Assembly (NCBI GenBank): GCA_964622645.1 | Contig: CAZUSV010000004.1 | Location: 9,290-73,289, forward strand | Reading direction: 5' to 3' | Length of the DNA: 64,000 nucleotides | Origin: an uncultured Anaerolineales bacterium | Lineage (GTDB): Bacteria > Chloroflexota > Anaerolineae > Anaerolineales > UBA11858 | Part shown: one piece after another, positions 1 to 64,000 of the stretch | How the letters are laid out: every line of letters begins with the position of its first letter | Numbering within the stretch: position 1 is the first letter of the stretch | The notes under the pieces: generated by a model | The model's input: only the letters and a program-made list of their open reading frames with translations | Told to the model about the DNA's origin: nothing | Database searches by the model: none | Translations under genes and position numbers: made by a program

Positions 1-55
1 AGCACCCCGTTTGGGGCAAAAAAGTTTAGCTTATCTCACAACCAAAGGTGAATAA

Positions 56-4192
<4,137 letters not shown>

Positions 4193-4198
4193 CCTCTC

Positions 4199-4235
4199 AA
4201 TCCCTGCTTATATTACAAGCAGGGATTTTATCTTC
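4199..4235 (+). terminator. Rho-independent terminator after secA
   Basis: 11-bp stem aatccctgctt/aagcagggatt with a 7-nt loop, followed by T-rich ttttatctt. Confidence 0.7.
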
Positions 4236-4267
4236 CTGCGTAACAGCTCAGCCACAAAACGGATTTA

Positions 4268-4323
4268 CCCGAAAAAAGGGTGTGCGCAGGGGCCGCGGCC
4301 CCTGCGCACACCCTTTTTTCGGG
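4268..4323. repeat. 56-nt perfect palindrome, family-B-like hairpin
   Basis: cccgaaaaaagggtgtgcgcaggggccgcggcccctgcgcacacccttttttcggg. Same architecture as the cgaaaataggggg..cccctattttcg elements elsewhere in the window. Confidence 0.8.
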
Positions 4324-4398
4324 AGATTTCCTATTTAGCTGAGTAGTTACCTTCCTGCAAAGAAAATTCAACCGTCTATATATCGAAAGGTAAATAGT

Positions 4399-4518
4399 AT
4401 TACAGCGCAAAGTCATAGAATGATACGCTTAGGCCGGTCTCCTGACCGAGCCGGCTCGGTGGAGACCGGCCTAAGCAAGCTTGACAAGTTATAGAAAACA
4501 TCAACCTTGCGCTGTAAT
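4399..4518. repeat. 120-bp element with 12-bp terminal inverted repeats around a 50-nt hairpin
   Basis: Outer arms attacagcgcaa / ttgcgctgtaat. Inner hairpin 4427-4476: gcttaggccggtctcc..accgagcc|ggctcggt..ggagaccggcctaagc. Confidence 0.75.
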
Positions 4519-4723
4519 AATAGTGACGGCATAAAAACAACTGAAGTTGCTACTACGAACCATTAATTGGTTGTTAGGTGTTTGAAAGCTGAAGCAGTAC
4601 AGTAGTGCTATATCCTTCTGCAAAACAATTGACTATACTGAAGCCAGATTGTCTGCTCACACTGATGGTATACTTATCGGCAATCCTCTGGCCTGACGCG
4701 TTGCAATTTTGACGATATCCGCC

Positions 4724-5779
4724 ATGGTTCAATCCAAAATCAGACATCCTCTAACGTTTTATCAATCATTGCCAAAGGTAGAGCTTCATCGTCACCTTGA
4801 AGGTTCTCTACGCGTTGAGACTTTAGCAGAGATTGGGCAGGATCATGGAATTCACAATGCAGGTGCCCAGGTTTTGGGTCCCATGGTTCAGATCGGGGAG
4901 AACGAACCCTATACTTTCGAAAATTTTCTTTCGAAATTCGCTACCTTACGATTGTTTTATCGCTCTCCAGAGGTAATTGGCCGGATCACACGCGAGGCGA
5001 TTGAGGACGCAGCTAATGACAATGTGCGCTATCTTGAATTGCGATTTACCCCAGTGGCCCTCAGCAAAGCAGAAAGGTTTCCTCTCGACCAGGTGATCGA
5101 TTGGGTGATTGAAGGCGCCAAGGCTGGTGAAGAAGCGACTGGGGTCACAACGCGCCTGATCGCCAGTGTGAACCGGCATGAGAGTCCAGACTTAGCCGAA
5201 CAGGTTGCCTGGCTGGCAATGGAACGCAAACAAAAGGGGATTGTAGGCTTAGATTTAGCAGGCAATGAGGCTGAATTTCCTGCAGCCCCATTTTTAGGTA
5301 TCTTTCGAGAAGCACAGCAAGAGGGCTTACATATCACCATCCACGCGGGAGAATGGGCGGGCGCAGCCAATGTAGTCGAAGCCATTGAGTTATTTGAGGC
5401 CAAACGCGTTGGTCATGGTGTGCGCATTATGGAAAATGAGGATGCTGTCACCATGGCTCGCTCGCAAGAGACTGTCTTCGAGGTTTGCCTGACCAGCAAC
5501 TATCAATCAGGAGTCGTATCTGAACTGGAAGTACACCCCATCGTATCCATGGTAGATGCGGGATTGATCACCACGCTTAATACAGATGACCCCAGCGTGT
5601 CTAAGATTACCTTGGGTGAGGAATACCGCGTCGCATGCGAGAAATTTGACTTGACCTTAGCGGTGCTCAACAAGTGTAATCTGGCAGCGGCGCGCGCATC
5701 ATTCTTGCCTGAGGATGAAAAGGACGACCTTACTAAGCAGCTCGAAGTTGAATGGGGCGAAAAAATACCCTCGATGTGA
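4724..5779 (+). CDS. add: Adenosine deaminase
   Basis: ELHRHLEGS metal-binding motif, HAGE and TLNTDDP motifs. Start placed at the first ATG (4724); the track's TTG at 4709 is an alternative. Confidence 0.9.
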   Translation: MVQSKIRHPLTFYQSLPKVELHRHLEGSLRVETLAEIGQDHGIHNAGAQVLGPMVQIGENEPYTFENFLSKFATLRLFYRSPEVIGRITREAIEDAANDNVRYLELRFTPVALSKAERFPLDQVIDWVIEGAKAGEEATGVTTRLIASVNRHESPDLAEQVAWLAMERKQKGIVGLDLAGNEAEFPAAPFLGIFREAQQEGLHITIHAGEWAGAANVVEAIELFEAKRVGHGVRIMENEDAVTMARSQETVFEVCLTSNYQSGVVSELEVHPIVSMVDAGLITTLNTDDPSVSKITLGEEYRVACEKFDLTLAVLNKCNLAAARASFLPEDEKDDLTKQLEVEWGEKIPSM

Positions 5780-5796
5780 GAACAGGAAAGAGTTTC

Positions 5797-5842
5797 CAAA
5801 AAAAGCCCTGGCGCGCGCAGAGCACATCCCAGGGCTTTTTTT
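5797..5842. terminator. Bidirectional terminator between convergent add and the 5853-6488 gene
   Basis: A-run, then stem agccctgg/ccagggct, then a T7 run. Confidence 0.6.
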
Positions 5843-5852
5843 CAGATCCCTA

Positions 5853-6488
5853 TTATTGTCGTTGTTCCCAATTATGCACAGCGGCGCGAATGGCTGCTTT
5901 GATGGTTTCATCGGGAATGGAATCTACATCATCAAATTGTTCTAATCCCACATACACCCGCATACTACCGTCGATGTTCTCTATCAGGCGGATTCCCTTA
6001 TCTCTGAGGGGCGTATTGAGGATCTTTTCTTGCAGGATTTCATCAATCTGGCCAACGATGCTTTTCTCTTCGAAGGGAACTTCAGGAGTGTCCGGAACTT
6101 CACCGACAAATGGGCTGATGTTGGGAAGTGCTGATTCTGGACTTTGTGAGGGTTGAATTGCTTGAGGGGAAGCCTGGGACGCAGAAGTCGTTGCTGGTAT
6201 ACCCAACCATCTTTGAAGATAGGCAATCAGCCCGGCCAGATATTTACCCTCGGTTGGTGGCAGCGCCTCACCCGATTTATAAATTCGCTTGCCGATCTGC
6301 AAAACGATTTGTTTAGTCTGACTATCGCGCCACATGTGTAGAGCATCGGCTGGGAATTGTGGCTGAACAGTCTGAGGGGCGTCCTGATTCTCCTGACCAT
6401 CCCGCCCACCGCTGAGCAAGCTCCCAGCAAGATAACCGATAGCTATTCCGATGATTGCGATACTGAGCAAGAGAATACTGTCATCCAT
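5853..6488 (-). CDS. Hypothetical protein with an N-terminal membrane anchor
   Basis: 211-aa ORF. N-terminal hydrophobic helix LLLSIAIIGIAIGYLAGSLL. No recognisable family. Confidence 0.55.
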   Translation of the reverse strand: MDDSILLLSIAIIGIAIGYLAGSLLSGGRDGQENQDAPQTVQPQFPADALHMWRDSQTKQIVLQIGKRIYKSGEALPPTEGKYLAGLIAYLQRWLGIPATTSASQASPQAIQPSQSPESALPNISPFVGEVPDTPEVPFEEKSIVGQIDEILQEKILNTPLRDKGIRLIENIDGSMRVYVGLEQFDDVDSIPDETIKAAIRAAVHNWEQRQ

Positions 6489-6520
6489 ATTGAACTCCTT
6501 TGAAATATGTGGGGAGTATC

Positions 6521-7378
6521 CTAGCCATCAGGATGGCGCTGGCATTGTGGGCAGAAGTGAGTACCACGTTGACCCACAGTGATGCGTTCGATGAGTGCAG
6601 CACATCGATAGCATGGCTCGCCAGTGCGCTGATACACCTTGAAATAGTTTTGGAAATCTCCGCCACGGTAAACCCAATCGATGCTGGCTCCGTTGCGATG
6701 TATGCTTTCTTTGAGCACAGATTGGAGATGATCAAATAATCGGGTGGCATCTTCGAGACTCAGGGTGTGTGAGCGTCTCTGAGGGTGGAGTCTGGCCTGG
6801 TGCAAGGCTTCATCAGCATAAATATTACCAACGCCTGCCAAAAAACGCTGATTTAACAGTAAGGGTTTTAGTTGGCGACGATAGTTGCCTAATCGAGCAT
6901 AAAATTCCTGAGGAGTTAAGTTTTCATCCAAGGGTTCAGGTCCCAGGTGAGCCAAAAGAAGCTCCGGCTCCTCGACCAGCCAGACACGTCCAAATTTGCG
7001 CGTATCATTGAAAGCCAGGCGATGCACTTGCCTTGAGCCCGAATTGGATGTCGAAGGGCCCTCCATGAAGATCAGCAACCGGTGATGAGGTGCAATAAGA
7101 TCATCCGCCCCCTCGAACCACAAGTCACCGCTCATACGCAAATGAATTACTAAAGTATCTTTTTCGAGTTGAAAGAGTAGATATTTTCCCCTGCGCCCAA
7201 TATCAGTAATTTTCTGTCCAACGATGCGCGCGATGAATTCATCAGCAGTCGGCGACTCTAGCGTGCGCTCCCAGAGCAGCTCGACCCCAGTGACGCGTTT
7301 ACCAACCAATGAGGGATTCTCATGCGTGCCCCGGAGGTATTTGTTTCGGATGGTTTCGACTTCGGGTAGTTCAGGCAT
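6521..7378 (-). CDS. mutM: Formamidopyrimidine-DNA glycosylase (Fpg/MutM)
   Basis: The catalytic N-terminus M-PELPEVE fixes the start at ATG 7378; the track ORF is 36 codons too long. C-terminal zinc finger CYRC..CPQC is present. Confidence 0.9.
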   Translation of the reverse strand: MPELPEVETIRNKYLRGTHENPSLVGKRVTGVELLWERTLESPTADEFIARIVGQKITDIGRRGKYLLFQLEKDTLVIHLRMSGDLWFEGADDLIAPHHRLLIFMEGPSTSNSGSRQVHRLAFNDTRKFGRVWLVEEPELLLAHLGPEPLDENLTPQEFYARLGNYRRQLKPLLLNQRFLAGVGNIYADEALHQARLHPQRRSHTLSLEDATRLFDHLQSVLKESIHRNGASIDWVYRGGDFQNYFKVYQRTGEPCYRCAALIERITVGQRGTHFCPQCQRHPDG

Positions 7379-7406
7379 TTCTTCGGGTGCGGTGTAGGGG
7401 TGCGAT

Positions 7407-7447
7407 GTGCGAAGTGCGATGTACTGAAGTAACCTCGCACTTCGCAC
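7407..7447. repeat. Hairpin built from GTGCGAW heptamers in the prs-mutM spacer
   Basis: 13-bp perfect stem gtgcgaagtgcga/tcgcacttcgcac with a 15-nt loop. Extra gtgcga / cgcac copies flank it. Confidence 0.6.
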
Positions 7448-7463
7448 CCCGCACGTTAGCACA

Positions 7464-8453
7464 TCATTCATTAAACATTTCGCCAACGCTGCGGCCTTCG
7501 TGGGCGCGTAGGATGACTTCGCCGAGCAGAGGAGCTACCGAACAGATTTCTAGTTTATCACCTAGAATGGATTGATCCTCCTGAGCGATGGGCACAGTGT
7601 CTGTAGTGATGATCTTAGTGAGAGGTAGTTTCGCCAGTCGCTCTACAGCAGGTGGAGATAACACCGGATGAATGAATGTCAGGTAGATATTTTTGGCGCC
7701 GTGCTCTTTGGCCAGTTTCACAGCCTGGACGACAGAGCCAGCTGTATCGACCTCGTCATCTACTACGATGACATCGCAGCCTTCCACATTTCCGATCAGA
7801 GTCAGTGCTTTGGCTTTATCGGTTTTACCTCTGCGGCGCTTTTCCACAAATGCAATCGGCAAGTCGAGATCAGCAGCGAAGTTGCGCCCCTTCTTGGCAA
7901 ATCCCAGGTCGACGGTCAGCACTACGGGGTCGGTCATTTGCGGTAACGATTTGGATATATGCTCAGAGAGGATATAGAACGCGCTAATTACATCACCAGG
8001 GATGGAGAAAAACCCTTGGATCTGACCGGCGTGGAGATCGAGGGTCATATACCGATCAGCACCAGCTGCCTCAATCATATCTGCAACCAGGCGGGCGGTG
8101 ATGGGCGTGCGGGGTTTGTCTTTCTTATCGGAGCGTGCATAACTGAAATAGGGTACAACAGCAGTAACCCGGCCAGCCGAGTCCAGGCGCAGGGTTTGGA
8201 GCGTGATCAATAATTCCATGATATTGCGATGCACGGGGCTTGATGTGGTCTGGATCACATAGACATCCTGCCCGCGGATGCTGCTCCTCAGGCGAACCCA
8301 CAGGTTGCCATTGGGGAAGCGCTGCACAACCTGCTCGCTCAACGGTACGCCCAAATAGTCGGAAATTTTACTGGCCAATTCTGGAGAGGCAGTACCCGCG
8401 TAAAGCTTGATCTCGCCGTACATGCCGCATTCACGAGTATGTTTTTTAGTCAT
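7464..8453 (-). CDS. prs: Ribose-phosphate pyrophosphokinase
   Basis: DLHAGQIQGFF and VVDDEVDTAGS (PRPP loop) motifs. Start may instead be the internal ATG at 8423. Confidence 0.93.
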   Translation of the reverse strand: MTKKHTRECGMYGEIKLYAGTASPELASKISDYLGVPLSEQVVQRFPNGNLWVRLRSSIRGQDVYVIQTTSSPVHRNIMELLITLQTLRLDSAGRVTAVVPYFSYARSDKKDKPRTPITARLVADMIEAAGADRYMTLDLHAGQIQGFFSIPGDVISAFYILSEHISKSLPQMTDPVVLTVDLGFAKKGRNFAADLDLPIAFVEKRRRGKTDKAKALTLIGNVEGCDVIVVDDEVDTAGSVVQAVKLAKEHGAKNIYLTFIHPVLSPPAVERLAKLPLTKIITTDTVPIAQEDQSILGDKLEICSVAPLLGEVILRAHEGRSVGEMFNE

Positions 8454-8499
8454 GCATTCTCCAAATAAACTGGGGTGGCACTACAAAAGCACACACTGA

Positions 8500-8795
8500 T
8501 CATTCTTCCTTCCACTCTATTCGCAGCACACTCATCAATATGGCATCAAAGTATTGGCCATCATGGTAGTGAGCTTGACGCATGCAGCCTTCCTGAATAA
8601 AGCCTGCTTTTTCAATGGATGCTCATCCTGCGGTCGTTTGAGCATTGCTTCGAACCACTGTTCCTCTTTCGCCATGGAGAGCGGAAGATACATCATTAAC
8701 CCATGGCGGACTTCAGGATCATTAAACCACTTGACGAACATGGGCAGATCATCCCTATCTGCAGCGCGCAGTCGCATGCCTTCACCGAAAATCAT
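8500..8795 (-). pseudogene. GNAT N-acetyltransferase remnant with an internal deletion and frameshift
   Basis: The N-terminal ~63 aa are GNAT-like (LRAADRDDLPMFVKWFNDPEV..). The GNAT C-terminus IEKAGFIQEGCMRQAHYHDGQYFDAILMSVLRIEWKEE* is in a different frame, ending at 8500. The acetyl-CoA-binding core is missing. Confidence 0.6.
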
Positions 8796-9826
8796 GATCC
8801 TTGTGCTCCATTGAGTAATGCTTCAACAGCCTGGCGGGGGGATATGCTGCGCTCGATGAGCAGCTCGAAAACTTCTTGATATTTCCCTGCCGAGAGTGCA
8901 TTCCGCCAACGGTTGACTAATGATGCCTGCAACAAAACATCCAGCTCGGCCCCCAAGCGCATTCGCTCCTTGCTTTCCCAATCCCCAGTTTTTTCAAGAT
9001 GTTCTTTATGTTGCGCAATTAGATCACCGAGTTCGGGAATGCCGGTCCCATCAATGGCGATTGTCTTTTGGATGAGGGGGATCCAAATGGACTCATCCTG
9101 AGACGATTCTGTAGTTTGTGCTGGTACCGCAGGTACTGTTTCCAATGTACCATGGTGTTGATAGACACGTTTGACCGGATGTGCGAGATTGAGCATATTG
9201 CGTAAGGCGCGTTCTGTGTTCTCCACACCAGCACGGTCGGCCTTGTTGACCACAAGAATATCGGCGATTTCCAAAATACCTGCCTTGATGGCCTGGATAT
9301 CATCACCCAGGCCGGGGGCTTCAACCACAAGGGTAGTATGAGCCAAACGAGCGATATCAACCTCAGCCTGGCCTGCTCCCACAGTTTCGATCAAAATGAC
9401 CTCGAACCCGGACGCGTCGAAAGCTTGAACCACCCCCGAGGTTGTTTTGGCCAACCCGCCCAGGGAACCTCGCGAAGCCATCGAGCGAATGAACACCCCT
9501 GGGTCTCCGGCTAAATCGCGCATGCGCACGCGATCACCAAGCACCGCACCCCCAGAAAAAGGGCTGGAGGGATCCACAGCCACAATTGCAACGCGCTTTG
9601 GTGTTCCATTTTCGGGGGGATGTCGATAGTAATGTGCTAGTTGGTTGACCAGAGATGATTTACCGGTTCCAGGTGCACCGGTAACACCGATAAGATGGGC
9701 TTTGCCCGTATGAGGGAACAATTCACTTAGGGCGGCCTGACCTTCTAACGTGTCGTCTTCGATTTTCGATAGCAACCTGGCTAGAGAAAGCCGGTTCCCA
9801 GATAAAACATCTTGCACAAACGTCAT
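8792..9826 (-). CDS. meaB: Methylmalonyl-CoA mutase-associated GTPase MeaB/ArgK
   Basis: P-loop GAPGTGKSS and NKAD motif. Overall ArgK/MeaB similarity. Confidence 0.9.
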   Translation of the reverse strand: MTFVQDVLSGNRLSLARLLSKIEDDTLEGQAALSELFPHTGKAHLIGVTGAPGTGKSSLVNQLAHYYRHPPENGTPKRVAIVAVDPSSPFSGGAVLGDRVRMRDLAGDPGVFIRSMASRGSLGGLAKTTSGVVQAFDASGFEVILIETVGAGQAEVDIARLAHTTLVVEAPGLGDDIQAIKAGILEIADILVVNKADRAGVENTERALRNMLNLAHPVKRVYQHHGTLETVPAVPAQTTESSQDESIWIPLIQKTIAIDGTGIPELGDLIAQHKEHLEKTGDWESKERMRLGAELDVLLQASLVNRWRNALSAGKYQEVFELLIERSISPRQAVEALLNGAQGS

Positions 9827-9827
9827 A

Positions 9828-10244
9828 CTAATTGGCCACCTCGCTTAAGACTTCCTTGCGAATATCCCCCACAATATCATCTGTCAATGTGCCTGGACCG
9901 TAAATACCAGTCACACCGATCTCCTGCAATTTACTGATGTCTTCATTGGGGATGATACCCCCTATGAAGACCTTTACGTGATCTTGTCCGTTGGCCTGGA
10001 GCAGTTCGATCACCCGCGGTGCCAATGCCATATGTGCGCCCGACAAGATAGAGAGACCGACAACATCTACATCTTCTTGCAAGGCGGCTTCAGCGATCAT
10101 CTCCGGGGTTTGGCGCAACCCGGTATAGATGACTTCCATACCCGCATCTCGCAGGGCGCGGGCGACAACCTTGGCGCCACGGTCATGGCCGTCTAAGCCA
10201 GGTTTGGCGATCAGCACTCGAATTCTTCCTTCCGTTTCGCTCAT
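9828..10244 (-). CDS. Methylmalonyl-CoA mutase small subunit (B12-binding domain only)
   Basis: 138 aa with LDGHDRG (DxHxxG) cobalamin-binding motif. Sits immediately upstream of meaB. Confidence 0.88.
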
Positions 10245-10300
10245 CTTACCTCCAGGGGGAATTTTAGAGTGATTATACCGCGATCCCTTGCTTGATTTTT

Positions 10301-10357
10301 GGGTTCTCTAGGAATTCCCGTGGTAATGTGAGCTACCTCGGTGATTCCTAGAGAGCC
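10301..10357. repeat. Family A repeat with both arms and no core
   Basis: gggttctctaggaattcccgtggtaat..cctcggtgattcctagagagcc. Confidence 0.7.
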
Positions 10358-10370
10358 GATTTTTGTCATC

Positions 10371-10399
10371 TTGACACAGCATTACTGACGTGATAATCT
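10371..10399 (+). promoter_or_regulatory. Sigma70-like promoter of the cold-shock gene
   Basis: TTGACA, 17-nt spacer, then TGaTAATCT (extended -10). Confidence 0.55.
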
Positions 10400-10464
10400 T
10401 TCGCCGAAATGCTTAGCTGACCTGAACTCAGCGAAAAAAAGCACATAGAATGGAGTAAGTAAGA

Positions 10465-10674
10465 ATGGACGAACGTATAGTTGGAACTGTAAAATGGTTC
10501 AATGCCCGCAAGGGTTATGGCTTTATCGGCCGCGATGATGGAGATGATGTCTTTGTGCACTTTTCTGCCATCACCATGGAAGGCTACCGCCGCTTGGACG
10601 AAGGCCAGGATGTTGAATTCACTATCGAAGAAGGCCCTAAAGGTGTGCAAGCCGCTAAGGTAATCCCTGTCTAA
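10465..10674 (+). CDS. Cold-shock protein (CspA family)
   Basis: KGYGFI (RNP1) and VFVHFS (RNP2) motifs. 69 aa. Confidence 0.95.
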
Positions 10675-10695
10675 TATGGTTTGCTTTATAAAACT

Positions 10696-10727
10696 CACAG
10701 AGCCGCCATGTGGCGGCTCTGTGGTTT
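10696..10727 (+). terminator. Terminator after csp
   Basis: 12-bp stem cacagagccgcc/ggcggctctgtg with loop atgt, then gttt. Confidence 0.7.
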
Positions 10728-10960
10728 AACTGCTGTCAAGTTTGCAATTCTGCAAGGATTGGCAGCAGTTCATATGATACAATGACTAAATAAATAGATT
10801 TTTCTCTCTGGCAAGCTCGGCCAAGGCTGGTTGGAAATATATTCCGATCATTTTTTTGCCATTCTTATTATTTTTTTCCTCCTTGTCCTTAGCCATGCTG
10901 TTGGGGCTTAAGTTTTCAGTTCCATAGCCGGTTTATTTCGTTTTTGGCAAGGAGATGAAC

Positions 10961-11107
10961 ATGTTATTCTATCCGAATGAAAGAGGCCAAGGCTTCATAG
11001 AGTATGCAATGCTATTGGTCTTAGTAGCGATTGTCGTAATCTTCGTGCTAACCATTTTCGGTAGAGCGGTGGGTAATATATTCAGCAATGTAATTGCAAA
11101 TGTATAG
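10961..11107 (+). CDS. flp: Flp/Fap-family type IVb prepilin (48 aa; below the ORF-track cutoff)
   Basis: MLFYPNERG^QGFIEYAMLLVLVAIVVIFVLTIFG.. matches the G/XXXXEY prepilin motif followed by a hydrophobic helix. SD ggag lies 6 nt upstream. Confidence 0.7.
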   Translation: MLFYPNERGQGFIEYAMLLVLVAIVVIFVLTIFGRAVGNIFSNVIANV

Positions 11108-11175
11108 AGGCTTGGCATAGTTCCAGGATATATTCACTGAGAACTAATATTTTGATTCTTTTAACCCAATAAGAT

Positions 11176-11308
11176 CAGGAGTTACGCAAATGGGAGGCTA
11201 TTTTTTGGAGGACGCCCCCCCAACCCCCCAATTCTGGGGGGAGTTTTTTTAAAGAATCCCCCCAACGCCACAGGCGGGGGGGCTAGGGGGGCAACTGCGT
11301 AACTCCTG
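11176..11308. repeat. 133-bp element with perfect 13-bp terminal inverted repeats and G/C homopolymer hairpins
   Basis: caggagttacgca ... tgcgtaactcctg. Internally: ccccccaattctgggggg, then a C6 tract (ccccccaacgcc) and further downstream a G7 tract (caggcggggggg). Confidence 0.7.
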
Positions 11309-11433
11309 AAGATATTCGATAGATTTTCACTGAATTTCTCAAATATCTCCATAATTCCTCCATAAGAGTACGCGATACTGTGGGCGATCCAATCAAACGG
11401 GCATTCGCCCATAACTTTTTATGGAGGTTTTAC

Positions 11434-11889
11434 ATGTTCCGCAAAAAATCAGTATTTGGTGTTTTGATGGCAGTTCTTGTCATCCTGGCGCTGATCGCCG
11501 GTGGCTTTGCTCTATACCGCCTGGGCTTTGCGCAAGGCTACTCCTCTGGGATTTTTGCCGAAGGCGATGGTAGTGGGCTGCCTCTTCCAGAGGGTTATCA
11601 TCGCGGCCTTGGTTATCATTATGGCTACCCAATGGGATTCTTCGTCTTCGGTCGCCTGATCGGTCTGTTCTTCTTCATCGGATTGCTTTTCCTGTTGATC
11701 GGTGGCATTCGACGGATGTTCTGGTGCCGGCCGTGGCGATATGCTGGCGGGCCTGATTCCCAGAAATGGAAGGAATGGTATCGTCATAACCCTGCAGCTC
11801 ATAAATGGGGGCCTCCCCCTTGGGCAGGTGATGAGAATCCAACTGACCTTGACAAAGAGTCGGATCAAGCTTCAGAAGAAGCCCAATGA
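11434..11889 (+). CDS. Hypothetical membrane protein
   Basis: Start at ATG 11434 after SD ggagg. N-terminal TM and a second TM, with an acidic C-terminal tail. No family recognised. Confidence 0.55.
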   Translation: MFRKKSVFGVLMAVLVILALIAGGFALYRLGFAQGYSSGIFAEGDGSGLPLPEGYHRGLGYHYGYPMGFFVFGRLIGLFFFIGLLFLLIGGIRRMFWCRPWRYAGGPDSQKWKEWYRHNPAAHKWGPPPWAGDENPTDLDKESDQASEEAQ

Positions 11890-12020
11890 GTGTGACCTTA
11901 CGATTGAGAAACGGACACGAGGGTGATATCGCCCTCGTATCCACTTTTGGACTGGTGCTCACTCTCTGGGGAGTATAGCGCAAAAGTGTCGGTGGCCTTA
12001 GCAAATACCTTCCGAGATTT

Positions 12021-12124
12021 GTCATTCCGATGAGCCCTGCGTTCTTTGCAGGGTGAAGAGGAATCCCTGATAAGTTACGCCTGGGGGATTCCTTGGTCGC
12101 AAAGAGACGCTCCCGCGCAATGAC
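12021..12124. repeat. gtcattSCGA...GCGCAATGAC element, related to family C
   Basis: gtcattccgatgagccctgc..gaggaatccc..ggggattcc..cgcgcaatgac. Confidence 0.6.
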
Positions 12125-12223
12125 AACAATGCTGTGGAGAAGCGCTCAGAGCGGTTTTTTCTATACCTTAGCGACATTTTTGCGCACACTCGGTGCTCAC
12201 GAGATGCTCACGTGAAACAAATC

Positions 12224-12682
12224 ATGATTTCAAAAACGAGTAAAAAATTGTTGCCACCAACATACCTGTTAGTAAGCTTGATAATGATGCTGGCTTTGCA
12301 TTATCTCTATCCTATATTGCCATTGGTACCCAAACCATGGATTCTGATAGGAATTCTGCCAGTTTTGTTAGGGATCGGTATAAACGTTGTCGCCGACAAG
12401 TTATTCAGCCGGGCACGCACCACGGTCAACTCGTTTGGTGAACCGACGGCGATGATAACAGAGGGTATTTATTCGCTGAGTAGAAACCCTATGTATCTGG
12501 GCATGGCGCTGGTATTACTCGGCGTAGCTATCTTGTTGGGATCTCTTTCACCTTTTTTTGTCATTCCCATTTTCGTGTGGTTGACCTCAGTGCGGTTCAT
12601 TAAATTCGAGGAGCAAATGCTGGAAGACAAGTTTGGTATGCAATGGCAGGACTATGCCAGACGTGTGCGGCGCTGGATTTAG
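12224..12682 (+). CDS. Isoprenylcysteine carboxyl methyltransferase (ICMT/PEMT) family membrane protein
   Basis: GIYSLSRNPMYLGMALVLLG motif and multiple TM helices. Start moved to ATG 12224 because the track start lies in a repeat. Confidence 0.7.
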   Translation: MISKTSKKLLPPTYLLVSLIMMLALHYLYPILPLVPKPWILIGILPVLLGIGINVVADKLFSRARTTVNSFGEPTAMITEGIYSLSRNPMYLGMALVLLGVAILLGSLSPFFVIPIFVWLTSVRFIKFEEQMLEDKFGMQWQDYARRVRRWI

Positions 12683-12724
12683 TTTGCATTCTAGTCGGGT
12701 TCATGGTAAAAGACAGCTAGCCGC

Positions 12725-13411
12725 ATGAATGAAACCATACTGGTTGTCGATGACGAACCCAAAATCGTCAAACTGGCGCGCGATTACCTGGAGAAGAACG
12801 GTTTCCAGGTGAAATCTGCCGGGGATGGGGTTACCGCCCTGGCCATGGCCCGCAGAGACAAGCCCAATTTGATCGTGCTTGACCTGATGCTGCCGGGTAT
12901 GGACGGCCTGGATGTCTGCCGAGCGCTACGCCGCGAATCGGATGTGCCGATCATCATGCTGACTGCCCGGTCTGAAGAGAGTGATCAATTAATCGGCCTG
13001 GAGCTGGGGGCGGACGACTACATCACGAAACCATTCTCTCCCCGGGCATTAGTGGCACGCGTGCGAGCAGTACTGCGTCGGGCTCAAGGCGGTGTGCGTC
13101 AGCCGGGGGTCATTCACGCTGGAGATCTGAAGATCGATCTCGATGGTCATCGAACCTTTTTAGGCGATTATCCGATCCATCTAACCCGAAATGAATTTAA
13201 ATTGCTAGCTGTGATGGCTCAACAACCCGGACAAATTTTCTCCCGGATGCAGTTATTAGAGCACCTGCATGGGGTTGCTTATGAGGGCTATGATCGCAGC
13301 GTCGATTCTCATATCAAAAACTTGCGCCGCAAGATCGAAACCGACTTGACGAACCCACAGTACATCCAGACCGTCTACGGTGTTGGGTATCGATTCAACG
13401 ATGAAGTATAG
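12725..13411 (+). CDS. OmpR-family response regulator
   Basis: REC domain (DDEP, LVLDLMLPG) plus winged-helix C-terminus (VYGVGYRF). Confidence 0.93.
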   Translation: MNETILVVDDEPKIVKLARDYLEKNGFQVKSAGDGVTALAMARRDKPNLIVLDLMLPGMDGLDVCRALRRESDVPIIMLTARSEESDQLIGLELGADDYITKPFSPRALVARVRAVLRRAQGGVRQPGVIHAGDLKIDLDGHRTFLGDYPIHLTRNEFKLLAVMAQQPGQIFSRMQLLEHLHGVAYEGYDRSVDSHIKNLRRKIETDLTNPQYIQTVYGVGYRFNDEV

Positions 13412-14564
13412 CAACAAAAGAAATCCCAAAGGGCATTGGACATCCAAACCGCCCTGGACACACTTTGATCATCAAGCGCCGCGCTGGCCAGGAGCTTCGC
13501 GTCGACGGCGGGGTCTGTTCTTTGCGCGGTTTGTCGGTATATTTGGCCTGATGATCCTTCTAGTTTTAGGGGGTATGGCGGCATTTGCTTTCCTGCTATC
13601 GCACTTCTTCGAAGGTGGTGGCAGAATGGCAGTTCTGATTTGGATCAGTGGCTGCGGACTGTCATTAGCCTTGCCATTTCTTGGTGGAGCTGTCGCATTT
13701 CGGGTTCTACGGGGGATTACCAATCCAATCGCCGATATTATGTCCGCTGCGGATGCTGTAGCCGAAGGTGACCTGGATGTGCGAGTTCCAGAACCACAGC
13801 ATGGGCCGGGCGAGTTTCGCCGGCTGGCGGGTTCTTTTAACCGCATGGTCGAGGAACTAGACCGTGCGGAAAACCAGCGCCGTAATCTCACTGCCGATGT
13901 AGCCCACGAACTGCGTTCGCCCCTACATATTATCCAGGGCAATCTGGAAGGGGTGCTCGATGGTGTATATGATCCCACTTCCGAGCATATTGCTGCTACG
14001 CTGGATGAAACTCGTTTACTGAGGCGGCTGGTGGATGATCTGCAAACGCTGAGTTTGGCTGAGGCTGGTCAACTTCCTTTGAAAATGGAAGCGGTGAACA
14101 TCCCTGAGTTGCTAGAGGATATGCGCACCAGTTTTAGCGGACAGGCCGAAGCAGCCAGGATCGATTTGCAGGTTGATTGTCAAGGGGATCCCCTTTTACT
14201 GAAGATTAACGGCGACGCAGACCGTTTAGCTCAGGTGCTGAGCAATCTGATTGCCAACGCGCTGCGGCATACCCCCTCGGGAGGCAGTATCCTCATCAAA
14301 GCGGCGCCCACCCCAGACCCGCAGGGAGTGCGCATCACCATACAGGATAACGGGGAGGGGATTCCGCCGAGCGATCTACCCTATATTTTCGACCGGTTCT
14401 GGAAGGGGGATCGCTCCCGGCAACGCGCGGACGGTTCGGGCAGCGGACTGGGTCTGGCGATTGCCCGTCAACTGGTGGGGCTTCACGGGGGAGAGATCGT
14501 TGTCGAAAGCGAACCTGGTTTAGGGAGCACATTCCGGATCGATTTGCCTGCAGAAGCTGTGTAA
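13401..14564 (+). CDS. Sensor histidine kinase (TM-HAMP-HisKA-HATPase_c)
   Basis: H-box VAHELRSPL, N-box NLIANALRHT, G-boxes DNGEGI and GSGLGLAI. The ATG at 13401 overlaps the response-regulator stop. Confidence 0.9.
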   Translation: MKYSNKRNPKGHWTSKPPWTHFDHQAPRWPGASRRRRGLFFARFVGIFGLMILLVLGGMAAFAFLLSHFFEGGGRMAVLIWISGCGLSLALPFLGGAVAFRVLRGITNPIADIMSAADAVAEGDLDVRVPEPQHGPGEFRRLAGSFNRMVEELDRAENQRRNLTADVAHELRSPLHIIQGNLEGVLDGVYDPTSEHIAATLDETRLLRRLVDDLQTLSLAEAGQLPLKMEAVNIPELLEDMRTSFSGQAEAARIDLQVDCQGDPLLLKINGDADRLAQVLSNLIANALRHTPSGGSILIKAAPTPDPQGVRITIQDNGEGIPPSDLPYIFDRFWKGDRSRQRADGSGSGLGLAIARQLVGLHGGEIVVESEPGLGSTFRIDLPAEAV

Positions 14565-14623
14565 ACCTCAGGCTATTGCGACACCTTTAGAGTCTTTCTC
14601 TTTTCGAGTATCATTGGGGCTCA

Positions 14624-15637
14624 ATGAAAAAGTGGGCTCACTTACTCCTGTTTGGGTTGGTCCTGTTTGCTTTGGGCGTTGATACCGCTCCCAGCGCAGC
14701 CCAGGACTGTGATGTCTATTGTGTTGTCGCAGCTGTCAATGCCTTCCGCACGGCCAATGGCCTGCCTGCCATGCAAATCGACAGCTCCTTGATGGCCGCG
14801 GCCCAGGCTCAGAGCGACCATCAAGCATCTATCGGGCAAGTCACCCATGTAGGCGCAGGTGGCAGCTCGGCTACTCAACGGGCAATTGCGTATGGCTTTG
14901 GTGGTGGAGCCCAGGTATTCGTCTCAGAGAACATTGCTGGGGGGATGACCATGACCATTGAGAAGGCCATTTACGAATATTGGCAAGATAGCCTGCACCT
15001 GCAGACGATGCTCAACCCCGCGGCGCTTTATATTGGCGCCGGTGTGGGGAATGCAAATGGCTACATATACTATACTGTCGATACCGGTTATTACGTCGGC
15101 GCGCCGGGGAGTTCATCAGAGGTCATACCCCAGACTACAGCTGGACCAGCTCCAACCAGCGGCCCAACCACGGACTCATTTATCAAATCGACACCCCAGG
15201 AGGATGGCGCCATCATTCATGTGGTGGGATATGGACAATCCCTGATTGGCATTGCCAACTCTTATGAAGTTGAAGTCGCCGAGGTGCTCATCCTCAACAA
15301 CCTGACACTGGATAGCATTATTTACCCTGGGGACAAGATTATCCTCAAACCTTCATACACCCCCACAAGTACAGAATCAGCCACAACGCCCGCGCCGAGT
15401 GCCACGCTGACAGCGACGACATCAACACAAACCTCTTCACAACCCGAGGTGACCTATATTATTCCCCCTACCCAGACACCATCCATCACCCCTACGCTTA
15501 CCCCACTGGTGATCTCACCAGAGAGTGAACCCATGGTGGTCGGGGCAGTCCTATTTGCGCTAGCAGCATTTTTATCCGTAATTATAGGTGGGTTATTCAA
15601 AAGACGTGACCCCTCTCAGGGAAATCCAGGTGCTTAA
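14624..15637 (+). CDS. Secreted CAP(SCP/PR-1)-LysM protein with a Thr/Pro linker and C-terminal TM anchor
   Basis: Signal peptide, CAP-like N-terminal domain, one LysM (HVVGYGQSLIGIANSY..PGDKIILKP), a T/P/S-rich tract and a terminal hydrophobic helix followed by KRR. Confidence 0.8.
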   Translation: MKKWAHLLLFGLVLFALGVDTAPSAAQDCDVYCVVAAVNAFRTANGLPAMQIDSSLMAAAQAQSDHQASIGQVTHVGAGGSSATQRAIAYGFGGGAQVFVSENIAGGMTMTIEKAIYEYWQDSLHLQTMLNPAALYIGAGVGNANGYIYYTVDTGYYVGAPGSSSEVIPQTTAGPAPTSGPTTDSFIKSTPQEDGAIIHVVGYGQSLIGIANSYEVEVAEVLILNNLTLDSIIYPGDKIILKPSYTPTSTESATTPAPSATLTATTSTQTSSQPEVTYIIPPTQTPSITPTLTPLVISPESEPMVVGAVLFALAAFLSVIIGGLFKRRDPSQGNPGA

Positions 15638-15639
15638 CC

Positions 15640-17382
15640 ATGCCAAAAATGTCAACTCGTTACACCAACCAACAATTAGCCGCTACTTTCCGTTTGATTG
15701 GCGATCTATTAGAAATCAAAGGGGAGATCGTTTATAAAACCTTGGCCTATCGTAAAGCCTCCGATAACCTGATCAATCTAGGGCGCGATATCAATGAGAT
15801 ATGGAAGGAAGGAGACCTGACCGATATCCCCGGTGTGGGCAAGGCCATCGCCGAAAAGATCGACGAACTGCTCTCCACCGGTGAATTAACCTTCCTGAAC
15901 AACCTGGCTATGGAAGTCCCCCTGACCCTGGCGGACTTGCTCCAGGTACAGGGATTAGGTCCCAAAAAAGTAGGGCTCTTCTGGCGGGAGTTGGGCATCA
16001 CCACCCTGGAAGAACTCGAAACCGCTGCGCGTGGGGGGGAATTGCGTGGTTTACCCGGCATAGGCGCAAAATCGGAAGAGAAGATCATTGCCGGGATCGA
16101 GGCCCTGGCACGGCGCTCAGGGCGCACGCCTTTAGGTATGGCCTGGCCTTTTGCCCAGGAATTACTAACCATGCTGCGATCTCTCCCGGGTGTTACGGCT
16201 GCAGAAGCTGCTGGCAGCCTGCGCCGCATGCGAGCCGATGTCGGCGATCTGGATATCCTGGCCGCAGCCGAAGAGTCCCAACCAGTGATGAAAGCCTTCG
16301 TCGAGCGGCCCGACGTGGTTGAGATCTTGGGGCACGGTTCGACCAAATCCAGCGTCGAGTTTGCCAACGGCTTGCGTGCTCAGCTTTGGGTGCATCCCCC
16401 AGAACGCTTTGGTACGGCCCTACAGTATGCCACCGGGTCGAAGGATCATAACGTGCGCTTACGCGAGTTGGCCCTCGATCAGGGCTACTCGCTTTCTGAA
16501 CATGCCCTGAAGCGCGTCGAAGATGATCGCGAGGTTCTTTGCGGCTCGGAAGAGGAAGTCTACACAACCTTGGGCTTGCCCTGGATCCCCCCTGAGTTAC
16601 GCGAGGATCGGGGTGAAGTGAAAGCAGCACAGACGGGGAAACTACCTGATCTCATCCAACTCAAAGACCACAAAGCCGAACTTCATAGCCATTCCAACTG
16701 GAGTGATGGCAAAGTCACCATCCGCGAGATGGCTGAGGGCGCTATTCAGCGAGGCTATGGCGTACTGGCCATCACCGATCACACCCAAAGCCTGGGCATT
16801 GCCAACGGCCTATCTGTGGAGCGACTCCGCCAGCAGCGCCTCGAAATCGATGCCGTGCAAGAAGAAATGGGCGATGCCATCACCTTGCTGCAAGGCGCAG
16901 AAGTAGAGATCAAAGCCGATGGCAGCCTCGATTACCCCGATGATGTGCTTGCTGAACTCGATATCGTGGTAGCCTCGCTGCATACCAGCCTGGGTCAAGC
17001 GCGCGAGAAAGTCACCCGGCGATTGCTGAACGCCATACACAACCCCCATGTAGACATCATCGGCCATCCCACCGGGCGCCTGCTCCCCGACCGCGAGGGT
17101 GCTGACCTGGACATGGATGCTGTCCTGGCTGCGGCTGCGGAAATGGGCACTGCCTTAGAGATCAACGCTCACCCCAGCCGTCTCGACCTGGAGGATATCT
17201 ATGCCCGCAGGGCTATCGAACTGGGCATCCCCCTGACCATCAATACCGATGCCCATGCTCCTGACCAGTTCGACCTGATCCACTTCGGCATCGCCACTGC
17301 CCGCCGCGCCTGGGTGGAGCCAGAGCAAGTGATCAATGCTTGGGAGCCAAATCGGTTATTAAATTGGCTATCTATTCGCTGA
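15640..17382 (+). CDS. polX: Family X DNA polymerase with a C-terminal PHP domain
   Basis: HhH motifs (IPGVGKAIAEKI; LPGIGAKSEEKI) and the catalytic region. PHP histidines are present (ELHSHSNWSDG, ITDHT). Confidence 0.92.
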   Translation: MPKMSTRYTNQQLAATFRLIGDLLEIKGEIVYKTLAYRKASDNLINLGRDINEIWKEGDLTDIPGVGKAIAEKIDELLSTGELTFLNNLAMEVPLTLADLLQVQGLGPKKVGLFWRELGITTLEELETAARGGELRGLPGIGAKSEEKIIAGIEALARRSGRTPLGMAWPFAQELLTMLRSLPGVTAAEAAGSLRRMRADVGDLDILAAAEESQPVMKAFVERPDVVEILGHGSTKSSVEFANGLRAQLWVHPPERFGTALQYATGSKDHNVRLRELALDQGYSLSEHALKRVEDDREVLCGSEEEVYTTLGLPWIPPELREDRGEVKAAQTGKLPDLIQLKDHKAELHSHSNWSDGKVTIREMAEGAIQRGYGVLAITDHTQSLGIANGLSVERLRQQRLEIDAVQEEMGDAITLLQGAEVEIKADGSLDYPDDVLAELDIVVASLHTSLGQAREKVTRRLLNAIHNPHVDIIGHPTGRLLPDREGADLDMDAVLAAAAEMGTALEINAHPSRLDLEDIYARRAIELGIPLTINTDAHAPDQFDLIHFGIATARRAWVEPEQVINAWEPNRLLNWLSIR

Positions 17383-17439
17383 AAAAATTAAACCACGAAG
17401 TACACCAAGAAACACAAAGGATACTTTGTGAGTAGTGAG

Positions 17440-17510
17440 CCAACCGCGTTGGCGACCGAATCAGACTAAGCACATCTTGCCATGTCCGCCCAACGCGGTT
17501 GTCCTGCGAT
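17440..17510. repeat. Family D hairpin repeat
   Basis: ccaaccgcgttggcgaccgaatcag..gtccgcccaacgcggttgtcctgcgat. A second copy is at 27027-27088. Confidence 0.65.
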
Positions 17511-17759
17511 CGGAGATCGTGTCGAAGGGGTTGGGCTTCTAACCCAAAAGAAATTTTTCGAGAGATAAAATCCATATGCGATTGCCTTGCCTTGCGCCTC
17601 CAGGCCACTCACCGTCTCTCTTTTGCAGATGCTCTCATTGCAGCATACACTTTGCAATACAATGCTGTACTACTGCACAAAGATCCTGAATTTGAAGTGC
17701 TAGAGAATGAGTTGACCCTTGAAGCTCTGCCCTATAAAAGCGCCCCTTCCTCCCAGTGA
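17499..17759 (+). pseudogene. PIN-domain (VapC-like) toxin, 3' remnant only
   Basis: The C-terminal ~55 aa (LSFADALIAAYTLQYNAVLLHKDPEFEVLEN) look like a PIN C-terminus. The N-terminal acidic-residue half is absent and replaced by repeat sequence. There is no adjacent antitoxin. Confidence 0.45.
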
Positions 17760-18541
17760 AGTTTCTCAACTTGGCCCGTTTCACCAATCAGGTTTGGGAG
17801 TAACGAACTCAGTTTTGCAGGATTCCCGGTGGTAATGTAGCGTACTGCCCCCAAAGAGGATCCTGGTTCCCATAGTTCATAAGCATCAAGCACCCGCCCG
17901 ACCTGGCGCGCCACCGCCGGTGCCGGATCGATCACTTCCACCTCGGGACCGGTAATCCCCTCAATCAGTGGGATCACAAAGGGGTAATGCGTGCAGCCCA
18001 TCACCACCCGGTCCACCCCCCTCTCTAGCATGGGATGCAGGGCTTTCTCCAGTATACGGCGCGTCGCCGGGGAGTCCAATTCCCCTCGTTCTATATGATC
18101 GACCAACCCCTGGCAAGTATCTGTCATGACTGTCACCCCCTGTGCGAAGCGCTCTACCACCGAGTTGAATAACTCCCCCTGGAACGTAGCCGGAGTGGCC
18201 AGAACACCTACGATGCCACTTTGGGTGCCCTCGGCTGCGGGTTTCACGGCCGGTTCCATACCGACAAAGGGAACATCAGGAAAGGAATCCCGCAAATAAT
18301 GCAGCGCAGCCGCCGAGGCGGTGTTGCAAGCAACTACAATTATTTTAGAGCCTCGGGATCGTAAATAGCGAGTGATCTCTTTCGAAAAGCCCCGCACTTG
18401 ATTTGCTGAGCGCAGCCCATAAGGGACATGAGCCTGATCGGCTACGTATACTAAATTCTCGGAAGGCAGCTGCTGCCGAATCTCACGCAGAACCGAAAGG
18501 CCGCCAACTCCGGAGTCGAAAACCCCTATTCCCCGCTTCAC
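17732..18541 (-). CDS. murI: Glutamate racemase
   Basis: GVFDSGVGGLSV, VVACNTAS and GCTHYP motifs. Confidence 0.93.
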   Translation of the reverse strand: MKRGIGVFDSGVGGLSVLREIRQQLPSENLVYVADQAHVPYGLRSANQVRGFSKEITRYLRSRGSKIIVVACNTASAAALHYLRDSFPDVPFVGMEPAVKPAAEGTQSGIVGVLATPATFQGELFNSVVERFAQGVTVMTDTCQGLVDHIERGELDSPATRRILEKALHPMLERGVDRVVMGCTHYPFVIPLIEGITGPEVEVIDPAPAVARQVGRVLDAYELWEPGSSLGAVRYITTGNPAKLSSLLPNLIGETGQVEKLHWEEGALL

Positions 18542-18544
18542 ATT

Positions 18545-19276
18545 TCACGCTTCACGCTCTAGGCGAGCTGCATTCACAAACGCCTGGAACAACGCTCGCA
18601 TCGCTTCGTGTTCCGGTAGCCACTCTGGATGCCACTGCACCGCCAATCCAAAGGGATGCTCTGGCAATACTACGCCTTCGACAATGCCATCGGGTGCATA
18701 GGCGATAGACACCAAGTCAGGGGCAACCTGCCTTATAGCTTGATGATGCAGGCTGTTGACGGGAACATCTGTGGAGCCCAAAATCTCGGCAAGCAAACTA
18801 CCTGCCTGAACATCGACATTGTGAGCAGGGTGATCCCAAGGCCAATTGGGATAGTAAGTATGCTCGATGGCATCAGGGTGTTCTTCGAGGATATCGCGAT
18901 AGAGCGTGCCTCCCAGGGCAACATTGATGACTTGAATTCCACGGCAGATACCTAAAAACGGCGTACCTTTTTCGATTACGTCCTCCACCAATTGGATTTC
19001 TACTCGATCCCGGTCCGTGTCCACCGTATGGACCTTCTCCGTCATCTCAGATCCATACTCCCCTGGTTCTACATCCCCACCACCACTGAAGATGATGCCA
19101 TCAAGTGAAGACACCATCTGCCTGATTTGATCTTCGGGCAAACCCAAAGGAATCAATACTGGTAACCCGCCTGCCCTGAGGACTGCCTGTGGATAGGTTT
19201 CAGCGATGGCGATCTCTGGAAAGCCGTACTTGTTTTGTTGGCGTTTGGTGGTGATACCAATGAGTGGCAGGTTCAT
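18545..19276 (-). CDS. Gamma-glutamyl hydrolase-like class I glutamine amidotransferase (peptidase C26)
   Basis: GICRGIQ nucleophile motif and VQWHPE. Start placed at ATG 19276 (MNLPLIGI). Confidence 0.85.
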   Translation of the reverse strand: MNLPLIGITTKRQQNKYGFPEIAIAETYPQAVLRAGGLPVLIPLGLPEDQIRQMVSSLDGIIFSGGGDVEPGEYGSEMTEKVHTVDTDRDRVEIQLVEDVIEKGTPFLGICRGIQVINVALGGTLYRDILEEHPDAIEHTYYPNWPWDHPAHNVDVQAGSLLAEILGSTDVPVNSLHHQAIRQVAPDLVSIAYAPDGIVEGVVLPEHPFGLAVQWHPEWLPEHEAMRALFQAFVNAARLEREA

Positions 19277-19286
19277 ATGTTTAGAT

Positions 19287-19322
19287 AACAAAAGGGGTGC
19301 AGCGAAATATTTGCTACACCCC
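19287..19322 (-). terminator. Terminator after rplS
   Basis: Stem ggggtgcagc/gctacacccc with one mismatch. A U-run (ttttgtt) follows on the minus strand. Confidence 0.6.
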
Positions 19323-19407
19323 TATAAAGGTGGAATGCATTTGATATGCTGTATTTCCTTCACGAAAATTCATGCCAAAGTGCACTTCAGCTTAGGAAGA
19401 TACAAGT

Positions 19408-19758
19408 CTATTTTGTAAATTTTTGCTTAAGGCGGGCACGCTTGCCGGTGCGATCTCGCAAATAGTACAACTTGGCCCGGCGGACATGCGCATGGCGGTG
19501 AACAGTCACCTTCTCAATGCGCGGGGAATTCGTCAAGAAGGTGCGCTCTACCCCAATACCATTGCTGGCAATGCGGCGCACGGTGAAAGTCGGAGTATTG
19601 GTACTCTCGTGTTGTCCAATGACAGTGCCTTTGAATTCCTGAACGCGTTCGTTATCACCTTCTTTGATGCGTAAGAAAACACTAACTGTATCTCCGATGT
19701 TCAGGTCAGGGATATTCGGATTTTCGGGTGCTGCCACAGATTTCAATAATTCGTTCAT
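19408..19758 (-). CDS. rplS: 50S ribosomal protein L19
   Basis: 116 aa; overall sequence resembles ribosomal protein L19 (e.g. GDTVSV..RIKEGDNERVQEFKGTVI; VERTF..SPRIEKV.V). Confidence 0.95.
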   Translation of the reverse strand: MNELLKSVAAPENPNIPDLNIGDTVSVFLRIKEGDNERVQEFKGTVIGQHESTNTPTFTVRRIASNGIGVERTFLTNSPRIEKVTVHRHAHVRRAKLYYLRDRTGKRARLKQKFTK

Positions 19759-19907
19759 GATTACTTGCCTTTATGGTGTCTCGAAATTCTCTCTGCGAAG
19801 ACCTTCGCCTTTGCAGATATGTTTACACAAAATAAAGCCGCCAAGCGTAGCATACCTCAGGCGGACGGCTGGGGATTATACCATGCTGATTCACAAAAGG
19901 GAAGAGA

Positions 19908-19943
19908 AAATCTGGAAGGTCCCACGTCGATTCTTAGAGAGAC
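19908..19943. repeat. Family A repeat, solo arm
   Basis: aaatctggaaggtcccacgtcgattcttagagagac. Confidence 0.6.
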
Positions 19944-19954
19944 AAATCTGATCT

Positions 19955-20509
19955 CTAAGCTGCCTCATCAATGTTGTCGGAGGGGATATCCAGGTGAGGT
20001 AGGGCCAGCATCAACCCCGCCAGTGTTTTTGCATCGTGCAATTGATTTTCCCAGGCCATTTCGAGTACTTGCGTGACGTGGATCTTTTCCACCTTCAAAA
20101 ACTCATCCTCATCACCGGGCAACGTCGAAGGTGAAAGCTCGCTGGCTAAATAAACATACATTAACTCAGTCGAATAGCCTGGCGCCAGATAGAATTCGCC
20201 GATTAATTGCATGCGTTCTGCTCTCATGCCGATCTCTTCTTGAAGCTCTCGTTGGGCACAAACCGCAGGGGCTTCATCGTCCTCGAGCGTACCTGCAGGA
20301 AGTTCGAGCAACTCATCCCCGGTAGCGTGGCGATACTGCCGCACAAACCAGATATTTCCATCCGAGTCGATTGGCAAGATGGTCACCGCCCCCACATGCT
20401 CTACAATATCCAGATCAGCAATACGGCCTTGGGGCAGCCGTACCTGATCTTTGCGAACGGAGAAGGCTTTTCCTCGATACTTGGTTTCACTCTTGAGAGT
20501 TTTGAACAT
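19955..20509 (-). CDS. NUDIX hydrolase (ADP-ribose pyrophosphatase-like)
   Basis: Nudix box PAGTLEDDEAPAVCAQRELQEEIG. Start at ATG 20509 after SD gaggag. Confidence 0.85.
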   Translation of the reverse strand: MFKTLKSETKYRGKAFSVRKDQVRLPQGRIADLDIVEHVGAVTILPIDSDGNIWFVRQYRHATGDELLELPAGTLEDDEAPAVCAQRELQEEIGMRAERMQLIGEFYLAPGYSTELMYVYLASELSPSTLPGDEDEFLKVEKIHVTQVLEMAWENQLHDAKTLAGLMLALPHLDIPSDNIDEAA

Positions 20510-20541
20510 CCCAGCTCCTCTACATGATTCATTTTTTGCTT

Positions 20542-20587
20542 GATAAAAAGGGTGTGGGGCGGTCGAGCCGCCCCACACCCTTTTTAT
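20542..20587. terminator. Bidirectional hairpin terminator, family-B-like
   Basis: gataaaaagggtgtggggcggtcgagccgccccacaccctttttatc. Downstream of the LysM lipoprotein gene. Confidence 0.65.
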
Positions 20588-20608
20588 CGGAGTCTTATTT
20601 TATAAACT

Positions 20609-21304
20609 TCAGGGGATTTGGATTGTCTGCCCTACAGGTAAGGCGCCATCGATACCATTCACTGCCTTGATCGCTCGAGGATCTACATCGCCAAACAGGC
20701 AGGCTACAGAATTAGCGGTATCCCCCGATTGTACAACATACGTAGTGGGATGAGAGCGCAGAGCTCGCGGTCCCACATTGAAATTTCCGGCACCCTGGGG
20801 GATTGTCAGCACAGTCCCCGGATATGTCATTGACGAAGAAGATAATCCATTTGCTGATAATAGCGCCGCCGGGGCAATATCGAATCGGCGCGCAATACAA
20901 TAAGGAAATTCCCCAGGTTGAAGCGTATAGCTGCTAGGTATGTCGTATTCTTCCGCCACTACCGGTTCTGCTTCAGGTTCAGCTTGCTCGACAGGTTCTG
21001 CTTCGGTTTGTGCCTCGGGCTGGGGAGTCTCTGTCGGCTTGACCTCTTCAGTGGGAGCGGCTTCTTCTGCTTGAGGGGCAGCATTTTGATCCCCACCACT
21101 CTCTGCCACGATAGCTGTTTGAGTAGTAATTGCTTCCAAGGCTTCCAAAGCCGAAGGTGTTCCTACCTCGGCTTCAGGTAAAGGAAACTCCCCCCCACCT
21201 TCTGTACCGGGCATAGCCGATGAGGCACTTCTTTCACAAGCAGACAAGCCAATTGCAAGCAGTAAAATTGCGGCAACGACCAAATAATGTTTGCTTTTCA
21301 TCAT
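20609..21304 (-). CDS. Lipoprotein with two LysM domains
   Basis: Start at ATG 21304 after SD aaggag. Lipobox LSAC, acidic/Pro-rich linker and two LysM-like repeats. Confidence 0.8.
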   Translation of the reverse strand: MMKSKHYLVVAAILLLAIGLSACERSASSAMPGTEGGGEFPLPEAEVGTPSALEALEAITTQTAIVAESGGDQNAAPQAEEAAPTEEVKPTETPQPEAQTEAEPVEQAEPEAEPVVAEEYDIPSSYTLQPGEFPYCIARRFDIAPAALLSANGLSSSSMTYPGTVLTIPQGAGNFNVGPRALRSHPTTYVVQSGDTANSVACLFGDVDPRAIKAVNGIDGALPVGQTIQIP

Positions 21305-21475
21305 ATTGGCTCCTTCATTTCTTCTGGCCAAATGCGGATTCAGCGTCATCGTTCACCTGCGGATAAAGCATCGATGGAAAACGAAAGCTCTGTATTTGGA
21401 ATAACCTTAATAACCAATTATTATGACTATTATCTTAAAGGATACTAGCATAATCATTGTTTAGCGTCAAGAAAT

Positions 21476-21913
21476 ATGAGTTCCTCAGAAAGGCATAAAA
21501 ATACTTTGATTGTTTCTCCAGGAACCACCGTATTCTCATTGCAAAGTGTCACTGGATATTCAACGATCTCCGCCAACCTGGCTGCGGGATTGACGCAGCT
21601 TTTGAGCAGGGAGACCATGCTAGTTGATCTAGCGCCAACGGCTGGACAAGCCCTTTTGATGCATAACCTGCTTCTTCGCAAAACTCGGGCTGACCTCACC
21701 CGCATGGAGGCTGCAGAGATCGACCAAGAAGGACTCAGTCAGGCTAAGCGGCATCATCCCAGCGGTGTACATGGTCTCTCCGCACCATATCACGTTGAAG
21801 AAAGCGAACTTGTCGTCGGTTCAATCTACGGCGATAGCACTTATAGAATCCAAAAAGAGAGTGAGCTAACTTGGCCGGCCCACTCTCTTTTTGGGATGAT
21901 ACAAATTTTATAA
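21476..21913 (+). CDS. Truncated CpaE/TadZ-like (MinD/ParA-fold) protein with a degenerate P-loop; possible pseudogene
   Basis: TVFSLQSVTGYSTISANLAAGL..MLVDLA..HHPSGVHGLSAP follows the CpaE ATPase-domain N-terminal half. KGGxGxT is replaced by LQSVTGYS and the C-terminal half is missing. Confidence 0.4.
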   Translation: MSSSERHKNTLIVSPGTTVFSLQSVTGYSTISANLAAGLTQLLSRETMLVDLAPTAGQALLMHNLLLRKTRADLTRMEAAEIDQEGLSQAKRHHPSGVHGLSAPYHVEESELVVGSIYGDSTYRIQKESELTWPAHSLFGMIQIL

Positions 21914-22258
21914 GCTGTCACGTAATTTTTCTAACTCGGCAACAAGTCGTTGGTAATCACTTACCAGCGCATCCATTTTTCCTTTGGCATCTGCAAGATT
22001 ATTGTCTTTACCCAGCATCTCGAGTTCAAAAGCCTTCTCAGCAAATTCATAGGCGCCAAATGTTTTGCAATTCGATTTCAACGTATGGGCGGACCTGGTA
22101 AATGTTTGCGCATCATCGCTTGCTAAGGCACTACTCATACTTTCAATGAATTCTGGACCACTGCTAAAGAAAGTCTCAATTAGGTCGATGAAGAAAGGGC
22201 CAAACTCATCACCTAACATTTCACGATATTCATCCAGGGCAGCGGGGTCGAGTGACAT
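21908..22258 (-). CDS. Histidine phosphotransfer (Hpt) domain protein
   Basis: HTLKSNCKTFGA phosphohistidine motif. 116 aa, helical. Confidence 0.8.
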   Translation of the reverse strand: MSLDPAALDEYREMLGDEFGPFFIDLIETFFSSGPEFIESMSSALASDDAQTFTRSAHTLKSNCKTFGAYEFAEKAFELEMLGKDNNLADAKGKMDALVSDYQRLVAELEKLRDSL

Positions 22259-22400
22259 TTTGATCTCCTAAGCATGCAAATTTATTCTTTACTCTCCGGT
22301 CTGGAAGCCCACACTTGGGCGTGACAGGAAACCATGTCCACTGAAGGAAAGATCATTGGAATTATAAATGAACTTTCGCTGAAGCGGGATTCTAATTCCC

Positions 22401-22470
22401 CAGCTCTCGAGGATTCGCTGGGGGTTACTCCCAGAATTTTGGGCATCATTACGGGAATTCCCGGAGACCC
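22401..22470. repeat. Family A repeat with both arms and no core
   Basis: cagctctcgaggattcgctgggggttactcccagaatttt..acgggaattcccggagaccc. Confidence 0.6.
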
Positions 22471-22483
22471 AATTCCACCAAGT

Positions 22484-22518
22484 TAAAAAAGACAAGGCGC
22501 TCTATTGTAGAGCGCCTC
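22484..22518 (-). terminator. Terminator of the mevalonate-module operon
   Basis: Stem aggcgctcta/tagagcgcct with loop ttg, followed on the minus strand by a T-run (tgtctttttt). Confidence 0.7.
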
Positions 22519-22540
22519 GGAAAGTCTTTAGCTTGGTAAC

Positions 22541-22963
22541 CTAGTCCGCTGCTGCCAATTGGTGAAGCTCCGTAGGACGGAATTTGTAGCCATATACCAA
22601 CATGCCGCGATCCTCATCGCCTTCTGAGCGCAATTTGCGAGTGACCATTTCAACAGGCATGCCAATTTCGACTGGCTCCTCACCGATATCCGTCAACTGG
22701 GCAGTGACCATTGGGCCTTCTTCCAGCTTGACCAGGGCAACTGTATAGGGAGCAGAGGCCTGGTATCCAGCAGGGACATTGGACAAAGTTGTATAAGAAT
22801 ACACTTCCCCACGCCCACTGAACTCAAATAGAGTTTTGGCCTCGTCACCACATTCAGGGCAAACATCTCGAGGCGGGAAAATCTTTGCATCACAATGTGG
22901 GCAAACCTCGCCCACCAAGGCATACCGTTGTTTTTTCAAACGCCAATGACGTGGAATTTCCAT
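22541..22963 (-). CDS. DUF35 OB-fold/zinc-ribbon protein (thiolase-HMGS scaffold type)
   Basis: CPHC..CPEC zinc ribbon followed by an OB-fold region. Start at ATG 22963 after SD aaaggag. Confidence 0.85.
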   Translation of the reverse strand: MEIPRHWRLKKQRYALVGEVCPHCDAKIFPPRDVCPECGDEAKTLFEFSGRGEVYSYTTLSNVPAGYQASAPYTVALVKLEEGPMVTAQLTDIGEEPVEIGMPVEMVTRKLRSEGDEDRGMLVYGYKFRPTELHQLAAAD

Positions 22964-23042
22964 TTCATACTCCTTTTTATTCGACTGTAGTATAGCCAGC
23001 AAAACTATCAAGAACTATCAGGATCATGAATTCCAAAAAAGC

Positions 23043-24209
23043 TTACATTCTTGTAAGCACATGGGTGACTGCGGTAGAGGCTGGGCCACCTAAGCACTGC
23101 ACCAAAGCATTTTTCGCTTGGGGGATTTGATTTCCCCCAACATCACCGCGCAGTTGTTGGACAGCTTCGACAACCTGATAGAGGCCAGAAGCTCCCCAGG
23201 GATTACCGCGTGCTTTCAAGCCCCCCAAGGTGGAGATCGGGATCCGGCCTTTGAGGCTGATCTGACCCTCCTCAGCCAGTACCCACCCCTGGCCGCGTTC
23301 TGCAAACCCGGCTGCTTCGAGAGAGAGCGCTGCGTAAATCGAGTAGAGATCACATAACTCGAAGAAATCCACCTGATCGATAGCAATCCCAGCCTGAGCG
23401 CAGGCGCGTTCCACAGAAAGGCGCGCCGACCGAAATTCCAGAGGGTCAGGGCGGTCGTGCAGGGACAATTTATCCGTAGCAACGCTCGAACCTGCAATCA
23501 GAGCGGGGGCGTGAGGCGCATCAGGCGGCAGCAACTGCGCGCGAGTAAGCAGTACCGCCGCGGCACCGTCAGCATCAGGCGCGGCATCGAACATATTTAG
23601 AGGATCACAAACCATACCCACGCGGGCGTAAAGGTCGCGCTTAATGGCTTTGCGGAACATGGCATTGGGGTTGCAAGCACCATTAGCATGCGCTGTGACT
23701 GGGAATCCCGCCAGAGCGTATTCAGGCAGATCGTATTCGTGGAAATAACGCCGCATTAACATAGCCCCTTGAGTCAGCGGAGTCATCCCCTGAACAGCCT
23801 CATAGTCGCTATCCAGGCTAGTGGCGATGGCGCTATCCACCTCTGGGCCGACTTTATCAGTGAGCTTCTCGACGCCTACCACCAGTGCTACATCAACATA
23901 TCCCGACTTTACAGCCAGGTATCCAGCCCGCAAAGCTGCCCCTCCCGAGGCTCCAGCGGCTTCGACTGTGTAAGCCTCGATACCGCGCAGACCGGCAAAA
24001 TCAGCAATCAAGACACCCAGATGCGCCTGACCTGAAAGACTAGGGGCCATCATATTGCCAACAAATAGAGACTGTGGCAACAACCCTCCAGCATCAGCTC
24101 GGGCTGCCTCGATAGCCTGATAGGCCAATTCTCGCAAGGATAAATCCCAATGTTCGCCAACCGGTGTCTGTCCAATTCCTGCAATAACGACTTCTGTCAT
24201 AGTGTCCAT
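23043..24209 (-). CDS. Thiolase (archaeal-type acetoacetyl-CoA thiolase)
   Basis: 388 aa. Overall length and sequence resemble the SCP-x/archaeal-like thiolase family; I did not identify the catalytic residues. Sits next to HMGS and DUF35. Confidence 0.88.
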   Translation of the reverse strand: MDTMTEVVIAGIGQTPVGEHWDLSLRELAYQAIEAARADAGGLLPQSLFVGNMMAPSLSGQAHLGVLIADFAGLRGIEAYTVEAAGASGGAALRAGYLAVKSGYVDVALVVGVEKLTDKVGPEVDSAIATSLDSDYEAVQGMTPLTQGAMLMRRYFHEYDLPEYALAGFPVTAHANGACNPNAMFRKAIKRDLYARVGMVCDPLNMFDAAPDADGAAAVLLTRAQLLPPDAPHAPALIAGSSVATDKLSLHDRPDPLEFRSARLSVERACAQAGIAIDQVDFFELCDLYSIYAALSLEAAGFAERGQGWVLAEEGQISLKGRIPISTLGGLKARGNPWGASGLYQVVEAVQQLRGDVGGNQIPQAKNALVQCLGGPASTAVTHVLTRM

Positions 24210-24231
24210 TCCAATATCATCATGGGGGAGG

Positions 24232-24293
24232 GAGTAAGGAGTAGGGAGTAGGGGGAAACCTACTCCCTATTCCATACTTCCTACTCCTTACTC
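24232..24293. promoter_or_regulatory. Nested intercistronic hairpin pairing SD-like and anti-SD-like tracts (HMGS-thiolase spacer)
   Basis: gagtaaggagtag(24232-44) pairs with ctactccttactc(24281-93). The inner stem is agggagtag/ctactccct. Confidence 0.5.
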
Positions 24294-25368
24294 ACTTCAT
24301 CATTAATTTGCCGCGCATGCGGGAGTACGTGGCGTAATCTACCTCCGTACGGCGGGCGATATATGACTGCGTCTTGGGAGCCAGGTCGCGTTGCTCCAAC
24401 AGGCGCTCGGTGACGCGGATGCCAAAAGCATCCGAACCTGCACCAGAGCCAAAAGAGACCATCAATATACGATCTCCAGGCTGCGCCTCATCAAGGATAG
24501 CTGTCAGGCCAATAATGGCTGCGCCAGAATAAGTATTGCCTATCACCGGCACCAGCAACCCTGCAGCGATCTGCTCTTTGCTGAAGCCCAGTTGTCCTGC
24601 TACTCTGCTGGGGAATTTGGTATTGGGCTGGTGGAAAACGGCGTATTGATAATCCCGCGCCGTAGTGCCTGTAGCATCTAGATAAGCCTGACCAGCTGAT
24701 GAAATGTGCTTAAAATATGCCGGCTCTCCGGTAAAGCGCTGGCCATGCTCGGGGTATTTCTGGTATTCCCGTCGCCAGAAGTCGGGGGTGTCGGTGACAT
24801 ATGAAAGGGCGCTCTCGATCACCGCCACAGATTCTTCCGCAGGGCCTATCAGAAAGGCTGCGCCACCCGCGGAGGCGGTATATTCCAGGGCATCACCCGG
24901 ACGCCCCTGGGCGGTATCCATGCCAATGGCCAGGGCATACTTGGCCATATCCGAGCCGACGAAGCCCATAGCAGCCACCATGGCTTCGGTGCCGGCCTTA
25001 CAGGCGAACTCCCAGTCACCGGCCTGGGTAAATGGGACAATCCCCAAGGCTTCGGCTACAATCGTGGAGGTCGGCTTGACAGCATAGGGGTGAGACTCCG
25101 AGCCCACCCAGACTGCCCTGATCTCTTCAGGGTCGATCTCTGCGCGCCCTAATGCGTTGCGAGCTGCCTCGATGGACATAGTGGCGGTATCTTCATCAGG
25201 ACCAGGAACGGATTTCTCTTGAATCGGCGTGCCGCCAGTTCCACCGGTCCATATTCGAGAAATCTCTTTTGCTGGCAAGCGATATCTGGGCACATAGGCC
25301 CCATAACCGACGATCCCCACGGGGTGGGAGGGTTTGAGAAGCAGGGTATCAGTTTTTTTCTCCGTCAT
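24292..25368 (-). CDS. Hydroxymethylglutaryl-CoA synthase (archaeal-type)
   Basis: 358 aa. Condensing-enzyme fold with N-terminal [15 protein letters not shown]. Context is with the thiolase and DUF35 genes. Confidence 0.88.
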
Positions 25369-25399
25369 AGATTTAATTCCTTTAGTTCATGGATTACTT

Positions 25400-25506
25400 C
25401 GACTATGTCAACTTCGCGAGAACTTCAGAAAATAGGGGGGCAGGGGTGCTCCGCACCCCTGTCCCCCTATTTTCGGGCCTCTCGTCTGTAAGATAACATT
25501 GATAAG
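25400..25506. repeat. Family B repeat, full copy
   Basis: ..ttcgcgagaacttcagaaaataggggggcaggggtgctccgcacccctgtccccctattttcgggcctctcg.. Confidence 0.8.
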
Positions 25507-25571
25507 CTAATCAACCTGACAGGATAGTACCTGAGCAATGTAGTTATTGCGTAAACAGCTTCCGTGAAACA

Positions 25572-26867
25572 TTAAGGCTCATACCACTGAGTCAAAATCT
25601 CTTTGGCACGGTCGATGCGCACGGTCTTTTCAGCCACCAACCGTTGCGCCAGATGATTGATTACATCTCCTTGAGCGCCAGCGGCAATAGCGACCTGACG
25701 GGCGTGCAGACTCATATGCCCGCGCTGGATGCCTTCGGTGGCCAGCGCCCGCAAAGCAGCCAGATTTTGGGCTAGGCCTACACAGACGATGATCTCAGCC
25801 AACTCACTGGCAGTGGTTATTCCCATAATTTTGAGCGCCGCCTGCGCTGTTGGATGAACCTTTGTAGCCCCGCCAACAATGCCTACAGCCATAGGCATTT
25901 CCAGTTGACCTATGAGATTACCATCGTCGTCGCTGCCCCAGGTACTCAGCGATGTATAGCACCCGGCGCGCACCGCATAGGCGTGAGCCCCTGCTTCTAC
26001 AGCGCGCCAGTCGTTACCAGTTGCCAGAACTACAGCGTCTACGCCGTTCATGATGCCTTTGTTGTGCGTGGCGGCCCGGTAGGGATCCGCGGCGGCGAAT
26101 GCCCAAGCAGCGACGATGCCATCGCGCACGTCTTCGGCAGAGAAATCCCGAAAAGCCAGCTCTGAGAGCGGGATAGTGCAGCGTGCAGAGGCCAGTCGGC
26201 GATCGGCAAGGTTGGAGAGGATGCGCAAGTGCACGCGCCCACCCGTTAGCGCTTCGATATGTGGCGCAAGTTGCTCGCAGGTCGTATTGATGGCATTGGC
26301 TCCCATGGCATCGCGCACATCATAGATCAGGTGCACCACCAGGAAAGCCCCAATGGGAGATTCCTCGATCAAGCGCACTTCCAGATCGCGGGGTCCGCCG
26401 CCCAATTTCTTCAGGATGGGGTCTATCTCAGAGGCATTGGCTAGCAGATCGGCCTTGTTTTGCAGTACTGACTGACGCGCCCTTTGTAAATCATCCACTT
26501 CCAAGACTTGCATCTGGCCGATCATCTCGGGGGACGTACTTTGGGCTTTAAATCCCCCACCAGCGCGGGCTAACTTGGCCATATAGGAGGCACCTGCCAC
26601 AATGGAAGGCTCTTCGACTACCATGGGCACGATGACATCCCGACCGTTAATCATAAAGTTGAGCGCTAATCCCAGAGGGAGGCTGTGCAGCCCAACGACA
26701 TTCTCGATCATATGTTGAGCCTGTTCGAGAGATAGTCCGCCCGGACCTTCGAGAACAGGAATATCCTCGGGATCCAAGAACCCACCTTGAGTGAGTCTGG
26801 TATGCCGCTCTGCAAGGGAGAGATCATAAAATCCAGAGATTCGGGAGCTTTTCTGTGAATCAGTCAT
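25572..26867 (-). CDS. HMG-CoA reductase (probably class II)
   Basis: ENVVG, DAMGANAIN and TGNDWRA motifs. Start at ATG 26867 gives 431 aa. Confidence 0.9.
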   Translation of the reverse strand: MTDSQKSSRISGFYDLSLAERHTRLTQGGFLDPEDIPVLEGPGGLSLEQAQHMIENVVGLHSLPLGLALNFMINGRDVIVPMVVEEPSIVAGASYMAKLARAGGGFKAQSTSPEMIGQMQVLEVDDLQRARQSVLQNKADLLANASEIDPILKKLGGGPRDLEVRLIEESPIGAFLVVHLIYDVRDAMGANAINTTCEQLAPHIEALTGGRVHLRILSNLADRRLASARCTIPLSELAFRDFSAEDVRDGIVAAWAFAAADPYRAATHNKGIMNGVDAVVLATGNDWRAVEAGAHAYAVRAGCYTSLSTWGSDDDGNLIGQLEMPMAVGIVGGATKVHPTAQAALKIMGITTASELAEIIVCVGLAQNLAALRALATEGIQRGHMSLHARQVAIAAGAQGDVINHLAQRLVAEKTVRIDRAKEILTQWYEP

Positions 26868-27026
26868 AAGCCAATCATATTTTAGGGTCAGAAGCTGGCA
26901 AAAACTATCAAGCTGCAAGGGATTTACCTAATGCCAGGGGAATCACATTTAGAAATTGTTATGATGGATGAGAATGCCCAAAGCAACCTTTAGGGTAACG
27001 CGCCAAACCCTTCTACACGATCTCCA

Positions 27027-27088
27027 ATCGCAGGACAGGCGCGTTGGCGGTCGAATCAGGCTGAAAAGTCCGCCCTACGCGGTTGGGC
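27027..27088. repeat. Family D hairpin repeat
   Basis: atcgcaggacaggcgcgttggcggtcgaatcaggctgaaaagtccgccctacgcggttgggc. Confidence 0.65.
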
Positions 27089-27209
27089 TACTTACCCAAA
27101 AAAATTAATTCCGGAGAGAAACTCCAAATACGATCGCCCTGGTGTTAACGCGGTGTTAAGAGTCGCAGGGGCTATTCTTTGGTAAAATAAAGCTGGTGAG
27201 GATCCCTGC

Positions 27210-28928
27210 ATGGTAACGTTAACTCGTGAGCAATTAGAAGAAAGACTGGTCGCACTACACCGGGCTAGTCTGCAATTAGTGAGCGATTTGTCGCCCAACA
27301 ATGTCCTGGAGCGTATTGTGGGCATGGCCCGAGAGCAGGCCAACGCCCGTTATGCAGCTATCGGCATTGTGAATGAGAAGGGAGATCTAGAAAAATTCAT
27401 CCCTAACGGGATGTCAGAAGAAGATATATCCAGAATTGCGCATCCCCCCAAGGGCTTGGGATTAATTGGCGCTCTGCTGAAAGAACAACAAACACTGCGC
27501 ATATCGCAAATCGATGAGGATGAACGCAGTGTTGGTTTTCCAGACAACCACCCTAACATGCACTCTTTTTTGGGCGTCCCTATTATGTCTGGGGGAAAAA
27601 TGTTGGGACAAATCTACCTGACTGACAAAGAGAATGCATCTGAGTTCACTGAGGATGATGAACGGGTCATCGAAACGCTGGCTGCTTACGCCGCCGTGGC
27701 GATCGAGAATTCACGCTTATACGAAAGCGTCATCGAACGTGATAAGACCTTAGTGGAGCAGTTCGATGATCTAACCCTGCTCTATAATTTGGCCAAAGCC
27801 TCTGAGCGCGCTTCTGGCATGGATGAAATCCTGGATGAGACCTTGAACCAGGTTATCGAGCACTTCGGCGTTCAAGCTGGAGAGATATTCCTTCGGGAAG
27901 AAGACAGCGAAGTGCTATGGTTGAAGCGGCATCGTGGTGAGGCGGCTTCTGCTTTCTGGTCTTGCGAGCGCTTTAATTTTGGGGACGGCATGGTGGGCCG
28001 CGCCGCCCTGGAAGACAAGACCATTGAAAGCCCGCCTCTCGGAAAAGATGTGGTATGTTTGCGACCGGCGGTGATCGAAGCTGGCTTCAAACGCATTGTC
28101 TGCATCCCATTACGGGCGAGCAACCGGGTTGTCGGTGTGATGACCGTTGCCAGCCGAGATAACCGCCAATATACCTGGCGCGAACTTGACCTTTTGGAAG
28201 CCATCGGCACCTGGATAGGGACGGCCATCGAGAACACCCGTCTGCAACAGCAAAGCCGTCGCATTGCCATTCTGGAAGAGCGCGAGCGCATAGGCATGGA
28301 CTTGCACGATGGCATCATTCAATCGATCTACAGCGTCGGTCTGGCGCTGGACCTGGCTCGAATGTCGCTGGAAGATGATGTCAAGGTCGCCCGGCAAAAG
28401 ATCAGTGAAGGCATCGAAGGCCTGAATAGCACCATTCAAGATATCCGGGCATACATTCTCGATCTCCGCCCCCGGCAGTTACGCGGGGGCGAATCTTTGC
28501 CCCACGGCGTGCAGCGCCTGCTGGACGAGTTCCGCAGTCATACCAAAGCCAAAACCAACCTGGCTACTTCAGAGAACGGCTTCAATGGATTACCGCGCCT
28601 GAACGCGCTGGCGATATTCCATATCTGCCAGGAATCCCTGGCCAATGTCGCCAAGCACGCCTACGCCAGTGAAGTGGACGTCCAGCTTTGGGGAACCGAT
28701 GAGCAGGTGCTCTTGAAGGTCAGCGATGATGGCCGCGGCTTCGATCTTGAGAATACCGGTGAGATCATCGGACATGGGCTCTCGAACATGCAACGCCGCG
28801 CTCGCAAAGTGGGTGGGGATGTCAAAATCAGCTCGAATGTGGACCAGGGGACGACGGTTTTAGCCTGGGTGCCATGGAAGGAAGATTCCTCTGCATCTGG
28901 AGATGCATCCGAAGAGGGGTTAAACTGA
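27210..28928 (+). CDS. Cytoplasmic GAF-GAF-HisKA_3-HATPase_c histidine kinase
   Basis: Two GAF-like regions. H-box ERERIGMDLHDGIIQ, N-box ESLANVAKHA, G-box DDGRGF. No TM helix. Confidence 0.88.
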   Translation: MVTLTREQLEERLVALHRASLQLVSDLSPNNVLERIVGMAREQANARYAAIGIVNEKGDLEKFIPNGMSEEDISRIAHPPKGLGLIGALLKEQQTLRISQIDEDERSVGFPDNHPNMHSFLGVPIMSGGKMLGQIYLTDKENASEFTEDDERVIETLAAYAAVAIENSRLYESVIERDKTLVEQFDDLTLLYNLAKASERASGMDEILDETLNQVIEHFGVQAGEIFLREEDSEVLWLKRHRGEAASAFWSCERFNFGDGMVGRAALEDKTIESPPLGKDVVCLRPAVIEAGFKRIVCIPLRASNRVVGVMTVASRDNRQYTWRELDLLEAIGTWIGTAIENTRLQQQSRRIAILEERERIGMDLHDGIIQSIYSVGLALDLARMSLEDDVKVARQKISEGIEGLNSTIQDIRAYILDLRPRQLRGGESLPHGVQRLLDEFRSHTKAKTNLATSENGFNGLPRLNALAIFHICQESLANVAKHAYASEVDVQLWGTDEQVLLKVSDDGRGFDLENTGEIIGHGLSNMQRRARKVGGDVKISSNVDQGTTVLAWVPWKEDSSASGDASEEGLN

Positions 28929-28956
28929 CCTAAGCCCAAGGTTTTCTTGCCAATTG

Positions 28957-28982
28957 AAAAGCCGCCTCGAGCGGCTTTTTTA
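28957..28982 (+). terminator. Rho-independent terminator after the GAF kinase gene
   Basis: aaaagccgc-ctcga-gcggctttttt. Confidence 0.75.
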
Positions 28983-28990
28983 ATATCCAG

Positions 28991-29026
28991 CTTTGGGGGT
29001 AACCACCAAGGCGATTCCTAGAAATC
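28991..29026. repeat. Family A repeat, solo arm
   Basis: ctttgggggtaaccaccaaggcgattcctagaaatc. Confidence 0.55.
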
Positions 29027-29050
29027 TTGATCAATGTAGTAATCTGTTAT

Positions 29051-29159
29051 GGCTCTCTAGGAATCGACGTGGGACCTCCCAGATTTAGGGGTGAACGGGG
29101 TGCTCCACACCCCGTTCACCCCTAAATCTGGGGGATTAACCCGACAATTCCTGGAGACC
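29051..29159. repeat. Family A repeat, full copy with core hairpin
   Basis: ggctctctaggaatcgacgtgggacctcccagatttaggggtgaacggggtgctccacaccccgttcacccctaaatctgggggattaacccgacaattcctggagacc. Confidence 0.85.
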
Positions 29160-29226
29160 TTCTGTTATACTCCTGAAGAAGACGCATGACGGATAATCTA
29201 ACATCTGCGAAAGAGGCAGTCAACCT

Positions 29227-29955
29227 ATGAAGCATAAAAACACTTTCGATATTCTGCTACTCATCGCCCGGCCTGCCGCAGGCAAGAGCGAAATTATCGA
29301 TCACTTGAAACACACCAGCATGAATGAGCGCGTGCAGAAATATCACATCGGCGAGTTCGAAGAAATCGATGATTTCCCTATGCTATGGGCCTGGTTCGAG
29401 GAAGATGATATTTTGACCAAAATGGGGTACCCGCGCCTGCATTCTGACGAGCAGCACTATTTTTTAGGTGATCATCTGTGGAATGTGCTGATTGAACGCA
29501 TCAGCCTGGAATATCACAAAAAGCTGCGCGACCAGCCAGATTATCACCAGCACAAAACGACAATCATCGAGTTTGCCCGTGGATCGGCACAGGGCGGCTT
29601 TAAGCAAGCCTTCCAGCATTTGAGTCAGGAAATCGTTGAGCGGTTGGCAATTATATATGTCAATGTGTCGTGGGAAGAATCTCTTCGCAAGAACCGGGCG
29701 CGCTTTAACCCTGATCGACCAGACAGCATCCTTGAACATGGTCTCTCAGATAAGAAATTGGAAGCCCTCTACCGCGATGTAGATTGGGACGAAGTCAGCG
29801 CAGCCGACCCGGAGTTCATCGAAATTCAGGGAATAAAAGTTCCCTATGTGGTTCTCGAAAATGAAGATGATGTCACTACCGAGAGAGGTGCTGCCCTGGC
29901 TGAAAGGCTGGAAATGACCTTGGGGAGGTTATGGAAATTGTATAAGAGCAGATAG
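29227..29955 (+). CDS. P-loop NTPase/kinase-like protein of unknown function
   Basis: Walker-A-like ARPAAGKSE near the N-terminus. 242 aa. Family not confidently recognised. Confidence 0.55.
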   Translation: MKHKNTFDILLLIARPAAGKSEIIDHLKHTSMNERVQKYHIGEFEEIDDFPMLWAWFEEDDILTKMGYPRLHSDEQHYFLGDHLWNVLIERISLEYHKKLRDQPDYHQHKTTIIEFARGSAQGGFKQAFQHLSQEIVERLAIIYVNVSWEESLRKNRARFNPDRPDSILEHGLSDKKLEALYRDVDWDEVSAADPEFIEIQGIKVPYVVLENEDDVTTERGAALAERLEMTLGRLWKLYKSR

Positions 29956-30018
29956 AACCCTCTCTACTTTGATGTATATAGAATAATTGTAACAACTCAG
30001 CCAAACGGGAAGTCCCCC

Positions 30019-30162
30019 CACGGCTTTCTTAAAGTCTTAAGATGTCATTGCGAGGAGCCGCTTTTTGGCGACGAAGCAATCTCCCACTCTGCGAGGAGAT
30101 TGCCACACTCCGCTGGGCTGCGTTCGCAATGACACATGAAACGCGACTTCAAGAAAGCCCTG
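30019..30162. repeat. Family C repeat (144 bp, MITE-like), copy 1
   Basis: cacggctttcttaaagtcttaagatgtcattgcgaggagccgctttttggcgacgaagcaatctccc..cgttcgcaatgacacatgaaacgcgacttcaagaaagccctg. Confidence 0.85.
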
Positions 30163-30181
30163 GGAGTCCCCCGAACTGCTA

Positions 30182-30210
30182 TTGACATAGACACGTATTT
30201 GTTATATTAT
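30182..30210 (+). promoter_or_regulatory. Sigma70-like promoter of the GntR/sugar-ABC operon
   Basis: TTGACA, 17-nt spacer, TATTAT. Confidence 0.6.
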
Positions 30211-30217
30211 GAAGACG

Positions 30218-30229
30218 TTGGACGTCCAA
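30218..30229. promoter_or_regulatory. Perfect 12-bp palindrome, candidate GntR/HutC operator
   Basis: ttggacgtccaa lies 8 nt downstream of the -10 element and 24 nt upstream of the regulator ATG. Confidence 0.5.
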
Positions 30230-30252
30230 TCTTTCTAGCGGATTTGGTAATT

Positions 30253-30984
30253 ATGAAAATAAATACCAGTACGCGCTTACAGCAAGTAAAAGCGTATTTG
30301 CTCAATTACATCAGTCAAAATCAACTGATTCGCAACGACCAACTTCCTTCAGAAGCGTCAATTGCGAAAACATTGGGGGTCAGCCGGAATACTCTCCGGG
30401 AAGCTTATATCTCACTAGAAAATGAAGGCATTATCGTACGGCGACACGGAATTGGCACCTTTGTTGCCAATTCCCCCATTATCAGAGATTCACTCAATGA
30501 GTTTTCCCCATTTGCCCAGATCATCCAGGATGTAGGGTACACACCGAACTTTCAAACTCTTTCCATGGGGTTTGATTATGCGCCCACAGAGGTTTATGAT
30601 GTTTTTAAAGCGCCCTCAACCGAAAAGATTCGTCGCATAAAACGAATCGTTCTTGCCGATCAACAACCGGTAATCTATGTTGATGATTATATGGCTCCGT
30701 CCATAGAAGCATTGGATCTGAATTGGGAGCAGTTTGACGGCAATACAGTTCATTTTCTATCCGCTTCACTCGATACACCACTACATCAAATCCAATCTTG
30801 CATACGTGCTGCGGCTCTAAGTCCCAAAGTTTCACAATATCTAGAATTGCCAGAAGGAACACCGATACTCAGCGTTCGGTCAACTATCTTTACGATAGAT
30901 AACCAACCCGTTAACTACAGCAAGATCTGTTTCAATTCTAATATTGTGGAATTAAATATCGTGCGAATGATCCGCACGAAATAA
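30253..30984 (+). CDS. GntR-family regulator, HutC subfamily (wHTH + UTRA)
   Basis: LPSEASIAKTLGVSRNTLREAYISLENEGIIVRRHGIGTFV plus a UTRA-like C-terminus. Start at ATG 30253; the track start lies inside the family C repeat. Confidence 0.88.
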   Translation: MKINTSTRLQQVKAYLLNYISQNQLIRNDQLPSEASIAKTLGVSRNTLREAYISLENEGIIVRRHGIGTFVANSPIIRDSLNEFSPFAQIIQDVGYTPNFQTLSMGFDYAPTEVYDVFKAPSTEKIRRIKRIVLADQQPVIYVDDYMAPSIEALDLNWEQFDGNTVHFLSASLDTPLHQIQSCIRAAALSPKVSQYLELPEGTPILSVRSTIFTIDNQPVNYSKICFNSNIVELNIVRMIRTK

Positions 30985-31017
30985 ATGTATTTCTCAATGG
31001 AGAAAGGAGAAAGGATT

Positions 31018-32322
31018 ATGCGCAACAAAAGTACGCTTCTTGTAGTTATGGCATTCCTGCTTGTGGGCTTGCTGGCTGTATTCAGCACTGCTGCCCTCGC
31101 ACAGGATGAGGAGCCCGTCACCTTCCAGGTGTTCTACCCGGTTGCAGTGGACGCTCCTATCGCCGCTATTCTCGAAGGCTATATCGAGGAATTTCAGGCT
31201 GAATACCCGTACATCACTGTCGAGCCAGTCTTCTCTGGTGGCTATGGCGATGTCCAGACTGCTATTCAGACAACTATTGACGGTGGCGGTGAACCGCCTG
31301 CTCTAGCGGTGATGTTGGCGACTGCCCTCTATGATCTGATCAATGCCGACTACATCGCACCCCTCGATGGTTATATCGCCGAAATGGAGGATGGTGAAGC
31401 TTACCTTGAAGACTTCCTGCCCGCCTTCCTGGCTAATTCCTATTATGATGAGCAACTCTGGAGCATTCCCTTCCAGCGCAGCGCCGTAGTGATGTATTAC
31501 AACGCCGATATGTTCGCTGATGCCGGGCTGGAGCCACCCACCAGTTGGCAGAGTTGGGCCGATGCCGCCCAGGCACTCACAGTTGTCGATGGTGACACCA
31601 CCAATTGGGGGTTGCAATTCCCCTCTGGATGGCCTTACTGGCTCTTCCAGCCCTTGGCCATCGGAACGGGACAAAATATTCTCAATGACGACTGCACTGT
31701 GGTTTTCGATGATCCAGCAGTTATCGAGGCCGTTCAATTCTATATCGATCTCTCAGCAGAATATGGCGTTATGCCCGCCGGTGTTCAATCGGTTTGGCCT
31801 ACTGCAACCACTGATTTCTCCAGCGGCGTAACCGCCATGATCACACACTCTTCAGGCAGCCTGAGCGGCATTATTGAACAGGCTGACTTCGAGGTTGGCG
31901 TAATGGCCTATCCTGGCAAGGAAGAAGGCACATATGCCAGCGTTCCAGGAGGCGGTAATTTCTACATTTTGAAAGGTGCCCCCCAAGAACAACAGGACGC
32001 GGCCTGGAAATTCGTAGAATTCCTCTCCCGCCCTGTGTATGTAGCCGATTACAGTATCAACACTGGCTACATCGCCAACCGCGCCAGCGCCTACGAAACC
32101 GACGCCATGGTGGCCTATGTTGAAGAAGTTCCCCAAGCCCTGGCTACCCGTGACGCACTTGAATTTGCTGGTGCTGAACTCTCCATCCAGAACCTCGGCC
32201 AGGTACGCAATATCTTCCACGATTACCTGCAGAGAGCGTATAATGGAGAAATGGAAGCTGCAGAAGCAATGGCCGCCGCACAGGCCGAAGCTGATGCTGC
32301 AATGGCAGATTTCTGCCCCTAA
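31018..32322 (+). CDS. Sugar ABC transporter substrate-binding protein (CUT1/family 1)
   Basis: Signal peptide MRNKSTLLVVMAFLLVGLLAVFSTAALA and SBP_bac_1-like sequence. SD aaaggaga upstream. Confidence 0.9.
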   Translation: MRNKSTLLVVMAFLLVGLLAVFSTAALAQDEEPVTFQVFYPVAVDAPIAAILEGYIEEFQAEYPYITVEPVFSGGYGDVQTAIQTTIDGGGEPPALAVMLATALYDLINADYIAPLDGYIAEMEDGEAYLEDFLPAFLANSYYDEQLWSIPFQRSAVVMYYNADMFADAGLEPPTSWQSWADAAQALTVVDGDTTNWGLQFPSGWPYWLFQPLAIGTGQNILNDDCTVVFDDPAVIEAVQFYIDLSAEYGVMPAGVQSVWPTATTDFSSGVTAMITHSSGSLSGIIEQADFEVGVMAYPGKEEGTYASVPGGGNFYILKGAPQEQQDAAWKFVEFLSRPVYVADYSINTGYIANRASAYETDAMVAYVEEVPQALATRDALEFAGAELSIQNLGQVRNIFHDYLQRAYNGEMEAAEAMAAAQAEADAAMADFCP

Positions 32323-32402
32323 GCCTTACTGATTCCATAATTGATCTATAATGGGGTGACCAGACACCATCATGGTCACCCCATTTTTTTCAGGAGCCTC
32401 TC

Positions 32403-33296
32403 TTGAGCGTGCAAGTCTCCCGCAAACAACTCAAGCCCTTACCATATATCCTGATCCTTCCGACAGCAGTATTCGTAGCCCTGTTTACTGCCTGGCCTGT
32501 GCTGCTTTCGATTTACCAGAGCTTCTTCCGCCAGCGCATGAATATCGCCCGCTTTCGCGAGCCATCATTCATAGGGCTGGGCAATTATGTCGACTTGTTC
32601 ACCGATCCGTACTTCATTCAGGTTATCGGCAACACACTCAAATATATCCTCGGTACAGTGCCCATCAGCATTGTGCTGGCATTTTTGTTTGCCTTGCTGG
32701 TCAACCGCAAAGTACGCGGCATTGGCTTTTTCCGTCTGGCCTTCTTTCATCCCATGGTTTTGCCCATGGTCAGTGCAGCCACGATTTGGCTTTTCTTCTT
32801 CACTCCGAATTACGGGCTATTCAACACTGCGCTGCGTTTCCTCGGCTACAGCGGAGCCGAAAATTGGACCGGTAACCCCGATCTGGCCTTATTATCTGTC
32901 ATTATCGTCGCCATCTGGAAGAATTCTGGATACTACATGATCTTCTATCTGGCTGGATTGCAAAATCTGCCTGTTGATGTCTATGAAGCATCTGCCTTGG
33001 ATGGCGCCACCGGTTGGCAAACCTTGTGGCAAATCACCTTCCCCTTGCTGCGCCGTACCACATTATTCATCACCATCGTGGCATTCATTGATGCCTTCCG
33101 CACGGTAGACCACGTCTTCGTATTGACCAGCGGTGGCCCTAGCCGGACCAGCACCCTGCTGCTCTTCGAGTTATGGCAGCAACGTTTCGAATATCAAGAT
33201 ATTGGAGCATCAGCAGCCATAACAGTTATTTTCGTGGTGGTATTGCTGGCATTCACAGTGACGAATTTCATCACCTCGGAACGGAAAGATGCCTGA
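32403..33296 (+). CDS. Sugar ABC transporter permease (MalF-like)
   Basis: Six TM helices. EAA loop YEASALDGATGWQTLWQITFPLL. Confidence 0.9.
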   Translation: MSVQVSRKQLKPLPYILILPTAVFVALFTAWPVLLSIYQSFFRQRMNIARFREPSFIGLGNYVDLFTDPYFIQVIGNTLKYILGTVPISIVLAFLFALLVNRKVRGIGFFRLAFFHPMVLPMVSAATIWLFFFTPNYGLFNTALRFLGYSGAENWTGNPDLALLSVIIVAIWKNSGYYMIFYLAGLQNLPVDVYEASALDGATGWQTLWQITFPLLRRTTLFITIVAFIDAFRTVDHVFVLTSGGPSRTSTLLLFELWQQRFEYQDIGASAAITVIFVVVLLAFTVTNFITSERKDA

Positions 33297-34152
33297 CATG
33301 AATGCATCCCTCTCGAATTCTCGCAGAATATTCAAACGCTTGGGTCACTGGACTACAAACATAATGGCAACCCTGCTGGCAGTCATCTGGTCGGTCCCCG
33401 TCATCTGGGCATTGATAGCCTCCTTCAGACCAGCCAGCGATGCTATGAGCCGCGGAGATATCTGGTTCAGCACCAGCATCAGTGCGGAAAACTACCTGCG
33501 AGCCTGGTCGCTGGCTCCCTTTGGGCAATATTATGTCAACACCATCATTGTTGTGCTCATCATCCTGGGAGTACAGTTGATCACAATCGTTCTGGCCGGT
33601 TTCGCATTTGCCAATTATGAATTCTTTGGAAAACGCTGGATATTCTTCTTCGTTTTGCTGCAAATGATGATCCCCACATCGGCACTGCTGGCCCCCAACT
33701 TCGCCACTATCCGTTGGATGGGGTTGTTCGACACACGTTTGGCTATTGCTATCCCCTACTTTGGTTCTGCCTTTGGAACGTTCCTCATGCGTCAGGCTTT
33801 CAAGGATGTACCGCGCGACCTGGTAGATGCAGGCATTATTGACGGCTGTACGTGGTGGCAACTCATCTTCAACGTTTATCTGCCCCCATCGATCCCAGCT
33901 TTAGTCGCCTTTGGGCTTTCATCAGCGACGTGGCACTGGAACGAATTCCTTTGGCCGCTGATCATCACCAACAGCGACAAAAGCCGTCCGCTCACCGCTG
34001 GGCTGGTACGCTTCACCCAGCTTGGCGAGATCGGCGCCCAATGGTCTCTGCTAACCGCTGCCACACTGATGGTAATTGCGCCTCTATTTATCACTTTCCT
34101 GATTTTCCAACGACGCTTCATTCAAAGTTTCCTGCACTCAGGATTGAAATAG
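33289..34152 (+). CDS. Sugar ABC transporter permease (MalG-like)
   Basis: EAA loop LVDAGIIDGCTWWQLIFNVYLP. Overlaps the upstream permease by 8 nt. Confidence 0.9.
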   Translation: MPDMNASLSNSRRIFKRLGHWTTNIMATLLAVIWSVPVIWALIASFRPASDAMSRGDIWFSTSISAENYLRAWSLAPFGQYYVNTIIVVLIILGVQLITIVLAGFAFANYEFFGKRWIFFFVLLQMMIPTSALLAPNFATIRWMGLFDTRLAIAIPYFGSAFGTFLMRQAFKDVPRDLVDAGIIDGCTWWQLIFNVYLPPSIPALVAFGLSSATWHWNEFLWPLIITNSDKSRPLTAGLVRFTQLGEIGAQWSLLTAATLMVIAPLFITFLIFQRRFIQSFLHSGLK

Positions 34153-34230
34153 TCGAAAATAAGAAGTAAAATTGGTAGGTTATCCCAAAATTTGCCGTGG
34201 GGAGACTTATATAATTCCTGGGAGGTTCCG

Positions 34231-34851
34231 ATGTTTAGAATATTTAGAAGGAAAGATGATGTCTTTCACCAATTGATCGAAGAACAGGCCAATCTGACCT
34301 ACAAAGGCCTTAAGTTGCTGGTCAAGTATATGGAAATGAGGGGGCATGATACCGCAGAGAAAATGACCCTGCGTGAGAAGGAAGCTGATGAAGTCAGAAG
34401 GATTCTGATCGATGAGCTGAACCGCACATTCGTGACACCCTTCGATCGAGAGGATATCTTTGCCATATCCCGCGCCATCGATGATGTGCTCGATTATGCT
34501 GATTCAACCGTTGACGAAATGGAGGTCTTGGAGGTGGCGCCAACCTCCTATATGCAGCGGATCGCTTCACTGCTGCGCGATGCAGCCTACGAGATCTTGC
34601 TAGCCGTGCAACGGCTGAAAAAGCATCCCGCCGTCGCCATCGATCATGCACAGCGGGCAAAAGCCTTAGAAAACCGCGTCGAGAGTGTCTACCGTGAAGC
34701 CATCGCAGATCTATTCAGTGGACCAGAGGATGTACACCATATCGTCGAAATGTTGAAAATGCGCGAAGTCTACCGACATCTGAGTAACGCCGCCGACCGT
34801 GGGGATGAAGCGGCCAATGTGATTTCCGATATCGTTGTGAAGATGAACTAA
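34231..34851 (+). CDS. DUF47/PhoU-like phosphate transport regulator (YkaA type)
   Basis: Start at ATG 34231 after SD gggagg. TIGR00153-like helical protein upstream of PiT. Confidence 0.85.
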   Translation: MFRIFRRKDDVFHQLIEEQANLTYKGLKLLVKYMEMRGHDTAEKMTLREKEADEVRRILIDELNRTFVTPFDREDIFAISRAIDDVLDYADSTVDEMEVLEVAPTSYMQRIASLLRDAAYEILLAVQRLKKHPAVAIDHAQRAKALENRVESVYREAIADLFSGPEDVHHIVEMLKMREVYRHLSNAADRGDEAANVISDIVVKMN

Positions 34852-34865
34852 ATAAGGATTCGTCA

Positions 34866-35852
34866 ATGTCACCAACACTAATTTCCCTCATCGTATTGGC
34901 ATTGGTTTTCGATTTCCTGAATGGCTTGCATGATTCCAGCAATATCGTTGCCACGATGATCTCCTCGCGCGCATTTCGCCCTCAGACTGCCCTGACATTC
35001 ACGGCAGTGGCTCATTTCTTAGGACCGTTTCTATTCGGCGTCGCAGTCGCCAAAACCATTGGCTCCGAAGTCGTCCAGACTGCATCCATGACTATGGAAG
35101 TGATCATCGCTGCCCTGATTGGAGCAATTCTTTGGAATCTATTGACCTGGTTCTTTGGCATCCCCAGCAGCTCTTCCCACGCATTGATTGGAGGCATCGT
35201 TGGCGCAGTAGTCATTGGAGCTGGATTTGATGCAATCAAGCTGAAAGGATTAGAGAAAGTTCTCATTGCTCTGTTCATATCGCCAATCATCGGATTTGTT
35301 CTAGGCTTTTTGATCACGCGTTTGATATTCTTCTTGGCCAGAGCTGCCACCCCAAAAATCAACACATTTTTCAAGAGATCACAAATTTTCACTGGGCTTG
35401 CCTTGGCCTTCAGCCATGGAACCAACGATGCCCAAAAGACCATGGGGGTGATCACACTGGGATTGGTAATTAGCGGGTTTATCCCTGATTTTCGAGTGCC
35501 TTTGTGGGTTATCGCCATCAGTGCCGGTGCGATTGCGCTAGGGACAGCCTTTGGGGGGTGGCGCTTGATCAAAACCCTGGGAGGGAAGTTCTACAAAATC
35601 CGCCCGGTTGATAGTTTTGCTTCTCAATTGACCTCGGGGATTGTGATCTTAGGTGCTTCACTTGTCGGCGGGCCCGTGAGCACTACGCAAGTGGTAAGCT
35701 CGGCGATCATTGGCGTGGGATCTTCAGAGCGCGTGAGCAAAGTCCGCTGGAATGTAGCCGAGGAGATTATCACCGCCTGGATTATCACGATTCCGGCAAC
35801 AGGGCTTATATCTGCGGGGGTATATTGGATGATGATCAATGTCATCCTCTAA
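34866..35852 (+). CDS. Inorganic phosphate transporter, PiT family
   Basis: GLHDSSN and HGTNDAQKTMG signature repeats. Polytopic. Confidence 0.92.
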   Translation: MSPTLISLIVLALVFDFLNGLHDSSNIVATMISSRAFRPQTALTFTAVAHFLGPFLFGVAVAKTIGSEVVQTASMTMEVIIAALIGAILWNLLTWFFGIPSSSSHALIGGIVGAVVIGAGFDAIKLKGLEKVLIALFISPIIGFVLGFLITRLIFFLARAATPKINTFFKRSQIFTGLALAFSHGTNDAQKTMGVITLGLVISGFIPDFRVPLWVIAISAGAIALGTAFGGWRLIKTLGGKFYKIRPVDSFASQLTSGIVILGASLVGGPVSTTQVVSSAIIGVGSSERVSKVRWNVAEEIITAWIITIPATGLISAGVYWMMINVIL

Positions 35853-35900
35853 CAATATACTTTTTTAGAGAAATCTCTCCATGATTCATCAATCGCTAAC

Positions 35901-35938
35901 CCAAATTTGGATATTACCACGGGAATTCCTAGAGACTC
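35901..35938. repeat. Family A repeat, solo arm
   Basis: ccaaatttggatattaccacgggaattcctagagactc. Confidence 0.6.
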
Positions 35939-36013
35939 CAAAATCCGAAAACTTCGCGGTTCGGAGTATAATAGTTGCTGAGATTTAAACAATCAAGTCC
36001 CAAGAGGCATACA

Positions 36014-36712
36014 ATGAGAATCGTCGAAACTGAGAATCTAACCCGAATATTTGGCAGCGGCGAAGCCCAAGTCAACGCGCTGGATGGCGTTTCCTTGCAT
36101 GTGGATACTGGAGAGTTCGTCGCTGTGATGGGCCCCAGCGGCTGTGGCAAGTCGACCCTGCTGCACATGATCGGTGGGCTTGATCGCCCTACGGATGGCG
36201 TGGTCAAAATCGAAGGCAAAGACCTAAGCAGCCTGGATGATGATGAACTGACCGACCTGCGTCGTGAGCATATCGGGTTTATTTTTCAATTCTTCAACCT
36301 GATCCCTACCCTTGACGCGCTGGACAATACCGCCCTGCCATTGGTGTTGGGAGGCACGAAACCGGCTGATGCCCAGTCCAAGGCGGCCGAGTGGTTGGAG
36401 AAACTGGAAGTAGCCGACCGCAGCACCCACCGCCCCGACGAGCTTTCGGGCGGGCAGCGCCAGCGCGTGGCTATCGCCCGCTCTTTGGTTACCGATCCCA
36501 CCCTGATCCTGGCCGACGAGCCGACAGGCAACCTGGATTCAAAAGCGGCTCAAGAATTCGCCACCCTGCTGCGTGAGATCGTCGACCGTTGGGAACGCAG
36601 CATCTTGCTGGTCACCCATGATCCCCGCATCTCATCGTTTGCGGATCGCATCATTCAAATGGAAGACGGCAAAATTGCAGAAGAAACCAATAACAATGGG
36701 AAGGAAGGCTGA
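36014..36712 (+). CDS. ABC transporter ATP-binding protein (MacB/LolD type)
   Basis: [33 protein letters not shown] and VTHD motifs. Start at ATG 36014. Confidence 0.92.
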
Positions 36713-36714
36713 TC

Positions 36715-39270
36715 ATGCGTGTACTTTCTCTAGCTTGGAGCTATATCAAAGGCCGTCCGATTCGTTCCATTATGACCGTCTTGTCGATCGTGATCGGTGT
36801 GATGATGATGTTTGGCTTGAATGGTTTGGCTCCAGCCTTCAAGGAAATGTTTATCTCCAGCACCCAATCAATGGCGTTGTCGGAGGTTGACCTGTATGTA
36901 ACCCGCCGAGATGGTGGGTTCTTTCGAGGTGAATATGAGAGTAATATCGGTTCAGTTGCTGGGGTTGAATCAACAGCCAGTCTAATCGCCCGCACAGTGG
37001 CTGCGCCACCTGATCACTACACGACCGCAGATGGACGACCAATTAACACCGTCCAGGTTTTTGGTGTGGATACCGCCAACACTGACGAGACATTCAATAT
37101 CGTCACCGCGGCTGGTCGCCGTTTAGCAGCTGGTCGGCTTCTGCAGCCCGGCGATGGTCAGGTCGTATTGATATCAGAAATCTTTGCTGAGGGACTGGGA
37201 ATCGGAGTTGGAGAAACAGTCCGTCTCCCAGGCGCTGGGGGCTGGATGAATTTCCAAGTGGTTGGCCTGTTGGCTGATCCCGGCATCATGCTTGGCACGC
37301 AACAAGTGTTCATGCCCATCCCTGCCGCTCAAGATTTGCTGAACACCCCCAACCGGGTCAACACGATCATGGGACGCTTTGCCGAAGGCGCTGATGCCGT
37401 TGCTATAGAAGCCGCCATGGAGTCGATGTTTGGGCGCGGGTATGAATTTACCCCCTTAGAAGGTGGTCAAGATATCTGGGCCGCATTGATGGAATTTGCC
37501 AATGTGATCTTCTCAATGTTCGGGCTACTCGCTTTAGCCATGGCTGGTATGATCATGTTCAACACCTTCCGCACCAGTGTGGTTGAACGCAAACGCGATA
37601 TCGGCATGCTAAGGGCAGTAGGTGCCAGACGGAGAACGGTCATGCGCGCCATTCTGGCCGAGGGTTTGATCCTGGCTGTGCTTGGCACCGTGGTTGGTAT
37701 GCTGCTCGGCGTCGGTTTTGGGTATGGTGCTAAGAATGCACTCTCGGCAGCCTTTGAAAACTTTATGGGGAGACCGTTAGGCAATCCCCAGTTTACCGCT
37801 TTGGCATTCAGTGTGTCGACCGCCTTTGGGTTGGGTATTCCGTTGCTCAGTGTTTTGGTACCTGCGCACGGAGCCAGCATCATCACCCCCCTGGAAGCCA
37901 TGCGTCCTGCCACAGTGGAACAGGAGGCTGCCCTAAAGCGCAGCCGTCTAATTATAGGTTTTATCTTGTTCGTATTGGGTCTGGCTGGTTTGCTCAGTGG
38001 ATTATTCCCCCTGATGGCTTTGGGAAGCATATTATTTCTAGTAGCACTTGGACTTCTTGGCCCAATGCTGATCGGGCCCATTACTAAAACTTTCAGCCGG
38101 ATGCTGAACCTGGTCTTCGGCCAAGAAGGCGACATTGCTGCCAGTAATATCGCCCGTCAGCCACGCCGTGCTTCGATCACAGCTTCATCGTTGATGGTCG
38201 GCCTGGCGATCCTGATCGGTTTGGGCGGCATGCTGGCATCAACCTATGGTGGTGCCCTGCGGTTTTTAGAAGCCAACTTCCGGTCCGACTACATCATGAT
38301 GTCCAACTTGGTCGTCACCAACGATACCGTTGGCGCTGGTCCTGATCTGATCGAAACCGTCAAGCGCATCCGGGGCGTCAAAGAACTGACCAACCTGCGC
38401 CAGATTGATGTGACGGATCAAAATGGCATCGGCATGCGCCTGGTCGGTATAGACCCACTGAGCTTTGAAAAGATCTCGGGGCTCTCATTTCTAGAGGGAG
38501 ATAATACCTCCTATGCTGGAATGCAATCTGGAAATACAGTCATCGTCAACGGTCGCTTTGCCTCTCAATTTGGAACCCAAATTGGCGATACTATCACCCT
38601 GGACGGGGATCACGGTCCGCTTACAGTCGTAGTGACGGCCATTGGACTGGATTACATCAATATGAAACTCCCCACAGTTTATCTTGAACAAACCGCCCTC
38701 ACCCGGGAGTACGGTGTACGCAATGACGTTTTCCTGATGATCAACTACGAGGAAGGCGCCGACCTGGAACAATTGGAAGAAGATCTGCAAGCTGCCGCGA
38801 GCGCGTATCCTGGCTTTGGCATCATATCCCGAGAGCAGTTGTGGGAAAGTCAGAAGCAGCTCACCGATGGCGCCACCGTTGGTGTGAATATTATGCTCTC
38901 ACTGCTGGCAGCCCCGGCCCTGATCGGGCTGGCCAACGCCTTAGGCATCAACGTTATCGAGCGCACGCGTGAGATCGGCATGCTGCGCGCTGTAGGCGCT
39001 AAACGTCGCCAGATCCGCCGCATGGTGATCGCCGAGAGTCTCCTGTTATGCTTGATGGGCATCGCCCTGGGCGTGATCAGCGGTATCATGCTGAGCTTCG
39101 TCATGACCGGCGTGCTGGAATTCGCGGGGATGCGCATCCCTTATGATTTCCCTGGTGTGGGGGTGCTGACCGCCATCGCTGCGGGGTTGATCTGCGGCAT
39201 CCTGGCCGCGCTGATCCCCGCCCGTCGGGCATCTGACCTACAAATCGTGGCCGCTTTGGCTTACGAATGA
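36715..39270 (+). CDS. ABC transporter permease with two FtsX domains (MacB-like)
   Basis: 851 aa. Two repeats, each an extracytoplasmic domain plus an FtsX 4-TM module (RKRDIGMLRAVGA / RTREIGMLRAVGA). Confidence 0.9.
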   Translation: MRVLSLAWSYIKGRPIRSIMTVLSIVIGVMMMFGLNGLAPAFKEMFISSTQSMALSEVDLYVTRRDGGFFRGEYESNIGSVAGVESTASLIARTVAAPPDHYTTADGRPINTVQVFGVDTANTDETFNIVTAAGRRLAAGRLLQPGDGQVVLISEIFAEGLGIGVGETVRLPGAGGWMNFQVVGLLADPGIMLGTQQVFMPIPAAQDLLNTPNRVNTIMGRFAEGADAVAIEAAMESMFGRGYEFTPLEGGQDIWAALMEFANVIFSMFGLLALAMAGMIMFNTFRTSVVERKRDIGMLRAVGARRRTVMRAILAEGLILAVLGTVVGMLLGVGFGYGAKNALSAAFENFMGRPLGNPQFTALAFSVSTAFGLGIPLLSVLVPAHGASIITPLEAMRPATVEQEAALKRSRLIIGFILFVLGLAGLLSGLFPLMALGSILFLVALGLLGPMLIGPITKTFSRMLNLVFGQEGDIAASNIARQPRRASITASSLMVGLAILIGLGGMLASTYGGALRFLEANFRSDYIMMSNLVVTNDTVGAGPDLIETVKRIRGVKELTNLRQIDVTDQNGIGMRLVGIDPLSFEKISGLSFLEGDNTSYAGMQSGNTVIVNGRFASQFGTQIGDTITLDGDHGPLTVVVTAIGLDYINMKLPTVYLEQTALTREYGVRNDVFLMINYEEGADLEQLEEDLQAAASAYPGFGIISREQLWESQKQLTDGATVGVNIMLSLLAAPALIGLANALGINVIERTREIGMLRAVGAKRRQIRRMVIAESLLLCLMGIALGVISGIMLSFVMTGVLEFAGMRIPYDFPGVGVLTAIAAGLICGILAALIPARRASDLQIVAALAYE

Positions 39271-39339
39271 GCATTTTGTGGTAAACCACAGGTGACTGTC
39301 ACTTTGGGGTAGTGGAGTGACAGTCACCTCTTTTGCCGT

Positions 39340-40545
39340 TCAATCCGTTTCTGCCCACCACACCACGAAAATAGACAGCAAGCTCAGAATCCCCAAACCC
39401 GCGATCAAAGGGAAAACCGTGCCGTTGTAATTCTGACCGATGATCGTGCCCAACGGCATGGATATCAATGTCGAGAGCGACCCTACCACCGCGGCGCCAA
39501 TCCCAGCCAAATGACCCAATGGATCCATAGCCAGAGAGTTCTGGTTGCCAAACAAAACCCCAACACAGAAAAATGTCAGCATGATATAGGTCATCATGAA
39601 CCATAGAGGCGGTTGACCGTCATTGAAGTTGGCAACTCCAAATCCAATTACCGCCAGGGAGAAAATAATCACAAGCGACCAGCGCACAAGAAAACGCATC
39701 CCAAAGCGTAACACCAGACGGGCGTTTATCAAGGAAGCCACCCCGATTGAGAATGCAATGATCCCAAAATAGATCGGGAAAAGCTTCCCCAGGGCATAAA
39801 GCTCTTGGAATATTTGTTGGGAAGAATTCAAATAGCCAATAAATGCACCACTCACCAGCCCGGCTGACACGGTGTACCCCAGCGCTGAGCGAATTCTGAT
39901 CACTTCGAGTGTTGCTTTGATAATCCGATTCAAAGATAACGGAGCGCGCTGGTCTAGATCCAGTGTCTCGGGCATCCGCACCACAAACCAGATCAGTGTT
40001 GCGAGGGCCATCAGCACGAATCCGACAAAAATGCTGCGCCATCCTGAAAACAGCAGAATCGCCTGACCAATGGATGGGGCAACCATAGGAACTAAAATGA
40101 AAACGGTCATCACAAACGACATCACCCGAGCCATCGCCCGGCCAGAATAACGATCACGCACCAGGGCCAGCGTTACTGCTCGGGGAGCGGAAACGCCTAT
40201 CCCTTGAAACAAACGTCCCAGCAACATCATCGGAAAATTGATTGAGAATATCGCCAGCACGGCCCCACAAATATATAAAAAGTAACCAAGATAGATCGCT
40301 GGCTTGCGTCCCGTACTATCAGAAAGAGGCCCAAAAAATACCTGACCAACCGCTAATCCTAAAAATATTACTGAAACAACCAGTTGCCGATCGTTGGCAT
40401 TTTGTACATTCAGGTCACTGCCGATCTGGGGCAAGGCTGGCAGCATGGCGTCGATCGATAATGCAGTCAGTGACATCATCAAAGATATGATGACGATGAA
40501 TTCAACGTACGATGGGTATGCTTTTTTCTGCTCTGAAAACATCAA
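39340..40545 (-). CDS. MFS transporter, Bcr/CflA drug-resistance subfamily
   Basis: 12 TM helices. N-terminal SIDAMLPALPQIGSDL and GRKP motifs. Confidence 0.88.
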   Translation of the reverse strand: MMFSEQKKAYPSYVEFIVIISLMMSLTALSIDAMLPALPQIGSDLNVQNANDRQLVVSVIFLGLAVGQVFFGPLSDSTGRKPAIYLGYFLYICGAVLAIFSINFPMMLLGRLFQGIGVSAPRAVTLALVRDRYSGRAMARVMSFVMTVFILVPMVAPSIGQAILLFSGWRSIFVGFVLMALATLIWFVVRMPETLDLDQRAPLSLNRIIKATLEVIRIRSALGYTVSAGLVSGAFIGYLNSSQQIFQELYALGKLFPIYFGIIAFSIGVASLINARLVLRFGMRFLVRWSLVIIFSLAVIGFGVANFNDGQPPLWFMMTYIMLTFFCVGVLFGNQNSLAMDPLGHLAGIGAAVVGSLSTLISMPLGTIIGQNYNGTVFPLIAGLGILSLLSIFVVWWAETD

Positions 40546-40652
40546 ATACTCTTTTTTGACAGACTTTCCTCAATAAAAAAATGGCCAATAGGCCATTATG
40601 GTAGATGATAATTCTCACTCTTGAAATCGTCAAGGAATGTCGATGTTTCTTA

Positions 40653-40796
40653 CACGGCTTTCTTAAAATCTTAAGATGTCATTGCGAGGAGCCGCTTTTT
40701 GGCGACGAAGCAATCTCCCACTCTGCGAGGAGATTGCCACACTCCGCTGGGCTGCGTTCGCAATGACACATGAAACGCGACTTTAAGAAAGCCCTG
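40653..40796. repeat. Family C repeat, copy 2 (2 mismatches to copy 1, same orientation)
   Basis: Base-for-base alignment with 30019-30162. The differences are aaagtc/aaaatc and acttcaag/actttaag. Confidence 0.85.
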
Positions 40797-41121
40797 ATGT
40801 TTCTTAGGCGATTTGGCGATGTTTGCCGATACTATCGAGCACGATTAAGCGAAAACAAGGCGGCGGCGCAAAGGCTTTTCTTGTGCGCTGTCGGCTTTCT
40901 TCCAAAAATAGGGCTGGGTGCAGCTTAAGTCCTTTGAACGATCTGATAAACCCACATCGGTAATAGTGTGGCCCAATTGGATGCCAGAGAACCAATAACC
41001 CATTATAAAGCCGCTTTCGCCATGGGCGCGCTTAGCGCTGCGGCTAAAGCAGTCCACAAAGTTAAACTGGCAAGAAGTTGCTGCAACTTTCTGAAAACCC
41101 CGGATTGTATGTTAATTGTAC

Positions 41122-41150
41122 TTGACATAATGTATATTTTGTTTTACTAT
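41122..41150 (+). promoter_or_regulatory. Sigma70-like promoter of the membrane-protein/XRE pair
   Basis: TTGACA, 17-nt spacer, TACTAT in an AT-rich region. atgtatat is repeated on either side of the -10. Confidence 0.55.
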
Positions 41151-41203
41151 ATGTATATCAAACATTACTATAAGTAAAAATAAGCATACAAAACGAGGAA
41201 AAC

Positions 41204-41659
41204 ATGTCATACCAAGAAAAGAACATTACCGTATCTCTAGTTAGTGCCATATTGATAGTGGGCTACTATTTAATCCGCATCTTTCAAATGAGCCAGAACG
41301 GAGGCCTGGAGTCGGCCAAAGTTTTTCGCCTTTGGGGAGTTGTCATCGTCATTACGATCCTGGCAAACATCTTTGGGACGATCCTCACGCATATCTTCTC
41401 CAGCATCATTGAGGCTGTCAAAACGGGAACTGAAGATCCTCATATCGAAGATATTGAAGATGAGAGAGACGAACTGATAAAGCTAAAAGGCACAAGGGTT
41501 GCTCATATTGTGTTCTCATTGGGCGTCTTCATTTCAATGCTGACATTGGTGTTTGGCAGGCCATCCCTGGTGATGTTTAGTTTGCTCATTTTCTTTGGGA
41601 TATTTGCCGAGATCATTGCCGATATTTCTCGACTCTACCTTTATCGCAGAGGAGTCTAA
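41204..41659 (+). CDS. Hypothetical 4-TM membrane protein, translationally coupled to the XRE regulator
   Basis: 151 aa with hydrophobic helices. Its stop lies 1 nt before the next ATG. Confidence 0.6.
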
Positions 41660-41660
41660 G

Positions 41661-41888
41661 ATGAGCAAAAGTCGCATTAGCAACAATATTCGAAAACTGC
41701 GCTTCTTCCATGATGAAATGACCCAACAGGAGCTAGCCCAAAAAGTTGGCGTGACCCGGCAAACGATCATCGCCATGGAAAAAGGGAAGTATTCCCCCTC
41801 TCTGGAACTGGCATTTCGCATTGCCCTCGCTTTCGATGTCCCGTTGACTGAGGTTTTCTCATACGATCTTGAAGACGAGAGCAACTAA
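41661..41888 (+). CDS. XRE-family helix-turn-helix transcriptional regulator (75 aa)
   Basis: [36 protein letters not shown]. Start at ATG 41661 after SD agaggag. Confidence 0.88.
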
Positions 41889-42076
41889 CAATCCGAAAGA
41901 ATCCAGGAAGCATAGGAAATATCGTTATAATCTTGGAGCACAAAAACGAATGAATAGATCAGACTCCCAAACGGCAACCAACGCAACCGAATAAAGTAAA
42001 TCATTGCCTCGTTTAACTGAGGATGCACAAAAGCCAGACAATGCATAACAACTATCAATCTGAAAAAACATATAGA

Positions 42077-42185
42077 GGTCTCCAGGAATTGCCGGGGTAA
42101 TACCCCAGATTTAGGGGTGAATGGGGTGCTCCGTACCCCATTCACCCTTAAATCTGGGAGGTCCCACGTCGATTCATAGAGAGCC
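42077..42185. repeat. Family A repeat, full copy, inverted relative to 29051-29159
   Basis: ggtctccaggaattgccggggtaataccccagatttaggggtgaatggggtgctccgtaccccattcacccttaaatctgggaggtcccacgtcgattcatagagagcc. Confidence 0.85.
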
Positions 42186-42223
42186 ACATATAGATGTTTA
42201 TTAGTCAACAAAGGAAGGAAGCA

Positions 42224-43225
42224 ATGAAAGCCATAGTACGCACGAAATACGGATCAGCAGATGTTCTCCAACTTAAGGAAGTAGAAAAACCTGCACCCAA
42301 GGAAAATGAAGTGCTGGTAAAAATACTTGCTGCCGCTGTTAATCCCTTAGATAAATACTTCATGAGAGGCACCCCGCTCTTCATCCGTTTTATGACTGGG
42401 CTGCTGAAACCAAAACACAAGACACTGGGTGCAGATTTCGCCGGGCAAGTTGAAGCGATTGGCAGTAATATCAAACAGTTTCAAGTTGGTGATGACGTGT
42501 ACGGGGATATGTCCAGTGGTAGCTTCGCTGAGTTTGCGTGCGTGACTGAAGTCAAATTAGCACATAAACCGGCCAATATGTCGTTCGAGGAAGCCGCGGC
42601 TGTTCCAGTGGCAGGGCTCACTGCTGTGCAAATCCTGCGCAACCAAATGCAGATCAAGCCGGGGCAGAAAATATTGATCAATGGTGCCTCGGGTGGTGTG
42701 GGCACATACGCAGTACAGATAGCCAAGCACTACGGAACTGAAGTCACCGGCGTATGCAGCACGCGCAATATTGACATGGTGCGCTCGATTGGTGCGGACC
42801 ATGTCATTGATTACACCGGCGAAGATTTCACCAAAACTAGCCAGGTCTACGATCTGATCTTGGACAATGTTGGTAATCGATCCCTTTCAGAAGTCAAGCG
42901 TATATTGGCTCCCAATGGAACGTACTTATTAAACGCATTTGCTCCCGCCTTGATGTTACAATTAGGTCTCCAATCTGGCAAATCAAAGATCGGTGGTCAG
43001 ACTCTGCGCAATTCGGATGTTGCCAAAATAAGCCAAAGCGACCTGGAATTCCTGAAAGAGCTTATCGAAGCCGGCGATGTTGTATCCGTTATCGACAAAG
43101 TTTACCCCTTAAGCGAAACCCCTAAAGCCATCCGGCATCTTGAAACAGGACACGCCCGGGGGAAAGTAGTTATAGAAGTTGAACATTCGAAAGGGGGAAA
43201 CGATCAAAACATATTGCTGACGTAG
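42224..43225 (+). CDS. NAD(P)H-dependent MDR oxidoreductase (quinone reductase-like), paralogue 1
   Basis: MKAIV..; [26 protein letters not shown] Rossmann motif. Confidence 0.88.
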   Translation: MKAIVRTKYGSADVLQLKEVEKPAPKENEVLVKILAAAVNPLDKYFMRGTPLFIRFMTGLLKPKHKTLGADFAGQVEAIGSNIKQFQVGDDVYGDMSSGSFAEFACVTEVKLAHKPANMSFEEAAAVPVAGLTAVQILRNQMQIKPGQKILINGASGGVGTYAVQIAKHYGTEVTGVCSTRNIDMVRSIGADHVIDYTGEDFTKTSQVYDLILDNVGNRSLSEVKRILAPNGTYLLNAFAPALMLQLGLQSGKSKIGGQTLRNSDVAKISQSDLEFLKELIEAGDVVSVIDKVYPLSETPKAIRHLETGHARGKVVIEVEHSKGGNDQNILLT

Positions 43226-43313
43226 CGCAGGGTGGCATCCTGCGTTACAGCATTTTTTGTATCCCGTTACTCAATATATAAGTCGATAAACAACCACTGG
43301 AGAAAATTTAGTG

Positions 43314-44288
43314 ATGAAAGCAATAATTTATACCAAATTCGGACCCCCCGATGTTCTTCATCTAGAAGATGTTGAGAAACCTGTTCCCAAGGATAACGAA
43401 GTCCTGATAAAAATCCATGCTACAACCGTCGTAAAAGAAGATCCAGACTGGAGACTATCCCCGGGTTTCAACGGGTTTCTGAAACCCAGAAATCCGATAC
43501 TTGGACAAGAGCTGGCTGGTCAGGTTGAAGCCGTAGGGGTAGACGTAACCCGGTTCAGACCAGGCGACGAAGTTTTTGGCATAGGTATGTTTGGCGCATA
43601 TGCTGAATACAAATGCATGCCCGATGACGGGGCGCTGGCCATAAAACCAGCCAATATGAGTTATGATGAGGCGGCTAGCGTTCCTAATGGGGCGCTAACC
43701 GCACTGCCTTTCCTTAGAGATAAGGGCGATATCCAGAGTGGACAAACTGTATTGATCTACGGTGCTTCTGGATCGGTTGGTACAGCCGCGGTGCAGTTGG
43801 CCAAATACTTTGGGGCTGAAGTGACAGGGGTATGCAGCACCACCAATCTAGAAATGGTGAAGTCTCTGGGAGCCGATCAGGTGATTGATTACACTCAAGA
43901 GGATTTTACCGAAAATGGTGAAACCTATGACATCATTTATGACACAGTAGGTAAACGTTCATATTCGGAGTGCAAAGGTTCATTGACGAAAGAAGGTACC
44001 TACCTTACTACAGTCCCTTCGCCGGCAATTATGCTGGGAGCGCTATGGCCTGCAAAGCCCGGCAGAAAAAATGCCAAGTTTATGGCCGCAGGATTGAGAC
44101 CGGCGAGTGAGAAGATCAAAGACCTCCTCTTTCTCACGGAGTTGATCGAAGCTGGGGAGATCAAAGCTGTGATAGACAGGCGCTATGCGTTGGAAGAGAT
44201 TGCTGAAGCCCACCGTTATGTGGAAAAAGGGCACAAAAAGGGGAATGTGGTCATTATCGTGGAACAAAATTCCAAGCCTGACAAGTGA
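43314..44288 (+). CDS. NAD(P)H-dependent MDR oxidoreductase, paralogue 2
   Basis: [26 protein letters not shown]. Collinear with paralogues 1 and 3. Confidence 0.88.
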
Positions 44289-44297
44289 GAAGAAACC

Positions 44298-45233
44298 ATG
44301 AAAGCAATTGTATTCGAACAATACGGCCCGCCTGACGTTCTTCAGCTCAAAGAGGTCAATAAACCTGCTCCCAAGGGGAATGAAATTTTGGTAAAGATTT
44401 ATGCGACCACGGTAACCGCAGCGGATTGGCGTATGCGCAAGCCAGATCCTGTTGCTGCGAGGCTTTTCAATGGGCTGTTTAGGCCCAAGAAAATTACCAT
44501 CTTAGGGTTTGAACTGGCAGGGGAAGTTGAAGCAGTAGGAGCAGATGTCAAAAGGTTTGAGATCGGCGACCAGGTCTTTGGAAATGCAGGTTTGGGTTTT
44601 GGTGCCTATGCCGAGTATATATGTCTGCCCGAAGAAGGGGATGCCAAGCAAGGATTGTTGGCAATAAAACCGGACGATATACCTTATAAGCAAGCTGCTG
44701 CAGTTTCTTTTGGAGGATTAGCTGCATTGAATATCCTTAGAAAAGGAAATATTCAGAGCGGACAGAAGGTTCTTATCAATGGAGCCTCCGGAAGTGCAGG
44801 AACCTATGCAGTACAGCTAGCCAAGCACTTTGGCACAGAAGTTACAGGGGTATGCAGTGGTGCAAATTTCGATCTTGTGAAATCACTGGGAGCAGATCAG
44901 GTTATTGATTACACCAAAGAGGATTTTACTGAAAGAATTGAGCATTACGATATAATCTTTGACGCCGTTGGTAAAATGATTTCGGGGATCTCGAAATCAA
45001 AATGCAAGCAAGCACTTCGTCCGGGCGGAACCTATTTGAGCGTAGAAATGTCACGCAAGGATCGTCCAGAAGATTTATCCTTTCTCGCCGAGTTGATTGT
45101 GGCGGGGAAGATTAAGCCAGTGATCGATAGGCACTATCCATGGGATCAAATTGCCGAGGCTCACCACTATGTTGAGAAATTGCGCAAAAAGGGAAACGTG
45201 GTCATAAACGTGGAGCATAACGACAAAGCTTGA
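44298..45233 (+). CDS. NAD(P)H-dependent MDR oxidoreductase, paralogue 3
   Basis: [26 protein letters not shown]. Confidence 0.88.
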
Positions 45234-45249
45234 TTGTGGAAACCAGATT

Positions 45250-45864
45250 ATGGAAAAATCAGAAAAATTTTGGGACAGATTGGCAAAGAATTACGACAGA
45301 GAGGCAGACCAATATGAGCAATCTTACCTCGATACCATTGCTAAATACCTCGATGGTAGCGATGTTGTTTTCGATTTCGCTTGTGGAACTGGATCGCTTT
45401 CGTGTCTGCTAGCCGACAAGGTGAAGTCGATCCACGCCATCGATATATCCTCAAATATGATCAGTATTGCCAGGAGAAAAGCAACTGAACGTAAGATTGA
45501 GAACATAAAATTTGAGCAATCGACGTTATTCGATGAGAGATATGAACAAGAATCATTCAATGTGCTTTTTGCTTGCAACATTCTGCATTTATTAGATGAT
45601 CCCCACGAGGTTATGCAGAGGATAAACGAATTACTGAAACCAGGAGGCAGCTTTATTTCGGATACCGTATGTCTGGGAGAGCAGAGATCACTTATGAGAA
45701 TTTTCCTGTCTCTGATAAGTAAAACTGGGCTTGTTCCATATATCAATCCATTGAAAACATCAGATTTAGAAGAATTGCTCGCCAATGCAAATTTTCGAAT
45801 TGTTCACTCTGAGATTCTTGGGAATACCCCTTCGAGCTATTTTCTTGTCGCGAAGAAGGGGTAG
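45250..45864 (+). CDS. Class I SAM-dependent methyltransferase
   Basis: Motif I VFDFACGTGS and post-I IDIS. Confidence 0.85.
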   Translation: MEKSEKFWDRLAKNYDREADQYEQSYLDTIAKYLDGSDVVFDFACGTGSLSCLLADKVKSIHAIDISSNMISIARRKATERKIENIKFEQSTLFDERYEQESFNVLFACNILHLLDDPHEVMQRINELLKPGGSFISDTVCLGEQRSLMRIFLSLISKTGLVPYINPLKTSDLEELLANANFRIVHSEILGNTPSSYFLVAKKG

Positions 45865-45945
45865 AAAGCCACAAGAACGCCCAAGAGTAGTCTGCGCTGA
45901 AATTGAATAACAACCTCAAACCAGGTTTTACGTAAACCTATTTAG

Positions 45946-46058
45946 CTTGACAATGTCGACTTTCTAGACGAGAAGCCCGAAATATGGGGTTACAGGGGTG
46001 CTCCGCACCCCTGTAACCCCATATTTTCGGAAGTTCTCGCGCAGTTGACATTGTCGAA
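45946..46058. repeat. Family B repeat, full copy in inverted orientation
   Basis: cttgacaatgtcgac..gagaagcccgaaatatggggttacaggggtgctccgcacccctgtaaccccatattttcggaagttctcgcg..gacattgtcgaa. Confidence 0.8.
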
Positions 46059-46084
46059 ATAGGAACCACAAAAGGAGAAGCCTC

Positions 46085-46948
46085 ATGACCACCGACGCAA
46101 AAACCAAAATCACATCATTGGGAACAATCCGTACATTCCTCAGAGAGGGTACCTGATCGGAAACCATTTTGAGCGTCGTTGACGGCTCATTCGGTCATCC
46201 AATGAAACTTGAAGAGAAGGCTTCTTTGCCCTTAGCGGGTGGCATCGCCAATATGGGTTATCAGTGCGGCATGCTTTGGGGGGCCGCACTGGCCGCAGGT
46301 GCACAGGCTTATCAACTTTTTGGACCAGGTCCAAAAGCTGAAACCGCAGCGATCATTGCCACCCAGAGGTTGGTGGAATCTTTCCGTTCTCATTCCAAGA
46401 ATGAAATCAATTGCCTTGAAATTACAGATTTGAATATGCAGGGAAAAACGGATGGGCGCACGATCCTGAAATTCTTCTTGAAGGGCGGCCCCATCGGCTG
46501 CTTCCGCATGGCTGCGAGATACGCACCCGATGTTTTCGATGGTATCAATGCTGCTTTTGCCGAAGAGCAATTCAACACACCTGCACCTCCCATAAGCTGC
46601 GCGGCCATGTTTGCGCAGAAGATGGGTGCCTCTGAGATGCATACGGTCATGGCGGCGGGGTTTGCGGGTGGCATCGGCTTGAGTGGGGGAGGCTGTGGGG
46701 TATTGGGTGCTGCGATCTGGCTCACGGGAGTAAAAAACCAACCCGTGCAATTAGAGGGATTCAGTTATTCAGGCACCTGGGTCAGCGATGTGATCGAAAA
46801 ATACCTGGAAGCCGCTGACTATGAATTCGAGTGCTCCGAAGTCGTCGGGCGGACATTCGAAAATGTAGAGGATCATGCAAGCTATTTGTCCAGAGGCGGC
46901 TGTTCCGAACTTATCGAGAAATTTGCTGACTCATTGGCCGATATCTAA
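46085..46948 (+). CDS. C_GCAxxG_C_C-family putative redox protein with an in-frame TGA at codon 24 (candidate selenocysteine)
   Basis: SD aaggag lies 7 nt before ATG 46085. TGA at 46154-46156 is in frame with the 259-codon ORF that the track starts at TTG 46169. GYQCGMLWGAALAAG and GGGCGVLGAAIW motifs are present. The 46169-46948 part on its own has confidence about 0.8. Confidence 0.55.
46171..46188 (+). promoter_or_regulatory. SECIS-like hairpin 14 nt downstream of the in-frame TGA
   Basis: gagcgtc-GUU-gacggctc: 7 bp with one bulged G and an apical GUU loop. Confidence 0.35.
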
Positions 46949-46990
46949 GAACATTGAGGGGATTATACAAACGCTAGTCAACTTATTCGC

Positions 46991-47050
46991 AACATCCCGC
47001 AGGTTTTCTCAGAAACCAAGTTGATTTGGCGGAGAAACCTGCGGGATGTT
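46991..47050 (+). terminator. Long hairpin downstream of the C_GCAxxG gene
   Basis: aacatcccgcaggttttctc / gagaaacctgcgggatgtt (~19 bp, 1 bulge) with a 21-nt loop, followed by ttttg. Confidence 0.5.
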
Positions 47051-47154
47051 TTGCCTTGGCAAGATATGATATTATTTTGACGTAATAGGCAAGATTTCTT
47101 TTTCTAGTTCACAATATCATTGTCTGAAAATCTCCATACAGAAAGGATGGCTCA

Positions 47155-47601
47155 ATGACAAAGGAAAATTTCTTGACCGTTCGTTGGAACAATCTTCTCA
47201 CGCTGGGGTTAGGAATTCCCGCCCTGATTTATATCTTACTTGCCTTTTCCAATTCCTTTTGGTCTACAAGGGGCGGTATGATCGGACTCTCAATAATTGG
47301 TTTTCTATATTGACCAGTCATTGAAGGACATACCGCCGCGCGGTTCGCGTGGCTTCGAGAAAATTCTGATAATAACGTTCCAGTTCAACAGGGGTATTTC
47401 CACCCGCTTTCCTTGATCCGGTTTGCTTATAACGTGGTTTTCTGGGTCTTTTTGCTTCCATTTTTTACGAGTATGGAATACAGTACGGGCTTCATCGCAT
47501 TTACCGTGATCATTTTGACCAGGCTGTTGCTAAACCTTTACACCAATCATATACTCAAGCAGCCTGAGCAGTACGAAAGTTTTCCCTTCCGAATTCCGTG
47601 A
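47155..47601 (+). pseudogene. 148-codon 4-TM membrane-protein ORF interrupted by an in-frame TGA at codon 53 (nonsense mutation, read-through or recoding)
   Basis: SD gaaagga lies 7 nt before ATG 47155. TGA is at 47311-47313. The same frame stays open to 47601; the track only reports 47413-47601 from an internal TTG. Confidence 0.35.
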
Positions 47602-47622
47602 TCGTGAAAGTGAGGCGTCACT

Positions 47623-48297
47623 ATGGGTCATAAGCAAATCAGTCGCGTCACCCGCTCCAAGGATTCCGCCAGAGCCAGCTATGATCGTATGAGCAGATGG
47701 TATGACCTGATCGCTGGATCAAGCGAGTGGAAATATGTGCAGATTGGATTAAGTCTGTTGAAAGCCTCCGAAGGGGAAAAAATCTTAGAAATAGGGCATG
47801 GGACAGGAAAAAGTGTTCGTGCCATTGCGAACTCCGTGGGAGAGACAGGGCATGTCCATGGTCTGGACCTCTCAGAAGGCATGCATAGAATTGCCAGCCA
47901 TCGAATTGATCAGGCAGGGCTATCCGAAAGAGTAGAACTCAGGATTGGGGATGCAGCCAAGCTTGATTTTGAAGATCGATTCTTTGATGCCATTTTTTCA
48001 AGCTTCACCCTAGAGCTGTTCGATACCCCAGAAATCCCCATCGTACTGAGTGAATGTTGGCGAGTCCTGTACTCTGGAGGACGTATAGTAATTGTGTCGA
48101 TGGCAAAGAAGAGTCGAGAAAGTTTAGCCGTCAAGATGTATGAGTGGGCTCACGAAAAGATACCCAATTATGCCGATTGTCGCCCGATATATGTGACTGA
48201 GTCTTTAACAGAGGCTGGGTTTCAGATAATCGAGAACAAAGAAATGCAGATGTGGGGGTTGCCTGTCGATGCCGTTTTGGCAAAGAAGGTAAATTGA
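47623..48297 (+). CDS. Class I SAM-dependent methyltransferase (UbiE/COQ5-like)
   Basis: Motif I ILEIGHGTG and post-I GLDLSEGM. Confidence 0.85.
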   Translation: MGHKQISRVTRSKDSARASYDRMSRWYDLIAGSSEWKYVQIGLSLLKASEGEKILEIGHGTGKSVRAIANSVGETGHVHGLDLSEGMHRIASHRIDQAGLSERVELRIGDAAKLDFEDRFFDAIFSSFTLELFDTPEIPIVLSECWRVLYSGGRIVIVSMAKKSRESLAVKMYEWAHEKIPNYADCRPIYVTESLTEAGFQIIENKEMQMWGLPVDAVLAKKVN

Positions 48298-48612
48298 TTT
48301 ACCAAAAGGAGAGCAAAACTGGCTGGGGATTTCTCAAAGCAAAATTCAATCGCTTGATGATCCCTTGCGTGATTGCCCTGTTTACGTTGATACTGCTCTA
48401 TAAGGTTATCTTCCCATATTCTCGAAATCTGCCCCACGAGCACAGATGCAAACCCTGAAATCCGGCCACACAAAATCCACTTCACACGCTAAGGATCAGA
48501 GATATAAAACACAATAAGAGCGAACCAGAAAGGATATTCCTCAGTTCAAGGTAATTGAGATTGGCAAAGCGCTCTTGACGTAGCAGTGTGGACATCAACG
48601 CGATAAAAATTA

Positions 48613-48686
48613 GGTCTCTAGAAATTGCCTAGGTAACGCCCCATACCCCCAAATCTGGGAGCTACCACGGCGATTCCTGGAGAGCC
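48613..48686. repeat. Family A repeat, short variant
   Basis: ggtctctagaaattgcctaggtaacgccccatacccccaaatctgggagctaccacggcgattcctggagagcc. Confidence 0.7.
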
Positions 48687-48765
48687 AAAATTCACCTAAT
48701 AAGATATATTAAGTTATAATTATTTAGTAAAAATCTTTCAGATGCAATAATGATGGAGGCTGATC

Positions 48766-49596
48766 ATGAAACGCAATCATATTCTCATTGAGGCAGACGA
48801 ATTGCTAACAAAAATAAATAATCCAAATATACGTATATTTGATGCTACGATTATGTTCTACATTGGCCTTAGCCCAGAGGAAATCGCTAAGATGCCGACG
48901 GCCCATGAGCAATATCTGGCGGGTCATATTCCCGGCGCGGTATTTTTTGACCACCTGAAATTTTCTGACACCAGTAGCCCTTATGAGTACATGCTAGCCA
49001 CTGATGAGCAACTGGCTGACCAGATTGGCAAAATTGGCATCGCCAATGATTCGGAAGTCATTGTGTACACCACCGCCATTTTGGCCTGCGCCACACGTGC
49101 CTGGTGGCTGCTGCGCTATGCAGGTCTGGAAAATGTGCGTGTGCTAAATGGTGGTTTCGCTGCCTGGAAAAAAGTGGGAGGCGCCGTGGAACAGGAGGAG
49201 CAAAAATATGCAGCTACGCAATTTGAGGAACATTTCAAACCGGAGATGTTTGCCAGCAAGGAAGAAGTACAGGCTGCGATAGACATGGACGGTGTGTATA
49301 CCGAGAATGCCCTGACGCAGGATTGGCACGACCAGGAACATATTCCCGGTTCTAGCTGCTTACCGCTCACGGATCTGACAATTGAATGGGATGCCTTTTT
49401 ATCAGAGGATCAGTTGTCCGCCCGCTTGAACGGTGTAGGCCAGCACAAGCGCATCATCACCTATTGTGGTGGCGGGATTGCCGCGACATTGAACGCAATT
49501 GCACATTTGATGGTTGGCAATGAAAATGTGGCCGTGTATGATGGTTCTTTGTTTGAATGGAAGGGTGAAGGGCTGCCTGTGGTAAGCAAAGAATAA
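48766..49596 (+). CDS. Tandem-rhodanese sulfurtransferase (thiosulfate/3-mercaptopyruvate type)
   Basis: Two rhodanese domains. Active-site loop YCGGGIAA in the second. Confidence 0.88.
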   Translation: MKRNHILIEADELLTKINNPNIRIFDATIMFYIGLSPEEIAKMPTAHEQYLAGHIPGAVFFDHLKFSDTSSPYEYMLATDEQLADQIGKIGIANDSEVIVYTTAILACATRAWWLLRYAGLENVRVLNGGFAAWKKVGGAVEQEEQKYAATQFEEHFKPEMFASKEEVQAAIDMDGVYTENALTQDWHDQEHIPGSSCLPLTDLTIEWDAFLSEDQLSARLNGVGQHKRIITYCGGGIAATLNAIAHLMVGNENVAVYDGSLFEWKGEGLPVVSKE

Positions 49597-49641
49597 CTGA
49601 GTTTTTCACAAGTGACCCATGGTTGATTTGTTCGGGGGGAT

Positions 49642-51228
49642 TTATCCGAAGGGATAGGGGTTGGGTAATTCAACTTCCAGCACGAAACCCTCACCAGAAG
49701 ATGATCTGATTTGCATACGACCGTCCAATAGGGCCACTCGCTCACTGATACCAACCAGACCAAAATGATGGTTTGCAGAGAGGTCTGCCAGATCAGGTAA
49801 TATTTCAATGCCATATCCATCATCCACAAAACGGATCAATAGGTGACCCTCGGGTGAATGCGTCAGTGTCAATTGCACCTCATTTGCATTGGCATGCTTG
49901 GCAACATTGCCAAGACCCTCTTGAATAATCCTAAATATTGAGAGTTCCATCAGTTCTGGCAGGCGTCCCAACGTTTGATCGATTTCTATTTTTGTCGTAA
50001 CTCCGCTTCGCTCCTCCCATTCTTGTACCAGAGAGGGAATTGCAGAAGAAAGTCCGTGGTTGTCGATTGTTGGAGGGCGCAGGTCACGGCATAATTGGCG
50101 CAAATCGCTTACAACCTGGCGAATTGCCTCACGGATTTCATGCAACTCGTGACGTTGTTCATCGGAGTTTTCATCACTCTCTACATCTTCCAGCCGGTAA
50201 TTTACTCCGAGCAAATCCTGTATCACTGAATCGTGTAACTCACGCGCCAGGGCTTTGCGTTCTTCTTCTCTATCGGTCATCAAGCGCCTCTGTGTTTCCT
50301 GCAGAGCTGCATTTAAGCGATCCATGGCTTTGACCTGCTTGCTTAACTTTTCGATTAGCTGTCGGTTAAGCAAGTCGCTGGCTTCTAGCGTCTCATGCAG
50401 TTGAGCCTGTTCCCGAAAGAGTTCTTCAGTGTGTTGTTGGGCTTTGTGGAAGCTTTCCAGTGCCCACATGACGGGTGTGACCTGTTCCTGGTTACTGGCA
50501 CCCACAATTAATTCTACAACTTCACGGGGAGTGAAATCAGACGTATATCGGTCTGCTACTAATCGACCTTCATATAACACCAGGATACGGTCGGTGATAT
50601 TGAACAGATGCTTCAGATTATCACTACAAACAACCACTCCCAAACCCTGTTGAGCTTGTTCGCGGACCCGCTCAAGTAAGATTTCCTGGCGATAGTAACT
50701 GAGATTGGATAAGATATCATCTAAGAGCAATAGACGAGGTGGTTGACAGAATGCTCGCATTAAGGCAATCAAATAACGTTGTTCGTTGGTTAAGTTTGCA
50801 ATCGGCTCATAAATTAAGTTTTCAGGTAAACCGAAGTTTGCCAGTAAATCTCTAGCCCTCTCATACATCAGTATCCAATTTTGTAGTCCGAGCAAAGGGA
50901 ATTTTATTATCTCGTGACCCAAGAAAATGTTTTGGATAACATTGAGCTGATCAATAACTTGAGATGGCTGGTAGACTAGTTCAACCCCCTCTTGGCGAGC
51001 ATGTGAGGAAGATACAAAATGTGTAGGTTGCTCTTTCAAAAAAAAGGTCCCCTGAGAAGGCTGAGTGGCACCCCCGATCAGGTGTAATAAAGTAGATTTT
51101 CCTGCGCCACGCCGACCGACCAAACCAAGAATTTCGCCTCGTTGCAATTCGAAGGTGATATTGTCCAGCACCTTTAGATTACCATAAGATTTGGTTAGTG
51201 ATTGAACACGTAACAAAGAATCAGACAT
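49642..51228 (-). CDS. Fusion protein: degenerate ABC nucleotide-binding domain + coiled coil + HisKA_3 + HATPase_c histidine kinase (soluble)
   Basis: The N-terminal ~245 aa are ABC-ATPase-like (GRRGAGKST, ELVYQ, NIFLGHE). The signature is LTNEQ, Walker B is LLLLDD-I, and there is no H-loop His. The C-terminal part has H-box ERKALARELHDSVIQ, N-box EGLGNVAKHA, DDGYGI and GLVGISER. No TM helix. Confidence 0.85.
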   Translation of the reverse strand: MSDSLLRVQSLTKSYGNLKVLDNITFELQRGEILGLVGRRGAGKSTLLHLIGGATQPSQGTFFLKEQPTHFVSSSHARQEGVELVYQPSQVIDQLNVIQNIFLGHEIIKFPLLGLQNWILMYERARDLLANFGLPENLIYEPIANLTNEQRYLIALMRAFCQPPRLLLLDDILSNLSYYRQEILLERVREQAQQGLGVVVCSDNLKHLFNITDRILVLYEGRLVADRYTSDFTPREVVELIVGASNQEQVTPVMWALESFHKAQQHTEELFREQAQLHETLEASDLLNRQLIEKLSKQVKAMDRLNAALQETQRRLMTDREEERKALARELHDSVIQDLLGVNYRLEDVESDENSDEQRHELHEIREAIRQVVSDLRQLCRDLRPPTIDNHGLSSAIPSLVQEWEERSGVTTKIEIDQTLGRLPELMELSIFRIIQEGLGNVAKHANANEVQLTLTHSPEGHLLIRFVDDGYGIEILPDLADLSANHHFGLVGISERVALLDGRMQIRSSSGEGFVLEVELPNPYPFG

Positions 51229-51308
51229 ACGATTTCATCACTTACTATCCTCACGAGATGATATTCTATTTTACCGCGCGATATTCCCAAAATGCATTCT
51301 ACTATTGC

Positions 51309-51334
51309 GGGCCTCTAGGAATTCCCGTGTTAAT
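51309..51334. repeat. Family A repeat, solo arm, between the permease and the NBD-kinase gene
   Basis: gggcctctaggaattcccgtgttaat. Overlaps the permease stop codon. Confidence 0.55.
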
Positions 51335-52514
51335 TTCCTGTTTTACGAGTAGTCACATCAAAGATAACCGCGGCTGCAAGTACAATCGCTCTTACAATGT
51401 ATTGATAGGATATGTCAATCCCCATTAAATTCATGCCACTCGTAAGCGATGTCATGACCAAGGCACCAATGAGCGAGCCAATCACAGTGCCTACACCACC
51501 CGCTGCAGATACACCACCGACAAAAGCTGCAGCGATAGCATCCAGTTCGAACAAGGTTCCTGCAGTGGTAGTGGCGGATTGTAGTCGGGCTGCAAATAGC
51601 ATTCCTGAAAGAGCGGCCAGCATTCCCATCGATCCAAATACAATATGCGTTATTCGCTTGACACTAATACCGCTTAATTCAGCTGCCTCAGGATTCCCAC
51701 CGACGGCGTAAATGTGTCTGCCCAGGACTGTCTTGGTGGTGATGAAATTATAGAGAATAGCCACAATTAATACAACCACTGCAGTCCATGAAAGGCCCTG
51801 GTATCCGGCTAATATCCAGGCAACCCAGCCAATTAGAGCTGAGATGAGCACCAGTCTGAGGACGAACATGCCGTTTGACATAACCTCAATTTGGTTTTTT
51901 TTCATTCTGCTACGGCTGATCAATTCACTCGATGCGAACAAAATAATGCCTAGCAATCCAAGGATCAAAGTGAATTTATGCAGATCAGGAAATATCTCAA
52001 TATTTGGAATATCTGAAATAAACCCATTTCCAATTGCATTGAATGCATCGTTTGGGATGACGATTGTGCCAGTAGCACGGGTGGAGAGTTGCAAGGCTCC
52101 CCTGTAACCTAACCAGCCTGCCAGGGTGGCGACGAAGGCTGGAATCCCTAGATTAGCCACTAAGAAGGATGTAAATAAACCGGCGATTATGCCCAAACCC
52201 AGAACAAGCGGTATTACCAGATAAACTGGCAGATTCCAGTTTACCATGGCGATCGCTGCCACAGCTCCAAGGAAACCGGCTAAAAAGCCAACTGATAAGT
52301 CAATATGCCGGATGATAATCACCAGGGTCATACCGACCGCCAAAACGGCAATATATCCGGTCTGGTTGACCAGATTAACCAGATTTCTTGATGAAAGGAA
52401 TAGTCCGTCCGTAGTAATAGTAAAGACTCCCATGATTACGAATAAGGCGATGAACATGCCGTAATCACGGATGTTTTCACGGAACAATTTGCGCATCTCA
52501 TTGAAAAGTGTCAT
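51330..52514 (-). CDS. CUT2 sugar ABC transporter permease (XylH-like, 394 aa)
   Basis: Polytopic BPD_transp_2-type permease. Its size and sequence are similar to xylose/ribose-type permeases. Confidence 0.9.
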   Translation of the reverse strand: MTLFNEMRKLFRENIRDYGMFIALFVIMGVFTITTDGLFLSSRNLVNLVNQTGYIAVLAVGMTLVIIIRHIDLSVGFLAGFLGAVAAIAMVNWNLPVYLVIPLVLGLGIIAGLFTSFLVANLGIPAFVATLAGWLGYRGALQLSTRATGTIVIPNDAFNAIGNGFISDIPNIEIFPDLHKFTLILGLLGIILFASSELISRSRMKKNQIEVMSNGMFVLRLVLISALIGWVAWILAGYQGLSWTAVVVLIVAILYNFITTKTVLGRHIYAVGGNPEAAELSGISVKRITHIVFGSMGMLAALSGMLFAARLQSATTTAGTLFELDAIAAAFVGGVSAAGGVGTVIGSLIGALVMTSLTSGMNLMGIDISYQYIVRAIVLAAAVIFDVTTRKTGN

Positions 52515-52531
52515 TTCGAGCCTCCTCGCGC

Positions 52532-53329
52532 CTATCCAGCAACCTGTACTTCTCTGAAGTCGTCTCTAGCGCCTATCATGTAGGCTACCACCCTTTCACG
52601 GAACTCGTTTATATCGCCTTCTACAGCGGTATCGCAGACTTTGCGTCCTTGGCGGAGTACGATCATTCGGTCACTGACTCGGTAGATATCTTCCAGGCGA
52701 TGACTTATGATGATGATTGATGCGCCTTGCGCTTTGAGCTCCTTTACTAATTCAAGTACCTGGTCAATCGCTGCTACGCTCAAAGCCGCTGTGGGTTCGT
52801 CCATGATGATCACTTTGGCGTTGAACGCTGTCGCGCGCGCGATGGCGATTGCCTGGCGCTGACCACCAGAGAGTCTTTCTACGATTTGGCGAACAGATTG
52901 GATGTTGATTCTAAGGCGATTTAGCAGACTTACAGTTTCCTGCTCCATGTGACGAAAATCCAAGACCCCAATTGGACCCAATTTCATTTGAACCACTTCT
53001 CGTCCCATGAAAACATTCGCCGCAACGTCTAGATTGTTGGCCAGGGCATAATCCTGATAAACCATCTCAATTCCCTGGCGACGCGCATCCATAGGATTGG
53101 TAATGTATGCCTTCTCCCCCTCCAGGAGAATATCTCCGTCGTCAGGGATATACGCTCCGCTGAGCACCTTCATGAGAGTGGATTTTCCAGCAGCGTTGTC
53201 TCCGACTAACCCCAACACTTCATTTTGTTGTAAAGCCAGGTCTACCCCACGTAATGCCTGGACAGCGCCAAAGTTCTTTTTGATGTTTCGCATTTCAACG
53301 ACTGGCGTGTTTTCTGGTGTAGATGGCAT
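52532..53329 (-). CDS. CUT2-type sugar ABC transporter ATP-binding protein, single NBD (265 aa)
   Basis: Intact motifs: [39 protein letters not shown]. Confidence 0.92.
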
Positions 53330-53370
53330 GGGTACATCCTTTTGCTAGTTATAAATGCAAGTCTAATTAG

Positions 53371-53483
53371 TTCGACAATGTCACATTCGCGAGAACTTCC
53401 GAAAATAGGGGGTGGCAGGGGTGCTGAGCACCCCTGCCACCCCCTATTTTCGGGCTTCTCGTCTGTAATTTGACATTGTCAAG
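53371..53483. repeat. Family B repeat, full copy, inside the SBP-ATPase intercistronic gap
   Basis: ttcgacaatgtcacattcgcgagaacttccgaaaatagggggtggcaggggtgctgagcacccctgccaccccctattttcgggcttctcg..tgacattgtcaag. Confidence 0.85.
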
Positions 53484-53585
53484 TTAGAAATTCATAATTC
53501 GTTAGTGCGAGAAATTTTCCTGAATTATAAAGGAATAGTGATGGATAATCCATCACTATTCCTTTTGATGAGTAAAACTCTTTAT

Positions 53586-55802
53586 TTATCCGTCCAATCC
53601 GGTGAACTCACTGGCATCCCAGTATCCAGAGTCAATGATTGCTTCCTGGACGTTGTCCTGGTCAACCGAGATCACTTCAGAAGGTTTGGCGGGGACATCG
53701 ATTACGCCATTGTTGTAGGTGTTGGTTTCGGGAGGTGCGCCGCCTTCGAGATAAGCAACGGCAGCGGCGATGGCATCACCAACCAGTGTGCGGACATCCT
53801 TCAGGACGGTCATGGACTGCTTGCCGTCAATGATGTACTGCACGGAAGCGATCTCAGCGTCCTGACCGGTGACCACGTAGCTGGCAACATCCGCATCGGC
53901 GCCAAAGGCATCGGCAATAGCGCGAGCGGTGCCGTCATTGGGCGCCAGGATGAACACATCGCCCTTGTCGTCAGCGCCGGCAGCAGTCAGATGAGATTCT
54001 GCCAGGGTCTTGGCGGTGTCGAAATCCCATTCGGTGGTGACCTGGCCGATGATCTGGCCCATCTCTTCACGGGTCAGTTCAGCCTTGTCCTGCAGGGTAA
54101 CCGCTTCGCTGGAGTTGACGACGTAGAAGGTGCCGTCAGCGATCTTGGGCTGCAGCACATTCCAGGCGCCTTCGAAGAACAGGAAAGCGTTGTTGTCAGA
54201 TGCCGCTCCGGCATACAGGTAGAGCGGGTTGCCAGACCCGGAGGCTTTGTCGACCAGGTATTGAGCCTGGGCAGCGCCAACAGCGATGCTATCGAAGGTG
54301 ACGTAGTAGTCCACTGCCTCGGTATCGCGGATCAGACGGTCGTAGGAGACCACTTTCACACCAGCCGAGCGGGCGGCTTCTGCAGCTGCGGCTGCGGCGG
54401 TACCGTCATGCGGGGTGATGATGATAACTTCGACGCCCTTGGTGATCAGGTTTTCGACGTTGGTCCTTTCTTTAGCGGAATCCCCTTCGCTGAAGAGGAT
54501 CTCGACCTCATAGCCAGCTTCGGCGAAAGCGTCTTTGAAGCGGGTCTCATCCTGGATCCAGCGAGGTTCTTCCCTGGTCGGTAAAACAATGCCAACTGTA
54601 CCAGACACTTCCGGAGCCATGCCCATCTCATCCAATCCGGTGAATTCACTGGCATCCCAGTATCCAGAGTCGATGATCGCTTCCTGGACGTTGTCCTGGT
54701 CAACCGAGATCACTTCAGAAGGTTTGGCGGGGACATCGATTACGCCATTGTTGTAGGTGTTGGTTTCGGGAGGTGCGCCGCCTTCGAGATAAGCAACGGC
54801 AGCGGCGATGGCATCACCAACCAGTGTGCGGACATCCTTCAGGACGGTCATGGACTGCTTGCCGTCAATGATGTACTGCACGGAAGCGATCTCAGCGTCC
54901 TGACCGGTGACCACGTAGCTGGCAACATCCGCATCGGCGCCAAAGGCATCGGCAATAGCGCGAGCGGTGCCGTCATTGGGCGCCAGGATGAACACATCGC
55001 CCTTGTCGTCAGCGCCGGCAGCAGTCAGATGAGATTCTGCCAGGGTCTTGGCGGTGTCGAAATCCCATTCGGTGGTGACCTGGCCGATGATCTGGCCCAT
55101 CTCTTCACGGGTCAGTTCAGCCTTGTCCTGCAGGGTAACCGCTTCGCTGGAGTTGACGACGTAGAAGGTGCCGTCAGCGATCTTGGGCTGCAGCACATTC
55201 CAGGCGCCTTCGAAGAACAGGAAAGCGTTGTTGTCAGATGCCGCTCCGGCATACAGGTAGAGCGGGTTGCCAGACCCGGAGGCTTTGTCGACCAGGTATT
55301 GAGCCTGGGCAGCGCCAACAGCGATGCTATCGAAGGTGACGTAGTAGTCCACTGCCTCGGTATCGCGGATCAGACGGTCGTAGGAGACCACTTTCACACC
55401 AGCCGAGCGGGCGGCTTCTGCAGCTGCGGCTGCGGCGGTACCGTCATGCGGGGTGATGATGATAACTTCGACGCCCTTGGTGATCAGGTTTTCGACATTT
55501 GTCTTTTCCTTGGCTGAGTCGCCCTCGCTGAAGAGGATCTCGACCTCATAGCCAGCTTCAGCGAAAGCGTCTTTGAAGCGGGTCTCATCCTGGATCCAGC
55601 GCGGTTCTTCCCTGGTCGGCAGAACAACACCAACGGTACCTGCCATCACAGCGGGTTCCTCTTCTGGAGCTGCTTCTTCTGGAGCTGCCTCTTCTAGGGC
55701 TGCCTCTTCTGGGGCTTGCGGCTGGCAAGCTGTGAGGACTAATCCGACCAGTACAACCAGCGAAACCAGCCATAAAACCGAACGTAAATTTTTCTTAGAC
55801 AT
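53586..55802 (-). CDS. Lipoprotein with two tandem XylF-like (D-xylose/ChvE-type) periplasmic sugar-binding domains
   Basis: Start at ATG 55802 after SD aaggaga. Signal peptide with lipobox LTAC and an (E/A/P)-rich linker. Two ~346-aa copies resemble XylF (REEPRWIQDE.., YDRLI, NNGVIDVP). Confidence 0.85.
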   Translation of the reverse strand: MSKKNLRSVLWLVSLVVLVGLVLTACQPQAPEEAALEEAAPEEAAPEEEPAVMAGTVGVVLPTREEPRWIQDETRFKDAFAEAGYEVEILFSEGDSAKEKTNVENLITKGVEVIIITPHDGTAAAAAAEAARSAGVKVVSYDRLIRDTEAVDYYVTFDSIAVGAAQAQYLVDKASGSGNPLYLYAGAASDNNAFLFFEGAWNVLQPKIADGTFYVVNSSEAVTLQDKAELTREEMGQIIGQVTTEWDFDTAKTLAESHLTAAGADDKGDVFILAPNDGTARAIADAFGADADVASYVVTGQDAEIASVQYIIDGKQSMTVLKDVRTLVGDAIAAAVAYLEGGAPPETNTYNNGVIDVPAKPSEVISVDQDNVQEAIIDSGYWDASEFTGLDEMGMAPEVSGTVGIVLPTREEPRWIQDETRFKDAFAEAGYEVEILFSEGDSAKERTNVENLITKGVEVIIITPHDGTAAAAAAEAARSAGVKVVSYDRLIRDTEAVDYYVTFDSIAVGAAQAQYLVDKASGSGNPLYLYAGAASDNNAFLFFEGAWNVLQPKIADGTFYVVNSSEAVTLQDKAELTREEMGQIIGQVTTEWDFDTAKTLAESHLTAAGADDKGDVFILAPNDGTARAIADAFGADADVASYVVTGQDAEIASVQYIIDGKQSMTVLKDVRTLVGDAIAAAVAYLEGGAPPETNTYNNGVIDVPAKPSEVISVDQDNVQEAIIDSGYWDASEFTGLDG
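53593..55638. repeat. In-frame tandem duplication, 2 x 1038 bp, within the binding-protein gene
   Basis: Offset is exactly 1038 bp. The central ~0.8 kb (53641-54458 vs 54679-55496) appears identical on spot checks. The flanks carry many mostly synonymous differences. Confidence 0.9.
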
Positions 55803-56095
55803 ATTCTTCTCCTTGAAATGCTTTATTTGAATCAAAATAGTACTGAATATTCAATTATCAGTTAAGTTATCTGGGGAACAGCACCTCCTCAATATTAGTT
55901 CTTAATGAATTCAAACTGTGAAGGGCAGGTGTGGTATCTGGTAGTAATTGTCAAAGCACACCAGATCCAATCAAACCGATTTTCATCGGTTTCTGAAACG
56001 GTAGGCAATTTTATCAAGTGTTGGGACCGGGCTCCCCCTCTTTTCCCCCCAATGATTTAGGGGATTTCCCCTAAAAATTATCCAAAGGTGAATTG

Positions 56096-56202
56096 TCTCT
56101 CTCGGAATCGCCGGGGCAGCTCCCAGATGGGGGGGGGTGGAGCGTGCTCTGCACACCCCACACCCCCAAATCTGGACATTACCATGGAATTCCTAGAGAC
56201 CC
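56096..56202. repeat. Family A repeat, full variant, in the divergent promoter region
   Basis: gtctctctcggaatcgccggggcagctcccagatgggggggggtggagcgtgctctgcacaccccacacccccaaatctggacattaccatggaattcctagagaccc. Confidence 0.8.
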
Positions 56203-56242
56203 TTATTTCAGTCCTGTAATATAGTGGTAAGATTAGATCGCT

Positions 56243-57286
56243 ATGGAAAAATCACGCATTTTGCTGGCGGATGATCACGAAGTTGTCCGGGCAGGCATTC
56301 AAAAAGTTGTTGAAGATGCCCAAAATTTACAGATTGTTGGCGAGGTAGAAGATGGGATATCGCTGCTGGAGAGCCTGGAACTAACCCGCCCAGAGTGTTT
56401 ACTAGTTGATATCAGCATGCCAGCGTTTGATCCACTGAAAACTATCCCAGAAATTCGTGCTAGATACCCAAAATTAAAGATCCTGGTCGTCAGTGCCTAT
56501 GACGATGATGTATACGTTCATGGCATGTTAGAAGCTGGAGTCGATGGATATCATCTCAAAGACCAACCACTCAGTGACCTGAAATTGGCTATCCAACGTG
56601 TGCTGAACGGTGAGCGTTGGATTTCAAGTTCTTTGATCTCGAAACTAGTAGACAAACCCAAGCCATCCGCTGAGACACCAATCCTGACCTCCAGGCAAAT
56701 CGAAATTCTCCGTTTGCTTCGAGATGGTTTAGATAATAACGGCATTGCTTTGGAGATGAATCTAAGTGTCAAGACGATCGAAAACCATCTAACCCGGATT
56801 TATAAACAGCTTGGTGTACGCAGTCGATTAGAAGCTAGCAACTATGTAAATCAGCATCCTGAAATATTGGGAATCAAGGGGTATCGTGTTATTCAGCAAC
56901 GAAAAAATTTAAACCGACCATATGGTGTTTCAATCCTGCTTGTCGATGATAATCGCCGCTATTTACAACAGCTTCAGCGCATTTTAGGCAAAGTGGTTCC
57001 CCGGGCTGGCTTATACGAAGCAAACGACCTGAATGAGGCAGTTTATATTGCCAAGAATGTACAACCTCAACTTGTTTTGGTTGATGTTGTACTTGGTGAA
57101 GAAGATGGCATTCGCTGTGCGCGTCGAATCAAGGCTGTATCTGGACAATCGCGTATCGTAATGATAAGTGCATACCCAGACCGCGAATTTCATCGATTAA
57201 GCATTGAAGCTGGAGCAGTTGCCTTTCTGGATAAAAAGGATCTGGATGCATCCGCGATACAGCAAGTGGTGGAAGATCTGCTTTGA
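56243..57286 (+). CDS. NarL/LuxR-family response regulator with an extra C-terminal receiver (REC-HTH_LuxR-REC)
   Basis: REC1: LLADDH, LLVDISMP, VVSAY, HLKD. HTH: LTSRQIEILRLL..SVKTIENHLTRIYKQLGV. REC2: LLVDDN, LVLVDVVL, MISAY, FLDKK. Confidence 0.88.
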   Translation: MEKSRILLADDHEVVRAGIQKVVEDAQNLQIVGEVEDGISLLESLELTRPECLLVDISMPAFDPLKTIPEIRARYPKLKILVVSAYDDDVYVHGMLEAGVDGYHLKDQPLSDLKLAIQRVLNGERWISSSLISKLVDKPKPSAETPILTSRQIEILRLLRDGLDNNGIALEMNLSVKTIENHLTRIYKQLGVRSRLEASNYVNQHPEILGIKGYRVIQQRKNLNRPYGVSILLVDDNRRYLQQLQRILGKVVPRAGLYEANDLNEAVYIAKNVQPQLVLVDVVLGEEDGIRCARRIKAVSGQSRIVMISAYPDREFHRLSIEAGAVAFLDKKDLDASAIQQVVEDLL

Positions 57287-57335
57287 TCGTGATTGGGGTT
57301 TTGGACTTATGTAGGAAGGGGATCTTCCCTGCGCC

Positions 57336-57770
57336 TTAATGCGAAGTTATATTCAAGTACGTCCCCAGCGCAAATAGTACCCCATAGATATACCACAATG
57401 GACGACCCAGAATACCCAGGGGGAACCAGTAGAACATGATCGTTCCTAAATACAACAATACATAGGGAATAAGAACAGATAATACAATCGGGTTGCGCCA
57501 CTTTATACCAAATCTATACTCAACCACATAACCAAAGATCGCCCAAACAAAGAAGATAAATCCCCCAATCCAGAACGACCATGCCCTGCCCTCGCGCAGC
57601 ATGATAATGCTGATAATCACAGCAGGGATACTCAATAGATAGAATATCCAACCGTACTTCAGGATGAAATCCAAGTTCGTCTTGCGGATCGCAAAAAGCA
57701 CGATCAGGCAGATCTGCATTACAAAAGCCCAAATTACAAACAATGTGTCAGTCTTATCTAAACCTAACAT
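57336..57770 (-). CDS. Hypothetical 4-TM membrane protein
   Basis: 144 aa, strongly hydrophobic. No family recognised. Confidence 0.6.
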   Translation of the reverse strand: MLGLDKTDTLFVIWAFVMQICLIVLFAIRKTNLDFILKYGWIFYLLSIPAVIISIIMLREGRAWSFWIGGFIFFVWAIFGYVVEYRFGIKWRNPIVLSVLIPYVLLYLGTIMFYWFPLGILGRPLWYIYGVLFALGTYLNITSH

Positions 57771-57891
57771 TGCGCGTCCTCCTTGATTACATCAATCGTT
57801 GAAGATATTCGATTTATTATTCTCTGTTCACTATTGTTTTTTTTGACCAAGCACATTCGTAGAGTCCAGATTATTCTCCTTGTTTCTAAAT

Positions 57892-58935
57892 CTAATCGGC
57901 ATGATCTTGAAGCCAAGTCTCCATCGTTTCTAGGAATTCAGGCGCGTAACTCGTGCCCCATGTTTCAGTAAGACAGCCCGTCTTTGCTGGCGTAAGTGTA
58001 TGTGCTACACCGTGGATAACCACGATCCGGTAATCCTGGTTACCGGCTATTTGCAAGGCAGCCTCATACGCCTCCGCTCCCTGGACTGGATCGACGTTCT
58101 TGTCCAACTCACCGAAGAAAACCAGCATTGGTATGGTGGTATTCTCAATGACCTCCATCGGGTCTATGAAGGCATCCCAATCCCGCGACCAAGGTTTCCA
58201 ATCTTGTTCCTCTGAAATCTCTAATCCAGTGTATTCCTCGACATCCGGGATCCCCCAAAGAACTTCCACCGCCTGGCGGTATTCATCATAACTGGTAGCT
58301 TTGGCTCTCTGCGACCAATACCGCTCCACAAGTACCACCTGCTCAGCCGAGCCGCCATCACAGGCCACTTTCTGCCCGATTTGATAGGCCATCTGCTCGA
58401 TGCTGTCCTCCCCACCGCCGCCGACGACGATCATAAAGGTGACATTCTCCGAACCCTCGATCGCCAGGGGCATGACCCACCCGGCCTGGCTGATCCCCCA
58501 CAGACCAATGCGGTCCGGGTCAATCGACGGGTATTCAGTCAGCACCTCAACGCCATCAACCAGGATTTCGGCACGTTGTGTGAGCTCGTCGCTGAATTCC
58601 CCGGTCGATTCGCCACTGCCGGGTTTGTCCCAAGAAAACACCGCGTAGCCGTTGCGCAGGAATATCTCAATCAGTGGAGGAAAGGGGACGGAACCATTCC
58701 GGGTTGCGCTACCACTACCGTGAACCATGATGATCGCCGGATGTGGACCTTCTCCTTCAGGCATGCGCAGATCCCCGACCAGGCGGAATTTTCCAGATCG
58801 AAACCTGATTTCTTCAACATTGGATTCTTGCGATCCAAAAACCCGGGTCCCGATTGGTTCAATTTCCACGGCTGTCCCACAGCCGGTCAACAAAAGTACA
58901 AGGTACAAAATCAAAAACGGCCATATTTTCTTCAA
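57892..58935 (-). CDS. Alpha/beta-hydrolase lipoprotein
   Basis: Lipobox LLTGC. Nucleophile elbow GISQAGW. HG oxyanion region IIMVHGSG. Confidence 0.8.
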   Translation of the reverse strand: MKKIWPFLILYLVLLLTGCGTAVEIEPIGTRVFGSQESNVEEIRFRSGKFRLVGDLRMPEGEGPHPAIIMVHGSGSATRNGSVPFPPLIEIFLRNGYAVFSWDKPGSGESTGEFSDELTQRAEILVDGVEVLTEYPSIDPDRIGLWGISQAGWVMPLAIEGSENVTFMIVVGGGGEDSIEQMAYQIGQKVACDGGSAEQVVLVERYWSQRAKATSYDEYRQAVEVLWGIPDVEEYTGLEISEEQDWKPWSRDWDAFIDPMEVIENTTIPMLVFFGELDKNVDPVQGAEAYEAALQIAGNQDYRIVVIHGVAHTLTPAKTGCLTETWGTSYAPEFLETMETWLQDHAD

Positions 58936-58938
58936 TTT

Positions 58939-59832
58939 TCACCTTCCTTCATAGCTTGTTCGCTTGGGCTGGTGGTGTCGAGGCGGCTTTCGACCTTGGC
59001 GGACGAGCCTTTTGGGGCCATAGAACCCTAAGACAAAAATTACGACCAGCCCAAGCACAATCCAGTAAAACAAGTTGGCTGTGGGCTCAGGGAACATCTG
59101 GGCTACCGTATTGCTTATGGCGTGAAAAACCACCGCCACCAGAATGCTGCCTCGCGAGTTGTTGAACAGCCATGTATATAAGACGGAAATCAAAACCAGG
59201 TTGGCCAGGAACAACCAAAAGGACGAGCCCTGCTGTGAAGAACCGGCCAGACACCACAGAGGCAGGTGCCACACGGCCCAGATCACGCCCAGGACAATAC
59301 TGGAAACCAAAGCGTTCCATCTGGCCTGGAGTCTTGGAAGCGCATACCCCCGCCAACCGAACTCTTCGCTCATACCCCCCGAGCGAGTGAAATTATTCAG
59401 CAGCCACCCCAGGATCAGCAATGGTTGGGATGCCCAGCCGAGATAAAGCGGGTATCCCAGGGGCACAACAATAAAACGAGGCACGGCGATCAGCAGGATG
59501 GGAAGCAGGAAGCTGACCAGCAGCCAAACCCCTGGGGTGCGTACGTCCCAGAACCGCCGCCAGAGCCCCCGCACACCGTCGCGACCCTCGGTCAGCCCGG
59601 TTACCGCGAACGCAGCCACCAGAGGACCGAAAGTCGAAAAGATGCCGCTGATGGCAATCAGCCCCAGCCCTACAGACATATCCACGTCATATATCCAGTA
59701 CATCAGCGACTGGTTGTCGGTGATGCTGATGATGACACTCGGCAACCACAGTAACCAACTCCAGCCGAAAGCGATTGTGAAGAACAGGAATAGATTCTTC
59801 CCCTCGAATTTCCTTGTGTGGTTCATTTTCAT
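58939..59832 (-). CDS. CPBP-family intramembrane glutamic endopeptidase (CAAX protease/Abi)
   Basis: SEEFGWRGY (EExxxR) and FHAISN (HxxxN) motifs. Polytopic. Confidence 0.85.
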   Translation of the reverse strand: MKMNHTRKFEGKNLFLFFTIAFGWSWLLWLPSVIISITDNQSLMYWIYDVDMSVGLGLIAISGIFSTFGPLVAAFAVTGLTEGRDGVRGLWRRFWDVRTPGVWLLVSFLLPILLIAVPRFIVVPLGYPLYLGWASQPLLILGWLLNNFTRSGGMSEEFGWRGYALPRLQARWNALVSSIVLGVIWAVWHLPLWCLAGSSQQGSSFWLFLANLVLISVLYTWLFNNSRGSILVAVVFHAISNTVAQMFPEPTANLFYWIVLGLVVIFVLGFYGPKRLVRQGRKPPRHHQPKRTSYEGR

Positions 59833-59854
59833 CTCCTTTTTTATTGAACTTCAA

Positions 59855-59909
59855 GTTCGACAATGTCACATATATCACATTCGCGAGAAACTCCGAAAAT
59901 AGGGGGTGG
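59855..59909. repeat. Family B repeat, left half only
   Basis: gttcgacaatgtcacatatatcacattcgcgagaaactccgaaaatagggggtgg. The core and right arm are missing. Confidence 0.65.
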
Positions 59910-60267
59910 TCACACCTCTCTGTGCGCCAGGTCGTCTTCGACGGAGAGATGCTTGAAGCGCACCGAAGGAGGCGGTTTGCTAGTAGATAGCTAATTTTTT
60001 GGTTGGTTTGTGGCGTGGGATTGACCGCTGATAAATGATCTATAGAGCCTGGCGGTGTGGACTCATGATTTCTCGATTGGGATTGGCAGGCAGATAGGAA
60101 TATTCGTGAAATTATGACTGAAATGATGATTCTGGTTTTTGATATCATCCGCTGAAGAAGTCCTAGGATATCAACCAACTGGGTCATACATGTAAATAAA
60201 ATATATCATGGTTTGTAGAAATTCAACTTTAATTCTGCGCTACACATGTCTGAATAGAACAATATCA

Positions 60268-60331
60268 GCCTCTCGAAATCGCCTGGGTAGCTCCCAAATC
60301 TGGACATTGCTACGAGAATTCTTAGAGACCC
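60268..60331. repeat. Family A repeat with both arms and no core
   Basis: gcctctcgaaatcgcctgggtagctcccaaatctggacattgctacgagaattcttagagaccc. Confidence 0.7.
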
Positions 60332-60420
60332 ACAACATCCCAAGCTTGATCCAGGAAATCCTGGTGATAGAATATAGGCGTTTCCCCCTAGGAATCATAT
60401 TCATTAATTGGAGCTATTCA

Positions 60421-61494
60421 ATGCCAAAAACTCAAAATCGCGCCGTGATGATCTGGTTGTTCATCTTCGCCTTCATCGTAGGATTTCTGATCGTATTCGG
60501 GGGGTATGTGCGCCTGACTCGCTCGGGGCTGTCCATCGTCGAATGGGATCCGATCACTGGCGTTCTGCCACCCATCGGGGAGCAGGCCTGGGAGGAAGAG
60601 TTCGCTAAATACCAGGATTCTCCTGAATTCCAGAAGATCAACTACAGCATATCTCTGGATGGGTTCAAGAGGATCTTCTTCATCGAATGGCTGCACCGCT
60701 TGATCGCCCGTCTAGCAGGATTGGCATATGCCATCCCGGTGTTCTATTTCATGTTCAAGGGTGACATCCCGCGCAAAGAGTTTGGAATTTATGTCGTAAT
60801 GGGGTTGCTGTTCATCGGGCAGGCTGTTATGGGTTGGTTGATGGTGGCCAGTGGGCTGGTTGAGCGACCTTCGGTCAGCCATTTCCGCTTGACGGCCCAT
60901 CTGCTGCTGGCGCTGATGCTTTTAGCCCTCAGCCTGTGGGTTGCCCTGGGGCATCGCTTTGGATTTTTGGAGGGCGCGCGCCCGAATAAGTGGTCTTTGC
61001 TCTTGAGGTTGGCTGCCATAGGGATGGGAGTATTGTTGATACAAATCTCGTACGGCGGTTTTACTGCCGGGCTCAAGGCAGGTTATTTATCTACCACCTG
61101 GCCGAAAATGCTTGGGGAATTTGTGCCCCCTGGCTTGTTTGAAAAAGCGATCAACATATTTACCATGCCCCAAACGGTCGTTTTCATCCATCGCTGGTTT
61201 GCTTTTGTGGCATTAATCGCCATTGTGGGCATTTATATTGCAGCCCATAAGCGCGGCTACAGACGGGACATCTCAAACGGGATCCTGGGAGTACTGATCT
61301 TAGGTTGTATTCAGATTGCCGTTGGTATCCTGGTGATTTTGTTTCAGGTGCAGATCTCCCTGGCATTGCTGCACCAGGGGATTGCTGTTCTACTATTCGC
61401 ATTATCTGTGTTTATCATTCACAGAGTGCGTACGTTGGATTACGAAATACGCAGCGATAATCATCCCGACAACCACAAAGATAGCCGCCATTGA
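60421..61494 (+). CDS. ctaA: Heme A synthase (COX15/CtaA)
   Basis: Start at ATG 60421 (MPKTQNR); the track start lies in repeat sequence. Conserved His-containing helices EWLHRL, HRWFAF and ALLHQG. Confidence 0.88.
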   Translation: MPKTQNRAVMIWLFIFAFIVGFLIVFGGYVRLTRSGLSIVEWDPITGVLPPIGEQAWEEEFAKYQDSPEFQKINYSISLDGFKRIFFIEWLHRLIARLAGLAYAIPVFYFMFKGDIPRKEFGIYVVMGLLFIGQAVMGWLMVASGLVERPSVSHFRLTAHLLLALMLLALSLWVALGHRFGFLEGARPNKWSLLLRLAAIGMGVLLIQISYGGFTAGLKAGYLSTTWPKMLGEFVPPGLFEKAINIFTMPQTVVFIHRWFAFVALIAIVGIYIAAHKRGYRRDISNGILGVLILGCIQIAVGILVILFQVQISLALLHQGIAVLLFALSVFIIHRVRTLDYEIRSDNHPDNHKDSRH

Positions 61495-62832
61495 AAGCAC
61501 CGCTGTTGATGAGCTCTGTTGGGTTTCCTCTCCGTCAGTAGTCGTTATACTTGGGGATGGGGATGCCAGAACTTGAGTTGGGGTTTGTGTTATCGTTGGG
61601 GTGGTGCTGGGCGGGGCGGGGGTCGGCGTATGCGTAGCCGGCGGCGTGACCAGCAGGAGCAACTGCTGATCGGGGCGGATGATGGAAGCCGCGCTCAATC
61701 CATTCCAGGCCATCAACTCAGCCAGGCTGACTCCATACAGGTCCGCAATCCAGGTCAGGGATTCACCACTTTGGACGGTGTGGTAGTAATTCCCGTCACT
61801 TGCCGGAGTAAGTTTTTCGATGGCAGAGAGCGGGCGTGGGGTTGGGGTGAGGGTTACATCTCCAGGATCAATCAACAATTTTTGGCCGATTTGTAACGGC
61901 CAATCAGCTTGCAACCCGTTCAAGGCCAGGATGGTTTCCAATTGAGTCTGATAAGCATTGGCGATCTTGATTAAAACCTGGTAGGGTTGCACTTCGTGGA
62001 CAATTTTCCCCTCCGCATCTGGGGTTGCCAACTGTACCATCCCTACCGGCGTGGGGGTAGCATAGCCCTCAGTAGAACTAGAAGGGATGAACAACTTCTG
62101 ACCGATAAACAGGCCACTATCCCTGGAGAGATTGTTCCAAACCTCCAGATCATTTATGGTGATTCGATAGGCGATAGCAATAGACCAAAAAGACTGCCCC
62201 GACTGGACGATGTGATAAATTCGGCCATCTTCGTCAGGTGTAGCGATCTTAACTGGGATGATGACCTGGGAAACCGGAGGGTCTGAGGATGTTCCAATAT
62301 CAGAATCACCAAGCACGGACGTATATTCACCACAAGCATGCTCAGAGGTATACGCGGCCTGCAAGATGTAGTAGTAACGCCCATCTGGAGCTTGCGCTAC
62401 GCCTGCGCCTACATGGCAGTAGGCGGGGTTGACGGCTGGCCGCATATGATCGGGATCAGCCCAAGCCTGCATGATCTGATCAATGCTCAGGTTTCCCACC
62501 GCAAAATTCTCAGTCGCCCAGACCGTAGCGCCACCACCATAGCCCGCCGCAGCGATGCGGCCGCGCGCATCACCAATATGCCAGGACATACTGCTGGCTG
62601 CCATAGTCTCAGCCGTGGACTGCGCCACAGCGTTGACAATCGGATCTTCGATCAACGCCGGCAATCCCAAGGAGACCCGCAAAGTGTTCATCGCCAGGAT
62701 CAACTCACTGCGTGACACTGCGCCAGATTGAGCTTGATATTTGGCCTGGTGTACCGGCGCTGAGAACAACCAAATCAGCAGCAATATGATCTGAGTTGTG
62801 ATTTGATATCGGACGAGAGGGCTTCTCAGCAT
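61402..62832 (-). CDS. Secreted CAP(SCP)-domain protein with three LysM domains, a Thr/Pro linker and a C-terminal TM anchor
   Basis: Same architecture as 14624-15637. LysM repeats YHIVQSGQSFWSIA.., VHEVQPYQVLIKIA.. and YHTVQSGESLTWIA.. Confidence 0.8.
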   Translation of the reverse strand: MLRSPLVRYQITTQIILLLIWLFSAPVHQAKYQAQSGAVSRSELILAMNTLRVSLGLPALIEDPIVNAVAQSTAETMAASSMSWHIGDARGRIAAAGYGGGATVWATENFAVGNLSIDQIMQAWADPDHMRPAVNPAYCHVGAGVAQAPDGRYYYILQAAYTSEHACGEYTSVLGDSDIGTSSDPPVSQVIIPVKIATPDEDGRIYHIVQSGQSFWSIAIAYRITINDLEVWNNLSRDSGLFIGQKLFIPSSSTEGYATPTPVGMVQLATPDAEGKIVHEVQPYQVLIKIANAYQTQLETILALNGLQADWPLQIGQKLLIDPGDVTLTPTPRPLSAIEKLTPASDGNYYHTVQSGESLTWIADLYGVSLAELMAWNGLSAASIIRPDQQLLLLVTPPATHTPTPAPPSTTPTITQTPTQVLASPSPSITTTDGEETQQSSSTAVLSMAAIFVVVGMIIAAYFVIQRTHSVNDKHR

Positions 62833-62995
62833 ACGCTGATTCTAGCATGATAAAGGGACTGCAACGATGGTTCGATTGTGAAATTAATGGCAGATGAATA
62901 AATAGGGGATTCAGCCTGGCGAAACGTAAGAAAACCAGATTACCAGGAATCAAAATGTATGGCTGACATAAATAAAAGTGAGGTTTTATCACCCC

Positions 62996-63025
62996 TTGGG
63001 AATGTCAAAATGTAGACCCTATAAT
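62996..63025 (+). promoter_or_regulatory. Possible promoter of htrA
   Basis: TTGGGA, 18-nt spacer, TATAAT. Confidence 0.35.
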
Positions 63026-63057
63026 TGCTAGTTCCCATTGGGGAAAATGAGAGTTGA

Positions 63058-64000
63058 ATGATGAAAAATTTAAAACGTAAATTAAGAATCACTGGTTTAT
63101 TATTAATTCCCCTAATGGTTATGGGATGTTCAGCACTGAACTTCTCTCCCGGCATTTCAGGTTTGACATCATCAGATACCGCCGTCACCACATTACCTGA
63201 TTCTGCTATCACCCCGGAGGTAGAAGTAGATCCATCACCGAAGCAGATAACTGTGCCGCAAGATATCCTGGATGAACAAACCCTGCTTGTGGATTTGTAC
63301 GCCCGGTCGAACCCATCAGTGGTAAATATCACCATATTCGGAGAACGAGAGGGTAGAGTTGTGCCGGCAGGTCAGGGATCTGGTTTTGTATATGATGCGG
63401 ATGGGAACATCATCACGAATGCCCATGTTGTTGATAATGCTGAACAAGTAGAAGTAACTTTCTCAGACGGAACCATCCAACCTGCTCAGGTCATAGGTCA
63501 GGATCTGGATAGTGACCTGGCAGTCGTCAAAGTGGATCAATTGCCTGAAGGTGTCGAACCTTTATCTTTAGGTAATATGGATCAGCTGGCAGTTGGCCAG
63601 ATGGTTTTTGCCATCGGAAACCCATTTGGACTTGAAGGTACATTGACTCAAGGGATCATCAGTGCACTGGGACGTACAATCCCCGCTCTGACTCCTTTCT
63701 CAATCCCTCAATCAATCCAAACGGATGCAGCCATCAATCCCGGCAATTCAGGTGGCCCGCTTCTTAACCTCGAAGGTGAAGTGATTGGTGTCAACGCACA
63801 GATCGAGACTGATGGTACCAGCCGTAGCAACAGCGGTGTCGGGTTTGCGATACCCGTTAGCATCGTTGAGCGCGTTGTCCCAGCATTGATTCAGGATGGA
63901 AGATTTAACTGGTCATTTATGGGGGTTCAAGGTGGAGACCTGACTCCGGTATTAGCGGAAGCAATTGGTTTGTCCGGTGAACGCGGAGCCTATATTGCTG
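63058..64000 (+). CDS. HtrA/DegP-family serine protease, 5' partial (runs off the window; absent from the ORF track)
   Basis: Lipoprotein-like signal peptide (VMGC). Catalytic triad context TNAHVV, DSDLAVVKV and GNSGGPL. The frame is open to position 64000. Confidence 0.88.
   Translation, partial: MMKNLKRKLRITGLLLIPLMVMGCSALNFSPGISGLTSSDTAVTTLPDSAITPEVEVDPSPKQITVPQDILDEQTLLVDLYARSNPSVVNITIFGEREGRVVPAGQGSGFVYDADGNIITNAHVVDNAEQVEVTFSDGTIQPAQVIGQDLDSDLAVVKVDQLPEGVEPLSLGNMDQLAVGQMVFAIGNPFGLEGTLTQGIISALGRTIPALTPFSIPQSIQTDAAINPGNSGGPLLNLEGEVIGVNAQIETDGTSRSNSGVGFAIPVSIVERVVPALIQDGRFNWSFMGVQGGDLTPVLAEAIGLSGERGAYIA

Follow-up and report, generated by a model that had tools for sequence, protein, structure and literature searches.

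In the 64-kb window, by which we mean the whole stretch of DNA that was analysed, the region 46085-46948 of the forward strand raises the question whether a UGA triplet near its 5' end terminates a short leader frame or is decoded as selenocysteine (Sec) inside a single, longer gene. The second answer is very probably correct. On this reading the region is one gene for a cytoplasmic-type protein of 287 residues that is composed of two tandem C-GCAxxG-C-C domains and carries a predicted Sec as residue 24 (U24). The gene model is built on the following features:

46072..46077, forward strand: Shine-Dalgarno (SD) motif AAGGAG, read directly, 7 nt upstream of ATG 46085
46085..46948, forward strand: full coding sequence of the predicted 287-aa two-domain C-GCAxxG-C-C selenoprotein, from ATG 46085 to TAA 46946-46948, with the putative Sec-UGA as codon 24
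46154..46156, forward strand: in-frame UGA (predicted U24, the first conserved Cys position of domain 1), marked by a TGA/Cys column in homologues

The initial annotation had placed the start at ATG 46085 on account of its well-spaced SD motif and had noted that a possible TTG start at 46169 has none. Both observations were reproduced, as no SD-like motif is present upstream of 46169, and the start chosen by public gene callers is in fact ATG 46202 and not TTG 46169 (P0001, 248 aa). The claimed read-through frame was likewise recovered: it reads MTTDAKTKITSLGTIRTFLREGT-TGA-SETILSVVDGSFG and meets no further stop until the terminal TAA, which amounts to 287 codons plus stop. Elsewhere in the window TGA is a genuine stop, as had been stated; it ends 20 of the 46 stop-to-stop ORFs that are 220 codons or longer and is the commonest ordinary one. 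A screen of the whole 64-kb window for other TGA-interrupted genes yielded no convincing candidate; this screen is insensitive, since the target gene itself was not flagged.

Codon 24 was compared in 90 distinct homologous genes that represent more than 12 phyla, among them Chloroflexota, Zixibacteria, Marinimicrobia, Cloacimonadota, Calditrichota, Gemmatimonadota, Acidobacteriota, Nitrospirota and Planctomycetota. It is TGA in 64 of these genes, TGC or TGT in the remaining 26, and nothing else occurs. The proposal that the UGA takes the place of a conserved Cys is thereby upheld: six full-length homologues from protein searches and the 26 distinct genomic homologues have TGC or TGT at exactly this point (for example ..GTVRTFLKVGT-C-SEAL..), and the full-length Cys forms (277-286 aa) are collinear with the read-through product from residue 1. 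The column also agrees with the family profiles, the matches to Pfam PF09719 and to TIGR01909 both starting at residue 24, on profile position 3. The UGA/Cys column is conserved, and so is in-frame coding on both flanks of the UGA. Among 185,579 species-representative genomes, 418 relatives were found, and also 60 exact matches to the UGA together with the type A hairpin described below. Mb-scale contigs or chromosomes of Sec-form relatives include CAVOYG010000026.1, CAWBFQ010000003.1 and OY760907.1. The nearest relative locus, L001 from the Anaerolineales MAG BS150m-G17 (Chloroflexota), shares 81% nucleotide identity. Decayed copies of the gene exist as well, since a cloacimonadotal locus (L017) carries an additional TAA ten codons past the UGA.

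The remaining conserved cysteines of the protein are distributed as follows:

46265..46501, forward strand: other conserved Cys of domain 1, namely C61 in GYQCGMLWGA (46265-46267), C110 (46412-46414) and C139 (46499-46501)
46598..46903, forward strand: C / GCGxxG / C / C pattern of domain 2, namely C172 (46598-46600), C204 in GGGCGVLGAA (46694-46696), C250 (46832-46834) and C273 (46901-46903)

Together with U24 these positions give domain 1 a set of four, and domain 2 has Cys at all four of its own; all are invariant columns in an alignment of 44 sequences. The CGxxxG-type motif announced by the initial annotation is present around C61, and the order C ... GC(A)xxG ... C ... C is kept, with G instead of A following the motif Cys; in domain 1 the protein deviates from the family motif GCAxxG by having GYQCGxxWG. 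PF09719 is matched in two stretches with 69.7 bits (E=3e-19), above the gathering cutoff of 27, and the best stretch aligns residues 24-117 with positions 3-89 of the profile. With its 287 residues in two tandem domains the protein differs from this model, which comprises 118 positions. The TIGR01909 score of 32.8 bits stays below the curated cutoff of 47.4, and homologues score about 31-48 bits (31.1-47.7); despite the sub-cutoff score of the window protein, NCBI gives its 62%-identical Cys form P0065 (MFC2013096.1) the TIGR01909 name. In the homologues, the C-terminal half too is matched by NCBIfam models. The window protein belongs to a divergent branch, with two domains, on the margin of the TIGR01909 model. 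The two-domain description is drawn from the profile matches and the repeated Cys pattern; a direct BLASTP comparison of domain 1 with domain 2 was not significant (E=71), though the motifs line up. No solved relative was found in the PDB by sequence, and a fold search of the PDB with an AlphaFold2 model of P0065 (pLDDT 71.7) produced nothing meaningful (best E=0.44, TM ~0.13), so that these searches provide no structural clue to the chemistry.

Bacterial Sec insertion elements (bSECIS) are judged here by published criteria, which comprise an apical loop of 3-9 nt with G in its first two positions, a stem of 4-16 bp, a spacing of 16-37 nt and a minimum free energy (MFE) of at most -7.5 kcal/mol (PMC13188914, Fig. 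2 legend). The candidate element of the window consists of two parts:

46171..46188, forward strand: predicted apical SECIS hairpin with a 7-bp stem, bulged G 46184 and loop GUU 46178-46180, the loop beginning 21 nt past the UGA
46154..46197, forward strand: predicted extended SECIS with lower helix UGAUCGGA (46154-46161) / UUCGGUCA (46190-46197), this helix closing around the apical hairpin and sequestering the UGA; MFE structure -14.8 kcal/mol

The hairpin claimed at 46171-46188 was found as described, GAGCGUC-GUU-GAC(G)GCUC, with seven base pairs, the bulged G and the GUU loop. Its values all lie within these published limits: the loop has 3 nt with G first, the stem 7 bp and one bulge, the spacing is 21 nt, and the energy amounts to -8.1 kcal/mol over 30 nt and to -14.8 over 48-62 nt. 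It resembles the consensus bSECIS (bSECISearch model, PMC13188914 Fig. 2A; archetype E. coli fdhF) in lying within the coding region directly 3' of the UGA, in the small apical loop with G followed by U, in the 21-nt spacing and 7-bp upper stem, in an MFE below -7.5 kcal/mol, and in a lower helix whose pairs include the UGA itself. It differs from this consensus in that the orthologues show three hairpin sequences and registers, each tied to its own local peptide, and from the E. coli SECIS elements in that there is neither sequence similarity nor an Rfam match; Rfam returned nothing at gathering thresholds and a meaningless 12-bit match in a permissive search. As a single sequence the fold does not stand out from dinucleotide shuffles (z = -0.64), and in comparison with synonymous-codon resampling it is unusual to a modest degree only, 2.65% of the resampled sequences being equally stable. 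It is the comparative evidence, not the single-sequence fold, by which the hairpin is more than chance.

This comparative evidence is of several kinds. Mean hairpin energy is -7.8 kcal/mol in Sec forms (n=64, range -10.6 to -5.0) versus -2.7 in Cys forms (n=26), with a Mann-Whitney p=2e-11 that, like all p-values on related and hence non-independent sequences, overstates the support. Most Cys forms have no hairpin; three of them (L044, L073, L107) fold locally in a fairly stable manner, at -6.8 to -8.8 kcal/mol, and energy alone is therefore not diagnostic. When synonymous change was compared among 280 seven-codon windows in 14 Chloroflexota-like orthologues, the four with the lowest values (0.21-0.24) were all located on the hairpin, where the synonymous-difference fraction is 0.24 compared with 0.50 gene-wide. 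RNAalifold, when applied to 17 mixed orthologues, reported an invariant lower helix only; it missed the apical hairpin because this occupies three registers, and the hairpin types were then analysed separately. Type A has the loop GUU at nt 25-27 and encodes SVVD, type B has AGUU at 21-24 and [LS]RVL[ND], and type C has CGUGC at 21-25 and INVLD. In type A orthologues 90.5% of cells pair, versus 15-50% in slid controls, and pair 30-41 is C-G in 17 sequences, U-A in five and G-U in one. For type B, pairing in the apical helix reaches 99.2%; pair 26-37 is U-A in 14 sequences, C-G in seven and broken in none, and the covariation score was reached by 0 of 500 shuffles. The SECIS-like hairpin is under selection at the RNA level and is specific to the UGA forms. 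Pairs of the lower helix are largely conserved in both hairpin types with almost no covariation, which makes this helix less certain than the apical hairpin.

The conventional annotation, according to which the UGA would end a 23-codon upstream ORF or lie in a non-coding leader and the protein would start at TTG 46169 or ATG 46202 (248-259 aa, without the first Cys), has every public gene call on its side. P0001, like most of the 120 best-ranked homologues, spans no more than 82-90% of the read-through product, the calls found for this gene and its Sec-form orthologues are all truncated, by 29-52 residues, and the full-length product, with X or C in place of Sec, was absent from the protein collection by exact look-up. 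It is nevertheless extremely unlikely to be right, as the 26 homologues with a sense Cys codon read on uninterrupted from the same upstream ATG and the truncated product would be left without one of the eight invariant Cys positions. Orthologues do not begin downstream of the UGA, a possibility that had been considered at the outset: the peptide of codons 1-23 is conserved across phyla and shows ordinary synonymous turnover (synonymous-difference fraction 0.52, versus 0.50 for the rest of the gene), an SD-like 4-mer stands before the upstream start in 56 of the 64 Sec-form orthologues and before the first internal start in seven, and the internal start itself changes in codon and position from orthologue to orthologue. 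A sequencing or assembly error, or a pseudogene, is a negligible explanation of the TGA. The extra TAA of L017 could be adduced for it, but the identical TGA is present in four independent metagenome assemblies (L019-L022) and the same column holds TGA in 64 distinct orthologues, by which error and pseudogene are effectively refuted; furthermore, the 287 codons contain no other stops or frameshifts, eight out of eight Cys/Sec positions are intact, and both flanks of the UGA are under purifying selection. Contigs of the same species derive from the JGI samples 3300009008, 3300013117, 3300007510 and 3300013118.

A different matter is the amino acid that is inserted. The UGA could be read through as Cys by a selC*-type tRNA(Cys)(UCA) with a SelB paralogue acting on the same hairpin, or by near-cognate suppression with Trp or Cys. 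A natural system of selC* tRNA-Cys, SelB* and CysRS* has been described in Syntrophobacterales and Desulfobacterales (PMC7609411) and would leave the same genomic signature of a UGA and a SECIS-like hairpin. Such decoding is very unlikely in the present case. The selC* system is reported for these two deltaproteobacterial orders only (PMC7609411), whereas the nearest relatives of the gene belong to Anaerolineales, that is to Chloroflexota, a phylum with documented selenoproteins and tRNA-Sec, and the hairpin conforms to standard bSECIS criteria.

Decoding as Sec would proceed by the established bacterial mechanism. Initiation would take place at ATG 46085 behind the strong SD motif, and the ribosome would meet the UGA (46154-46156) at codon 24, while the downstream mRNA would be folded into a bacterial SECIS made up of the apical hairpin atop the lower helix that includes the UGA. 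This element would recruit SelB-GTP-Sec-tRNA(Sec), and selenocysteine would be inserted instead of translation being terminated. The Sec would then occupy the first of the four Cys positions conserved in domain 1, domain 2 being a Cys-only version. Actual insertion of Sec at the UGA is what the combined sequence evidence points to, and U24 may serve as a catalytic or ligand residue of a thiol/selenol redox or metal/Fe-S site. Sec decoding, selenoproteins and tRNA-Sec are documented in Chloroflexi. Genes for selA, selB, selD and tRNA-Sec were not found in the 64-kb window plus 1.06 Mb of flanks by ARAGORN (window and all 168 loci) and by tblastn with E. coli SelA, SelB and SelD probes, a negative that is uninformative either way, since the search covered the surroundings of a single gene.

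The initial annotation had left open whether Sec-containing members of this family are catalogued. They are, as a selenoprotein family since 2007: a Sec-containing C-GCAxxG-C-C protein was first reported as 'Putative redox protein' from the Olavius algarvensis delta-1 symbiont (Zhang & Gladyshev 2007, PMC1976440), reviews of 2022 and 2026 list a 'form 1' and a 'form 2' (PMC9312934, PMC13188914), form 1 being that of Olavius delta-1 (MGD8741185.1; Olavius contig AASZ01002486) and form 2 being WP_012158890.1, and the NCBIfam title of TIGR01909 is 'C-GCAxxG-C-C family (seleno)protein'. The text of the reviews and of the primary paper does not state the Sec position of either form. The ISME 2016 survey mentions neither the C-GCAxxG-C-C family nor Chloroflexota. 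With the catalogued selenoproteins the window protein shares the C / GC(G/A)xxG / C / C pattern, the pairing of Sec and Cys forms and a SECIS-like hairpin directly downstream of the UGA. Its Sec form is likewise present in MAGs of Deltaproteobacteria and in one of Desulfobacteraceae (P0061), the group of the first report. There is also weak profile similarity of the window protein to NF045669 (DVU_1555 family C-GCAxxG-C-C protein, E=1.6e-7) and of Cys-form homologues to NF045501 (HUGP/GUXX-star fusion selenoprotein, E=1e-4 to 1e-5), the latter in the N-terminal domain from the Cys/Sec position onwards. The scores are far under the curated cutoffs (31-46 versus 103 bits and 22-25 versus 325 bits, respectively), and the protein therefore belongs to neither of these families.

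The gene is a sound annotation correction, a mis-called selenoprotein whose family, mechanism and type of error are all well known. No concept is changed by it, and as the family is already listed as a selenoprotein family, it is no new kind of biology. The gene model should begin at 46085 with Sec at codon 24; truncated calls drop the first of the eight invariant Cys/Sec positions, probably the reactive residue. A further proposal is more doubtful and put forward as a tentative one, namely that the two-domain branch of about 280 aa might represent a distinct form of the C-GCAxxG-C-C selenoprotein family that is not yet explicitly catalogued, with Sec as the majority state (64/90) in more than 12 mostly uncultured anaerobic phyla, three SECIS solutions co-evolved with the local peptide, and functional coupling to adjacent Zn-ADH/quinone-oxidoreductase-like and methyltransferase genes. 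Recurrent neighbours are genes of the Zn-dependent alcohol-dehydrogenase/quinone-oxidoreductase family and a class-I methyltransferase gene, which are the sole lead to a physiological substrate. The wide occurrence of the Sec form in uncultured anaerobes (Anaerolineae, Zixibacteria, Marinimicrobia, Calditrichota) would add to the selenium demand inferred for them. The branch, in which Sec orthologues can be matched with Cys ones and the SECIS comes in three variants, is a handy test set for SECIS predictors. The tryptic peptide predicted around Sec is EGT-U-SETILSVVDGSFGHPMK.

The in-frame UGA at 46154-46156 is very probably a genuine recoded selenocysteine codon in a gene of the C-GCAxxG-C-C family. 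The start region and the gene are as follows.

46072-46077, forward strand: Shine-Dalgarno motif AAGGAG, read from the sequence, 7 nt 5' of ATG 46085
46085-46948, forward strand: C-GCAxxG-C-C family gene, 287 aa, in-frame TGA at 46154-46156

From ATG 46085 the frame reads MTTDAKTKITSLGTIRTFLREGT, TGA, SETILSVVDGSFGHPMK and so forth, with the next stop only at TAA 46946-46948, so that the well-spaced start and the stop-free continuation beyond the TGA described in the initial annotation are both borne out. The mechanical ORF listing places the start at TTG 46169, public gene callers place it at ATG 46202, and the latter choice yields P0001, the public call for this gene (248 aa, 100% identity). 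All public gene calls examined are truncated, the usual fate of selenoprotein genes as noted already in 2007 (PMC1976440). Among 14 Chloroflexota-like orthologues the synonymous-difference fraction is 0.52 for codons 1-23 versus 0.50 for the remaining gene. The peptide is kept while silent sites turn over, which is a signature of coding sequence, and on this comparative evidence the codons upstream of the UGA belong to the same translated frame as those that follow it. An SD-like motif is found 5' of the upstream start in 56 of the 64 homologues with TGA at this position (Sec forms) versus 7 of 64 at the first internal start, and the internal start differs among these genes in both codon and position.

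Profile searches were run on the product with Cys in place of the UGA. Pfam PF09719 (C_GCAxxG_C_C) matched in two stretches (E=3e-19, 69.7 bits, cutoff 27), the first of which starts at residue 24, the UGA position, on profile position 3. NCBIfam TIGR01909, with the curated product name 'C-GCAxxG-C-C family (seleno)protein', matched from residue 23 but below cutoff (32.8 vs 47.4 bits). Family membership, originally proposed together with the motif GYQCGMLWGA, is confirmed in this way. The protein has exactly eight Cys/Sec positions, every one of them invariant in a 44-sequence alignment; the following are taken from the translation and this alignment.

Domain 1, forward strand: U24 (the proposed Sec), C61 (in GYQCGMLWGA), C110, C139
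Domain 2, forward strand: C172, C204 (in GGGCGVLGAA), C250, C273

Their arrangement in two sets indicates a tandem two-domain version of the family. Two homologues with Cys at the UGA position (Cys forms), P0100 (residues 23-130) and P0103 (23-123), weakly but consistently match the NCBIfam model NF045501, 'HUGP/GUXX-star fusion selenoprotein' (far under cutoff, at E=1e-4 to 1e-5), from the Cys/Sec position onward, which suggests that this fusion selenoprotein family contains a related domain.

Most of the best 120 matches in the protein search span just 82-90% of the query, many beginning 'MSVVD...' right after the UGA position, and a few full-length homologues (277-286 aa) read ...GTVRTFLKVGT-C-SEAL... 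there. DNA was fetched for 18 loci from a single-protein query, for 80 further loci from an alignment query, drawn from 418 relatives detected among species-representative genomes, and for contigs of individual matches. After deduplication the column proved to be TGA in 64 of 90 distinct genes, TGC in 21 and TGT in five, with no other codon, in agreement with the claim that the UGA occupies a conserved Cys column. Sec forms occur in Chloroflexota (Anaerolineae, Dehalococcoidia), Zixibacteria, Marinimicrobia, Cloacimonadota, Calditrichota, Gemmatimonadota, Acidobacteriota, Nitrospirota, Planctomycetota, Eisenbacteria, Ignavibacteria, Fermentibacteria and Deltaproteobacteria MAGs. Several genomes carry two paralogous Sec-form copies (L053/L055 in MAG MFD09779.bin.1.238, L113/L160 in CAVOWI010000010.1, L018/L163 in CAWEDV010000001.1; the N-terminal region of L018 is entirely missing), resembling the Olavius delta-1 symbiont with its three reported Sec copies. 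In the Cloacimonadota MAG GH32 (L017, 10055-10087) the conserved UGA and a hairpin of the second type described below are accompanied by an in-frame TAA ten codons on, a change from GAA relative to the homologous locus L016; decay of this copy or misassembly is the probable explanation.

The RNA 3' of the UGA is predicted to fold into two stacked elements.

46171-46188, forward strand: apical hairpin GAGCGUC-GUU-GAC(G)GCUC
Beneath it, forward strand: lower helix UGAUCGGA/UUCGGUCA, of which the UGA forms part

The MFE of the two together is -14.8 kcal/mol. The bacterial SECIS model published in PMC13188914 (Fig. 2 legend) specifies an apical loop of 3-9 nt on a stem of 4-16 bp, a G at loop position 1 or 2, usually with G or U next, a UGA-loop distance of 16-37 nt and an MFE of -7.5 kcal/mol or lower. 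With its GUU loop, 7 bp plus one bulge, 21-nt spacing and -8.1 to -14.8 kcal/mol, the window's hairpin agrees with the model on all four counts, and its initial description as SECIS-like is upheld. Taken alone, the window fold is no better than dinucleotide shuffles (z=-0.64) and moderately unusual against synonymous-codon resampling (2.65%). Function as a SECIS element is nevertheless supported by four comparative tests. The 30-nt segment from +13 to +42 has a mean folding energy of -7.8 kcal/mol (range -10.6 to -5.0) in the 64 Sec forms versus -2.7 across the 26 Cys forms (Mann-Whitney p=2e-11, p-values being inflated because the compared sequences share ancestry); the initial sample of 19 Sec and six Cys forms was fully separated, and three Cys forms are exceptions that also fold fairly stably. 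At the hairpin codons 30-36 the synonymous-difference fraction drops to 0.24, and the four lowest values among 280 sliding windows also fall in this segment. In the window's hairpin type (type A, 39 distinct sequences) 90.5% of cells pair, versus 15-50% when the 3' partner is shifted by 1-3 columns; at pair 30-41, 17 sequences have C-G, five U-A and one G-U, the other 16 adopting an alternative bulge-less register. An exact-pattern scan for the UGA plus this hairpin returned 60 stretches. Type B, GU[U/C]GAG-AGUU-CUC[A/G]AC, is found in Zixibacteria, Marinimicrobia, Calditrichota and other groups; pairing in its apical helix reaches 99.2%, and one pair is U-A in 14, C-G in seven and broken in none, a covariation coupled with the peptide change LLRVLN/LSRVLD. 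The covariation score is reached by 0 of 500 shuffles. A third type, GAUCAA-CGUGC-UUGAUC, is present in Gemmatimonadota, Acidobacteriota and Zixibacteria. All three types retain the loop G-U at 17-21 nt from the UGA; covariation in the lower helix is almost nil.

Sequencing error or a pseudogene is excluded by the TGA in four of four same-species contigs from different JGI metagenome samples, which share 99.97-100% identity with the window over 3 kb (sole mismatch in L020, at 46240) and answer the question of a misread TGC, TGT or TGG; the nearest species-representative genome is an Anaerolineales MAG with 81% nucleotide identity. Genome-wide reassignment of TGA is likewise ruled out, since TGA, as originally asserted, serves as a genuine stop and indeed the commonest one: 20 of the window's 46 long ORFs end with it. 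A selC*-type tRNA acting together with a SelB paralogue could decode the UGA as Cys and would leave an identical genomic signature, yet such a system is described in PMC7609411 only from Syntrophobacterales and Desulfobacterales, and we regard it as very improbable here. Selenoproteins and tRNA-Sec are documented for Chloroflexi (PMC1794560 Table 2; PMC5389517). The window contains no tRNA gene. Neither the window nor 1.06 Mb of fetched gene flanks yielded tRNA-Sec, or selA, selB or selD with E. coli protein probes, a result uninformative for the genome. The proposed exchange of Cys for Sec is supported by the Cys/TGA column, the upstream coding and the Sec-form-specific hairpin.

Sec-containing C-GCAxxG-C-C proteins entered the literature in 2007 under the name 'Putative redox protein', the Olavius delta-1 symbiont having three Sec genes and two Cys homologues (PMC1976440), and are listed as selenoprotein families in reviews of 2022 and 2026 (PMC9312934, PMC13188914), the latter dividing them into 'form 1' and 'form 2'. 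On sequence grounds the present gene is a further member of this catalogued family. Its Sec form may be 'form 1' of 2007, because a matching Sec form is found in Desulfobacteraceae and other deltaproteobacterial MAGs. Its branch is divergent, two-domain and at or under the TIGR01909 cutoff, with Sec as the majority state. The outcome is a correct and useful re-annotation within a catalogued selenoprotein family, and the comparative evidence behind it is unusually clean.

Exchange of Sec and Cys at this position, together with the invariant Cys set, suggests that a thiol/selenol or metal site would have U24 as its reactive residue. A PDB sequence search found no related solved structure, and a PDB fold search with the AlphaFold2 model of the Cys homologue P0065 (all-helical, pLDDT 71.7, pTM 0.79) gave no meaningful match. 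The neighbouring genes are these.

42194-45233, forward strand: three tandem paralogous Zn-ADH/quinone-oxidoreductase-family genes (ADH_N, ADH_zinc_N), directly upstream
47155-47313 and 47413-47601: two small membrane proteins, recurring in 7-8 loci
47623-48297: class-I methyltransferase, recurring in eight loci
48766-49596, forward strand: rhodanese-domain protein, 276 aa, Cys active site (..YCGGGIAAT..), two genes downstream

Of 19 loci, 10 have Zn-ADH-family genes adjoining the selenoprotein gene, a Zixibacteria MAG among them, and such genes also stand beside the Cys form L025. This partly conserved context would fit a redox role without defining one. The rhodanese is a Cys form, unlike the Sec-containing rhodaneses included in the 2026 review (PMC13188914), and other loci do not conserve this adjacency.

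Further elements were noted in the window.

45949-46055: nested palindromic intergenic element of about 110 bp, just 5' of the selenoprotein gene
53375-53485: second palindrome site, with an inverted, diverged copy at 53403-53449
10286-10726, forward strand: full-length match to the Rfam cspA thermoregulator (RF01766)

The first palindrome has perfect 22-nt inner arms (45980-46001 and 46005-46026) and 13-nt outer arms containing TTGACA; the copy at 53403-53449 carries three identical changes in each arm, leaving the hairpin perfect. By chance none would be expected. The same-species contigs (L019-L022) share the element but orthologous loci of other MAGs lack it, and it looks like a REP- or MITE-like repeat. 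The RF01766 match (84.6 bits, gathering score 78), in DNA most closely related to Anaerolineales, may represent a 5'-UTR thermosensor or only conserved cold-shock-protein coding sequence within the model.

Follow-up and report, generated by a model that had tools for sequence, protein, structure and literature searches.

A degenerate ABC nucleotide-binding domain fused to a HisKA_3 histidine kinase and encoded with a ChvE/XylF-like sugar importer in Anaerolineae

A conserved Anaerolineae module, comprising a fusion of an ABC nucleotide-binding domain to a histidine kinase (NBD::HK), a REC-GerE-REC response regulator, a ChvE/XylF-like CUT2 importer and a candidate operator of the pattern TAGGGG-N3-5-CCCCTA, is recognised on sequence grounds in a 64,000-nucleotide stretch of DNA from an uncultured Anaerolineales bacterium (GCA_964622645.1 CAZUSV010000004.1:9290-73289; hereafter the window). 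The odds slightly favour a mechanism in which the two NBDs of a dimeric kinase bind the importer's permease dimer, whose ligand or conformational state the kinase then reports. The five open reading frames that a sequence-only reading had placed in this region are all present where it placed them (Table 1); the kinase gene is the last of the importer operon, and the regulator is encoded divergently.

Table 1. Features of the kinase-importer locus in the window (positions counted from the first nucleotide)
Feature	Coordinates	Strand	Basis
NBD::histidine kinase, 528 aa, predicted soluble	49642..51228	-	ORF, Pfam, TM check, AF2 model
HisKA_3 DHp and HATPase_c catalytic domain	49660..50262	-	Pfam, alignment, AF2
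Highly conserved linker (TPVxWALESxH...), one continuous helix from NBD to DHp	50263..50493	-	Alignment, AF2
Degenerate ABC nucleotide-binding domain, aa 1-245	50494..51228	-	Motif table, PDB alignments, Foldseek
GguB/XylH-like permease (BPD_transp_2), 394 aa, EAA coupling motif GGNPEAAELSGISVKR	51330..52514	-	Pfam, profiles
Single-NBD ATPase, 265 aa, all catalytic motifs canonical	52532..53329	-	Pfam: one ABC_tran domain
Perfect hairpin, 27-nt arms, A-rich/T-rich flanking runs	53399..53453		Between SBP and ATPase genes
Second perfect hairpin, 18-nt arms	53529..53565		Directly past SBP stop codon
Lipoprotein (SBP), two fused ChvE/XylF-like sugar-binding domains	53586..55802	-	ORF, Pfam
Imperfect 21-bp palindrome of the sequence-only reading	55842..55862		8/10 arm pairs
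GAGGAGGTG, instance of AGGAGGT core	55882..55890	-	Alignment of 7 orthologous intergenic regions
Conserved G-run/A-T/G-run element adjoining the palindrome below (+ strand C-rich)	56033..56050		Alignment
Conserved palindrome TTTAGGGGATTTCCCCTAAA, candidate operator of the GerE-type regulator	56056..56075		Intergenic alignment
REC-GerE(HTH)-REC response regulator, 347 aa	56243..57286	+	Pfam, 65-orthologue alignment

The kinase fusion and its degenerate nucleotide-binding domain

Three Pfam profiles match the 528-aa protein, namely ABC_tran at aa 21-171 (PF00005; 80.9 bits against a cut-off of 25), HisKA_3 at aa 323-386 (51.2 bits) and HATPase_c at aa 429-523 (38 bits), the latter two each above cut-off. 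The sequence-only reading had named these three profiles as a check and had recognised HisKA_3 and HATPase_c in the C-terminal part, with which the profiles agree. The DHp residues H332, D333 and Q337 are invariant in the kinase family and, with its H-box His, DxxxQ motif and HATPase_c domain, the protein is classed as a HisKA_3 histidine kinase of the NarX/DesK/LiaS type. No hydrophobic segment was found in the protein, which is therefore predicted to be soluble, and the degenerate NBD is identified as the sole input domain of this cytoplasmic kinase. The linker between the NBD and the DHp is the best-conserved part of the protein in the family alignment, with residues P252, W255, A256, L257 and E258 invariant. 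In the AF2 model the NBD is confidently predicted (pLDDT about 88-90) and residues 247-352 form a single continuous helix that carries His332.

The N-terminal part had been read as a paralogue of the transporter ATPase, and sequence profile, PDB alignment and fold all bear out an ABC ATPase origin. Its 250 amino acids share 29% identity with the 265-aa ATPase of the same operon (E 2e-40), and Foldseek returns the ABC ATPases CbiO, LptB and MalK (E about 1e-18; TMt 0.75-0.88). Motif positions, checked by alignment to PDB NBDs, show that the window kinase retains a Walker A (GRRGAGKST) and the Q-loop residue Q87, while the signature reads LTNEQ, the Walker B LLLLD-D and the H-loop SDNL, without its His. 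A competent catalytic site, with LSGGQ, a Glu after the Walker B and the H-loop His, is thus not found in this NBD. In a motif table of 81 family members, Walker A and the Q-loop Gln are conserved across nearly all, the signature takes the form L[ST][DN]EQ, Asp mostly stands in place of the catalytic Glu and the H-loop His is absent from 81/81. Since Walker A is retained, nucleotide binding by the NBD has probably survived in most members, while ATP hydrolysis should be poor or lacking, and the acidic D/N-E in place of the signature GG should disfavour a canonical ATP-sandwich dimer. A distant member, P0127, lacks any Walker A, and nucleotide binding is therefore not essential to a mechanism shared by the family. 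Asymmetric ABC proteins (CUT2 NBD2; TAP1 and CFTR NBD1) similarly retain nucleotide-binding residues after loss of either the catalytic Glu/His or a canonical signature. However, they combine a degenerate composite site with an active one, whereas here a single NBD has both a degenerate catalytic side and a degenerate signature, and is wired to a kinase.

Over 100 protein clusters share this fusion, and it is carried by no fewer than 80 Anaerolineae genomes at species level. An assembly chimera, or a frameshift that joined separate ATPase and kinase genes, an artefact against which the earlier reading had asked for a test, has a negligible probability. Such joins do arise, as the superficially similar P0145 is a true chimera, a singleton on a 1976-bp contig whose halves are each 97% identical to different, unrelated proteins. 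The 528-aa protein, by contrast, is found in identical form on 12 contigs from independent samples, nearly all of the best 120 clusters (53-100% identity) have the same NBD-kinase architecture, and full-length matches with a highly conserved junction are found at the 80 best GTDB loci, by which the artefact is refuted. The literature searched contains no paper on an ABC-NBD::histidine kinase fusion and no characterised example, and the sequence-only reading had likewise known of none.

The importer, the regulator and the upstream elements

The sugar-importer operon is real, as had been proposed, but its suggested XylF/XylH-like identity is not the best description, as the binding protein and permease both have ChvE/GguB, the sister group of XylF/XylH, as their best profile, at scores below every equivalog cut-off. 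A single binding domain scores 268 bits with ChvE (cut-off 460) and 185 bits with XylF (cut-off 390), and the permease 390 bits with GguB (cut-off 450). ChvE-GguAB/XylFGH are consequently taken as the closest families, and as the equivalog level is not reached, no substrate is assigned. The binding lipoprotein (738/749 aa), whose ATG start at 55802 is just preceded by AAGGAG, contains two Peripla_BP_4 domains (55621-54629 and 54583-53591) that represent a 1038-bp tandem duplication, 98.4% identical over 993 nt. The CUT2 tandem ATPases (XylG/RbsA/GguA) are about 500 aa in length, with two fused NBDs. The 265-aa ATPase (212 bits) and the kinase NBD (148 bits) match only the N-terminal half of these proteins, against cut-offs of 699-850, and are assigned as CUT2-related single NBDs rather than members of the tandem type. 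The hairpin with 27-nt arms is terminator- or REP-like and probably attenuates read-through.

The divergent gene, previously read as encoding a NarL-type regulator with two receivers, encodes a REC-GerE-REC protein by Pfam. Alignment of 65 orthologues shows the DD, D, S and K residues in each receiver; the extra C-terminal receiver, atypical for NarL/FixJ regulators, has the canonical residues and is conserved in these orthologues. With receiver DD/D/S-T/K residues and a GerE HTH, the protein is classed as a NarL/FixJ regulator. The TAGGGG...CCCCTA palindrome is found 5′ of the SBP operon in 53 of the 80 loci irrespective of gene order, with a single stray match in 1.15 Mb, and is the candidate binding site of this regulator. 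An AGGAGGT core is furthermore invariant in the 5′ leader of seven orthologous intergenic regions, about 80 nt 5′ of the SBP start. The imperfect palindrome to which the sequence-only reading had drawn attention is present, but it is absent from orthologous loci, and the conserved site is the one at 56056-56075. As 45 comparable palindromes occur in the 64-kb window and 17% of shuffles of the intergenic region yield at least one, it is probably a chance occurrence.

Gene neighbourhood and the proposed docking of the kinase on the permease

Regulator or importer genes lie near the kinase gene in 77 of the 80 loci, in at least five gene orders; the three remaining loci have very short flanks. 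The homologous fusions are thus nearly always linked to CUT2 permeases and the same REC-GerE-REC regulator, a linkage to ABC permeases on which the earlier reading had depended. Where at least 7 kb of flank is available on both sides, transporter parts are found in 27/27 loci and the regulator in 24/27. The kinase gene follows a permease gene by at most 400 nt in 30/80 loci, and in the largest clade it is located outside the transporter operon, adjoining the regulator gene. Most family members adjoin genes for tandem two-NBD ATPases, while in L077, L082 and the window clade the operon of the NBD::HK also contains a single-NBD ATPase gene. A further arrangement, termed class C, consists of an SBP'-permease'-NBD::HK operon with no ATPase gene within 12-21 kb. 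In L086 (21.6 kb), L043, L058 and L041, the kinase NBD is the sole NBD detectable at E<=1e-3, and the class-C permease' retains the EAA motif GGNPEAARQAG. These operons, with no other NBD and an intact EAA motif, constitute the best sequence-based evidence specifically for permease docking.

The findings support the sequence-only reading's idea that the kinase NBD could dock on the permease. We suggest that the kinase, dimerising through its DHp, would present two NBDs that would dock on the EAA coupling helices of the permease homodimer, taking the position of the transport ATPase. The single permease gene implies such a homodimer, matching the two NBDs of the kinase dimer. Since a complete ATPase is present in most loci, the permease would need to be shared between two NBD modules in the window and most other loci, while in class-C loci a dedicated paralogue, permease', would be used. 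Docking of the sugar-loaded binding protein on the permease would alter the NBD-NBD geometry, which the continuous helix would turn into altered autophosphorylation or phosphatase activity at His332. Following phosphotransfer, the phosphorylated REC-GerE-REC regulator would bind the palindrome and alter expression of the importer, and also of the kinase itself where the latter lies within the same operon. The sign of the signal may be either, with the kinase on in the presence of ligand or flux, or on when the transporter is idle, as in Pst/PhoR.

The kinase NBD may instead pair with an NBD of the transport ATPase, in which case the window kinase would sit on the permease dimer as a heterodimer with the 265-aa ATPase and would read the ATPase cycle directly. 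The 265-aa ATPase has a single NBD and needs a partner, single-NBD ATPases are encoded in one operon with the kinase in the cases named above, and the kinase H-loop (SSD) resembles that of the degenerate NBD2 of tandem CUT2 ATPases such as P0137 and P0399, so that the pair would mimic an asymmetric tandem protein. Such pairing is nevertheless unlikely, because the two-NBD ATPases in most loci are self-sufficient and class-C loci have no ATPase. Moreover, the degeneracy of the kinase NBD in catalytic residues and signature would leave no fully canonical ATP site, and the second NBD of the kinase dimer would be unpaired or bridge two transporters.

Somewhat less probable again is that the NBD acts off the transporter as a free cytoplasmic sensor, responding either to a metabolite or, by dimerising in an ATP-dependent manner, to adenylate or energy state, with the synteny reflecting only co-regulation of sugar uptake. 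The solubility of the protein, the conserved Walker A and Q-loop and the position of the kinase gene in the largest clade would suit a free sensor, but the loss of Walker A in P0127, the 30 loci with the kinase gene directly 3′ of a permease gene and the class-C operons, which would be left with an SBP and an EAA-intact permease served by no NBD, speak against it. A second, independent family of NBD-PAS3-HisKA_3 proteins (about 840 aa), adjoining a NarL-type regulator and a CUT2 importer, bears on the same point, as its NBD shares 68% identity with NBD1 of the ATPase encoded alongside, and recruitment of a copy from the adjacent gene is sensible only if transporter-specific surfaces matter. 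The importer encoded beside this family has a pair of non-identical permeases together with a tandem ATPase, which is hard to reconcile with a symmetric dimer of kinase NBDs.

Comparison with known sensing systems

The BceAB-BceS system of the Firmicutes likewise combines a kinase lacking its own sensor domain, which reads an ABC transporter by physical association, with a regulator that controls expression of its own transporter, both of which would apply here. However, the Bce kinase is a separate two-TM intramembrane protein contacting the FtsX-type permease BceB, the active ATPase BceA is likewise a protein of its own and the regulator belongs to the OmpR type, whereas the window kinase is predicted to be soluble and is NBD-fused, the permease is the BPD_transp_2 protein of a binding-protein-dependent importer and the regulator is of GerE type. 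With no FtsX-type permease bearing a large extracellular domain, no two-TM intramembrane-sensing kinase and no OmpR-type regulator, the window system is not classed as a Bce-type module, although by analogy it may work like Bce flux sensing. In PstSCAB-PhoU-PhoR and MalK-MalT the signal of an ABC importer also exits via the cytoplasmic NBD, but non-covalently, through the adaptor PhoU or the regulatory domain of the active ATPase MalK, rather than through a dedicated degenerate NBD paralogue forming the N-terminus of the kinase. In Agrobacterium, the sugar-binding protein ChvE serves a GguAB-type importer and also the two-component kinase VirA, whose periplasmic domain it binds directly. A ChvE-type protein would similarly serve both functions here, but the window kinase lacks a periplasmic part, and any signal must therefore cross the membrane via the permease.

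In UhpC-UhpB-UhpA, a transporter paralogue is the receptor whose signal passes through a HisKA_3 kinase and a NarL-type regulator to induce the real transporter, which is the logic of the class-C loci, where SBP'-permease'-NBD::HK adjoins regulator-SBP-ATPase-permease. UhpC is, however, an MFS protein and UhpB a membrane kinase, with no ABC parts and no fusion. A transporter component is covalently joined to a histidine kinase in the SLC5-STAC-kinase fusions CbrA/CrbS, where a secondary transporter contributes its membrane domain, linked via a STAC domain (PMC7096432, PMC5715377), while in the NBD::HK the fused part comes from a primary ABC transporter and is its soluble ATPase domain.

As genes for a sugar ABC importer and the matching regulator nearly always accompany that of the kinase, the kinase probably senses sugar directly by being plugged into the transporter, a design absent from the literature searched. 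There is about an even chance that the assembly is a receptor shaped like an ABC importer, in which the binding protein and a dimeric permease, together with a pair of catalytically dead NBDs joined by a coiled coil to the kinase, convert sugar binding into phosphorylation, with class C being a dedicated non-transporting receptor and the window kinase time-sharing the importer permease with the ATPase. If so, the ABC NBD would represent a new class of kinase input domain, and this would be the first bacterial case in which NBD movement is itself the signal, with extracellular sugar being read through the ABC transporter's own conformational coupling.

The NBD::HK locus

A sequence-only reading had proposed a four-gene minus-strand operon with a divergent regulator gene, an arrangement borne out by the ORF listing (see table). 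Pfam searches place ABC_tran (aa 21-171), HisKA_3 (aa 323-386) and HATPase_c (aa 429-523) domains in the 528-aa protein, here termed NBD::HK, and its N-terminal 250 aa share 29% amino acid identity (e-value: 2e-40) with the 265-aa ATPase. Both results agree with the earlier description of a transporter-ATPase paralogue joined to a histidine kinase. NBD::HK contains no hydrophobic segments. The regulator has a REC-GerE-REC architecture, the permease is a BPD_transp_2 protein, the 265-aa ATPase contains only one ABC_tran domain and the sugar-binding protein (SBP) two Peripla_BP_4 domains. The importer had been described as XylFGH-like; its nearest NCBIfam models are those of ChvE/GguB, a group that is sister to XylF/XylH, and all components score under their equivalog cut-offs. 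The ChvE equivalog was rejected for the SBP, as the above-cut-off score of 522 bits sums two domains, one domain scoring 268 bits against 460.

Features of the NBD::HK locus, the window and the family-2 loci
Feature	Position	Strand	Basis or remark
Binding protein gene	53586-55802/55835	-	ORF listing
265-aa ATPase gene	52532-53329	-	ORF listing
394-aa permease gene	51330-52514	-	ORF listing
528-aa NBD::HK gene	49642-51228	-	ORF listing
347-aa regulator gene, divergent	56243-57286	+	ORF listing
TAGGGG(A/T-rich 3-5)CCCCTA palindrome	56056-56075		Alignment of orthologous regulator-SBP intergenic regions
G-run element, adjoining the palindrome	56033-56050		Orthologous intergenic alignment
AGGAGGT core (GAGGAGGTG in the window)	55882-55890	-	Invariant in 7 aligned regions
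Hairpin family members	4268-4323, 20542-20588, 29078-29132, 42104-42158, 45980-46026, 53399-53453, 56123-56175		
Rfam cspA thermoregulator match	10286-10726	+	84.6 bits; gathering score 78
Family-2 kinase, locus L087	914-3430		
Family-2 kinase, locus L088	1999-4491		

The fusion is not an artefact: an identical 528-aa protein is present on 12 contigs from independent metagenomes, nearly all of the best 120 clusters (53-100% identity) share the three-domain architecture, and the best 80 of 503 related stretches, some of which may be ordinary HisKA_3 kinases recovered through the H-box pattern, all match residues about 1-527. The 503 stretches come from scanning GTDB with one genome for each species, and the best 80 belong almost entirely to Anaerolineae MAGs, while the named clusters among the best 120 are "ATP-binding cassette domain-containing protein" entries from Chloroflexi, Anaerolineae or Anaerolineales. 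When 1.84 billion representatives were searched exhaustively, only a few full-length 50%-identity clusters (P0122, P0123, P0124 and P0127) were recovered, beyond which the match list passes into ordinary tandem CUT2 ATPases. The NBD::HK family is genuine, but small and confined to its lineage. A database protein taken as a sign of wider distribution (P0145) was rejected as a product of a chimeric contig. Another sugar-importer ATPase fused to a regulator-type domain was observed in P0137, a 680-aa tandem two-NBD CUT2 ATPase with a C-terminal IclR_C effector-binding domain.

The window SBP consists of two complete ChvE/XylF-like domains fused together, encoded by a repeat of 1,038 bp with 98.4% identity, of which the central ~820 nt are identical. 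Mis-assembly was rejected as an explanation, as the domains are fused in frame in 20/20 other loci with two complete SBP domains (L021, L025, L029, L030, L033, L034, L036, L037, L039, L041, L042, L053, L057, L065, L067, L071, L072, L076, L080 and L083). The DNA identity of the repeat within a gene (78-99.8%) is often above that between species, which suggests that duplication or gene conversion has recurred. In other samples, short-read contigs (L001-L004) are broken at or near the repeat.

Association of the fusion with CUT2 importers

The gene neighbourhoods were compared by tblastn of the window proteins against the 80 best loci. Regulator or CUT2 transporter parts are present beside the homologous fusions in 77/80 loci, the three exceptions having very short flanks. 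Where both flanks reach 7 kb or more, transporter parts are present in 27/27 loci and the regulator in 24/27. Identities to the window proteins range from 49 to 83% for the regulator, 70 to 87% for the binding protein and 65 to 84% for the permease, and in 30 of the 80 loci no more than 400 nt separate the kinase gene from a permease gene upstream of it. The order in the largest clade is regulator< kinase> SBP ATPase permease, with the alternatives kinase> regulator< SBP ATPase permease and SBP ATPase permease kinase (regulator<), the window type regulator< SBP single-NBD-ATPase permease kinase, and a further class (class C) in which the kinase gene ends an operon that has no ATPase gene. The retention of gene content while order is shuffled provides strong evidence that NBD::HK, the regulator and the CUT2 importer constitute a functional unit. 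The second, C-terminal receiver of the regulator has all canonical phospho-acceptor residues in the window protein and 64 orthologues.

A classical two-NBD ATPase is encoded in most loci (e.g. L052; Bitscore: 764 against GguA). The single-NBD ATPase of the window clade shares only 33-40% identity with NBD1 of the two-NBD ATPases in sister loci (compared: L010, L013 and L016), although the accompanying binding protein and permease are still orthologous, which indicates displacement rather than truncation. Among its carriers the single-NBD ATPase is 75-84% identical, and the cassette also occurs in L039, where the kinase is of a distant clade. It seems that the ATPase gene was displaced or exchanged without the rest of the module. 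Co-occurrence of single-NBD ATPases with the fusion, and an H-loop (SSD) in the kinase NBD that resembles NBD2, would fit a heterodimer of the kinase NBD and this ATPase. Such a heterodimer would, however, have no canonical ATP site, and it cannot hold in general, since tandem ATPases, or no ATPase at all, accompany most members.

In the class-C loci (L041, L043, L048, L052, L058 and L086) the kinase gene follows genes for an SBP paralogue (SBP'; about 31% identity) and permease paralogue (permease'; about 33%), distinct from the window-type proteins, at 16-148 nt from the end of the latter. The ORFs were checked in L086 and L052, and the kinase NBD is the sole NBD at an e-value of 1e-3 or below in the whole of L086 (21.6 kb), L043, L058 and L041. 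Permease' retains the EAA coupling motif GGNPEAARQAG. An SBP' and a permease' with an intact docking motif, for which the kinase NBD is the only one available, are hard to explain unless the kinase NBD docks on permease'. In L048 and L052 the kinase operon is flanked on its other side by an orthologous complete importer, whose operon is headed by the regulator gene, while L077 and L082 represent intermediate forms that include a single-NBD ATPase. When class-specific residues of the kinase NBD were set against the changed EAA helix of permease', the 30 differences were scattered over the domain; Arg88 beside the Q-loop accompanies an EAA helix with an acidic DVD, but only as a single lineage event.

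A second family of about 840 aa (P0142 and P0390-P0395, from several sources; 42-90% identity) has the architecture NBD-PAS x3-HisKA_3-HATPase_c. In L087 and L088, for which full data are available, a REC-GerE regulator gene lies just 5' of the kinase gene, which is followed by the genes of a CUT2 importer (binding protein, tandem ATPase and two permeases), while a third locus (P0395) contains the regulator and one divergent permease gene. The regulator is plain REC-GerE in this family, and REC-GerE-REC throughout the window-type family. The family-2 NBD shares 68% identity with NBD1 of the tandem ATPase P0399, apparently on the same contig, and is lightly degenerate, with the H-loop His replaced by Arg in P0142 and kept in P0393 and P0395. 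The existence of this independent family beside a CUT2 importer indicates that a transporter NBD has been recruited as kinase input at least twice, each time beside a donor-type transporter.

Cis elements

An imperfect 21-bp palindrome (55842-55862) pointed out in the sequence-only reading was considered as the operator. It is present in the window but absent from 22/22 orthologous intergenic regions, is unaligned in the closest relatives and is expected by chance in 17% of shuffles, and was rejected. The TAGGGG...CCCCTA palindrome occurs in 53/80 loci with one stray match in 1.15 Mb, and is always located 210-770 nt upstream of the SBP domain match, whichever gene lies on the other side; in class C it separates the regulator gene from the SBP'-permease'-kinase operon. 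We infer that it is the best candidate for the operator of the GerE-type regulator.

The AGGAGGT core is located about 80-120 nt upstream of the actual SBP start codon in 7/7 aligned relatives (about 80 nt in the window), is complementary to the 3' end of 16S rRNA and has no consistent start codon after it. It may represent a Stab-SD-like mRNA-stabilising or standby ribosome site. Binding proteins are commonly produced in excess over the membrane components in importer operons, and two perfect hairpins between the SBP and ATPase genes suggest attenuation favouring the binding protein. Long intergenic hairpins with arms of 21-28 nt, mostly perfect G-rich palindromes, form a family in the window; many have common GGGGTG-type cores, with A-runs and T-runs on the flanks, and resemble REP elements or bidirectional terminators. 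Scans for promoter and terminator consensus sequences gave counts at or below shuffle expectation, and no Rfam families were found in or near the NBD::HK locus.

State of the kinase NBD and a proposed signalling mechanism

The NBD motif positions were read in 81 members and compared with NBDs in the PDB, which confirmed the assignments. Walker A (GxxGxGK[ST]) and the Gln of the Q-loop are retained. LSGGQ never occurs as the signature, which reads L[ST][DN]EQ; Walker B is mostly followed by Asp, with Glu in a few members, mainly of class C, and the H-loop His is substituted in 81/81 (S[DE][ND]L). This pattern points to selection for a predicted non-hydrolysing NBD that usually still binds nucleotide. 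Of the distant members, P0124 retains D-E and LSGEQ and P0127 has lost Walker A altogether. P0127 and the class-C operons make it unlikely that the NBD serves as a free sensor of nucleotides.

The kinase core is intact: the N and G boxes are invariant, as are H332, D333 and Q337 (the DxxxQ phosphatase motif of HisKA_3). An AF2 model built with 77 homologues comprises a confident NBD (pLDDT about 88-90), a single unbroken helix (residues 247-352) bearing His332, a second DHp helix and the catalytic domain. Foldseek matched the N-terminal domain to the ABC ATPases CbiO, LptB and MalK (TMt up to 0.88) and recovered no solved protein joining an NBD to a kinase. In ABC importers the segment after the Q-loop faces the membrane domain, and this segment of the kinase NBD (NIFLGRE) remains close to its CUT2 ATPase counterpart.

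Docking of NBD::HK on the permease is most consistent with all contexts. The DHp-dimeric kinase would present two NBDs, both of which would sit on the coupling helices of a permease homodimer, as predicted from the one permease gene per operon in the window-type family. A liganded binding protein would alter NBD-NBD geometry, the unbroken, highly conserved NBD-to-DHp helix would pass this change on to His332, and the regulator would then act at the TAGGGG...CCCCTA palindrome; in the window, the permease would be common to NBD::HK and a homodimer of the 265-aa ATPase. Contact, signal direction and phosphotransfer are hypothetical in this proposal. Against it, the acidic signature is expected to hinder closure of the ATP sandwich, family 2 has heterodimeric permeases, and we know of no precedent for a permease shared by two NBD modules.

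A kinase that reads a transporter is a known concept. To our knowledge, signalling from transporters to two-component systems is known only from non-covalent cases (Bce, Pst/PhoU/PhoR and DctA/DcuS), which are hard to dissect, whereas in NBD::HK the ABC NBD is fused to the kinase. No description of an NBD-kinase fusion was found in the full-text literature searched, and NCBIfam has no model for it. The architecture is absent from a 2024 paper on transporter-receptor links, which names DctA-DcuS, BceAB-S and STAC/CbrA and presents its S-component/5TMR finding as the first case of a transceptor in prokaryotes (PMC11109136). As far as we can tell, the covalent NBD input, the dedicated "receptor importer" of class C and the conserved module are new.

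The module is highly attractive for study, since it can be tested directly. A binding protein, permease, NBD::kinase, regulator and operator form a minimal, genetically defined set with which transmembrane signalling via an ABC scaffold could be reconstituted and imaged, and the coupling of NBD opening and closing to DHp helix motion would be directly measurable. Class C furthermore provides natural "sensor-only" versions for comparison with "shared-permease" versions, and the modular design may serve synthetic biosensors drawing on the very large ligand range of binding-protein-dependent importers. The analysis gives a name and a proposed function to a family in several hundred Anaerolineae genomes, currently labelled only "ATP-binding cassette domain-containing protein" or "signal transduction histidine kinase".

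Follow-up and report, generated by a model that had tools for sequence, protein, structure and literature searches.

A degenerate CUT2-type ATPase domain fused to a histidine kinase in sugar-importer loci of Chloroflexota, a candidate sensor of transporter state

The window, a 64,000-nucleotide stretch of DNA from an uncultured Anaerolineales bacterium, carries a CUT2-type sugar-importer operon whose last gene encodes an ABC nucleotide-binding domain (NBD) fused to a histidine kinase (Table 1). The gap before the fusion gene is 101 nt. A promoter and terminator scan of positions 49300–56400 gave counts at or below shuffle expectation. The permease of the window is 66–84% identical to the permeases of 13 related loci. 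The neighbouring ATPase is 51% identical to the half-size ATPases of loci L038 and L044 and only 35–38% identical to NBD1 of the full-length ATPases in sister lineages. A homologue of the regulator (47–83% identity) adjoins the operon in 14 other loci, and each of the 4 genomes tested has exactly one copy of this REC-HTH-REC protein. A scan of genome contigs with the fusion protein as a single query matched only unrelated kinases and ATPases. A candidate paralogue from the same genome (contig C313, matching aa 252–518) was rejected: it is an unrelated multi-TM HisKA_3 kinase in which only the coiled coil and the kinase core match.

Table 1. Features of the fusion gene and its operon (positions in the window)
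Feature	Residues	Coordinates	Strand	Basis
NBD::histidine-kinase fusion gene, soluble product of 528 aa		49642-51228	-	ORF and translation; Pfam ABC_tran, HisKA_3 and HATPase_c
Degenerate ABC NBD	1-245	50494-51228 exactly	-	Pfam, NCBIfam, AlphaFold2, Foldseek
Walker A GRRGAGKST, intact	38-46	51091-51117	-
Q-loop ELVYQ, followed by the CUT2-type NIFLGxE segment	83-87	50968-50982	-
Variant signature LTNEQRY, E149 in place of the second Gly of LSGGQ	146-152	50773-50793	-
Walker B LLLLDDIL, D171 in place of the catalytic Glu	166-173	50710-50733	-
H-loop position CSDNL, D203 in place of His	201-205	50614-50628	-
Conserved helical linker	246-320	50269-50493	-	AlphaFold2 and conservation
HisKA_3 dimerisation/phosphoacceptor domain (H332 codon 50233-50235)		50071-50262	-	Pfam E=1.9e-13
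HATPase_c catalytic domain, N, G1 and G2 boxes intact		49660-49944	-	Pfam E=2.4e-9
GguB-like CUT2 permease, proposed docking partner		51330-52514	-	Pfam BPD_transp_2; NCBIfam GguB 1.5e-116
Canonical half-size CUT2 ATPase (motor), 265 aa		52532-53329	-	All motifs canonical
Tandem-duplicated ChvE/XylF-like sugar-binding lipoprotein		53586-55835	-	Pfam Peripla_BP_4 twice; NCBIfam ChvE 4e-157
Divergent REC-HTH(LuxR)-REC response regulator, presumed cognate partner		56243-57286	+	Pfam

The fusion protein consists of the NBD, a helical linker and an intact HisKA_3/HATPase_c kinase, in this order. No transmembrane (TM) segment was found in it, the top Kyte-Doolittle score of a 19-residue window being 1.21. 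The NBD matched Pfam ABC_tran (PF00005) with E = 1.7e-22 and 80.9 bits (cut-off 25), and the AlphaFold2 model of aa 1–245 had a pLDDT of 80–93. Foldseek matched the model to CbiO, MalK, LptB and PhnK at E of about 1e-18, with TM-scores of 0.75–0.88 against CbiO, LptB and MalK. HMMER alignment to ABCB4 placed E149 at the second Gly of LSGGQ, D171 at the catalytic Glu and D203 at the H-loop His, and the same equivalences were obtained in a MAFFT alignment with canonical CUT2 NBDs.

The motif positions and sequences given in the first-pass annotation were reproduced by translation of the fusion gene, apart from a slip in the neighbouring ATPase, whose Walker B is VIIMDEPT and not IIIMDEPT. This ATPase has the signature LSGGQRQ and the H-loop ISHRL. 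The fused NBD has a Walker A of the GxxGxGK[ST] pattern of competent ABC ATPases and lacks LSGGQ, the catalytic Glu after the Walker B Asp and the H-loop His. The statement that all catalytic and signature motifs have been lost is thus correct for the window protein but not for the whole family, as many Chloroflexia members retain the catalytic Glu (Walker B-DE).

The kinase part is of the HisKA_3 type (NarX/DegS/LiaS-type), with the H-box His in DHp and the N, G1 and G2 boxes. Its Pfam scores were 51.2 bits for HisKA_3 (cut-off 24) and 38 bits for HATPase_c (cut-off 26.4). H332, N441, D469, G471, G473 and G490 were conserved in at least 95% of 131 family members, and H332 was invariant in an alignment of 66 sequences. 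With these residues conserved, the protein is a working kinase in need of an input. Apart from the kinase core, this TM-free protein has no domain other than the NBD, which argues for an input role. The earlier view of the domain as a sensor module rather than a motor is reasonable, since the kinase is intact and has no other input module. Between the two parts, the AlphaFold2 monomer showed helices at 247–280 and 287–352 with low pLDDT. Linker residues conserved in at least 95% of the 131 members, N288 among them, sit at a spacing of 3–4, and the linker is likely a dimeric coiled coil.

The fused NBD was aligned with CUT2 NBDs and homologous fusions, as the first-pass annotation had proposed. 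The degeneracy was conserved, and no homologue had canonical LSGGQ/DE/H motifs; the full catalytic set was present in no family member examined. In the close homologue set (118 sequences, 53–79% identity), position 171 is Asp in 111, Glu in 5 and Asn in 2 sequences, and the Walker B Asp D170 is kept in 117. Position 203 is Asp (75), Glu (30), Asn (12) or Thr (1), and His was found in 0/118. Position 149 is Glu in 118/118 close homologues, in 119 of the 120 sister-branch clusters and in 10/10 genome loci. This signature Glu, within the consensus LSxEQRQ, is the only family-wide feature among the motifs. The lack of LSGGQ/DE/H in the homologues indicates that the degeneracy is ancestral and under selection, and not a strain-specific decay. 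Decay of a once-functional ATPase domain, as an incipient pseudogene or annotation artefact, would have nothing in its favour beyond the degenerate motifs themselves. The reading frame is open, the same degenerate residues are common to more than 120 clusters at 53–79% identity, and the gene was found in 23 of 301 sampled Chloroflexota genomes. The conservation data refute this explanation, and its probability is negligible. The family is conserved and unstudied in Chloroflexota, and its genes are currently annotated only as "ATP-binding cassette domain-containing protein" or "histidine kinase".

The ATP-binding motifs behave differently in the two branches. Among the close homologues, Walker A residues G38, G41 and G43 are present in 118/118, K44 in 116/118 and the Q-loop Q87 in 107/118. 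Canonical Walker A is absent from 68 of the 120 sister-branch clusters, where the Q-loop Gln is often gone too. The claim that the domain keeps its ATP-binding motifs therefore stands for all 118 close homologues and fails for these 68 clusters. In the Walker-A-less clusters, to which the cultured Phototrophicus methaneseepsis belongs, the fold motifs of the NBD are retained together with linker and kinase, and the synteny is unchanged. At position 39, Arg, His or Gln predominate and Ser, Asn, Gly and Thr also occur, where canonical CUT2 NBDs have Glu or Asp.

The invariant Walker A of the window clade would suit a free cytosolic sensor of energy charge, in which the NBD binds ATP/ADP independently of the transporter and ties the sugar-uptake genes to the energy state. 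Without the catalytic Glu and the H-loop His, bound nucleotide could stay in place for long, and soluble ABC NBDs working off membranes exist, such as PhnK on C-P lyase, a Foldseek match of the fused NBD. However, the architecture and synteny persist in the clusters without canonical Walker A. Since Walker A was lost there, nucleotide binding cannot be the essential property of the family, and the conserved role is structural and not nucleotide sensing. An energy sensor would also have no need of a tie to one sugar operon in every genome, and it gives no sugar specificity to a dedicated two-component pair. We consider this explanation quite improbable.

N100, G104 and E106 are conserved in at least 95% of the 131 aligned members and match the canonical CUT2 consensus. 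The Q-loop/NIFLGxE region as a whole is conserved and still canonical-CUT2-like, unlike the catalytic residues. This is the region that generally lies towards the membrane domain in ABC proteins. The NBD has the lowest conservation (52%, against 65–68% for the linker and DHp, with the linker at 65%). This low value, and the dispensability of Walker A in a large branch, would agree with an NBD that is only a structural or dimerisation scaffold, the kinase being controlled elsewhere, for example by the second receiver of the regulator or by another partner. We regard this as very improbable. About 30 NBD positions, the family-specific Glu149 included, are conserved in at least 95% of the 131 members, and a mere scaffold leaves the strict transporter synteny unexplained. 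In protein P0130, moreover, the same NBD and linker (50% identity over aa 2–312) are fused to a different output, a MalT-type TPR and a LuxR HTH, so that NBD and linker form a portable input module.

Phylogenetic analysis showed that the fused NBDs form one clade, sister to the half-size CUT2 ATPases (SH-aLRT 90) and then to NBD1. The fused domain descends from half-size CUT2 sugar ATPases. Its best NCBIfam matches were NBD1 of CUT2 ATPases, far under the cut-offs (148 vs 850). As all equivalog scores were far below cut-off, the fused NBD is a derived offshoot and not an equivalog. A role as a replacement for NBD2 of a split CUT2 ATPase was rejected, because the domain clusters with half-size/NBD1 types, far from NBD2, and most loci have their own complete ATPase.

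All 17 family loci lie in or beside a CUT2 binding-protein (SBP)/ATPase/permease operon with a REC-HTH-REC regulator, except in Herpetosiphon-like genomes, where the kinase is unlinked and the regulator still adjoins such an operon. At least 10 loci already encode a complete two-NBD ATPase (504–519 aa), and the fused NBD is therefore not a missing transporter half. In the window lineage (WIN, L055 and L056), the motor ATPase has been swapped for the half-size type, whereas the permease, binding protein, regulator and NBD-kinase are still orthologous to those of L050 and L051. The kinase was kept while the motor was swapped, and it is thus independent of any particular motor. Directly upstream of the fusion in L037, L040 and L041 lie an additional permease and an additional binding protein that have no ATPase of their own, in effect a transporter set with the kinase as its only NBD. 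The fused-NBD subclades do not match the permease types cleanly: subclade I kinases occur with type-B permeases and with the extra permease, and those in the Walker-A-less branch with type-A permeases only. Co-phylogeny of fused NBD and permease type was dropped as evidence, as it gave no clean signal.

The presence of only a half-size ATPase and the fusion in the window, L055 and L056 raises the possibility of a stoichiometric subunit. The fused NBD would heterodimerise with the half-size ATPase on the permease dimer and form an asymmetric transporter with a built-in kinase, like NBD1/NBD2 of full-length CUT2 ATPases. The sister relationship to half-size ATPases and the position of the gene at the end of the operon would fit this arrangement. 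In such a heterodimer, however, the degenerate signature would face the only canonical catalytic site and the canonical signature would face the site without Glu and His, so that both sites would be crippled. Orthologous kinases in sister lineages accompany a complete two-NBD ATPase, and a kinase homodimer would bring two NBDs per complex. We therefore hold this arrangement to be improbable.

We favour a pseudo-ATPase NBD that docks on the permease and relays the transporter state to the kinase, a reading which in our view has about an even chance of being correct. A half-size CUT2 sugar-importer ATPase would have been duplicated, lost its motor function and been fused via a coiled coil to a HisKA_3 histidine kinase. 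The kinase homodimer would present two NBDs, and in part of the complexes this pair may take the place of the motor ATPase on the coupling surface that the CUT2 permease dimer exposes to the cytoplasm. When the binding protein docks with its sugar, the permease would change its conformation and thereby alter the spacing and orientation of the two NBDs. Through the coiled coil and the DHp helices, this change would set kinase versus phosphatase activity towards the REC-HTH-REC regulator, which presumably controls the sugar operon. The Walker A of the window protein may still hold ATP, while the signature Glu and the missing Glu and His would keep a productive ATP sandwich from forming and ATP from being hydrolysed. 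Signalling by the complex would then involve neither transport nor ATP consumption. The data establish the anatomy, the conserved degeneracy, the half-size origin, the invariable synteny and the intact kinase, whereas the docking, the homodimer geometry and the direction of the signal are inferred.

The degeneracy of both the cis elements (Glu, His) and the trans element (signature) would be coherent only for pairing of two fused NBDs (F:F), which matches the obligately dimeric kinase. A cross-dimer salt bridge between R39 and E149 is no more than a weak idea, given the variation at position 39. Several observations speak against the docking model. A two-NBD ATPase normally fills both coupling sites of the permease dimer, so that the fusion would have to compete with the motor or act in a separate subset of the complexes. 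Across the same loci, the NBD-kinase has diverged much more quickly than the permease (35–79% identity vs 66–84% for the type-A permease), which is not the naive expectation for a tight co-evolving contact. The imperfect match between fused-NBD subclades and permease types points the same way. Lastly, the strict Walker A conservation in the window clade (118/118) implies that nucleotide matters, in a way that the model leaves unspecified.

If the docking model is true, a two-component system learns the state of an ABC importer through an ATPase domain that was taken from the transporter itself and covalently joined to the kinase. This would be a new route from transporter to kinase, without an accessory protein or a membrane-embedded kinase. 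The family also offers NBDs that nature has disabled step by step, from the signature Gly-to-Glu change through loss of His and then of the catalytic Glu to loss of Walker A. Such a series could separate the features for mechanical coupling to the membrane domain from those for ATP chemistry. The family can be tested in cultured organisms, with P. methaneseepsis as a named carrier. A literature search, with most subscription journals outside its reach, found no publication on an ABC-NBD::histidine-kinase fusion.

The closest known systems include the half-size/NBD1 ATPases of the CUT2 family (TC 3.A.1.2: RbsA, XylG, GguA, YtfR), which share the fold, the best sequence matches and the Q-loop/NIFLGRE segment with the fused NBD. 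In the fused NBD, by contrast, Glu stands in place of the signature Gly, there is no H-loop His and, in the window clade, Asp takes the position of the catalytic Glu. It is also joined to a kinase and is additional to a complete motor.

Asymmetric ABC proteins combine, in a single site, defects contributed by two different NBDs. Examples are the CUT2 ATPases of related loci, with the signature LGVGKQQ in NBD1, and GLMGAGRTE and ISSE in NBD2. Like the fused NBD, degenerate sites (TM287/288, CFTR site 1, TAP, SUR and full-length CUT2 NBD2/NBD1) have an intact Walker A and non-canonical Glu/His, and by analogy the fused NBD could bind ATP without turnover. The first-pass annotation had likened the domain to such a degenerate-site half. 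This comparison does not hold, because the fused NBD lacks Glu and His and in addition has a defective signature (LTNEQ), and the neighbouring ATPase has the canonical LSGGQRQ and not a degenerate signature. An asymmetric protein divides the defective catalytic side and the defective signature between its NBDs and keeps one consensus site, whereas none can form with the fused NBD. For its two defects to fall in a single site, two copies of the fused NBD would have to pair, in agreement with a dimeric kinase. In asymmetric ABC proteins, closure is hampered by a non-consensus signature (PMC5216877).

The signature Glu resembles the CFTR mutations G551D/G551E, in which an acid at the second Gly of LSGGQ repels the ATP gamma-phosphate and prevents NBD dimerisation, and ATP becomes an inhibitory ligand (PMC4178940, PMC2151620). 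The CFTR change is a pathogenic mutation in a channel, whereas the Glu of the fused NBD is invariant, selected and family-wide. By analogy with G551E (PMC4178940), it is predicted to oppose ATP-driven dimerisation, and the nucleotide- or dimerisation-dependent sensor proposed earlier is unlikely in its simple, ATP-dependent form. We speculate that the Glu may mimic the ATP gamma-phosphate, or act against it, from within the domain. In that case the binding protein with its sugar would make the two fused NBDs close on the permease, and ATP would work against this closure and not for it, turning a complete importer into a receptor. We consider this unlikely. If true, members with Walker A combine the external sugar with the internal nucleotide state, and the Walker-A-less branch is fully nucleotide-independent.

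Bce-type modules combine an intramembrane-sensing two-TM kinase with a BceB permease that has a large extracellular domain. In the flux-sensing BceS-BceAB modules of Firmicutes, a kinase that lacks a sensory domain depends on its cognate ABC transporter and regulates the operon of that transporter (PMC8534201, PMC3023708). BceS, a membrane protein of its own with two TM segments, contacts BceB, the permease of an exporter-type system, whereas the NBD-kinase is soluble and covalently fused to an importer-family NBD. The permease of the window is BPD_transp_2/GguB-like, and the resemblance is functional only. In Ks-Amt5, an ammonium-transporter domain no longer transports efficiently and acts as the sensor for the histidine kinase to which it is fused (PMC8534201). 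The fused part in Ks-Amt5 is the ligand-binding membrane channel, whereas the NBD-kinase contains only the cytoplasmic ATPase domain and would sense the ligand indirectly. In MalK-MalT and PstB-PhoU-PhoR, the state of an importer NBD is relayed to a transcription regulator or a kinase by non-covalent contacts with a working motor NBD. The likeness to MalK-MalT extends to P0130, which joins the NBD and linker of this family to MalT-type output domains.

Translation of the ORF at 49642-51228 (-) gave a 528-aa protein, of which residues 1-245, the fused nucleotide-binding domain (NBD), are encoded exactly by 50494-51228. No hydrophobic segment was found in this protein (Kyte-Doolittle 19-residue window maximum of 1.21). 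The five motifs quoted for the fused NBD in the first-pass annotation were all recovered by translation; those quoted for the neighbouring ATPase were also correct, except that its Walker B reads VIIMDEPT. The HMMER alignment with ABCB4 showed that E149 corresponds to the second Gly of LSGGQ, D171 to the catalytic Glu, and D203 to the H-loop His. A MAFFT alignment with canonical CUT2 NBDs gave the same equivalences. The AlphaFold2 model (input alignment of 66 homologues) showed a confident NBD (pLDDT 80-93), then long helices (residues 247-280 and 287-352) that are modelled with low confidence in the monomer, and the DHp/CA kinase core. Foldseek matched residues 1-245 to the ordinary ABC NBDs CbiO, MalK, PotA, LptB, and PhnK (E ~1e-18, TM-scores up to 0.88).

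Features of the fusion protein, its operon, and related loci (L numbers are loci in other genomes; residue counts are from 118 full-length close homologues)
Feature	Position	Strand	Detail
Tandem ChvE/XylF-like binding lipoprotein	53586-55835	-	operon gene
Half-size ATPase, fully canonical	52532-53329	-	operon gene
GguB-like permease	51330-52514	-	operon gene
REC-HTH(LuxR)-REC regulator	56243-57286	+	divergent from operon; receivers on both sides of HTH
Antisense ORFs	53505-54584; 55029-55517	+	overlap binding-protein gene
ABC_tran	aa 21-171	-	Pfam, E=1.7e-22
HisKA_3	aa 323-386	-	Pfam
HATPase_c	aa 429-523	-	Pfam
Walker A glycines	G38, G41, G43		invariant
Walker A Lys	K44		116/118
Q-loop Gln	Q87		107/118
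Second signature Gly position	E149		Glu 118/118
Walker B Asp	D170		117/118
Catalytic Glu position	171		D 111, E 5, N 2
H-loop His position	203		D 75, E 30, N 12, T 1; never His
CUT2 operon with complete 504-519-aa two-NBD ATPase	L035, L037, L040, L041, L042, L050, L051, L052, L053/L054, L057		
CUT2 operon with half-size ATPase	window, L055, L056, L038, L044		
Kinase unlinked	L036/L043		regulator beside half-size-ATPase operon (L049), ~465 kb away
Extra BPD_transp_2 permease and Peripla_BP_4 binding protein	L037 7159-9191; L040 7043-9098; L041 5736-7850		directly upstream of fusion, without own ATPase

In a search of 5.8 billion clustered proteins, the best 120 matches (53-100% identity) all had the three-domain architecture except for one entry truncated at its N-terminus. 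None of the 118 full-length members carried LSGGQ/DE/H, and therefore the degeneracy is not strain-specific decay. A decaying domain is refuted by the conservation of the degenerate residues across these homologues, and we consider it next to impossible. The kinase is intact: H332, N441, D469, G471, G473, and G490 are each retained by 95% or more of 131 family members. At 50-60% overall identity, conservation was lowest in the NBD (52%), followed by CA (57%), linker (65%), and DHp (68%). Approximately 30 NBD positions were conserved in at least 95% of members.

Full-length relatives (42-57% identity) occurred in 23 genomes, covering 9 of 172 genera and six family codes, in a sample of 301 Chloroflexota genomes. 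Two of these carriers are complete genomes (5,258,541 and 6,346,587 bp). Fusion homologues are labelled Chloroflexi, Anaerolineae, or Anaerolineales in the source records. In distant members the signature is always LSxEQRQ and the H-loop segment is SSxNLxHLF, and Walker B is often intact (e.g., LLILDEA, VVIIDEPT, LVILDEPT). The loss of all catalytic motifs, as first proposed, thus holds for the window's lineage but is lineage-specific for the catalytic Glu. A search seeded with P0127, a 35%-identical representative, listed 120 further clusters, including the cultured Phototrophicus methaneseepsis (CP062983.1). The canonical GxxGxGK[ST] was absent in 68 of them (e.g., DHEGQAILE, DREGLGILE, ERVGSGVST), most of which also lack the Q-loop Gln. 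The signature Glu was kept in 119/120, and the NLDxLF segment, linker, and kinase were kept in all. The claim that the ATP-binding motifs are kept is therefore valid for the window's clade (Walker A in 116-118 of 118) but not for these 68 clusters of the sister branch; judged from the motifs, ATP binding appears conserved in the clade but dispensable for the family. No family member examined combined Walker A, DE, and His. Walker A and the catalytic Glu vary while the signature Glu stays, and the latter is therefore the only universal hallmark of the family.

The MAFFT alignment of full-length CUT2 ATPases from related loci showed a weak signature in NBD1 (LGVGKQQ); in NBD2, Walker A is weak (GLMGAGRTE) and the H-loop lacks its His (ISSE). 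These defects converge on one site, whereas the NBD1 catalytic side and the NBD2 LSGGNQQ signature form a consensus site. Heterodimeric ABC proteins have been described as following the same logic (PMC5216877). The fused NBD, unlike a classical degenerate half, lost both its cis (Glu, His) and trans (signature) contributions, and its earlier designation as a degenerate-site half does not hold. Pairing with the canonical neighbour ATPase would compromise both sites. This motif geometry, together with the loci that have a complete ATPase, makes a stoichiometric heterodimer with the half-size ATPase unlikely. All defects would coincide only when the fused NBD pairs with itself, a pairing supplied by the obligately dimeric kinase. 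In CFTR, G551D/G551E places an acidic residue at the same signature Gly as E149; repulsion between the carboxylate and the ATP gamma-phosphate is considered to preclude NBD dimerisation, and ATP bound there becomes inhibitory (PMC4178940, PMC2151620). By this analogy, the fused NBDs are unlikely to be closed by ATP acting as glue, which speaks against a simple sensor based on ATP-dependent dimerisation.

The fusion gene is the fourth and last of a co-directional set (-), 101 nt from the permease gene, in a genome of 6.04 Mb (365 contigs). The binding lipoprotein (749 aa) consists of two ChvE/XylF-like units, duplicated in tandem and in frame. It is duplicated also in L055 (726 aa) and L050 (540 aa plus a 176-aa fragment), and is therefore a lineage trait rather than an assembly artefact. 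The similarity between the two long antisense ORFs stems from this duplication in the DNA beneath them, and neither is likely to be a gene.

Genomic context was compared over 17 loci. The CUT2 binding-protein/ATPase/permease set and the REC-HTH-REC regulator always accompany the kinase, with the unlinked L036/L043-L049 as the sole exception. The regulators of the other loci show 47-83% identity, and a single copy was present in each of the four genomes tested. The regulator is co-conserved with the NBD-kinase and has remained next to the sugar operon even in genomes where the kinase has relocated. A free nucleotide sensor is weakened by this strict synteny and by the Walker-A-less branch, and we regard it as quite unlikely. 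At loci that already encode a complete two-NBD ATPase, the fused NBD is supernumerary. The extra permeases of L037, L040, and L041 are shorter (336-361 aa), and their extra binding proteins have 332-341 aa.

The window's lineage and L050/L051 have orthologous genes (permease 67-84%, binding protein 76-87%, regulator 64-83%, kinase 58-79%). Its ATPase shows 51% identity to the half-size ATPases of L038/L044 versus 35-38% to NBD1 of full-length ones, with 35% for those of L050/L051. The operon is a mosaic, with a binding protein and permease of the type paired elsewhere with a 506-aa two-NBD ATPase. Such a mosaic with a half-size ATPase of a different operon class implies that the motor was replaced in this lineage, in common with L055 and L056. 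The sensor kinase survived the swap.

A maximum-likelihood tree of 74 NBDs placed the degenerate fused NBDs in one clade (SH-aLRT 100), sister to half-size CUT2 ATPases, including the window's own (SH-aLRT 90). Both are jointly sister to NBD1 of full-length CUT2 ATPases, and NBD2 forms a distant clade. Four other kinase fusions with largely canonical motifs (P0145, P0141, P0142, P0220) were nested within NBD1, and therefore the NBD-to-kinase fusion arose more than once. P0145 and P0141 retain DE and His. All four join a near-canonical NBD1-type domain to a HisKA_3 kinase; in P0141, P0142, and P0220 the two are separated by one to three PAS domains. In the metagenomic protein P0130, the family's NBD and linker (aa 2-312, 50% identity) are fused to a MalT-type TPR and LuxR HTH, so that NBD and linker together behave like a portable input module. 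P0130 is its one-component version and recalls MalK-MalT, but as a covalent fusion. Another ABC-ATPase/regulator fusion, the metagenomic P0137 (680 aa), combines a complete two-NBD CUT2 ATPase with an IclR C-terminal ligand-binding domain.

The fused NBD, the only candidate input domain of the kinase, would on its motifs be unable to act as a motor. The Q-loop/NIFLGxE region of ABC proteins generally faces the membrane domain, and this segment, common to canonical CUT2 NBDs, is retained. Docking on the permease is favoured because the kinase must receive a sugar-specific signal and its sole candidate input domain keeps a segment that generally faces the membrane domain. We give an even chance to the two NBDs of the kinase docking on the permease dimer; a mere scaffold role is very unlikely in our estimate. 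In the docking model, the binding protein would induce conformational changes that reach DHp via the conserved helical linker. Linker residues shared by 95% or more of 131 members, N288 included, have a 3-4 spacing. The data directly show the anatomy, conservation, origin, synteny, and intact kinase; from these we infer the docking, the geometry of the homodimer, whether the response is positive or negative, and what bound nucleotide does in Walker-A-bearing members.

Among the results are the motif-level evolutionary series, the single invariant signature Glu, the self-pairing argument, and the half-size ATPase origin. The fusion does not qualify as a competent ABC ATPase, a classical degenerate-site half, or a Bce-type module. 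Family proteins are named only generically in the source records, and no description of an NBD::histidine-kinase fusion was found in the literature searched. Structurally, half-size CUT2 ATPases are closest to the fused NBD. MalK-MalT and PstB-PhoU-PhoR are functionally close to the fusion. Nearest in function are transporter-dependent kinases such as BceS-BceAB, and the transporter-fused kinase Ks-Amt5 (PMC8534201). The fusion belongs with known transporter-coupled two-component sensing, as a variant thereof.

Follow-up and report, generated by a model that had tools for sequence, protein, structure and literature searches.

In metagenome assemblies, a large perfect repeat that stays in frame is readily written off as an artefact or annotated wrongly. 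A lipoprotein gene made of two nearly identical ligand-binding units, located in the window analysed here (a stretch of 64,000 nt from a metagenome-assembled genome, MAG, of an uncultured Anaerolineales bacterium), raises the question of whether such a doubling is real and how the likeness of its units has come about.

Gene organization and predicted protein layout

The gene, its parts and the adjoining transporter genes are all encoded on the minus strand:

53586..55802 (-): tandem gene of a putative sugar-binding lipoprotein, 738 aa (ORF; Peripla_BP_4 found twice by Pfam)
55725..55802 (-): signal peptide and lipobox, MSKKNLRSVLWLVSLVVLVGLVLTAC, with Cys26 predicted to be lipidated (read from the sequence)
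55641..55724 (-): flexible Pro/Glu/Ala-rich tether from the lipid anchor to unit 1 (AF2 pLDDT below 50 at residues 27-52)
54631..55668 (-): repeat copy 1, N-terminal binding unit (exact comparison; 267 bits against the NCBIfam ChvE model)
53593..54630 (-): repeat copy 2, C-terminal binding unit (exact comparison; 268 bits against the same model)
54600..54632 (-): inter-unit linker DEMGMAPEVSG (AF2 pLDDT below 50 at residues 395-399)
52532..53329 (-): ABC ATPase with a single NBD, 265 aa, same operon (Pfam ABC_tran)
51330..52514 (-): CUT2-type permease, 394 aa (Pfam BPD_transp_2)

The frame of the tandem gene is closed by a TAA codon at 53586-53588. Its probable start is the ATG at 55802, with a Shine-Dalgarno motif (AAGGAG) 7 nt upstream, so that the end coordinate given in the preliminary description coincides with a likely translation start; the ORF list instead opens the frame at a TTG at 55835. 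The N-terminus contains a signal peptide, with a helix predicted by AF2 at residues 3-23, followed by the lipobox LTAC, which agrees with the pattern [LVI][ASTVI][GAS]C. Among 75 relatives C26 was invariant and L23 and A25 were nearly so. On the basis of signal peptide and lipobox the gene product is thus predicted to be a bacterial lipoprotein.

Both units were modelled confidently by AF2 (pLDDT of about 90) as alternating beta/alpha lobes, and the tether and the linker were disordered, which, together with a pTM of 0.49, suggests that the units behave as independent beads. At the DNA level the tether (approximately 30 aa) and the inter-unit linker were not homologous, and neither a signal peptide nor a ribosome-binding site was found in the linker. 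The 81-mer spanning the junction of the two units occurred once in the genome. A promoter and terminator scan of the strand carrying the tandem gene gave nothing above the shuffled expectation. Two antisense ORFs on the plus strand (53505-54584 and 55029-55517) were taken as by-products of the repeated coding sequence and not as genes. The ATPase and permease genes are situated directly downstream of the tandem gene on the same strand, and the operon terminates in an NBD-histidine kinase fusion, a divergent response regulator being also present (Pfam).

Mosaic of identity between the two units

Exact comparison of 53593-54630 with 54631-55668 confirmed an offset of precisely 1038 nt between the two units, as had been described from the sequence beforehand. 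Of the 39 mismatches, three were at offsets 14, 41 and 47 and the others within 866-1036, and the central region of about 0.8 kb, which had appeared identical on spot checks, proved to be an unbroken identity of 818 nt. The following segments were distinguished:

54679..55496 (-): identical core, copy 1 (818 nt, zero mismatches at offsets 48-865)
53641..54458 (-): identical core, copy 2 (818 nt, zero mismatches at offsets 48-865)
55497..55646 (-): 5' edge of unit 1, gene sense, diverged (14 synonymous changes and 2 non-synonymous ones relative to 54459-54608)
54459..54608 (-): 5' edge of unit 2, diverged (beside the core, a run of 10 codons of which 9 differ)
53593..53640 (-): diverged 3' edge of unit 2 (unit 1 counterpart 54631-54678; mismatch offsets 14, 41 and 47)

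Nineteen of the 39 mismatches fell into non-homologous linker codons, while the homologous 337 codons contained 20 differing codons, 18 of them synonymous and 2 with conservative replacements. The 5' edge comparison covered 48 codons and included only two amino acid changes, V/I (GVVLP/GIVLP) and K/R (EKTNV/ERTNV), exactly those noticed earlier; the two strings cited at that time as examples of the divergence were located at 54456 and 55494. The few differences reported for the 3' ends amounted to 4 codons in a comparison of 17, all synonymous. Overall, the units were 98% identical in nucleotides and 99.7% in protein. The edges had a dS of 0.63 and a dN/dS of 0.02, against a dS of 0 in the core, which indicates strong purifying selection on both copies and supports the earlier proposal of such selection and of a homogenised core.

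In 200,000 permutations that scattered 20 differences at random over 1011 nt, the maximum identical stretch had a mean of 173 nt and stayed at or below 497 nt, and the analytic P for a run of 818 nt was approximately 1e-13. The gene is therefore a mosaic, in which an identical tract and diverged segments are separated beyond chance expectation. The pS of the edges between the units (0.46) was in the range obtained between this gene and other species (0.43-0.76). In edge-only dS, the unit 2 edge was marginally closer to unit 2 (0.43) than to unit 1 (0.64) of the related protein P0009, on 42 codons, a number too small for a conclusion. At the sites differing within this gene, the cis/trans counts against relatives were 0-1, and since the third codon positions are saturated, no position-specific signal is left there; the edges of this gene consequently do not date the duplication by themselves, and its age is argued from the short linker motif and from other clades.

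Family assignment and candidate ligand

Peripla_BP_4 matched the tandem lipoprotein in two stretches with 317.6 bits at a cut-off of 35.1 (Pfam), and the top PDB match of copy 2 was 4RXU (E = 2e-162). According to the models, each unit is predicted to form a complete type-I periplasmic-binding-protein fold of the ChvE/XylF (CUT2, Peripla_BP_4) kind. The co-encoded BPD_transp_2 permease and ABC ATPase, by which cluster-B CUT2 systems are recognised, were both present.

The equivalog models gave a different picture for the whole protein and for its parts. With the ChvE model NF040907 (multiple monosaccharide ABC transporter substrate-binding protein; cut-off 460 bits) the whole protein reached 522 bits and the single units 267-268 bits. 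The whole protein passes the cut-off because the two unit scores add up, and an automatic ChvE label on the tandem protein would be spurious, a product of its doubling. This is an annotation trap, in which a doubled score passes an equivalog threshold that a single unit fails. The cut-offs of the XylF models TIGR02634 and NF007680 (389.55 and 504 bits) were not reached either by the whole protein (354 and 332 bits) or by a single unit (185 and 174 bits). Being under both the ChvE and the xylF cut-offs, the single unit is a relative and not an equivalog. The identity of approximately 78% to 4RXU and the family-invariant residues, all of which are present in both halves, make each unit a candidate monosaccharide-binding domain.

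Two-unit architecture among relatives

The preliminary description regarded a secreted two-domain CUT2 receptor as unusual, which did not hold for this order: in the order sample, two-unit orthologues were found in 16 of the 46 homologue-bearing Anaerolineales genomes, belonging to 8 families, and the same layout was present in more than 100 of the best 120 database matches, a few proteins having three units. Among the orthologues, which it had suggested to compare, both forms occur; one unit suffices in about half of the homologue-bearing genomes, and single-unit forms are interleaved with two-unit forms inside one genus. Two-unit genes were present in the relatives G020, G010, G033 and G027, among others, and the contigs carrying genes of this layout included some of 1.65 Mb, 1.0 Mb, 936 kb, 363 kb and 275 kb. 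The two-unit protein P0029 was obtained from independent samples, and so was P0009. Three units were found in relative G127, the contig of which stops within the third. According to these relatives, the doubling in Anaerolineales is real, old and widespread.

The ChvE-like unit was also found doubled, tripled or joined to the unrelated binding proteins Bmp, Peripla_BP_6 and SBP_bac_1. As a separate observation, a second, unrelated CUT2 binding protein of the same genome was likewise doubled.

Concerted evolution of the units

The median identity was 98.2% between units within one protein and approximately 80% between proteins. The units clustered by genome: they were sisters in all 18 two-unit genes sampled, mostly with an SH-aLRT of at least 97. 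Forcing the first units of this gene, G020, P0009 and P0029 together cost 589 lnL units, so that grouping by position was rejected by the AU test (p = 2.4e-5). Nevertheless, the inter-unit linker motif ...MG.APEV[ST]G.VG is common to this gene, P0009, P0029 and G020 and occurs in a related form in G253, G085, G102 and G027, the N-terminal linker of each protein itself being a different one. Furthermore, units did group by position among very close relatives (P0024/33, P0014-16, P0037/49/55/60/64 and P0042/51/70/78). Sister units, a linker shared across species and by-position grouping in close relatives together indicate an old duplication with recurrent intragenic recombination, and the old age proposed in the preliminary description is thereby upheld. 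The units are closer within a genome although their duplication is older than the split of the species, i.e. they have evolved in concert.

The mosaic is not restricted to the gene in the window. In 116 proteins the ratio of within-protein to between-protein differences was 0.5-0.6 at the ends but fell to 0.1-0.2 in the central part, and the same escape of the edges was repeated at the DNA level in G149 and G020. The G149 gene lies on a contig of 1.0 Mb, and its diverged edges enclose a core in which about 200 codons are identical. Two P0009 strains differed in clustered patches where unit 2 of one strain equals its unit 1, suggesting that homogenisation is ongoing. In three-unit proteins the first and second linkers were identical, which, together with G127 and the interleaved single-unit forms, points to unequal crossing-over. 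In G132 the junction consists of the tail plus a suffix of the N-linker and the units are 100% identical; such apparently fresh, independent duplications imply that the family mixes repeated duplication with conversion.

Origin of the repeat and alternative explanations

The observations are best explained by an old in-frame doubling, the units of which have very probably been homogenised by recurrent intragenic recombination and would serve as equivalent heads on one anchor. The product would be an exported, lipid-anchored polypeptide composed of the signal peptide with its LTAC lipobox, the tether of about 30 aa, unit 1, a linker of about 10 aa and unit 2, and it would act as the sugar receptor for the adjoining permease and ATPase. 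An in-frame tandem duplication probably occurred in an ancestor of several Anaerolineales species, after which the 1-kb direct repeats would have recombined with each other repeatedly, either by gene conversion or by unequal crossing-over via one- and three-unit intermediates. The interior would thereby be overwritten and the edges would retain the old, almost purely synonymous divergence, presumably because conversion tracts rarely reach them. Given that the two units hardly differ as proteins, the tandem most likely offers a pair of equivalent binding sites on each lipid anchor, and the benefit may be a receptor concentration raised locally at the transporter and not two specificities. Selected synonymous recoding of the edges against repeat deletion was also considered and rejected as the main reading, because 818 nt of perfect homology would recombine hardly less than 1038 nt.

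The preliminary description had argued from the flank pattern against an assembly artefact, rightly so, albeit the comparative evidence is stronger than that pattern alone. The MAG has an estimated contamination of 3.6%, yet it is scarcely credible that one real unit was turned into a tandem by stringing strain variants together: the frame is open across 738 codons, the in-frame linker at the junction is unique in the genome, and a homologous linker and architecture recur in many independent assemblies, including megabase contigs. Sequence comparison thus confirms that the tandem is, in all likelihood, not an assembly artefact, the core identity and the count of two being those assembled in the MAG. 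A less improbable, though still unlikely, alternative accepts duplication and homogenisation as real but takes the perfect identity of the 818-nt core and the two-unit count to be in part the work of the assembler, which would have collapsed isolated differences as bubbles and walked a loop twice; a few differences or three units would then be possible. A collapsed repeat node walked twice makes the core identical by construction and does not fix the copy number. The N50 of 25.7 kb and the 81 contigs with 10-N gaps are typical of scaffolded, probably short-read assemblies, and the retained differences chain from unique sequence with gaps of at most 42 nt, as expected of differences that are left once a de Bruijn graph has been simplified. 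Where relatives lie on very long contigs, their units mostly show some scattered differences (nucleotide identity of 95.8% in G253, 98.1% in G224 and 96.6% in G149), and the G127 contig terminates inside a third unit. On the other hand, P0029 on its 936-kb contig had 0 differences in about 337 codons, the units of G049 on a 275-kb contig were 99.9% identical, the median unit identity was 98.2% both on contigs above 200 kb and overall, and the identical core of G149 between diverged edges lies on a megabase contig.

The nucleotide identity of 98% and the freshly duplicated appearance of G132, with a junction made of its own tail and its own N-linker, might suggest a young, lineage-private duplication with copies that are alike through youth and not through gene conversion. 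For this gene such an origin is very unlikely: an edge dS of 0.63 beside a dS of 0 over 818 nt is incompatible with youth, and the inter-unit linker is unrelated at the DNA level to its own N-terminal linker but matches those of P0009, P0029 and G020, proteins that are only 79-88% identical. Functional specialisation, with one unit serving the transporter and the other the kinase branch, or with different sugars bound, is likewise highly improbable, even though the operon ends in a kinase fusion with a divergent response regulator, and units in some relatives have diverged to 76-88% identity, which leaves room for specialisation there. ChvE of Agrobacterium has a role in both transport and VirA signalling. 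The delivery of two ligands, as proposed in the preliminary description, is not favoured here, since the V/I and K/R exchanges are the only differences between the units and the invariant residues are in both, making two ligand specificities unlikely. Its other proposal, a feeding of the signalling branch, is not supported either: two-unit relatives lack the kinase fusion and adjoin MalT-like or ROK regulators, and the single-unit relative G013 has the same divergent response regulator next door. Among relatives, the presence of two units does not follow that of the kinase branch. The only non-kinase Pfam domain of the kinase is a cytoplasmic ABC ATPase domain, and no extracytoplasmic sensor domain for contact with a binding protein was detected in the fusion by Pfam.

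Significance

The doubled lipoprotein reveals no new mechanism; it cleanly illustrates an evolutionary process that is already known. It indicates that long-lasting concerted evolution is possible for whole ligand-binding domains inside one gene, and the measurable escape of the edges offers a natural system to estimate conversion tract lengths in uncultured bacteria. The tandem also raises the testable question of the added value of two identical heads. A wider reading, in which the stringing of binding proteins on one lipid anchor is a design principle of Anaerolineales that is general, under selection and hitherto not described, is doubtful. If true, the principle might extend to other lineages without a diffusion-limiting periplasm, two identical heads would be functionally required, e.g. 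for cooperative or alternating docking on a homodimeric permease, and homogenisation would be kept up by selection instead of arising simply as a side effect of recombination between the repeats.

Comparison with known systems

The closest solved structure, 4RXU (367 aa), a Chloroflexus aurantiacus protein solved with glucose, is a single unit to which each tandem unit aligns end to end (E = 2e-162); ChvE (3URM) and E. coli XylF (3M9W) were also aligned by each unit (E = 2e-54 and 3e-41, respectively). The single-unit ChvE/XylF-type proteins share the predicted fold (AF2) and the same partners, a BPD_transp_2 permease and an ABC ATPase, and differ from the protein described here in that the latter has two complete units in one lipoprotein. 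CUT2 ATPases such as XylG and GguA consist of two fused NBDs, in contrast to the single 265-aa NBD of this operon.

A search of the literature on tandem CUT2/solute-binding lipoproteins and on concerted evolution of binding proteins found only GlnPQ-type work. GlnPQ of Lactococcus lactis and other Gram-positive bacteria has tandem substrate-binding domains of the amino-acid-binding class, which differ in specificity and affinity and are fused to the transmembrane domain (PMC8025302). Common to both systems are two complete binding domains per polypeptide, joined by a short linker and held at the membrane beside the translocator, hence more binding sites per transporter. In contrast to GlnPQ, the tandem is encoded here by a separate lipoprotein gene, the 394-aa permease having BPD_transp_2 only, and its units are of the Peripla_BP_4 sugar-binding class and 99.7% identical, not of differing specificity. 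The principle behind GlnPQ, an importer supplied by multiple binding sites, is thereby extended to lipid-anchored sugar receptors.

Concerted evolution by gene conversion is known from tufA/tufB of Salmonella and from rRNA operons, and identical large repeats occur in Gram-positive surface proteins of the alpha C/Rib family. As in these systems, copies within a genome were closer than orthologues between genomes, the identical tracts had sharp bounds, and the copy number varied in a manner consistent with unequal recombination. The repeats described here, however, are neither separate genes nor short structural repeats, but whole 346-aa ligand-binding domains in the frame of one transport receptor, and the escape of their edges is quantifiable as a profile across a set of more than 100 proteins.

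Gene structure and identity of the units

The gene under study encodes a lipoprotein with two sugar-binding protein units arranged as a direct repeat:

53586–55835, minus strand: open frame of 749 codons in the ORF list
53586–55802, minus strand: lipoprotein gene from its likely start, ATG 55802, with AAGGAG 7 nt upstream
54631–55668, minus strand: repeat copy with unit 1 (N-terminal)
53593–54630, minus strand: repeat copy with unit 2 (C-terminal)

The 738-aa product begins with MSKKNLRSVLWLVSLVVLVGLVLTAC, which by its sequence is a typical lipoprotein signal. The repeat search and exact comparison gave a spacing of exactly 1038 nt and 39 mismatches, located at offsets 14, 41, 47 and then 866–1036, so that the 818 nt between the mismatches at offsets 47 and 866 are identical throughout. 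The last 10 codons ahead of each unit are linkers, unrelated to each other at the codon level, and the remaining 337 homologous codons form a mosaic of identical core and diverged edges.

Codon comparison of the two units (337 homologous codons, gene sense)
Region; codons; differences
5' edge; 48; 14 synonymous and 2 conservative (V/I, K/R)
Core; 272; none
3' edge; 17; 4 synonymous

The probability of 818 identical nucleotides in a row, with 20 differences placed over 1011 nt, is ~1e-13. The doubled unit, its spacing, the identical core and the diverged edges of the preliminary description were thus borne out in every detail by the exact repeat comparison and the codon counts, and its example strings were located at 54456 and 55494. 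Its claim of purifying selection on both copies is likewise supported by a dN/dS of 0.02 at the edges (dS 0.63, dN 0.013; Nei-Gojobori). The edge non-synonymous divergence (0.01) was far below that between species (0.05–0.16) at similar synonymous divergence, for which purifying selection is the sole explanation offered. The ten codons directly adjoining the core (54459–54488 in unit 2, 55497–55526 in unit 1) include nine that differ, eight by synonymous changes and one by the K/R exchange. The single-unit relative G013 from the same genus agreed at the differing sites with unit 1 in 11 of 15 cases and with unit 2 in 2 of 15, making the unit 2 edge the odd one.

Pfam matched Peripla_BP_4 twice in the protein, while ChvE (multiple monosaccharide binding protein) ranked first and XylF second among the NCBIfam models. 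The whole protein (522 bits) exceeds the ChvE equivalog cut-off of 460 bits only because the scores of two units add up; one unit alone reaches 268 bits, and the units are therefore classified by sequence as ChvE/XylF relatives rather than equivalogs. Score-threshold annotation can over-name doubled proteins in this way. The nearest solved structure was the single-unit protein 4RXU (E = 2e-162, end-to-end alignment), followed by ChvE (3URM) and XylF (3M9W). An AlphaFold2 model built with an alignment of 75 sequences had a pLDDT of ~90 for both units and a pTM of 0.49, with disorder in the tether that follows the lipid anchor (residues 27–52) and in the inter-unit linker (395–399), so that the units are predicted to be independent beads on a string.

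Authenticity of the doubling

The host genome is a 6.0-Mb MAG (365 contigs, 88% complete) and, given its N50 of 25.7 kb and 10-N scaffold gaps, probably a short-read assembly; no N runs were present within the window. An 81-mer across the unit junction was unique in the genome, and a 101-mer from the core occurred exactly twice. The two-unit frame was also found in four of 40 relatives (G020, G010, G033 and G027). A close homologue was present in 46 of 301 genomes sampled from the order, with two units in 16 of the 46, from eight families (including G027, whose second unit was seen in a separate locus inspection), and single units in about 20. A protein-collection search with the full-length query gave 1027 matches, the best 120 of which had, by motif count, two units in 110 cases and three in four. 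Many of these were on contigs of 0.3–1.76 Mb with source names indicating Anaerolineales, and the two-unit proteins P0029 and P0009 were each obtained from independent samples. An assembly artefact as the origin of the architecture is ruled out by this recurrence of the layout; the preliminary description had argued the same, the decisive basis being comparison with relatives.

The exact identity of the core is a separate matter, since the true copies may differ at a few isolated sites, or a third unit may exist in the genome. A collapsed repeat walked twice by the assembler would give an identical core by construction, and all retained differences form chains that start in unique sequence and contain no gap above 42 nt. 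However, complete unit identity does occur in nature in relatives on long contigs: the units of P0029, on a 936-kb contig, are identical throughout.

Concerted evolution of the units

Units of the same protein had a median identity of 98.2% (range 76–100%, best database matches), while ~19% of positions differed between units from different proteins. A DNA tree built from 41 units of 23 genomes placed the two units of each of the 18 two-unit genes as sisters, mostly with SH-aLRT ≥97; the position label switched 18 times, as often as it could. Constraining the first units of the window gene, G020, P0009 and P0029 to a single clade cost 589 log-likelihood units (AU p = 2.4e-5). Sister units alone could also be produced by many independent duplications, but four lines of evidence point to an old duplication and later homogenisation, as had been proposed. 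The inter-unit linker of the window gene, TGLDEMGMAPEVSGTVG, is unrelated at the DNA level to its own N-terminal linker and closely matches those of P0009 (TGLDTMGAAPEVSGTVG), P0029 (TGLETMGQAPEVTGRVG) and G020; a related form, ...GGAAPA[VI][TSK]G.VG, is present in G253, G085, G102 and G027, while (K/E)LAVG stands at the start of single-unit proteins and of many first units. In a denser protein sample, units of very close relatives grouped by position (P0024/33, P0014-16, P0037/49/55/60/64 and P0042/51/70/78), the first- and second-unit clades within each group then being sisters. Synonymous divergence between the window unit edges (pS 0.46) was within the range against other species (0.43–0.76), with none in the core. 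Finally, across 116 proteins the ratio of within- to between-protein differences was 0.1–0.2 in the centre and rose to 0.6 at one end and 0.48 at the other, and only there were units in the same position slightly more alike than units in different positions.

The window mosaic was repeated at the DNA level in G020 and in G149, where, on a 1.0-Mb contig, 28 synonymous changes and 3 non-synonymous ones all lie at one end or the other. On other long contigs the units had nucleotide identities of 95.8% to 99.9%. The main difference between two strains carrying P0009 is a group of clustered synonymous sites in unit 2, with patches where unit 2 of one strain is identical to unit 1, a pattern that recent conversion tracts would be expected to leave. 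Between the same two loci (L019, L020), 56 differences were counted in 1.7 kb downstream (ATPase and permease gene start) and 16 in 4 kb upstream, in an ungapped comparison to which an indel shift may contribute.

Copy-number variants and other concatenated binding proteins

Three-unit versions of 1006–1080 aa were represented by P0001, P0002, P0004 and P0005, with identical or nearly identical first and second linkers in P0001, P0002 and P0005. G127 (L028) had three units, its contig ending within the third, and single-unit forms were found inside the same genus as two-unit forms; together, these variants fit unequal crossing-over. Not every doubling seems old: in G132 (L032, contig G132:C13) the two units show 100% identity at the DNA level and the junction consists of the protein's own tail (FKNLP) and its own N-linker suffix, which suggests a recent duplication of independent origin and not homogenisation.

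Members of the order seem to make a habit of combining several binding proteins on a single anchor. Outside the window, the same genome has a second, unrelated doubled binding lipoprotein:

G000:C39:3872-5701 (locus L003), minus strand: 609-codon open frame, RbsB-like, 28% identical to the ChvE-like unit, units 283 codons apart

Its units are identical at the DNA level over the first ~125 codons, the rest having diverged mostly synonymously. In relatives, the same ChvE-like unit shares one lipoprotein frame with an unrelated binding protein, which is Bmp/PnrA-like (G178, L033), Peripla_BP_6/LivK-like (G257, L034) or SBP_bac_1/CUT1-like (G016, L007; G011, L009).

Possible function and comparison with known systems

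The gene is followed on the same strand by an ATPase, a BPD_transp_2 permease and a kinase fusion, while a REC-HTH-REC regulator is transcribed divergently:

49642–53329, minus strand: single-NBD ATPase (265 aa), permease and, past it, a second NBD fused to a HisKA_3/HATPase_c histidine kinase

Two ligands had been proposed for the two units, but two specificities are unlikely since the units differ by V/I and K/R only and all family-invariant residues are present in both halves. The other proposal, that the doubling feeds both transport and signalling, fared no better, as the presence of two units does not go along with the signalling branch: in P0029 and P0009, both with two units, a plain single-NBD ATPase and a permease occur without the kinase fusion, next to MalT-like or ROK regulators, and the divergent regulator of the window is also present beside the single-unit gene of G013. 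Two-unit G010 has a standard two-NBD ATPase. Best supported is a model in which two equivalent sugar-binding heads per lipid anchor would increase receptor density at the importer.

Tandem binding domains and concerted evolution driven by gene conversion are both already known. The literature searched yielded no paper on tandem CUT2 binding proteins that are lipid-anchored, or on the homogenisation of such proteins. In GlnPQ, tandem binding domains provide more binding sites at the importer (PMC8025302). The present units differ from that system in not being fused to the permease, in belonging to another class of binding proteins and, probably, in not having diverged in specificity; the likeness would lie in the receptor-density effect of the equivalent-heads model.
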